Assembly (NCBI RefSeq): GCF_000039765.1
Contig: NC_004459.3
Location: forward strand, 1,050,001 to 1,082,000
DNA: 32,000 bases
Origin: Vibrio vulnificus CMCP6
Lineage (GTDB): Bacteria > Pseudomonadota > Gammaproteobacteria > Enterobacterales > Vibrionaceae
Reading direction: 5' to 3'
In this document: positions 1 through 32,000 of the stretch, one piece after another
Layout of the letters: each line of letters begins with the position of its first letter
How positions within the stretch are numbered: position 1 is the stretch's first letter
The notes under the pieces: generated by a model
What the model saw: the letters and a program-made list of their open reading frames with translations, nothing else
The model's database searches: none
What the model was told of the DNA's origin: nothing
Position numbers and translations under genes: made by a program

Positions 1-139
1 CGCCGTAGCAGATCTCTTGCAGTAAGGCGTGGTCGCGAGGGCGAATGGATTGTTGAGCTTCAGGAAGGGCGGTCGATAGAGAGTTGCCTCGGTCGACAAC
101 TTGATACAAGACGTTGGCAGCCGCAGCGCGAACATTCAT
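1..139 (-). CDS. rsmB: 16S rRNA m5C967 methyltransferase RsmB (Sun), N-terminal fragment; gene continues past the window start
   Basis: Not in the ORF track because it is truncated. The reverse complement from the ATG at 139-137 reads [46 protein letters not shown], which resembles the NusB-like N-terminus of RsmB. It lies directly downstream of def-fmt, the conserved def-fmt-rsmB order. Confidence 0.7.
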
Positions 140-222
140 GATGAGTACCTTAAAGTTAAAGAGGGCGTCTCTGCCCTCGTAAAGTTCTTAAACTGGGCAA
201 AAATGCCCGATTGCTTGGCAGG

Positions 223-1170
223 TTAACTCAGTACACTGCCAACTTCAAACCAAGCGGCGCGAGCGTTGAGAACATCTTGTACTGGCATCGCTTTTTTGCC
301 TGGAATTTGGATCTGCTCCAATACTAGGCAGCCATGGCCAGTGGCGACATAAATGCCGCTTTTATCCGCTTTGAGGATGGTCCCCGCGGGTGCGTCATGA
401 CTGCTGGCTTCGACGCGGCTTTGCCACACTTTAATGCTGTTTTCTGCCACTTCGAAATGGCTCATTGGCCATGGATTGAAAGCACGAACACAACGTTCGA
501 TGTGCTCTGCATCGTCTTGCCAATTGATGCGTGCTTCTTCCTTGCTGAGTTTCTTGGCGTAGTTTGCTCGCTCGTCATCTTGCTTAATTGCGATGGCTGT
601 GCCAGCGGCGATATCTGCCAAACACTCAACCAGTACCACAGGGCCAAGCTTGGCCAATTTATCGTACATGGTGGCGCTGGTATCGCTTGCGTCGATCGGC
701 AGCGTGGCAATTTTCAGCATGTCGCCGGTATCTAAGCCGATGTCCATTTGCATGATGGTCACGCCCGTTTCAGCATCACCCGCCCAAATAGAGCGCTGAA
801 TCGGTGCTGCGCCACGCCAGCGAGGCAGAATCGAGCCGTGGACATTGATACAACCCAATTTCGGTGTATCTAACACCGCTTGTGGTAATAACAAGCCATA
901 AGCGACCACGACCATGATGTCAGCATTGAGATCCGCGAGGGCTTGCTTGGCTTCGTCAGACTTAAAGTTTTCTGGTTGGTAAACCGGAATGTTGTGTTCC
1001 AAAGCAATGGTTTTGACAGGGCTTGCTGTGAGTTTTTTCCCGCGACCGGCTGGGCGATCAGGTTGGGTGTAAACTGCAATGACTTCATGCTCCGAAGACA
1101 ACAACGCCGCCAAATGTTGGGCGGCGAAGTCCGGAGTACCTGCAAATACAATACGTAAAGGCTTGCTCAA
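223..1170 (-). CDS. fmt: methionyl-tRNA formyltransferase
   Basis: 315-aa ORF. The N-terminus [20 protein letters not shown] and the motifs [19 protein letters not shown] and WPMSHF are typical of Fmt. It starts 32 nt downstream of def. Confidence 0.97.
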
Positions 1171-1201
1171 GGTACCTTCCTTCTTATGGTATCAGCGCAA
1201 T

Positions 1202-1714
1202 TTAGCGCTGTTTCTCGTTAAAGCGTTTGATTTTGGCTAGCTTGTCTTGGATACGCTTGCGCTTTAGCGGTGATAGGTAGTCGACAAACAGCTTACCTTG
1301 CAGGTGATCCAATTCGTGTTGAATACAGATAGCCAGCAAATCATCGGCTTCGAGGGTAAATTCATGACCATCACGATCTAACGCTTTAACCGTGACTTCA
1401 GCGGCGCGTGGCACGAGTGCGCGGGCACCTGGGACCGATAGACAGCCCTCTTCAATGCCATCTTCGCCACGCTTTTCTAAAATTTCAGGATTGATTAACA
1501 CCATCGGCTCGTTACGGCTCTCAGAAATATCAATCACCACAATACGTTGATGGATGTCGACTTGCGTTGCGGCAAGGCCAATACCTTCTTCGTCATACAT
1601 GGTTTCAATCATGTCATCGACGATTTTTTGGATTTCTGGTGTCACCTTTTCAACCGGTTTGGCTACTGTACGAAGACGATCATCCGGGAATGTTAATACT
1701 TGTAATACAGACAT
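1202..1714 (-). CDS. def: peptide deformylase
   Basis: Start moved to the internal ATG at 1714 ([21 protein letters not shown]), which is nearly identical to the E. coli Def N-terminus. The metal-binding motifs [15 protein letters not shown] and QHELDH are present. The 32-codon upstream extension in the ORF track has no homology. Confidence 0.95.
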
Positions 1715-1852
1715 ATGCACTCGAAATGTTGAACTGTGCCGAAACAGCACAAACCTTGTTGGCTCAATTCTAGACATTTTATAGCCTAAATGACAGCATC
1801 CTAGCAGCAATTTCCCATTTGTCGCTTCGCTAATCCATCTAGGAGTTAAGGC

Positions 1853-2950
1853 ATGAACTCAGTGCTGCAAGCCGCTTCACGCGCATTGTTACCCTTGTTG
1901 TTTAGTGTGAGTGTGGCTGCCCAGGAGTCGCCAGCTCCGTTAAACATCAAGCCAGACGCACCTCAAACTTATGTCGTCGTAAAAGGAGATACCCTTTGGG
2001 ATATCTCAGCGCTCTATTTGGATAGCCCTTGGTTGTGGCCGCGTTTGTGGCAGATCAACCCTGATATTGATAACCCTCACTTAATCTACCCTGGCGATAA
2101 GCTCTCGTTAGTTTGGAAAAACGGTCAGCCGATGTTGAGTTTAAAACCGGTGGTGACATTGAGCCCGAAAGCTCGAATCACGGAGAAAAAAGCGGTACCA
2201 ACAGTAGATGAAGGGTTGGTTCTGCCTTATCTGCAATCTGACCGACTACTGAGTAAAGAGAAGCTCAGCAGTGTCGCGCGCGTGATGGGAACCAGCGATG
2301 GACGAAAATACCTTGCCAAAGACGAGCGTATTTTCATCAGCGGCCAACAAACGGAAACCCATTGGGCGATTTATCGTCAAGTGCAAGAGTTTGAACGAGC
2401 AGATCCCGATGCCAACATGATCGCGCTACGTGTGGTTGCACAAGGTGAGCTTAAAGAATCGGCACAAGACTATTCCGGTATTGAAGTGACCAGTCAGCGA
2501 CAAGAAGTATTGATCAACGACATTGCATTGCCGCAATCTGAAAACCTCGTCGAAGAACTGTCTACGACCTTTTATCCTGCGCCAGCCCCTCAAGATGTGG
2601 ATGCCAAGATATTGGGCAGTATTGATGGCATCGATTACAGTGCACCAAGCCAAGTGGTGATTTTGGACAAAGGGAAAGTGGACAATTTACGCCAAGGGCA
2701 TATTTTCGAACTCTATAAAGCCTCAAACAACGTTTATCGTAGCAGTGACAGCCAATTCAGCTACGAGAAAAGTGGTTCTTCTGATGAGATATCCTTGCCG
2801 AAAAGTCGCATTGGTGAGTTGATGATCATTCGTCCTTACGAATACTTCAGCTTGGCGTTGATCACCCGCAGTACTCAACCGATCAGTCGTGACATTTTGG
2901 TCGTGGCGCCAGTGCAAGTTGACGAATCAGTGACGGCGCAAACGCCCTGA
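1853..2950 (+). CDS. LysM peptidoglycan-binding domain protein (secreted)
   Basis: Signal-peptide-like N-terminus [24 protein letters not shown]. LysM motif [45 protein letters not shown]. It occupies the conserved position upstream of dprA. Confidence 0.85.
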
Positions 2951-4053
2951 TGAGTCAGGATGAACTGCATGCTTGGTTAGCACTCAGTTTTACGCCCAAT
3001 ATTGGGGTTAAGAAGCTAACCAAGTTACTCAGTATTGATTCCCCGCTCAATATTCTGCGTTACTCCCAAGAGCAGCTACTGTCGCTGGGGCTGTCGTCCC
3101 AGCAAATCATCACCTTGCGAAGTAGTGCTCAGCAAGACGCTGAAGCCGCCCTTCAATGGCAGCAGCTTTCCTCCCAGCATCATATTCTTACCCTTCATGA
3201 TGGCCTATATCCGCCGCTGCTTAAGGAAACGGCTTCACCGCCTTGCCAACTGTTTGTACAGGGTGATCCTCATTGCTTAACCAAGCCACAAATTGCGCTG
3301 GTGGGGAGTCGTCATGCGACCATGCAAGGGTTGCAACATGCTCGCGACTTTGCGGCTCAACTGGTACAGCATGGGTTGGTGGTGACCAGTGGTTTAGCGC
3401 TTGGGATTGATGGCCATGCCCATGATGGTGCGCTGAGAGCGGGAGGCGAAACCGTTGCCGTTCTTGGTTCGGGCTTCCAACATATTTATCCCGCTCGCCA
3501 CAAAGGCCTTGCCGAGAGAATTGGTCAGCAAGGTGCGCTGGTTTCGGAGTTTCGTCCCAATACTAAAGCCAAAGCCGAACATTTTCCTCGTCGAAATCGA
3601 ATCATTAGTGGCTTGTCTCTGGGGGTTTTGGTGGTCGAAGCGGCAGAGAAAAGCGGTTCTTTGATTACCGCCCGTTATGCCGCTGAGCAAGGTCGAGAAG
3701 TCTTTGCTTTGCCTAACTCTCTCCATATTACCAATGCACGCGGCGGAAACTTGCTGATAAAAAGCGGAGCGTGTTTAGTCACTGGGGTAGAAGATGTGCT
3801 GAGTGAAGTGCAAACTTTGCTCGACTGGTCGACAAACCAACAAGCGGATTTATTTTCTTCCTCTAATACGGAAGAACAATTGCCATTTCCTCAGCTGTTA
3901 GCTAACGTAGGTAATGAGGCTACACCAGTTGATATTCTAGCAAACAGGACCAATATACCTGTGCAAGAAGTCATGATGCAGCTCTTGGAGCTTGAGCTTT
4001 CAGGGCATGTTGTTGCAGTTAACGGTGGCTATATTCGAAGGGGGAGGGGCTAG
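2950..4053 (+). CDS. dprA: DNA-protecting / DNA-processing protein DprA (Smf)
   Basis: 367 aa. Rossmann-like core VGSRHAT...[29 protein letters not shown]...YPARH...[11 protein letters not shown]...[14 protein letters not shown]. The ATG overlaps the LysM stop codon (TGATG). Confidence 0.93.
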
Positions 4054-4055
4054 CT

Positions 4056-4535
4056 ATGATGATGGATATACTGATGTATCTATTTGAAACCTACATCCAT
4101 AGCGATGCAGATTTACAAGTGGATCAAGATGAGCTTGAAGACGAATTGCTTCGAGCAGGATTTCACCAGCAAGATATCTACAAAGCCCTTCTTTGGTTAG
4201 AAGAGCTGGCGGCGTTACAACAAAGTGATGCCCATTCTGCGATTTCACGTTGCAGTGCGGTTTCTTCGACACGGGTTTATTCGCCAAAAGAAATGCAACG
4301 ACTTGATATTGAGTGTCGTGGTTTTTTGCTATTTCTCGAACAGATCAATGTGTTAACCACTGAGACTCGTGAAATGGTTATCGATAGAGTGATGGGGTTG
4401 GAAACCAACGAGTTCGAGCTTGAAGATCTCAAGTGGATTATTTTGATGGTGCTATTCAATGTTCCCGGCAACGAGAACGCCTACACGCTAATGGAAGAGC
4501 TGTTATACACCAAAGAGCAAGGCATTCTTCATTAA
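4056..4535 (+). CDS. smg: Smg protein (DUF494)
   Basis: 159 aa. [15 protein letters not shown]...[25 protein letters not shown] is the conserved Smg family sequence. The dprA-smg adjacency is conserved. Three consecutive ATG codons leave the exact start ambiguous by up to 6 nt. Confidence 0.9.
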
Positions 4536-4558
4536 ACTGTTCCGCGAATACGGTAGCT

Positions 4559-5128
4559 ATGAGTAGTAAAATTGATCGCACTTTGTTTTCCGCTCACGAG
4601 CACGCGCTTGAGCATACGCCTTGTCCGCAATGTGGTGGAGAGTTGGTGTTAAAACACGGTAAGCATGGCGCGTTTTTGGGGTGTAATCAGTACCCACAGT
4701 GTGATTACGTCAAGCCCCTTCATCAAAATGATGGCCATATCGTCAAAGAATTGGGGGTTGCTTGCCCTGAATGTGGTAACGAGTTGGTGCTTCGTCAAGG
4801 GCGTTACGGTATGTTTGTCGGGTGCAGCCATTACCCACACTGCCATCACATTGAACCAATCAATCAGCCTGAACCTGAGCAGAATTCCAAAGCGTTGTTT
4901 GCTTGCCCTGAGTGTGGCAAAGGACACTTAGTTGAGCGTAAAACTCGCTTTGGTAAAACCTTCTATGCCTGTGATAACTATCCGAAGTGTAAGTTTGCGG
5001 TGAACTTACCGCCAGTCAAAGGGCATTGTGAAACATGCGGTTTTCCCTTGTTGGTCGAGAAGAAACTCGCCAGTGGTGTGAAGCTACAATGCGCAAGCCG
5101 CAAATGCCAGCATACTCAATCGCGTTGA
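4559..5128 (+). CDS. yrdD: topoisomerase-type C4 zinc-finger DNA-binding protein (YrdD-like)
   Basis: Start set at the ATG at 4559 (MSSKIDRTLF). There are four repeats of the TopA C-terminal zinc-ribbon pattern CPxCG...G.F.GC..YPxC. The upstream extension in the track overlaps smg out of frame. Confidence 0.85.
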   Translation: MSSKIDRTLFSAHEHALEHTPCPQCGGELVLKHGKHGAFLGCNQYPQCDYVKPLHQNDGHIVKELGVACPECGNELVLRQGRYGMFVGCSHYPHCHHIEPINQPEPEQNSKALFACPECGKGHLVERKTRFGKTFYACDNYPKCKFAVNLPPVKGHCETCGFPLLVEKKLASGVKLQCASRKCQHTQSR

Positions 5129-5137
5129 GTTCACATT

Positions 5138-5166
5138 GAAAAGGGTCGCACATGGCGCCCCTTTTA
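5138..5166. terminator. bidirectional hairpin between yrdD (+) and purK (-)
   Basis: GAAAA GGGTCGC ACATG GCGCCCC TTTT. The 7-bp stem has one mismatch, with an A-tract before it and a T-tract after it. Confidence 0.5.
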
Positions 5167-5192
5167 CTCTTTATGCATAAGCACAAGCTTTG

Positions 5193-6326
5193 CTACGCTT
5201 GCCACTTTTTTGCAAACTCATGCACCGCGGGGAAGGCTTTCTCATCCAATACATTGGCGAGAGCACAAAGGCGGCGCTGTAGCTCTCCGCTGTAATCACC
5301 ACACACGTTGATATGGCCCATTTTTCGGCCGGCGCGTTTCTCTTTGCCATACCAATGAATATGACAACCGTCCATCGCCATCACGCTTGCGGGCAGAGTA
5401 TCTTCACCAAGGATGTTGATCATTGAGGTTTCACGAACCAGCTTAGTGCTCCCAAGTGGTAAGCCACAAACGGCACGCAAATGATTTTCAAACTGGCAAG
5501 TTTCTGCTCCTTGCTGGGTCCAATGGCCGGAGTTATGAACTCGAGGTGCAATTTCATTGACCAGCAATTGTCCGTCGACATCGAAAAATTCAAGCGCCAA
5601 CACACCAACGTAGTTCAATGTTTCAGCAACAGCAGTAAACATGTGTTTGGCTTGCTCTTGTAGGTCCGGTGAGTCGATTGCCGTTGAAAGGCTTAACACG
5701 CCATTAACGTGAATGTTTTCTGCCAGTGGGTAGACTTCGATTTGCCCTTCTTTACCACGAGCGCCGATCAATGAAACTTCACGTTGAAATGGAACAAATT
5801 CTTCAGCGACAATCGCTTGAGTTGGCGTAGCAGCGATACAAGCTGCCATTTCTTGCCAAAGGGTTTCAATTTGTGCGGCATCTTTTAAGCGCCATTGCCC
5901 TTTACCATCATAGCCACCTAATGCGCTTTTCAACACCATAGGTATCCCAACGTGTTCAATCGCTTTATTGAAGTCTTCACGCGTTTCAATGACGTAGTAA
6001 TTGGCATTGCGTACGCCTGCATGGTCAAGCAAGGCTTTTTCCAAACGACGATCACCGCCAGCCTTAATCGCCTCACTACTTGGAAGAAACTTGCCACTCG
6101 CTTGGCAGATCGCCAATACGTCATGAGGAATGTGTTCAAATTCTGCAGTGATCACATCAACGTATTCAATCGCTTGCTCCAAGCCGTGACCAAGGAGATG
6201 CAATGTCAAAGGATGAACGACATCACCCGTTGTCACATCGTAGGCAGAAATCTGAATATTCAAAGGCGCACCGGCTAACGACATCATACGTGCCAATTGC
6301 CCTGCGCCTAGAACCAATACGTGCAT
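5193..6326 (-). CDS. purK: N5-carboxyaminoimidazole ribonucleotide synthase
   Basis: 377 aa. [15 protein letters not shown] and the ATP-grasp region are present. It starts 3 nt after the purE stop. Confidence 0.95.
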
Positions 6327-6329
6327 GAT

Positions 6330-6815
6330 TTAGTCCTCTGCAGGATTTGGGTTAGCGAGGACGCTTTCAGTTTGCTCACTGCGGAAGGCTTCAACTTTGG
6401 CCATGATATTTTCGTCGTGAGTTCCAAGGATTTGCGCAGCGAGAAGACCCGCGTTCGCGGCACCGGCTTCACCAATGGCCAATGTACCTACTGCGATGCC
6501 TTTTGGCATTTGCACAATAGAGTAGAGAGAGTCGAGCCCTGATAAAGCACGTGATTGCACGGGTACGCCCAAAACGGGCAAGCTGGTAAATGCCGCTGCC
6601 ATGCCCGGCAAATGCGCCGCGCCACCTGCACCGGCAATAATCACTTTCAACCCACGCTCTTTGGCGGTTGAGGCATATTCAGCGAGGAGATGAGGAGTTC
6701 GATGTGCTGAAACCACTTTGGTTTCGTATTCCACGCCAAATCTGTCCAGCATTTCTGCTGCCAGTTTCATGGTTGGCCAATCTGATTTAGAACCCATGAT
6801 GATACCGACTTTCAT
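6330..6815 (-). CDS. purE: N5-carboxyaminoimidazole ribonucleotide mutase
   Basis: [16 protein letters not shown]...[14 protein letters not shown]...VLGVPV...SIVQMP closely follows E. coli PurE. The start is set at the ATG at 6815, which is preceded by GAAGGAG. The TTG at 6830 in the track lies inside that RBS. Confidence 0.95.
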
Positions 6816-6888
6816 CTCAAACTCCTTCAAGCTGCATAATTGGGTGAGCTGATCAATTTTGTGCGCATTATACGAGGTTTTTTACCTC

Positions 6889-6904
6889 AAGCAAACGTTT
6901 GCTT
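6889..6904. promoter_or_regulatory. PurR operator (PUR box) upstream of purEK
   Basis: Perfect 16-bp palindrome AAGCAAACGTTTGCTT, matching the PurR consensus (ACGCAAACGTTTGCGT type). On the minus strand a TATAAT hexamer lies at 6872-6867, so the box overlaps the -35 region. Confidence 0.7.
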
Positions 6905-6992
6905 TTGAGTGGAAACCACCATGCGCGTTTTTCGCTGGCATTCGGCTGGTTATTGGCTTATTTGTAATAGGTTGAGTGTCTAGAGAGAAGAA

Positions 6993-7553
6993 GTGGTGAG
7001 TAATTTACAACAAGTCGTGAAGGCGTTAAAGCAAGGTCAAGTGGTGGCTTACCCGACAGAGGGAGTGTTTGGCTTAGGTTGCGATCCTGATAATGAGGTG
7101 GCCATTGAGCGTCTTTTGACGATTAAACAGCGACCCAGTGACAAAGGCTTGATTTTGATCGCTGCTGATTTTCAACAGCTCCAACCGTATCTCGATTTAA
7201 CAAGCTTGTCAGCGGAGCAACTTCAGCGAGTTTTTGCCACTTGGCCCGGTCCTTATACATGGGTCATGCCTGCAAGTGCTCGGGCATCGGCGCTCGTCAC
7301 GGGCTATCGTCAGACCGTTGCGGTTCGTGTGAGTGATCATCCTTTGGTGCAAAAGTTGTGCAGTGAGTATGGAAAGCCGCTAACCTCTACCAGTGCGAAT
7401 TTGTCGGGCCAAACGGAGTGTAAAACCGTTGAGCAGGTTCAAGACCAATTGGGCAGCCAGATCTCTGTCATTTTGTTTGGTGAGATTGGTGAGCGCCATC
7501 GACCTAGTGAAATCCGCGATGCTCGTACAGAACAATTATTAAGACAGGGATAA
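6993..7553 (+). CDS. tsaC: L-threonylcarbamoyladenylate synthase TsaC (YrdC/RimN)
   Basis: 186 aa. VVAYPTEGVFGLGCDPDNE, RLLTIKQRPSDKGLILI and TSTSANLSG are YrdC-family motifs. GTG start at 6993 or 6996. Confidence 0.9.
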   Translation: MVSNLQQVVKALKQGQVVAYPTEGVFGLGCDPDNEVAIERLLTIKQRPSDKGLILIAADFQQLQPYLDLTSLSAEQLQRVFATWPGPYTWVMPASARASALVTGYRQTVAVRVSDHPLVQKLCSEYGKPLTSTSANLSGQTECKTVEQVQDQLGSQISVILFGEIGERHRPSEIRDARTEQLLRQG

Positions 7554-7581
7554 CCCTGCTCAGCTTCAAAAGGTAGTTTAG

Positions 7582-8499
<918 letters not shown>

Positions 8500-8550
8500 G
8501 AAAGGAATCTCCTCTTCTATTGCTCTTTTCTATATAGATAGATAGTGATA

Positions 8551-8580
8551 GGGTCATCGTTAATCAGATGGCCCTGTTTT
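8551..8580 (+). terminator. intrinsic terminator after hemF
   Basis: GGGTCATC GTTAATCA GATGGCCC forms an 8-bp stem including one G-T pair, followed by TGTTTT. Confidence 0.55.
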
Positions 8581-8634
8581 CGCTATAGCTAAGCAAGAGC
8601 GAAATAGCTCGGTAAGAACAACAAAGGTAAGGAA

Positions 8635-9468
8635 ATGACTCAACAAATCGATCGTTATGCCGTGTTTGGTAACCCTATCGAACACAGTAAATCGCCATTT
8701 ATTCACACCTTGTTTGCTCGCCAAACCAACCAGCCTTTAATCTACACCGCAGAAACCGCGCCAAAAGAGGGGTTTGTTGAGGCAGTGAAAGCGTTTTTTG
8801 CTGAAGGGGGAAAAGGGTGCAATGTGACTTTACCTTTTAAGGAAGAGGCGTATCAGTTTGCGAGTCGTTTAACGGAGCGAGCCCAATTGGCTGGCGCAGT
8901 GAATACACTAAAAAAACTGGATGATGGCGATATCATTGGTGACAACACTGATGGCGCTGGCCTTGTGCAAGACTTGTTGCAGCACCAAGTTGTGTTAGCA
9001 GGTGCACGTATTCTAGTGATAGGCGCTGGTGGTGCCGCTCGTGGCGTGCTTAAACCACTACTCGACCAGAAACCAACCTCTCTCACCATTACGAATCGTA
9101 CTTTCTCTAAAGCTGAAAAACTGGCTGTGTTGTTTGCTGCCTATGGATCTGTTACCGCAAAAGAGATGAATACAGTGACGGAAGAGTACGATGTTATTAT
9201 CAACTCTACGTCTGCCTCATTGAGTGGTGAGTTACCTGCCCTCTCTTCATCTATATTTGCCGCCAACAGTACTAGCTATGACATGATGTATGGCAAGGGC
9301 GATACCACCTTCAATCAATGGGCTAAGCAACACGGCGCTGCTCATGCCTATGACGGGTTGGGTATGTTGGTTGGGCAAGCTGCCGAAAGTTTCATGCTAT
9401 GGAGAGGGTTGCGTCCCGGGTCTAAACAAATCTTGCGCGAGTTAAGAAAAAATCTTGAAGGGCTATAA
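8635..9468 (+). CDS. aroE: shikimate dehydrogenase
   Basis: 277 aa. [32 protein letters not shown] and GAGGAARG are AroE motifs. Confidence 0.95.
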
Positions 9469-9471
9469 GCG

Positions 9472-9735
9472 ATGAATCAAGCCATCTTATTTCCAGACAT
9501 GCAATCTTGGGATGAAGCGTCACAATCAGTGAACTTCGCCGCGCAACAATCGGGTGCACTAATAGAGTGTTTTGTGGCGAAACATAAGCTAGAAAAATTA
9601 TCGGGCTTAGAGCTCGATACTGAGCAAGCGGTGATCGCTGCTTTTATTGATTACCGATTTGATCTGGAAGAAATAGCAGAAGAGTTAATAGAAGATGAAG
9701 CCTTCAACGAAGAAGGCCATATCATTATCGATTAG
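9472..9735 (+). CDS. DUF1488 family protein (YrdB-like)
   Basis: 87-aa acidic protein starting 3 nt after aroE. This is the same aroE-yrdB arrangement seen in E. coli. No other evidence. Confidence 0.7.
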   Translation: MNQAILFPDMQSWDEASQSVNFAAQQSGALIECFVAKHKLEKLSGLELDTEQAVIAAFIDYRFDLEEIAEELIEDEAFNEEGHIIID

Positions 9736-10291
9736 TTTGTCTTTCATGAAGGTCTTTTACTTCAGTTAAATAGTCATTCTTGTTTTGGACATAGTTGTCC
9801 GCTGACTTTAGTAAAAAAGCTCGTTCTTTCTCTGATAGAGGGCGAGCTTGTTTTATTGGGCTACCAACATAAAGATAGCCGCTTTCTAATCTTTTCCCTG
9901 GCGGTACTAGACTGCCCGCACCAATCATCACGTCCGATTCAACCACGACATCATCTAAAACAATCGCCCCCATACCAACCAACACACGATCGTGAATATC
10001 GCAGCCGTGCAGCATCACTTTGTGGCCAATGGTCACGTCATTACCAATCAGCAAAGGGTAGCCATGAGGATTTTCTGCGTTTTTATGGGTCACGTGCAGC
10101 ACGCTGCCATCTTGAATGTTAGTGCGAGCTCCGATGTGGATATGGTTAACATCGCCACGTGCCGCAACCAATGGCCAAATACTCGAATCATCACCTATTC
10201 GAATATCACCGACAATGACTGAGGTTGAATCGATATAGACGCGTTCGCCTATTTGGGGATGAATGCCTTTATAACTTCTAATCGAACTCAT
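9725..10291 (-). CDS. yrdA: gamma-carbonic-anhydrase-like hexapeptide-repeat protein (YrdA family)
   Basis: Start set at the ATG at 10291 (MSSIRSYKGIHPQIGERVYID), preceded by GGAGGAAAAA. Left-handed beta-helix hexapeptide repeats run throughout. Its 3' end overlaps the DUF1488 gene by 11 bp (convergent). Confidence 0.9.
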   Translation of the reverse strand: MSSIRSYKGIHPQIGERVYIDSTSVIVGDIRIGDDSSIWPLVAARGDVNHIHIGARTNIQDGSVLHVTHKNAENPHGYPLLIGNDVTIGHKVMLHGCDIHDRVLVGMGAIVLDDVVVESDVMIGAGSLVPPGKRLESGYLYVGSPIKQARPLSEKERAFLLKSADNYVQNKNDYLTEVKDLHERQTNR

Positions 10292-10411
10292 TTTTCCTCC
10301 TAATAAAGCCTGATGAATGGTGATATCGGGTGAGAAGAGTAGCAAAAACTCATCGTTTAGAATAAAAAACACTCAAACGATAGAAAAATCAAAAAAAACG
10401 TGAAAAAGGGC

Positions 10412-10439
10412 TTGCCAATGTGACGCCGATCTCTATAAT
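10412..10439 (+). promoter_or_regulatory. rrn promoter P1
   Basis: TTGCCA, 16 nt, TATAAT, followed by a GC-rich discriminator (GCCCCCTCGC). It is preceded by an A-rich UP-like tract at 10385-10410. Confidence 0.7.
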
Positions 10440-10538
10440 GCCCCCTCGCTGACACGGCAAGGCTTCGAAAGAAACGAGAGCCCATCAGCCAAGGCATTTA
10501 GCCAGGTGAATCACCTGAAAAAGTTTTGAAAAAAGTGG

Positions 10539-10566
10539 TTGACACTAAAACTTAACTCGCTAAAAT
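10539..10566 (+). promoter_or_regulatory. rrn promoter P2
   Basis: TTGACA, 16 nt, TAAAAT, followed by GGCCGCC. It is preceded by an A/T-rich tract. Tandem P1/P2 is the usual rrn arrangement. Confidence 0.65.
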
Positions 10567-10607
10567 GGCCGCCTCTTCCGGAGTGATGCGATTCACAAAA
10601 GAAGAAA

Positions 10608-10619
10608 GCTCTTTAACAA
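10608..10619 (+). promoter_or_regulatory. leader boxA antitermination element
   Basis: GCTCTTTAACAA matches the rrn boxA consensus TGCTCTTTAACAA. Confidence 0.75.
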
Positions 10620-10767
10620 TTTAAACCTATCAATCTGTGTGGGCACTCGTTGATGATAATCCAAAAGATTTATCAATGAACTGAGTGACCAAAACGATAC
10701 TAAGTATCGGCACAGTCAATTTATTCAGTATTCATTGAGCCGAAGCGCAAGCTTCAAAAAAACTTTT

Positions 10768-12311
<1,544 letters not shown>

Positions 12312-12378
12312 TACGATGATTATTGCGATGAGTGTTCACACAGATTGATATGGTTTAGAAAGTTTAGAGTATCTTAGT

Positions 12379-12454
12379 GTCCCGTTCGTCTAGAGGCCTA
12401 GGACACCGCCCTTTCACGGCGGTAACAGGGGTTCGACTCCCCTACGGGATACCA
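12379..12454 (+). tRNA. tRNA-Glu (UUC)
   Basis: GTCCCGTTCGTCTAGAGGCCTAGGACACCGCCCTTTCACGGCGG...GGGATACCA is near-identical to E. coli tRNA-Glu. The anticodon loop is CTTTCAC. Confidence 0.97.
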
Positions 12455-12455
12455 T

Positions 12456-12531
12456 GGGTCGTTAGCTCAGTTGGTAGAGCAGTTGACTTTTAATCAATTG
12501 GTCGCAGGTTCGAATCCTGCACGACCCACCA
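12456..12531 (+). tRNA. tRNA-Lys (UUU)
   Basis: GGGTCGTTAGCTCAGTTGGTAGAGCAGTTGACTTTTAATCAATTGGTCGCAGGTTCGAATCCTGCACGACCCACCA matches my recollection of the E. coli tRNA-Lys sequence. Confidence 0.97.
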
Positions 12532-12559
12532 TTTCCTTCCACGGGAAAACAAATAATGT

Positions 12560-12635
12560 GGGCGATTAGCTCAGTTGGGAGAGCACCTGCCTTACAAGCA
12601 GGGGGTCACTGGTTCGAACCCGGTATCGCCCACCA
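12560..12635 (+). tRNA. tRNA-Val (UAC)
   Basis: GGGCGATTAGCTCAGTTGGGAGAGCACCTGCCTTACAAGCAGGGGGTC...CGCCCACCA. Cloverleaf with anticodon TAC. Confidence 0.95.
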
Positions 12636-12685
12636 TCTTTAAGCATTCTTGCGAGTGTGTTTAAAAATGGTTTCGAAAGAAATCT

Positions 12686-12698
12686 TGCTCTTTAACAA
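12686..12698 (+). promoter_or_regulatory. spacer boxA antitermination element
   Basis: TGCTCTTTAACAA is an exact consensus match, in the 16S-23S spacer downstream of the tRNAs. Confidence 0.75.
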
Positions 12699-12913
12699 TT
12701 TGGAAAGCTGACAAAACAACAATTTATTGTTGTTTGTAAAGTTCTCAATGTTTGTCTTTAAGACAAACACCAACAAACACATTCAAGTGTTCTTGGGAAG
12801 GTCACTTTTAGTGACTATTCGAAATTGAGTCCGGCAAAATCAACGCTATCTCGCTCATTCAAATAATGAGATAGCAACTTTGGTTGTTTAACAAAGACCC
12901 TTTGGGGTTGTAT

Positions 12914-15801
<2,888 letters not shown>

Positions 15802-15922
15802 ACAACACCCAAAGGGTTTTGATGGACTCGATGTAAGAACATTGAATGTGTAGAGAACATAAACAGCTTTCCAGATTTTTTGCTTTCACTTTTTTAGAAA
15901 AAGTGAAGACAAAAACAGAATT

Positions 15923-16042
15923 TGCTTGGCGACCATAGCGTTTTGGACCCACCTGAATCCATTCCGAACTCAGAAGTGAAACGAAATAGCGTCGATGGTA
16001 GTGTGGGGTTTCCCCATGTGAGAGTAGAACATCGCCAGGCTT
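15923..16042 (+). rRNA. rrf: 5S ribosomal RNA
   Basis: TGCTTGGCGACCATAGCG...CCGAACTCAGAAGTGAAACG...GGTAGTGTGGGGTTTCCCCATGTGAGAGTAG...CGCCAGGCTT. 120 nt, collinear with E. coli 5S. Confidence 0.96.
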
Positions 16043-16142
16043 ACTTACTGTCTTTAGGTTATTCCTTTTTGTAAAGTGATGTCTAAAGACAAAACTAAAA
16101 CCTAGCATTATATAAGTAAGACTAAGTTTTAGGACAATTTGT

Positions 16143-16233
16143 GGAGAGATGGCTGAGTGGTTGAAAGCACCGGTCTTGAAAACCGGCGTACGTTAATAGC
16201 GTACCTAGGGTTCAAATCCCTATCTCTCCGCCA
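16143..16233 (+). tRNA. tRNA-Ser (UGA), distal tRNA of the rrn operon
   Basis: GGAGAGATGGCTGAGTGGTTGAAAGCACCGGTCTTGAAAACCGGCG, a long variable arm, then GGGTTCAAATCCCTATCTCTCCGCCA. 91 nt, type II tRNA, anticodon TGA. Confidence 0.95.
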
Positions 16234-16240
16234 CTACATA

Positions 16241-16279
16241 GAAAGCCTGCAAAGTAATTTGCAGGCTTTCGTCATTTCT
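16241..16279 (+). terminator. rrn operon terminator hairpin
   Basis: GAAAGCCTGCAAA GTAA TTTGCAGGCTTTC forms a perfect 13-bp stem with a tetraloop. The T tail (GTCATTTCT) is weak. Confidence 0.6.
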
Positions 16280-16329
16280 GGTGTTTGATAATAAGAAGGG
16301 ATTTGTGTCAAACCCCTAGTTGTCAAATA

Positions 16330-17448
16330 TCATACCAATATGGAAAATTAACTGGTCAGGTCTATCCATCTTCTCGAGCACATCTGTCTGACTCTGGCCG
16401 AACATTCCAAAAAACTATTCCAAGCCCTACATACTTTGGAGACAATGTTTTCGTAATCCGCAAAAGATTGATTGGCGAGAGAGTGTTGTCTTAACCAACT
16501 CCACACTTGTTCTATCGGGTTTAGCTCTGGTGAATAGGGTGGGAGCTTGATGATACTGACATTGTCAAATGGCTCAGCAATGTCATTGGTATGCCAACCC
16601 GCTCCATCCATAATGACCACTGCGTGACGACCTTTTTCGGTCACCGCGGAGAGCTGCTTCAGATGCTCAACCATAATGTTCTTGTTAACCCAAGGAACGA
16701 CCATTGCCTCACCAATACCTCTAGCGGGGCATACTGAGCCAAACAAATACGCATATTCAAACTGCTGCTGTTTTACCACTCTTGGTCTTGAGCCACGCTC
16801 AGCCCAAAGTCGAGTTGTCGTGTTTTGCTGGCCAAATCTTGCTTCATCTTGAAACCAGACATCGACGTTATCAAGCCCCATGTGACCGGGGATCTTAAGG
16901 ATCGTTTCAATGTTGAATTTTTTTAAAATCGTCTTGGATTTGCTGGGATTGACGAGGGTGCTTGGAGCGTGAAGTTATCCAAGAAAAGCCCATATGGTTG
17001 AGCAAGTAGTAGATCGAATCTGGGTGGTAGTGTTTGCCAAATTCATTAACGATATAAGCATGAATATCGTTACCAGTTAATCTACCGCCAGACGAATCCA
17101 TCGCTCGAGCTTTTATATACCGACTTAATTGTTCTCGCTGCTCCGCGTTAAGAAATGCTGGGCGACCCGTTCTTGGTTTTTCTTGCAGTCCTTCAAGCCC
17201 TTCTTCAAGGAAGGTTTGTACCCATTTATTCACACTGGTTCTGCTTACCTTAAGGAACTTAGCAATTTGGGTTCGAGAGTGACCATCTTTAAAATGGGCC
17301 AATGCGAGCAATCACATCTTCATTTGAATAGATTTTTGTTGGCTAGCAAGTTTTTTGAAATCAATGTTATTAAGACTGTCCATAGCGTCATTTATCACGA
17401 AGAAGTAACAGTCTCAATTAGATCATATTTTTAGTTAGGTTGGTATGA
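16330..17448 (-). mobile_element. IS630-family insertion sequence (about 1.1 kb), apparently decayed
   Basis: It encodes an IS630/Tc1-type transposase: an HTH N-terminal domain plus the DDE motifs WFQDEARF, VIMDGAGWH and PPYSPELNPIEQVW. A 9-bp perfect terminal inverted match, TCATACCAA at 16330-16338 and TTGGTATGA at 17440-17448, gives 1119 bp, the expected family size. The boundaries are tentative: TA is present on the left flank only. Confidence 0.8.
16348..17383 (-). pseudogene. IS630-family transposase, interrupted by an in-frame TGA and a +1 frame break
   Basis: From the ATG at 17383 the frame reads MDSLNNIDFKKLASQQKSIQMKM, then TGA (17314-17312), then LLALAHFKDGHSRTQIA... to the stop at 16909-16907. 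The DDE half (16881-16348, frame open upstream to 16974) is in the +1 frame. The two frames overlap across an A7 run (16924-16918 on the minus strand). Confidence 0.75.
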
Positions 17449-17466
17449 CAGGCTTTGCATTGCTGC

Positions 17467-18357
17467 TTAAATCACGATGTACTTACTTTCAGCAACTTTC
17501 CATAAGGCTTGAATTAGGGGATTTTCGAGTTGAGATTTGATGCAGCATACCCCCAACTCAAAAGGTTTAATGGGAGCGACTTTTAGTCTCTGTATTTTCT
17601 CTTTGACTGGGCTGTTGTTGATCACAACATCCGGAGCAATACCGATACCACACCCCAAAGCTACCATACTCACAATCGCTTCATGACCTGAAACCTGAGC
17701 ATAAATATTGGGTTTAATTTTCATCTTTTTAAACCAAGTATTCGCCCTTTCTCTAGCGGTACCTGCTTCAGGAACTATATAGGGGATCGAAGACCAATCA
17801 GGCTTATCACGGTTCATTTCATCCGTGAAACTGCTCACTCCTTGAGGTGCAATTACAGAGAGTGGAATTTCGCTGATGGGCTCAAAAGCCACTTTTGCTG
17901 GTACTGTGTCTGGTTTGGCGGAAATAGCAATATCAGCCTCTCCGTTCAGAATTTTATCCATGGCTTGTGCAGGATCACCGGTAGATATTTTGAATTCAAT
18001 AAAAGGATGTTGTAGTCGAAATTCAGAAAGAAGTTCTGGCAAGTGGCTATAGCTGGCGGTGACGGAACAAAATAAGCGTATTTCCCCTTTGAGTTCGGTT
18101 TCTGAATAACGGTTTTGTAATTGATACTGTTGCCATTCGTTAAGCATTTTAAGTGCAACTGGCATCAGTTTTTTACCTGCAGGTGTTATTTCAACACTAC
18201 GATTGTCTCTAGTGAAGAGTTGCTGGCTAGTTTCTTCTTCTAGCTTTTGAATTTGACGACTGAGCGCGGATGGACTGATGTGCATTGCTGCTGCCGTCTT
18301 GGCAAAGTTTTTACTATCACAGAGGTGAATAAATAGCTGTAAGCTTTTGATGTTCAT
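17467..18357 (-). CDS. ilvY: LysR-family transcriptional activator IlvY
   Basis: Start at the ATG at 18357 (MNIKSLQLFIHLCDSKNFAKTAAAMHISPSALSRQIQKLEEE). It is collinear with E. coli IlvY (FCSVTASYSHLP, HEAIVSMVALGCG, PFELGVC). It is divergent from ilvC. Confidence 0.93.
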   Translation of the reverse strand: MNIKSLQLFIHLCDSKNFAKTAAAMHISPSALSRQIQKLEEETSQQLFTRDNRSVEITPAGKKLMPVALKMLNEWQQYQLQNRYSETELKGEIRLFCSVTASYSHLPELLSEFRLQHPFIEFKISTGDPAQAMDKILNGEADIAISAKPDTVPAKVAFEPISEIPLSVIAPQGVSSFTDEMNRDKPDWSSIPYIVPEAGTARERANTWFKKMKIKPNIYAQVSGHEAIVSMVALGCGIGIAPDVVINNSPVKEKIQRLKVAPIKPFELGVCCIKSQLENPLIQALWKVAESKYIVI

Positions 18358-18375
18358 TGTATATGTCTTTCCGTG

Positions 18376-18441
18376 TTGCACTATTTGCAATTACTAATTG
18401 TGAATATATCACTTTGAGCAACTTAAAGTCTGTTTTAGTAT
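18376..18441. promoter_or_regulatory. ilvY-ilvC divergent control region (candidate IlvY operator and ilvC promoter)
   Basis: Dyad TTGCA-CTATT-TGCAA at 18376-18390, followed by the half-dyad TTGCAAT-N5-ATTGTGA. Candidate ilvC promoter: TTGAGC (18414-18419), 16 nt, TAGTAT (18436-18441). Assigned by analogy to the E. coli ilvYC tandem operators. Confidence 0.5.
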
Positions 18442-18498
18442 GAATTCATTCGGTGAGTAACCACCGACCGTGATGGATGAATTTTAAGGAGAGCCCTG

Positions 18499-19983
18499 AT
18501 GGCGAACTATTTCAATACTTTGAACCTTCGTGAGCAACTAGACCAATTGGGTCGTTGTCGTTTTATGGATCGCAGTGAATTCGCTACAGAGGCGGATTAC
18601 CTTAAGGGTAAAAAAGTCGTCATCGTAGGTTGTGGTGCGCAAGGCCTAAACCAAGGTCTAAACATGCGTGACTCCGGTCTTGATGTTGCTTACGCGCTAC
18701 GTCAAGCCGCGATTGATGAGCAGCGTCAATCATACAAAAATGCTAAAGAGAACGGTTTTGAAGTGGGTAGCTATGAAACGCTGATCCCTCAAGCTGATCT
18801 TGTTGTTAACTTGACACCAGATAAACAGCACACCAATGTGGTTGAAACCGTAATGCCCCTAATGAAAGAAGGCGCGGCTCTTGGCTACTCACACGGTTTT
18901 AACGTTGTTGAAGAAGGCATGCAAATCCGTAAAGACCTAACGGTTGTTATGGTGGCGCCTAAGTGTCCTGGTACAGAAGTTCGTGAAGAATACAAACGTG
19001 GCTTTGGTGTTCCTACATTGATTGCTGTTCACCCAGAGAACGATCCAAAAGGTGAGGGTTGGGACATTGCGAAAGCTTGGGCGGCTGCGACTGGTGGTCA
19101 TCGTGCGGGTTGTCTTGAGTCTTCATTTGTTGCTGAAGTGAAATCAGACTTGATGGGTGAGCAAACCATTCTATGTGGCATGCTTCAAGCTGGTTCTATC
19201 GTATGTTACGAGAAGATGGTTGCGGAAGGCATTGACCCAGGTTACGCAGGTAAGTTACTGCAGTACGGTTGGGAAACCATTACTGAAGCACTGAAGTTCG
19301 GTGGTATCACTCATATGATGGACCGTCTATCAAACCCAGCGAAGATCAAAGCATTTGAGCTTTCTGAAGAGCTAAAGGATCTGATGCGTCCTCTGTACAA
19401 CAAACACATGGACGACATTATCTCAGGTCACTTCTCTAGCACTATGATGGCTGACTGGGCGAATGATGATGCGAATCTGCTAGGCTGGCGCGCTGAAACG
19501 GGTGAAACGGCGTTCGAAAATTACCCATCAACGGATGTTGAAATCTCTGAGCAAGAGTACTTTGACAACGGTATCTTAATGGTTGCAATGGTTCGTGCTG
19601 GCGTTGAACTGGCGTTTGAAGCAATGACGGCTTCTGGCATTATTGACGAATCGGCTTACTACGAGTCGCTGCATGAGTTACCACTTATTGCCAACACAAT
19701 TGCACGTAAGCGTCTATACGAGATGAACGTGGTTATCTCAGACACAGCGGAATATGGTAACTACCTGTTTGCTAATGTGGCAACACCGCTACTTCGTGAG
19801 AAGTTTATGCCTTCGGTAGGGACAGATGTGATTGGTAAGGGGTTAGGTGAAACTTCTAATCAAGTTGATAACGCGACACTCATTGCCGTAAATGAGACTA
19901 TCCGCAATCACCCTGTTGAGTACATCGGTGAAGAGCTGCGTGGTTACATGACTGACATGAAACGTATCGCTGTTGGTGGCTAA
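18499..19983 (+). CDS. ilvC: ketol-acid reductoisomerase (class II, NADP+)
   Basis: 494 aa. [23 protein letters not shown]...[24 protein letters not shown]... is collinear with E. coli IlvC along its whole length. RBS AAGGAG. Confidence 0.98.
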
Positions 19984-20086
19984 GTCTCGCCTTTCCACCT
20001 ATTCTCATTCTAGTGTCTAGAAAAGGGCGCTAACAAAACTCCAGGCAGACTGGGGTGATAAATACAAAAGAAAACACAACATGTAA

Positions 20087-20120
20087 TTAAAAGGCTTGGT
20101 CTCTGACCAAGCCTTTTGTT
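20087..20120. terminator. bidirectional intrinsic terminator (ilvC / ubiK)
   Basis: TTAAA AGGCTTGGTC TCT GACCAAGCCT TTTGTTT. Perfect 11-bp stem with an A-tract upstream and a T-tract downstream. Confidence 0.8.
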
Positions 20121-20178
20121 TATTCGCTTATCGCTGCTTTAGAACGAAGAAAAACGCCCTAACTGTCGCGTTTGGGGA

Positions 20179-20430
20179 TTACTTATCAGCGAGCTTTGCT
20201 TCAAGCTCTGACAGTTTCTTTTCCATCTCACTGAGCTTTTGACGAGTGCGCAGCAAGACTTGCGTTTGCACATCAAACTCTTCACGGCTAACCACATCAA
20301 GCTTGTTGAGTTGGCCTTGAATGACTTGACGGATTTTTTGATCCACATCCGCACCTAAATCCTTAACGGGTTGTGGCATAGAGTCGTGAATTTGTTTTGC
20401 AATCTGCTCAATTTTCTTTGGGTCAAACAT
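20179..20430 (-). CDS. ubiK: ubiquinone biosynthesis accessory factor UbiK (YqiC/BMFP family)
   Basis: 83 aa. [19 protein letters not shown]...[23 protein letters not shown] is nearly identical in these blocks to E. coli YqiC. Confidence 0.9.
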
Positions 20431-20530
20431 GAGGTAGCTCCTGATTTCTTTGTTGGTATTCTATGTAATTGACTGGTGAAAGTCGCTATCTCTGGCGTAA
20501 AAAAGCGACACAGATGTAGTGTGAAAAGTA

Positions 20531-20556
20531 ACAAAAAGGCCGCATAAGCGGCCTTT
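20531..20556 (-). terminator. intrinsic terminator of the efflux operon
   Basis: On the minus strand, AAAGGCCGC TTAT GCGGCCTTT is followed by TTGTTAC (the T-run continues out of the stem), 20 nt after the RND stop codon. Confidence 0.8.
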
Positions 20557-20575
20557 CGTTTATATTGCATCGCAA

Positions 20576-23500
20576 TTACTGTTCTGCGATTTGGCGTTGA
20601 GCGGCTTTTGCTTCATCCACTCGAGCGAGTTTTTCCAAATCTTTATCTTCTACAAACACAGGTAGCGGTTTGTGTTTTTCAGCGAGGTAGCTGTAAATCA
20701 CAGGCAACACGAATAAGGTAAACAGTGTACCAATCGCTAGACCTGCGACGATAACGATACCGATGCTGAAGCGTTGAGCGGCGCCAGCGCCCGTTGCATA
20801 CATTAGTGGGATCAAACCAGCAATCATAGCCGCCGTCGTCATTAGGATTGGACGAAGACGTACTTTCGCCGCTTCCATCACCGCATCGATACGAGACCGC
20901 TTGTTATGTAACTGCTCTTCTTTGGCCACCTCACAAATCAAGATGCCGTGCTTGGTGATCAGGCCAACCAAGGTAATCAGGCCCACTTGCGAGTAGATGT
21001 TCATCGTCGCAAGACCCCATGCCAACGCAATCAAAGCACCACAGATCGCCAGTGGCACCGATACCATGATAACGATTGGATCGCGAATCGATTCAAACTG
21101 AATCGCCAATACCAAGAAGATAATCGCCAAAGCAAGACCAAAGGTGGCGTACAAGGCGCTGCCTTCTGTAACAAACTGACGAGCTTCACCCATGTAGTCA
21201 TGGTTGTAGCCAGTTGGTAGCTTGCTGCTAGCAATGTTTTCGAACCAATTGATGGCATCGCCCATCGCTGTGCCTGGTGAAGGTACTGCGCCGACGGTAG
21301 CGGAGTTCAATTGGTTGAAGTGAGGCAATGAACGAGGTTCAGCGATAACATCGATGGTGATCAAGCTACCCAGTGGCACCGCTTTGCCATCGGCAGCGCG
21401 CACATAGTAGTTCTTCATCGACTCAGGGTTCAAACGCCATTTACGTTCCACTTGCGGGATCACTTCGTAAGAGCGGCCATTAAGGTCAATGCGGTTGACA
21501 TAGCCGTCAGCCATCATGGTTCCTAGCGTGATACCAATATCTTGCATCGTAACGCCATACGCGCCCGCTTTGTCTTTGTCGATCTTGATTTTCATCGTCG
21601 CAGAGTCGTATTTCAGATCCAAATCTGAATACACAAACAACGGACTTGAAGTCACTTCCGTCAGAATGTCACTGGCGATGGTGTACAAGCTCTCAAAGCT
21701 ATTTGGTGTGGTAATCACGAACTGGATTGGTAGACCAGAGCCTGCGCCTGGAAGTTCTGGCATTTGGAAAGCCGTCACTGCCATACCTGGGACGTTGGAA
21801 ACCAAACCACCCACACGCTTAGTGATTTCCGCTTGGCTCGCTTCACGCTGGCTCCATGGCTTCAATGTTGCTAGACCAAAGGCTTGGTTCGAGTTTGGCA
21901 CCCCAGTAAACACCTGAGCAAACTCAACCTCTGGCTGATCAGACAGAATTTTGTTTACGTCATTCATGGTGTTTTGTAGGTAATCCAAGTTTGCGTTGGA
22001 TGGGCCAGTACCCATTAACATCACCACGCCTTTATCTTCTGAAGGCGCCAATTCACTTGGAATGAACTTAAATAGAACAGGCAGCGTACCAAAAACAATC
22101 AGTGCGAAACCGATCACCACAGGGCGATGGTCCATGACCGCTTTGAGCATTTTTTCGTAGCGGTTGGTCATGCCATCTAGCACATGATGCACTTTCTCTT
22201 CAAATTTGCTTGGCTTTTCATGTGCCTTTAGCATCTTCGAACACATCATTGGCGATAGTGTTAACGCGATAATACCGGATACAAATACCGAACCCGCAAG
22301 GGTCAGAGCAAACTCTTTAAACAGCGAACCAGTGATGCCTCCCATGAGCGCAATCGGTGCGTACACCGCGCCAAGTGTGAGCGTCATGGCGATAACCGGT
22401 ACCGCAATTTCACGCGTACCTATGATGGCGGCACGGAATGGCGATTCACCCTCTTTGATGTGGCGGTCGACGTTTTCTAGTACGACGATCGCATCATCCA
22501 CCACCAGACCGATAGCCAAAACCATCGCCAGCAGTGTCATCAGGTTCCACGAGAACCCCATCGCTTGCATCACCATCGCCACACCGATCAATGACAGTGG
22601 AATGGTGACGATAGGGATGATAACGGCGCGAAACGATCCCAAGAATAGGGTGATCACCACCAGTACGATCACGGCTGCTTCAACAATGGTTTTCACAACT
22701 TCGTGAATGGACTCATTGATGGCGATGGTCGAGTCGTACATCACGTTCATCTTGATATTGCTAGGCAGGTTGCGCTCAAGCTGAGGAAGCAGTTTAAGAA
22801 CATCTGCCGCAATGTTAATTGGGTTGGCACTTGGTGCTGCGTTGATGGCGGCTACCACGGCTTCTTGGCCATTTGCGCTGGCGCGGTAAACATCATGGCT
22901 TTTTTCCAGTGTGACTTTTGCGATATCGCCTAAGCGAATCACTTCACCATCACCCGATTTCACCACCAAGTTTTCCAGCTCTTGTACGTTCGAGACCTGA
23001 GTATCGGCACTGCCGTTGTACAGGACAAATTCGCCCGTTACCTGACCCGTTGCCGATTGGTAGTTGTTGGCGTTGAGTACGCCCATCACGTCGGTTGCAG
23101 TGAGGCGTAGTGCGCCCATTTTGGCAGGATCCAGCCACACGCGTAGTGCGTATTTCAAGCCACCATAGAGGTCAACTTTCGACACACCATTGATGGTGAA
23201 AAGTTGTGGGTTAATCACGCGCTCTAGGTAGTCCGTGATTTGGCTTGATGACAGCTCATCACTGGTGAAGCCGATATACAGCACCGCCGTTGTCGAACCG
23301 GTCGACATGGTCACCGTTGGGTCTTCGGCTTCTTTTGGTAACTGCGATCGAACCGAGTTCGTTTTGGCCAAAATATCCGCCAAGGCGGCATTTGGATCGG
23401 TATTGAGCTTCATGTTCACCGTGATGGTTGATTTACCCAGCACCGATTGTGAGGTCATGTAGTCAATATTATCGGCCTGCGCAACGGCTTGCTCCAAAGG

Positions 23501-23695
23501 TTGAGTAATGAAACCTTGGATCAAATCGGCACTGGCGCCGTAGTAACTGGTGGTTACCGTTACGACGGTATTGGTCATTTCAGGGTATTCTCGCACCTGC
23601 ATCTTGAACACCGCTTGTAAGCCAAGCAAGGCGATCAAAAAGCTGATGGATACCGCTAAAACTGGACGTTTTATAAAAACATCAGTAAAGCGCAT
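20576..23695 (-). CDS. vexB: RND multidrug efflux permease (HAE1 family; VexB-like)
   Basis: 1039 aa. MRFTDVFIKRPVLAVSISFLIALLGL, 12-TM RND architecture, motifs GLVVDDAIVVLENV and LITKHGILI. RBS GGAGG. The symbol rests on synteny (ilvC ... tetR-MFP-RND ... cytochrome c5), which as I recall matches V. cholerae VC0162-VC0168. The protein family call is firm; the symbol is less so. Confidence 0.93.
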   Translation of the reverse strand: MRFTDVFIKRPVLAVSISFLIALLGLQAVFKMQVREYPEMTNTVVTVTTSYYGASADLIQGFITQPLEQAVAQADNIDYMTSQSVLGKSTITVNMKLNTDPNAALADILAKTNSVRSQLPKEAEDPTVTMSTGSTTAVLYIGFTSDELSSSQITDYLERVINPQLFTINGVSKVDLYGGLKYALRVWLDPAKMGALRLTATDVMGVLNANNYQSATGQVTGEFVLYNGSADTQVSNVQELENLVVKSGDGEVIRLGDIAKVTLEKSHDVYRASANGQEAVVAAINAAPSANPINIAADVLKLLPQLERNLPSNIKMNVMYDSTIAINESIHEVVKTIVEAAVIVLVVITLFLGSFRAVIIPIVTIPLSLIGVAMVMQAMGFSWNLMTLLAMVLAIGLVVDDAIVVLENVDRHIKEGESPFRAAIIGTREIAVPVIAMTLTLGAVYAPIALMGGITGSLFKEFALTLAGSVFVSGIIALTLSPMMCSKMLKAHEKPSKFEEKVHHVLDGMTNRYEKMLKAVMDHRPVVIGFALIVFGTLPVLFKFIPSELAPSEDKGVVMLMGTGPSNANLDYLQNTMNDVNKILSDQPEVEFAQVFTGVPNSNQAFGLATLKPWSQREASQAEITKRVGGLVSNVPGMAVTAFQMPELPGAGSGLPIQFVITTPNSFESLYTIASDILTEVTSSPLFVYSDLDLKYDSATMKIKIDKDKAGAYGVTMQDIGITLGTMMADGYVNRIDLNGRSYEVIPQVERKWRLNPESMKNYYVRAADGKAVPLGSLITIDVIAEPRSLPHFNQLNSATVGAVPSPGTAMGDAINWFENIASSKLPTGYNHDYMGEARQFVTEGSALYATFGLALAIIFLVLAIQFESIRDPIVIMVSVPLAICGALIALAWGLATMNIYSQVGLITLVGLITKHGILICEVAKEEQLHNKRSRIDAVMEAAKVRLRPILMTTAAMIAGLIPLMYATGAGAAQRFSIGIVIVAGLAIGTLFTLFVLPVIYSYLAEKHKPLPVFVEDKDLEKLARVDEAKAAQRQIAEQ

Positions 23696-23706
23696 GATGC
23701 CTCCAA

Positions 23707-24813
23707 TTACAGCATAGGGGTTTCAGCCGGAGGTGTAATCGCGTCGCTTTCGACAACACGAACCTTGGCATCGTTACTCAAGCGAACCTGGCCAGATGTC
23801 ACCACCTGATCACCCACTTTTACGCCATCGAGAATGTGTGCGATATTCCCAGTGCGTTCACCCACTTTCACCACATGTTGTTTCACGCGCTGCACGCCGT
23901 CTTCTTCCGTTAGAATGTAAACATTGTCACCGTAGAGCGTAAATGTGATCGCCGTTTGTGGCAGTGTGACTTGGTCTTCTAACTTCGGCAGAATGATGTT
24001 GGCACGGGCAAACATACCACTACGCAGTTTTCCGTCGCTGTTTGGAATATCTGCTTGTATTTGAATCAAACCACTTTGGATATTGACAGCTGGTTCAATC
24101 GCAGTGATTGAGCCTTTGAATGGGTTTTGCGGATAAGCATCGACAAAAATATCCACTTCCTGACCGAGATTGATGCGAGAAATATCGTTTTGCGGCACGG
24201 TAAAACGTAAGCGCATCACGCTGGTGTCTTCCAAACGTACGATATCAGAGCCTGCTTGCAGATATTGGCCTAGGTAGACATTACGAATACCAATCACTCC
24301 AGAGAATGGTGCTTTGATCTCACGGCGTGCAATCGAAGCTTTCAAGCTTTCAATATCGGCTTTTAACGAGTAGTAATTGGCTCCAGCTTCATCGTACGCT
24401 TCTTTTGAAATCGAGCCTTTTTTGAAGAGGCCTTGATAGCGTTTGTACTTCGCTTCTGCCGCTGGCAGTTTTGCTTCACTGCTCTTCAGGTTGGCTTTTT
24501 CTACATCAGAGTCGAGCAGAACAAGCGGTTGGCCTTCTTTTACTTGTGTGCCGGATTCAAAGCGGATCTGTTTAATGACACCGCTGGTTTCATTGGCAAT
24601 CGTCACACCTTGGTTGGGTTCGATAAAACCGATCGCTTCAATCACAGGTATCCAGTCGACCGGTTTCACTTCTGTGACCGTTACTGGGAATTCTGGCTCA
24701 GGACGATTTGCCAGGTATTCGGCAATTTTCTTTTGTTTGAAGAGGTTGAAACCTATCACGCTGCCAAACAGCAGAATGGCGATAAGTAACATAAAAAAGG
24801 TCCACTTTTTCAT
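23707..24813 (-). CDS. vexA: RND efflux periplasmic adaptor (membrane fusion protein; VexA-like)
   Basis: 368 aa. N-terminal membrane anchor, lipoyl/barrel-sandwich blocks (GQPLVLLD, IKAPFSGVIG) and a coiled-coil hairpin. It ends 11 nt upstream of the RND gene. Confidence 0.92.
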   Translation of the reverse strand: MKKWTFFMLLIAILLFGSVIGFNLFKQKKIAEYLANRPEPEFPVTVTEVKPVDWIPVIEAIGFIEPNQGVTIANETSGVIKQIRFESGTQVKEGQPLVLLDSDVEKANLKSSEAKLPAAEAKYKRYQGLFKKGSISKEAYDEAGANYYSLKADIESLKASIARREIKAPFSGVIGIRNVYLGQYLQAGSDIVRLEDTSVMRLRFTVPQNDISRINLGQEVDIFVDAYPQNPFKGSITAIEPAVNIQSGLIQIQADIPNSDGKLRSGMFARANIILPKLEDQVTLPQTAITFTLYGDNVYILTEEDGVQRVKQHVVKVGERTGNIAHILDGVKVGDQVVTSGQVRLSNDAKVRVVESDAITPPAETPML

Positions 24814-24830
24814 TCTATTAAGAACTCCAA

Positions 24831-25412
24831 TTAGTGATTAATGATTGCATCCCAGCTGGCGTCGATGGCAGCGTCAAGTGCCTTGTCATCCAGTTGGTAA
24901 AAGCCTAATGCGTGTTTTTTCGCTAGCCTGACGCTGGTCTCCAAACTTAGACCAAACAAAATTTCGTTATCCAGCGTTTTGAACACCCCTTGCTCCTTGC
25001 CCATATCGAACATTAAAGCAACTTGGTGAAACATTTTCTTTTCTAGCTCGCGGGTTTTGTGGCTATTCGAGCAAGGTAGTGATTCGTACTGAATACGGTT
25101 GCTCAAAGTAGACAAGTTTGAAGCCGCTAAATTCCATGTGTTTAGCCACATGGTGCGATATTGTTGTTTCAAAGGCATATCACGGGTTACGTTGGCTTGA
25201 ATCGCCGTGGCAACTCGTTGAGTAATACGTAGCCTGAGTTCATCCAGCAGGTGTTCTTTATCGTCAAAATAACGATAAATCGTACCTGCTGCGACGCCTG
25301 CTTCTTTGGCCAATTTACTCATCGATAGACCCTGAAAACCGGACTCCGCAATCAACTTCTCTGCCGCAGCCAGGATTTGTTGTTGCTTGTCGTTCTGCTC
25401 TTCAGATGACAT
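24831..25412 (-). CDS. vexR: TetR/AcrR-family transcriptional regulator, first gene of the efflux operon (VexR-like)
   Basis: 193 aa. HTH segment ILAAAEKLIAESGFQGLSMSKLAKEAGVAAGTIYRYFDDKEHLL. It is co-oriented with the MFP gene and ends 17 nt upstream of it. Confidence 0.9.
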   Translation of the reverse strand: MSSEEQNDKQQQILAAAEKLIAESGFQGLSMSKLAKEAGVAAGTIYRYFDDKEHLLDELRLRITQRVATAIQANVTRDMPLKQQYRTMWLNTWNLAASNLSTLSNRIQYESLPCSNSHKTRELEKKMFHQVALMFDMGKEQGVFKTLDNEILFGLSLETSVRLAKKHALGFYQLDDKALDAAIDASWDAIINH

Positions 25413-25426
25413 GGGTTATCCACCAG

Positions 25427-25444
25427 TGAATGAACGTTCATTCA
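25427..25444. promoter_or_regulatory. candidate TetR operator overlapping the efflux-operon promoter
   Basis: Perfect 18-bp palindrome TGAATGAACGTTCATTCA, 14 nt upstream of the tetR ATG. On the minus strand a TATAAT hexamer (25449-25444) abuts it. Confidence 0.6.
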
Positions 25445-25579
25445 TTATAGCGGAAACAATAGCCATATTGGCAAGTGCTATGTGTGCTATTGAGTAAAAA
25501 TCTTGTCAATGAGGCAATGGCAATCTCATCACTCGACGACTATTATATGGGCCTCGATTTTTGACCACAGATAAGCGCT

Positions 25580-27598
25580 ATGAAACTGAATCCAAGACAA
25601 GACGAAGCCGTGAAATACGTATCAGGTCCCTGCCTCGTGCTTGCGGGTGCGGGTTCAGGCAAAACACGCGTGATCACCAATAAGATTGCCTATTTGGTGC
25701 AACAGTGTGGCTACAAAGCGCGTAATATTGCGGCGGTCACCTTCACCAATAAAGCCGCACGTGAGATGAAAGAACGTGTGGGACAAACACTGGGGAAAGG
25801 GGAATCAAAAGGCCTGATGGTGTCAACCTTTCACACGCTTGGTTTGAACATCATCAAACGAGAGTATCGCCATCTGGGTTTGAAGTCGGGCTTTTCCTTG
25901 TTTGACGATCAAGATCAGCTTGCACTGCTTAAAGAGCTGACTGAAAAACAGCTGGATGGCGATAAAGATTTGCTGCGTCAGTTAATGAGCACCATCTCAA
26001 ATTGGAAAAACGACATGCTCTCACCAGAGCAGGCCGTGGCACGCGCGCAAGGCGAACAGCAGCAGTTGTTTGCCTTCTGTTTTGAGATGTATCAGAAGCA
26101 GATGAAAGCGTACAACGCCCTTGACTTTGATGATCTTATCTTGCTGCCTGTATTACTCCTTCGTGGGCATGATGAGGTGCGTCAATACTGGCAAAATCGT
26201 ATCCGTTACCTTCTGGTCGATGAGTATCAAGACACCAACACCAGTCAATATGAACTGGTGAGACTGCTGGTGGGTGAGCGCGGACGCTTAACCGTGGTGG
26301 GGGATGATGACCAATCGATTTACTCTTGGCGTGGGGCGAAACCGCAAAACTTAGTGTTGCTGGGGCAAGATTATCCCAACTTACGCCTGATTAAATTGGA
26401 GCAAAACTACCGTTCGACCAGCCGTATTTTGCGTGCGGCGAACATCTTGATTGCCAATAACCCACACGTGTATGAAAAGTCGCTCTTCTCGGAAATTCCC
26501 GATGGAGAAAAACTCAAAGTGCTGTTGGCCAATAATGATGAGCATGAGGCGGAGCGCGTCACGGGGGAAATCATTGCCCACAAGTTTCTCAATCGCACCG
26601 ACTATCGTGACTACGCCATCCTCTATCGTGGTAACCATCAATCGCGTCTCATCGAAAAGTCGCTGATGCAAAACCGCGTTCCTTATCGACTGTCTGGTGG
26701 TACGTCTTTCTTTGCGCGCGCGGAGATCAAAGACATCATGGCGTATTTGCGAGTGTTGGTGAATCCGGATGATGACAACGCATTTTTGCGCATCGTCAAC
26801 ACACCTAAGCGTGAAATTGGCCCTGTGACGCTGGAGAAGTTAGGCAGCTATGCCAACATGCGTGGCAAAAGTTTATTTGAAGCCAGCTTTGAACTTGGCC
26901 TTGAGCAGCATCTGACCGGACGTGGTCTCGATAATTTGCGGCGCTTTACTCATTGGCTGGTGGCGATTGCCGATCAAGCAGAGAGGGGAGATACCGTGGA
27001 AGCGGTGCGCTCGTTGGTGCGAGATATTCATTATGAGGATTGGTTGTACGAAACATCTGCCAGCCCGAAAGCCGCAGAAATGCGCATGAAAAACGTCTCT
27101 GATCTCTACTCTTGGATTGTCGCAGATTTAGAAGGTGACAATAACGATCAAGAAGAGAAAACGTTGAAAGAAGTGGTTCAACGTTTGACACTGCGTGACA
27201 TGATGGAACGTGGTGAAGAAGATGAAGACAGTGATGCCGTACAACTGATGACACTGCATGCGTCTAAAGGTCTGGAATTTCCATATGTGTACCTGATCGG
27301 GACTGAAGAAGGGATATTGCCGCACCAAACCAGTATCGATGAAGATAACGTCGAAGAAGAACGTCGCTTAATGTACGTCGGCATTACGCGTGCGCAGCGA
27401 GAGCTGACTTTCGTGATGTGTAAAGAGCGTCGTCAATATGGGGAGTTGATCAAACCCAGCCAAAGTCGCTTCCTAGACGAGTTGCCTTTCGATGATGTGG
27501 AATGGGAACAAACCAAAAAGCCAGTGACACAGGAAGAAAGAATGGCCAAAGGCCAAGCGCACATTGCCAACTTACGTGCCATGTTCAACAAGAAGTAG
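25580..27598 (+). CDS. rep: ATP-dependent DNA helicase Rep
   Basis: 672 aa. [39 protein letters not shown]..., [24 protein letters not shown] and YVGITRAQ are SF1 helicase motifs. It is collinear with E. coli Rep. Confidence 0.97.
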
Positions 27599-27613
27599 CG
27601 TTAGTCAAATAAG

Positions 27614-27641
27614 AAAAGGGCTTGGAAAACCAAGCCCTTTT
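27614..27641. terminator. bidirectional intrinsic terminator (rep / cytochrome c5)
   Basis: AAAA GGGCTTGG AAAA CCAAGCCC TTTT is a perfect hairpin with flanking A and T tracts. Confidence 0.85.
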
Positions 27642-27659
27642 GCTTTAGGAAACTTTGTT

Positions 27660-28058
27660 TTATAGACCTTTGATCATGTGATCAATCGCGGCAATGATTT
27701 CGTCGTCAGAACAGTCCATACACGTACCGCGAGGAGGCATGGCATTAAAGCCCTCAATCGCGTGCTTGTTCAACACATCATGACCTTGTGCGATACGAGG
27801 AGCCCAATCTGCAGCATTGCCCGTTTTTGGTGCGCCATTTACCCCAGACGAGTGACAAGCAATACAAAAAGTGCCGTAAACTGTTGCGCCATCACGCGGT
27901 CCGGTTGGTTCAGCTTTGACTGGCTCACTACCTGCTAGATAAACATCACCTACTGGCTTGATGCGCTCTGCAATGGCATCGTGGTCAGTACTGGTAGCCA
28001 TAGCTGCCGTAGAAAAGGTTAAAGCAGCGAATAAAACGCTAATCATTCGTCGAGACAT
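27660..28058 (-). CDS. cytochrome c5 (periplasmic monohaem c-type cytochrome)
   Basis: Signal peptide MSRRMISVLFAALTFSTAAMA, haem-binding CIACH, and a distal Met region GFNAMPPRGTCMDCSDDEI. The start is ATG 28058 or 28064; the upstream part of the track ORF is not supported. Confidence 0.88.
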   Translation of the reverse strand: MSRRMISVLFAALTFSTAAMATSTDHDAIAERIKPVGDVYLAGSEPVKAEPTGPRDGATVYGTFCIACHSSGVNGAPKTGNAADWAPRIAQGHDVLNKHAIEGFNAMPPRGTCMDCSDDEIIAAIDHMIKGL

Positions 28059-28316
28059 ATCCATTAAACTCACTTTACATTCCCAAGGTAAGTCAGCTGG
28101 CTTACCAAACATTTATATAGTTAGAGTGCTGTTTTGATTTAACGGTAAATTATCACTGTTAAATCAATGTAAATAATGGGTGATTATATCCCGTTAACTT
28201 GTTGCAATAAACAACAAGTTATCAGCTACAGGGGCTGAATCACATCTGTTATTTACATTTGTAGCCAGATAACTGACGAAAAAGAGACCAAACGGAAAAA
28301 AAACTAAAAAAAACAC

Positions 28317-28345
28317 TAGACGCCATAGTGTGAACTACGTATTAT
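28317..28345 (+). promoter_or_regulatory. candidate tRNA-operon promoter
   Basis: TAGACG, 17 nt, TATTAT, followed by the GC-rich discriminator CCACTCCGCC. It is preceded by a long A-tract (28294-28313, UP-like) and lies about 20 nt upstream of tRNA-Arg. Confidence 0.5.
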
Positions 28346-28366
28346 TCCACTCCGCCGATAGGGCAT

Positions 28367-28443
<77 letters not shown>

Positions 28444-28480
28444 TTTGGATGCCTGGGGGAGATATCGGTGAAAAAACAAT

Positions 28481-28557
28481 GGTGGCTATAGCTCAGTTGG
28501 TAGAGTCCCGGATTGTGATTCCGGTTGTCGCGGGTTCGAATCCCGTTAGCCACCCCA
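28481..28557 (+). tRNA. tRNA-His (GUG), copy 1
   Basis: GGTGGCTATAGCTCAGTTGGTAGAGTCCCGGATTGTGATTCCGG...AGCCACCCCA. It has the extra 5' G(-1) typical of tRNA-His. Anticodon GTG. Confidence 0.95.
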
Positions 28558-28583
28558 TTCTTTTCTAAGAATGAAACATTTGT

Positions 28584-28660
<77 letters not shown>

Positions 28661-28733
28661 CTATTATTTGGGTTTTGCTAAAGGCGAGGCTCAGGTTTAT
28701 GGCTTAAATAAGCGGTAAACATGACAATCTGAT

Positions 28734-28810
28734 GGTGGCTATAGCTCAGTTGGTAGAGTCCCGGATTGTGATTCCGGTTGTCGCGGGTTCGAATCCCGTT
28801 AGCCACCCCA
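28734..28810 (+). tRNA. tRNA-His (GUG), copy 2
   Basis: Identical in sequence to copy 1. Confidence 0.95.
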
Positions 28811-28834
28811 TTCTTTGTTTAAAGAATAAAATTT

Positions 28835-28911
<77 letters not shown>

Positions 28912-29411
28912 CATTCTAAAGCCTCACTAGCAATAGTGGGGCTTTTTTACATCTTGTATTAAATGCTGATGATTTTGTGTGCATACTGGGTCGGGGTCTG
29001 GAAGCCCAGCCGCGTCGAATCCCTCTTCACCGACCACATTCTAAAGCCTCACTAGCAATAGTGGGGCTTTTTTACATCTTGTATTAAATGCTGATGATTT
29101 TGTGTGCATACAGGGTCGGGGTCTGGAAGCCCAGCCGCGTCGAATTCCTCTTCATCGACCACATTCTAAAGCCTCACTAGCAATAGTGGGGCTTTTTTAC
29201 ATCTTGTATTAGATGCTGATGATTTTGTGTGCATACTGGGTCGGGGTCTGGAAGCCCAGCCGCGTCGAATTCCTCTTCACCGACCACATTCTAAAGCCTC
29301 ACTAGCAATAGTGGGGCTTTTTTACATCTTGTATTAGATGCTGATGATTTTGTGTGCATAGTGGGTCGGGGTCAGGAAGCCAAGCCGCGTTAAATCCCTC
29401 TTCACCCCCAC
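28912..29411 (+). repeat. 4 x 125-bp tandem repeat; each unit is an intrinsic terminator hairpin, a 39-nt spacer and a 49-nt tRNA-Pro 3' pseudo-fragment
   Basis: Units start at 28912, 29037, 29162 and 29287, an exact 125-bp period. Units 1-3 differ from each other at 2-3 positions. Unit 4 is more diverged in its tRNA-like part. Terminators (GCCTCACTA GCAA TAGTGGGGC TTTTTT) lie at 28921-28948, 29046-29073, 29171-29198 and 29296-29323. tRNA-like segments lie at 28988-29036, 29113-29161, 29238-29286 and 29363-29411. Confidence 0.95.
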
Positions 29412-29415
29412 CGTA

Positions 29416-29450
29416 GAAAGCCTGCTTTTGTCACCGGCTTTCGTTGTTTT
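29416..29450 (+). terminator. distal terminator closing the tRNA/repeat array
   Basis: GAAAGCC, a 13-nt loop, GGCTTTC, followed by GTTGTTTT. Confidence 0.5.
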
Positions 29451-30190
29451 GGCATCGTGGACTAAAGCGTCTGTGCGATCTTCTTCTCTCTACGGTTCTC
29501 ATTTTCTTGCCTCAACCCACGAGCCTTACTGGGTATGCCGATGCGCTCGCTTTTGTCTCTGATAAGAGACGTTTAAGGCTTTCTAAGCGAAGTTGCTGAT
29601 GAACCTCTCAATCTGAGAGGAAATCTCCCCTTTCTCATAACGCGTGGCTCTTTTGTGTCTATATTTTAGTTTCTTGGCATTTAACACTTTGATTTTCAAA
29701 CACCAGTGAGTTCCTAATGTTGTGAAGGAAAAACACAGCGGATACCCAGTGTCTATAATTCCATATTTAGCATTTTATGCTTAATGATTAGTTACACACT
29801 AAGCGTATTAACTGGTTTTTCTAAATGGAATAAAGTGTTGTTTTGTATTTGTTAATATTCACATGAAAAAATCTCACGGTAGATTGTGATGAATAATTGG
29901 CCTTTTTTGGCGACACTTTCTAGCAAAAATGCCAACTGGCACACAAAAAATGTTGTTCTGATTTTTGTTAAATATCTATTAACGAATATTTATTCGATAT
30001 TTTTGCCTTGAAATTAACCGATTGCTGGCTGTTAAACTTTAATTGTTGCTTTTTTGTGTGTTTTTTGCCAAATTGTGTTCCGACCTGATTTTTAGAGTAA
30101 TATTCTGCAATCAGAAGGGATTCATTGGTTTGTTGAATGATCATCGTGTTTGATTATTCAGCACCACAGACAAGGCAGTAGAGGTCTGAA

Positions 30191-31906
30191 ATGTCACTAT
30201 TAGAAGTGAAAAATCTTCGTATCGAGTATCCATCGCGGCATGGTATTCATGCGGCGGTGAAATCGTTGTCGTTTAATATTGAACGAGGCGAAATTGTTGG
30301 CGTCGTCGGTGAGTCGGGTGCGGGCAAGTCAACCGTAGGTAATGCGGTGAGCGATTTGTTGAGCCCTCCTGGTCGTATTGCCAGCGGTGATGTGTTCCTT
30401 GATGGCGAAAAAATTTCAGGCCTTTCTCCAGAAGCAATGCGCAAAGTGCGTGGCTCTAAAATTGGTTTTATCTTCCAAGATCCCATGACCTCGCTCAATC
30501 CTCTCTTTACTGTTGAACAGCAGTTAAAAGAAACCATTCACGCCAATATGAATGTCTCTGACGAAGAGGCTTACACGCGCGCATTGTCATTAATGAAGCA
30601 GGTGGGCATCCCTCAACCTGAAAACCGCTTAAAGCAGTATCCTCACCAGTTTTCTGGCGGTATGCGTCAGCGTGTAGTCATTGCGATTGCCCTAGCGGGC
30701 GAGCCGGATTTGATCATTGCCGATGAACCCACCACGGCACTCGATGTGTCGATTCAAGACCAAATCCTCAACCTGATCCGTGAGTTATGTATTAAGCATA
30801 ACGTGGGTTGCATGTTGGTCACGCACGACATGGGCGTGGTATCGAACGTGACTGACCGTGTTGCTGTTATGTACCGAGGTGACTTGGTTGAATTTGGTCC
30901 AACGGCCAAAGTGTTGGGCAACCCAGATCATCCTTATACGCGCAGCTTGATTTCAGCGGTACCACGTTCGGATAGGAAGCTTGATCGCTTCCCTCTGGTC
31001 AGCTACATCGAAGAAGCGAGTGAATTGCAGCCTCTTGATATTAAAAATCACTGGCTGGGTCAGAGTGAAGATCAGAGAAAATACACCGGACCACTGCTTA
31101 ATGTGGAAAATGTTAACTTGCGTTTCGTCACTAAGGACTCGCTGTTTGAGAGCCGTCGTGAGTATGTGCAGGCATCAAATAACGTTAGCTTCCAAGTGCA
31201 TGAAGGGGAAACCTTTGGCTTGGTGGGGGAATCGGGTTCGGGTAAATCCACTATTGCACGAGTCATTGCCGGGCTGTATGCGCCTAACTCAGGTAAGGTG
31301 ACGTTTGAAGGTATTGACCTTACCGCATTGACCTCAGAAAAAGCGCGCCGTCCTTTGCGTCGCCAAATGCAGATGGTCTTCCAAAATCCATACACTTCGA
31401 TGAACCCGCGCATGAAGATTTTCGATATCATCGCGGAGCCCATTCGTTTCCATAAGTTGACCAACAGTGAAGCGGAAACGCGCCAAATCGTGAACGATCT
31501 CTTGGAGCACGTTGGCTTAGGGCGAATGGCTGGGGTGAAATATCCACATGAATTTTCGGGTGGCCAGCGTCAGCGTATTTCGATTGCGCGCGCATTGGCG
31601 ACTCGTCCACGTCTTTTAATTTGTGATGAGCCCACCTCGGCACTGGATGTCTCGGTTCAAGCACAGATTCTGAATTTGCTCAAAGATCTACAAAGCGAAC
31701 TGAACTTAACCATGCTGTTTATCAGTCATGACCTTCCGGTTATCCGCCAAATGTGTGACCGAGTCGGTGTGATGCAGATGGGGACTCTGCTCGAAGTCGC
31801 ACCGACTGAGCAACTGTTCCGCTCTCCACAGCATGAGTACAGTAAGCACCTGATTTCCTTGATGCCAGAGTTCACTGGTTTGAGGGAAGAGGTGAAAACG
31901 GCATAA
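30191..31906 (+). CDS. fused two-domain ABC transporter ATP-binding protein, peptide/opine/nickel (Dpp/Opp; GsiA/YejF-like) family
   Basis: 571 aa. There are two Walker A motifs (GESGAGKST, GESGSGKST), two signature motifs (FSGGMRQR, FSGGQRQR) and two Walker B motifs (LIIADEPTTALD, LLICDEPTSALD). The oligopeptide-type C-terminal extensions (HPYT) are present. RBS GAGG 7 nt upstream. Confidence 0.93.
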   Translation: MSLLEVKNLRIEYPSRHGIHAAVKSLSFNIERGEIVGVVGESGAGKSTVGNAVSDLLSPPGRIASGDVFLDGEKISGLSPEAMRKVRGSKIGFIFQDPMTSLNPLFTVEQQLKETIHANMNVSDEEAYTRALSLMKQVGIPQPENRLKQYPHQFSGGMRQRVVIAIALAGEPDLIIADEPTTALDVSIQDQILNLIRELCIKHNVGCMLVTHDMGVVSNVTDRVAVMYRGDLVEFGPTAKVLGNPDHPYTRSLISAVPRSDRKLDRFPLVSYIEEASELQPLDIKNHWLGQSEDQRKYTGPLLNVENVNLRFVTKDSLFESRREYVQASNNVSFQVHEGETFGLVGESGSGKSTIARVIAGLYAPNSGKVTFEGIDLTALTSEKARRPLRRQMQMVFQNPYTSMNPRMKIFDIIAEPIRFHKLTNSEAETRQIVNDLLEHVGLGRMAGVKYPHEFSGGQRQRISIARALATRPRLLICDEPTSALDVSVQAQILNLLKDLQSELNLTMLFISHDLPVIRQMCDRVGVMQMGTLLEVAPTEQLFRSPQHEYSKHLISLMPEFTGLREEVKTA

Positions 31907-31981
31907 CCAAGCTTGCTTGGCACAATAACAGACGCAAATACAACAACTAGGGATTCGGATTCCCGCATAAGGAGTTATGCA

Positions 31982-32000
31982 ATGAAAACCATGAAAAGCA
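31982..32000 (+). CDS. 5' end of the next gene in the ABC operon (probably the substrate-binding protein); truncated by the window end
   Basis: ATG at 31982 (MKTMKS...), preceded by AAGGAG at 31969-31974. The product is inferred only from the gsiA-gsiB-type gene order. Confidence 0.4.

What the first reader, a model, noticed from the sequence alone, without database searches (positions are those of the whole stretch)
28912..29450. tRNA operon ends in four tandem 125-bp units of terminator plus truncated tRNA-Pro 3' end
Directly after the second tRNA-Pro there are four head-to-tail copies of an exactly 125-bp unit. Each unit contains three parts:
- A strong intrinsic terminator: a 9-bp stem, a GCAA loop and a T6 tail.
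- A 39-nt spacer.
- A 49-nt segment that reproduces the last 33 nt of tRNA-Pro, including CCA, with an 18-nt insertion.

Units 1-3 are nearly identical, with 2-3 substitutions between them, some inside the tRNA-like acceptor strand (for example TTCACCG to TTCATCG in unit 2). Unit 4 is clearly older or more diverged and is followed by a different terminator. Five consecutive terminators behind one tRNA operon is not normal operon architecture. The near-identity of units 1-3 suggests recent amplification, for example by unequal crossing-over between the 22-nt tRNA 3' identity blocks. I do not know of a described element with this composition.
Basis: seen in the sequence. Interest (0 to 1): 0.7.

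Follow-up and report, generated by a model that had tools for sequence, protein, structure and literature searches.

The report
Variable-copy terminator plus tRNA-Pro-remnant repeat
Behind a Vibrio vulnificus tRNA operon lies a real, strain-variable tandem repeat, each unit holding the operon's terminator and a dead piece of tRNA-Pro; it is the same kind of repeat long known behind the E. coli tyrT gene, and only a short insertion conserved across genera is unexplained.

Summary
An Arg-His-Pro-His-Pro tRNA operon (28367-28911, +) is followed by four head-to-tail 125-bp units (28912-29411). Each unit holds a strong terminator hairpin with a T6 tail, a 39-nt spacer and a 49-nt copy of the tRNA-Pro 3' end. 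In that copy, 18 nt replace two T-arm/T-loop bases. A fifth, weaker terminator follows.

The window is V. vulnificus. Seventeen conspecific loci carry 1 to 4 units, and finished genomes carry 3. The last unit is always decayed, while internal units carry a near-perfect tRNA 3' end and the tRNA's own trailer. This is what unequal recombination or slippage between the tRNA-Pro 3' end and an older downstream tRNA-Pro remnant predicts.

Similar arrays of 2-7 copies, with periods of about 102-145 bp, follow tRNA-Pro(UGG) in other Vibrio species. All 12 Vibrionaceae matches lay behind tRNA-Pro, and no relative turned up in phage, viral, plasmid or metagenome searches.

The closest known case is the 178-bp repeat behind E. 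coli tyrT/tyrV (RtT), reproduced here. The architecture is the same but the sequence family is not.

One thing is unexplained. The 18-nt insertion is 83-100% identical across species whose adjoining spacers have diverged. A function is therefore not excluded, though decayed sole copies and absence from V. cholerae and V. parahaemolyticus argue against an essential one.

The parts
28367..28911 (+). tRNA operon Arg(CCG)-His(GTG)-Pro(TGG)-His(GTG)-Pro(TGG). The last 22 nt of the second tRNA-Pro (28890-28911) are the left edge of the repeat.
   Evidence: ARAGORN; Rfam tRNA at 67-70 bits; TRF array starts at 28890
28912..29036 (+). Unit 1 (125 bp): trailer and terminator 28912-28948, spacer 28949-28987, tRNA-Pro-like fragment 28988-29036. 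Its 22-nt 3' block is identical to the tRNA.
29037..29161 (+). Unit 2 (125 bp): terminator 29043-29073, fragment 29113-29161. Private changes: GAATTCC and CATCG.
29162..29286 (+). Unit 3 (125 bp): terminator 29168-29198, fragment 29238-29286.
29287..29411 (+). Unit 4, the terminal and decayed unit. The terminator 29293-29323 is intact. The fragment 29363-29411 is diverged (TCAGGAAGCCAAGCCGCG ... TTAAATCCCTCTTCACCCCCAC).
   Evidence: this position is the most variable in the species
28918..28948 (+). Intrinsic-terminator-like hairpin AAAGCCTCACTA-GCAA-TAGTGGGGCTTT plus T tract. Identical copies at 29043, 29168 and 29293.
   Evidence: 4 exact matches, 0 expected; -17.1 kcal/mol; compensatory stem changes between species. 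Termination itself is inferred.
28997..29014 (+). 18-nt insertion TCTGGAAGCCCAGCCGCG replacing G53-T54 of the tRNA-Pro T arm and loop. It contains the small hairpin CTGG-AAGC-CCAG. Copies at 29122 and 29247, and at 29372 with 2 changes.
   Evidence: 83-100% identical across species; covariation not significant
29416..29450 (+). Diverged fifth copy of the trailer and terminator (GAAAGCCTG...CCGGCTTTC GTTGTTTT), the right edge of the repeat.
   Evidence: alignment; -9.6 kcal/mol; present in all 17 V. vulnificus loci
28946..28973 (+). Promoter-like match TTTACA-16-GATGAT in each spacer (also at 29071, 29196, 29321). Judged not to be a conserved promoter.
   Evidence: 9 of 12 match; the -35 comes from the terminator's T tract; by eye, the V. 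navarrensis, V. agarilyticus and V. xiamenensis spacers printed hold no comparable match (the scanner was not run on them)

Best explanation
The array is a copy-number-variable tandem duplication. It is produced by unequal homologous recombination, or by replication slippage, between the 3' end of the last tRNA-Pro(UGG) gene and an old, non-functional tRNA-Pro-derived remnant lying one terminator further downstream.

The ancestral state was tRNA-Pro, trailer and terminator, spacer, remnant, then a second copy of the terminator. Eight of 17 V. vulnificus strains still show it. Misaligned pairing of the 22-nt block TCGAATCCCTCTTCACCGACCA (and of GGGTCGGGG) in the real gene with the same block in the remnant adds or removes one 125-bp unit. 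Every new internal remnant takes its 5' part, including the insertion, from the old remnant. It takes its 3' end and the following terminator from the real gene. Only the last unit keeps the old, decaying 3' end.

Each unit therefore brings a working copy of the operon's terminator, so the operon ends in a stack of terminators. The fragments lack a 5' acceptor strand, a D arm and an anticodon arm, and cannot make a tRNA.

**Shown:** the anatomy, the linkage to tRNA-Pro, the polymorphism, the decay of the distal unit, and parallel arrays in other species.
**Inferred:** the recombination mechanism, termination at the hairpins, and the lack of function of the fragments.
For: - **Array.** 125 bp x 4.1 copies, starting inside the real tRNA's T loop.
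- **Species.** The window's Rep protein is identical to that of V. vulnificus CMCP6.
- **Polymorphism.** Copy number among 17 V. vulnificus loci is 1 (8 loci), 2 (2), 3 (6, including finished YJ016 and CP060047.1) and 4 (the window).
- **Pattern within arrays.** Every strain keeps one decayed terminal unit plus a diverged terminator. Internal units have perfect or near-perfect tRNA 3' ends and identical trailers. Distal terminators also pick up mutations, for example GGGGGGTTTTT in YJ016 unit 3.
- **Same process in relatives.**
  - V. navarrensis has 1, 3 or 4 units of 127 bp among strains with identical cytochrome c5.
  - V. ostreicida has 6 and 7 units.
  - V. agarilyticus has 6 x 109 bp, and V. 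xiamenensis 3 x about 145 bp.
  - V. inusitatus has 3 x 124 bp, and V. caribbeanicus 2.
  - In each species the sequence after a fragment matches that species' own tRNA-Pro trailer.
- **Unequal exchange in the operon itself.** V. parahaemolyticus strains differ by one His-Pro unit.
- **Compound arrays** mixing two remnant types occur in a V. natriegens-group genome, L066.
- **The fragments are not tRNAs.** There is no ARAGORN or Rfam call.
- **Known precedent.** The E. coli tyrT/tyrV distal repeat was reproduced here.
Against: - The 18-nt insertion, which the real tRNA cannot refresh, is 18/18 identical in V. vulnificus, V. navarrensis, V. agarilyticus and Photobacterium galatheae, and 15-16/18 in V. 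xiamenensis and V. inusitatus. The adjoining spacers are only 35-57% identical in the same species. A purely neutral relic should have diverged.
- In the small hairpin the stem is conserved and the loop varies (AAGC, AGCG, ATCG, ACGC, ACGG). Enterovibrio shows one compensatory change, CTGG/CCAG to CTTG/CAAG.
- Recombination was not observed directly, and slippage cannot be told apart from crossing-over.
- No transcript data were available, so lack of function is an inference.
Confidence: 0.7

Rival explanations
1. The fragment with its conserved T-loop hairpin is a functional element kept by selection. It could be a small RNA released from read-through transcripts by the tRNA 3'-processing enzymes, as RtT is. 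It could be a 3'-external-spacer-type regulatory RNA ending at the next terminator, or a protein-binding or decoy module. Under this reading the array sets its dosage.
For: - The insertion is 83-100% identical across species and genera while the spacers have diverged.
- Two insertion types, A-like and B, coexist in one genome (Vibrio sp. qd031), and type B recurs unchanged in V. ostreicida and V. mytili.
- The stem is conserved, the loop varies, and there is one compensatory change.
- Each fragment is followed by a hairpin with a U tail, the usual 3' end of a bacterial small RNA.
- The E. coli analogue does yield an RNA: rttR is annotated there and Rfam RtT matches it.
Against: - Eight of 17 V. 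vulnificus strains carry only the decayed copy. That copy has pi 0.163, with 9 alleles in 14 strains.
- The fragment is absent from the orthologous locus of V. cholerae, V. parahaemolyticus and V. pectenicida.
- Covariation on the proposed hairpin is not above the shuffle controls: 2 double-sided changes, reached by 230 of 500 shuffles.
- The fragment's fold is no better than that of shuffled sequence, z about 0.
- The promoter-like match is not conserved in sister species.
- A strong terminator stands in front of every fragment.
- No Rfam family matches.
Confidence: 0.17
2. Copy number is itself under selection. Stacking terminators behind a very strongly transcribed tRNA operon insulates the co-directional ABC-transporter operon at 30191 from read-through.
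For: - The terminator and spacer part is far less variable than the fragment within the species (pi 0.02 against 0.163).
- Terminator stems keep pairing through compensatory changes between species.
- The downstream genes are on the same strand.
- Tandem terminators are known behind rRNA operons such as rrnB T1-T2 (my own knowledge).
Against: - One unit is the commonest state in V. vulnificus.
- V. cholerae, V. parahaemolyticus and E. coli proM manage with a single terminator.
- Distal terminators accumulate mutations.
- This reading gives no reason why a tRNA fragment would be needed.
Confidence: 0.1
3. The fragments are attachment-site scars: partial tRNA copies left by integrative elements that target the tRNA-Pro 3' end.
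For: - Partial 3' tRNA copies are the classic signature of element integration (PMC9897764).
- The identity block starts in the T loop, a known integrase sublocation (my own knowledge).
Against: - Only 76 nt lie between the gene and the fragment, and they are the tRNA's own trailer, terminator and a spacer. None of the more than 60 Vibrionaceae loci examined has an integrase or element between the gene and a fragment.
- Neither the fragment nor the unit matched anything related in viral contigs, phage genomes or plasmids.
- The one integrase-bearing insertion seen, in L065, sits about 240 nt downstream inside a different terminator, not at the tRNA.
- Full-length degenerate tRNA-Pro copies with the same insertion exist, and an att scar would not produce those.
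Confidence: 0.04
4. A generic dispersed miniature repeat (REP- or MITE-like) that happens to lie here, or an assembly expansion.
For: The insertion is a short imperfect palindrome, as REP elements are.
Against: - There is no other copy of the insertion, terminator or fragment in the 32-kb window.
- All 12 Vibrionaceae hits, in a collection with one genome for each of 185,579 species, lie directly behind tRNA-Pro.
- The units carry private substitutions, and arrays are present in finished genomes.
Confidence: 0.03

Closest known systems
E. coli tyrT/tyrV distal 178-bp tandem repeats (RtT RNA, Rfam RF00391; rttR and tpr)
   Same: Both are head-to-tail repeats lying directly 3' of a tRNA gene on the same strand. 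Each unit ends in the 3' terminal segment of that tRNA, including CCA. In E. coli that is 178 bp x 3.1 copies, with AATCCTTCCCCCACCACCA at each unit end. Unequal recombination at the tRNA 3' block is the obvious origin in both cases.
   Different: - There is no sequence or structure relationship. RtT scores 133-138 bits on the E. coli units and nothing at E<=10 on the window.
- The E. coli unit has no intrinsic terminator and carries the small ORF tpr.
- The Vibrio unit carries a strong terminator, a longer tRNA-derived piece (31 nt against 19) interrupted by an 18-nt insertion, and no conserved ORF.
- An RNA product is annotated for E. coli and untested here.
Partial tRNA genes at the ends of integrated mobile elements (attL/attR duplications)
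   Same: A 3' piece of a tRNA gene is repeated downstream of the intact gene in direct orientation (PMC9897764).
   Different: Those copies are separated by a kb-scale element with an integrase. Here the distance is 76 nt of the operon's own trailer, the copies are tandem and variable in number, and no related mobile-element sequence was found.
Tandem intrinsic terminators behind stable-RNA operons (e.g. rrnB T1-T2) and tRNA 3' external transcribed spacers (e.g. 3'ETS-leuZ)
   Same: A highly expressed stable-RNA operon ends in more than one hairpin-plus-U-tract terminator. The trailer plus terminator is the kind of fragment that can persist as a small RNA (my own knowledge; not tested here).
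   Different: Those terminators are unrelated sequences at fixed number. Here they are identical copies within a polymorphic repeat, interleaved with tRNA remnants.
Copy-number change of tandem tRNA genes by unequal recombination
   Same: The same locus shows it for whole genes: one His-Pro unit against two in V. parahaemolyticus strains.
   Different: In the window the exchanged unit holds no functional tRNA.

Membership tests
tyrT-type tRNA-distal tandem repeat (architecture) | Lies immediately 3' of a tRNA gene, on the same strand | tested here: met
   The array starts within the last 22 nt of tRNA-Pro, at 28890.
tyrT-type tRNA-distal tandem repeat (architecture) | Head-to-tail units that each end in the 3' terminal segment of the upstream tRNA, including CCA | tested here: met
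   Units 1-3 end in ...TCTTCA(C/T)CGACCA. Unit 4 is decayed. The E. coli control shows the same layout.
RtT RNA (Rfam RF00391) | Match to the RtT covariance model | tested here: not met
   No RtT match at E<=10 in 28000-30000. The positive control on E. coli K-12 gives four hits of 133-138 bits.
RtT RNA (Rfam RF00391) | A discrete RNA is released from the operon transcript | not testable with these tools
   No transcript data.
att-site partial tRNA copy of an integrative element | A mobile element with an integrase lies between the intact gene and the partial copy | tested here: not met
   76 nt separate them. No integrase lies between the gene and a fragment in any locus.
att-site partial tRNA copy of an integrative element | The same sequence is present in a phage, plasmid or other element (attP) | tested here: not met
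   No hit in viral contigs, phages or plasmids. The 18-mer hits in viral contigs lack any tRNA context and look like chance. ICEs and genomic islands as such could not be searched.
Intrinsic (Rho-independent) terminator | G+C-rich hairpin directly followed by a U tract | tested here: met
   A 9-12-bp stem, GCAA loop, T6 tail and -17.1 kcal/mol. Stems covary between species. The consensus scanner missed them. Termination activity was not tested.
tRNA gene or tRNA pseudogene recognisable as a cloverleaf | Detected by ARAGORN or by the Rfam tRNA model | tested here: not met
   No call in 28912-29450. The full-length degenerate copies in other species are not detected either.
Dispersed miniature repeat (REP/MITE) | Many copies at unrelated loci | tested here: not met
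   No further copy in the window. All 12 Vibrionaceae hits lie behind tRNA-Pro.
Independently transcribed small-RNA gene | Conserved promoter upstream and a terminator downstream | tested here: inconclusive
   A terminator is present. The TTTACA-16-GATGAT match is conserved within V. vulnificus. By eye, the sister-species spacers printed hold no comparable match; the scanner was not run on them. Expression is untested.

The most novel reading that the evidence does not exclude
The tRNA-Pro-like fragment is not junk. Under this reading, Vibrionaceae maintain a family of tRNA-Pro-derived elements: full-length copies with a disrupted T loop, 5' halves, and 3' fragments. The conserved T-loop hairpin and the authentic ...ACCGACCA 3' end would make a functional RNA, or a protein-binding or decoy module. 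Examples would be a processed rtT-like regulator, or a mimic of the tRNA-Pro 3' end that titrates an enzyme or toxin acting on it. The polymorphic arrays would tune its dosage.
Probability: 0.15. Interest if true: 0.65.

Novelty: new member of a known kind. Interest (0 to 1): 0.35.

Why it matters
As it stands this is a clean natural example of how tRNA operon ends evolve. A short block of identity to a tRNA 3' end drives frequent gain and loss of a 125-bp unit, giving a strain-variable locus (1-4 copies in V. vulnificus and up to 7 in relatives).

The practical consequences are modest:
- The locus will collapse or vary in short-read assemblies.
- It could serve as a typing marker.
- It generates stacked terminators whose effect on the neighbouring ABC-transporter operon can be measured.

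It would matter more if the conserved 18-nt insertion turns out to mark a functional tRNA-Pro-derived RNA family in Vibrionaceae, because the function of the E. coli counterpart (RtT) is itself still unclear.

Tried and rejected
- **Rfam scan** of 28000-30000 at E<=10 found only the five tRNAs. The weak RefA9, YrlA and other hits are far below their gathering scores and reflect terminator or tRNA likeness.
- **Metagenome scan** with the gapped fragment pattern gave 7 loci, all unrelated chance matches.
- **Viral-contig scans** gave nothing for the gapped pattern. The 18-mer gave 6 hits in G+C-rich contigs (54-68% G+C) without tRNA context, which I take as chance.
- **blastn of the unit** against phages and plasmids found no match.
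- **Spacer as a decayed tRNA-Pro 5' half.** Local alignments of 14 spacers to the tRNA 5' half are individually not better than shuffles (p 0.02-0.9). There is a recurring (G/A)CATCTG just after the T tract. The idea is left open, not claimed.
- **Hairpin covariation.** 84.8% of cells pair, but only 2 double-sided changes occur, which is not above shuffles.
- **Small ORFs.** A 30-aa ATG ORF recurs in each unit, but I saw no Shine-Dalgarno-like sequence upstream and its spacer part is not conserved in other species. It is treated as mechanical.
- **Other tRNAs in the window** (Glu, Lys, Val, Ser, Arg, His) have no downstream 3' fragments.
- **Literature searches** found no description of the Vibrio element. 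The original tyrT/rtT paper (PMC329039) is not held.
Full report
**1. What is in the window**

ARAGORN and Rfam place five tRNA genes on the + strand: Arg(CCG) 28367-28443, His 28482-28557, Pro(UGG) 28584-28660, His 28735-28810 and Pro(UGG) 28835-28911. The flanking genes are:
- rep helicase (25580-27598, +);
- a cytochrome c5 gene (27660-28112, -);
- an ABC-transporter ATPase (30191-31906, +).

The Rep protein is identical to that of Vibrio vulnificus CMCP6.

Tandem Repeats Finder reports a 125-bp period, 4.1 copies, 96% matches and no indels from 28890 to 29406. The repeat therefore begins inside the T loop of the real tRNA-Pro. Each of the four units (28912, 29037, 29162, 29287) consists of:
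- CATTCT;
- the hairpin AAAGCCTCACTA-GCAA-TAGTGGGGCTTT with a T tract, present in four exact copies with 0 expected and folding at -17.1 kcal/mol;
- a 39-nt spacer;
- a 49-nt piece, GGGTCGGGG-TCTGGAAGCCCAGCCGCG-TCGAATCCCTCTTCACCGACCA.

Compared with the tRNA, the 18 nt replace G53-T54, so 31 of the last 33 tRNA bases are reproduced. Units 1-3 differ by 2-3 substitutions. Unit 4 has an intact terminator but a decayed fragment. It is followed by a diverged copy of the trailer and terminator (29416-29450, -9.6 kcal/mol).

**2. Is it real, and is it linked to tRNA-Pro?**

I scanned one genome from each of 185,579 species with a pattern that requires the two tRNA-derived blocks to be separated by 8-30 nt, which excludes true tRNA-Pro genes. 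It returned 14 loci:
- Twelve are from Vibrionaceae (Vibrio, Photobacterium, Enterovibrio). All twelve lie directly 3' of a tRNA-Pro(UGG) gene on the same strand.
- Two are chance hits in unrelated phyla, without tRNAs.

The same pattern found nothing in viral contigs. It found only unrelated sequences in metagenomes. The unit has no match in phage or plasmid collections. Within the window, none of the parts occurs elsewhere, and no other tRNA has such a tail.

**3. Variation within the species**

I retrieved contigs that encode exactly the window's Rep protein, or the YJ016 variant. Together with the window this gave 17 V. vulnificus loci. I counted units between the last tRNA-Pro and a conserved anchor:

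| Units | Loci | Notes |
|---|---|---|
| 1 | 8 | includes the CP-accession records CP012739.1 and CP133117.1 |
| 2 | 2 | |
| 3 | 6 | includes the finished genome YJ016 (BA000037.2) and CP060047.1 |
| 4 | 1 | the window |

Every strain ends with one decayed unit plus the diverged terminator. All additional units are internal. They have a perfect or near-perfect tRNA 3' end and an identical trailer and terminator.

The terminal fragment is a hotspot of diversity:

| Segment | pi |
|---|---|
| Terminal fragment (9 alleles in 14 strains) | 0.163 |
| The 76 nt before it | 0.02 |
| The 39 nt after it | 0.05 |
| 12-kb background | 0.016 |

Distal terminators also start to decay, as in YJ016 unit 3.

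**4. Other species**

The orthologous rep-cytochrome c5-tRNA-ABC locus was examined through cytochrome c5 homologues.

Arrays of the same construction:

| Species | Units |
|---|---|
| V. navarrensis | 1, 3 and 4 units of 127 bp in three strains with identical cytochrome c5 |
| V. ostreicida | 6 and 7 units in two records with CP accessions (contigs of about 3.4 Mb) |
| V. floridensis | at least 2 |
| V. xiamenensis | 3 of about 145 bp |
| V. inusitatus | 3 of 124 bp |
| V. agarilyticus | 6 of 109 bp |
| V. caribbeanicus | 2 |

Further points:
- In every species the sequence behind a fragment matches that species' own tRNA-Pro trailer and terminator, and the terminator stems differ by compensatory changes.
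- V. cholerae, V. parahaemolyticus and V. pectenicida have no fragment at this locus.
- V. parahaemolyticus strains differ by a whole His-Pro unit.
- V. mytili, V. ordalii, V. sinaloensis and V. natriegens-group strains carry other variants of a degenerate tRNA-Pro copy followed by a duplicated terminator. One finished genome has a compound repeat of two variants.

**5. Origin of the fragment**

Enterovibrio species and V. mytili carry a full-length but degenerate tRNA-Pro-like copy with the same kind of T-loop insertion. It has an acceptor 5' strand, a D arm, and an altered anticodon arm sharing the motif AGCGGACCAGAGGG. Neither ARAGORN nor the Rfam tRNA model recognises these copies.

The window's fragment is thus the 3' part of an old tRNA-Pro paralogue or pseudogene that predates the amplification. 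Whether the 39-nt spacer is the decayed 5' half could not be shown.

**6. Mechanism**

The pattern matches what unequal exchange, or slippage, between the real tRNA-Pro 3' end and the downstream remnant predicts:
- The repeat starts in the tRNA's T loop.
- Internal remnants combine the old 5' part, including the insertion, with a fresh tRNA 3' end and the tRNA's own trailer.
- The terminal unit alone is old.
- Copy number differs in steps of one unit between close relatives.

Each event adds or removes one 125-bp unit. The stack of terminators is a consequence of what the unit contains. The recombination itself, the activity of the terminators and the lack of function of the fragments are inferences.

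**7. Comparison with known systems**

In E. coli K-12 the region behind tyrV holds a 178-bp repeat of 3.1 copies. Each unit ends in the last 19 nt of tRNA-Tyr, and rttR and tpr are annotated there. Rfam RtT hits those units at 133-138 bits but does not hit the window. The Vibrio array is therefore a new member of this architectural kind, not a member of the RtT family.

It differs in three ways:
- It includes a strong intrinsic terminator.
- It includes a longer tRNA piece, interrupted by the insertion.
- It has no conserved ORF.

E. coli proM, the orthologous last gene of argX-hisR-leuT-proM, has a single terminator and no fragment.

Attachment-site scars of integrated elements (PMC9897764) were considered and rejected, for three reasons:
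- Nothing but the operon's own trailer lies between the gene and the fragment.
- No mobile-element match exists.
- The only integrase-bearing insertion seen (L065) sits elsewhere.

**8. What remains unexplained**

The 18-nt insertion cannot be refreshed from the real tRNA. It is nevertheless:
- 18/18 identical in V. vulnificus, V. navarrensis, V. agarilyticus and Photobacterium galatheae;
- 15-16/18 identical in V. xiamenensis and V. inusitatus.

The adjoining spacers in these species are 35-57% identical, and the Pro-His spacer, compared in V. navarrensis and V. ostreicida only, is 57-62% identical. The small hairpin keeps its stem while the loop varies, with one compensatory change in Enterovibrio.

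Formal counting, however, gives no significant covariation, and the fragment's fold is no better than that of shuffled sequence. Against an essential function stand the decayed sole copies in half of the V. vulnificus strains and the absence of the fragment from major Vibrio species. Constraint on at least one copy per array, or horizontal spread, would each explain the conservation. The tools here cannot decide between them.

**9. Verdict**

- The claim that the element is of an undescribed kind is not.

It is a new, well-documented member of a known kind, with one conserved feature worth an experiment. Interest is 0.35.

Noticed in passing
L006 (Vibrio sp. qd031), L007/L008/L013 (Enterovibrio), L045 (V. 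ordalii); positions: 5'-half-like tRNA-Pro copies sit about 35 nt upstream of genuine tRNA-Pro genes. They have an acceptor 5' strand, a D arm, a small variable hairpin, then AGCGGACCAGAGGG-loop-CCCTC. The small hairpins differ by compensatory changes (CATC/GATG, ATTC/GAAT, CTCA/TGAG).
   Followed up: partly
L014 and L041 (V. mytili), L002 (uncultured Vibrio), L064-L066 (V. natriegens group), L063 (V. sinaloensis), L045 (V. ordalii): There is a second family of degenerate tRNA-Pro copies with a different T-loop disruption (TTCG-CCTGATGTTCAA(G/A)TTCTGG). Each is also followed by a duplicated terminator. L066 has a compound repeat mixing this type with the hairpin type. All four variants seen interrupt the T loop.
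   Followed up: partly
window 29363-29411 and the same position in L015-L024, L050-L055: The terminal fragment is a diversity hotspot within V. vulnificus: pi 0.163, with 9 alleles in 14 strains. Its immediate flanks have pi 0.02 and 0.05. The cause is unknown; it could be mosaic conversion, mutagenic repair or old alleles.
   Followed up: partly
L036 versus L037 (V. parahaemolyticus): Strains with identical cytochrome c5 differ by one whole His-Pro tRNA unit: Arg-His-Pro against Arg-His-Pro-His-Pro.
   Followed up: yes
L048 about 6100-6240 on the tRNA strand, L014 about 7570-7620, L008 after 5228 on the tRNA strand: Microsatellites lie just behind the tRNA-Pro clusters. V. ostreicida and V. 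mytili have (CCAGAA)n and CCTAGG-rich repeats, and E. norvegicus has (CGAAACT)n.
   Followed up: no
L065 (V. natriegens-group strain), about 240 nt downstream of the last tRNA-Pro: An element encoding a Phage_integrase protein and an Integrase_2 protein is inserted inside the loop of a downstream terminator hairpin (AAACCCCAGCACAGT|...). It replaces the HAD hydrolase and ABC genes seen in L064 and L066.
   Followed up: partly
window 16234-16280 and 29412-29450: The trailer and terminator of tRNA-Ser (TAGAAAGCCTGC...GCAGGCTTTCGTCATTT) resembles the diverged terminator after the array (TAGAAAGCCTGC...CCGGCTTTCGTTGTTTT).
   Followed up: no
L010 (V. xiamenensis) units 2-3, L002, L066: Some unit terminators carry a 15-nt insertion in the 5' stem (A(A/G)CT(A/C)GCCG(T/G)CCGCG). 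Its 3' end, CCGCGTC, resembles the end of the fragment's 18-nt insertion, which suggests exchanges between fragment and terminator.
   Followed up: no
window 27660-28112 (-): The cytochrome c5 gene is called with two different starts in public genomes (150 aa against 134 aa). The shorter form begins MDMSRRM.
   Followed up: no
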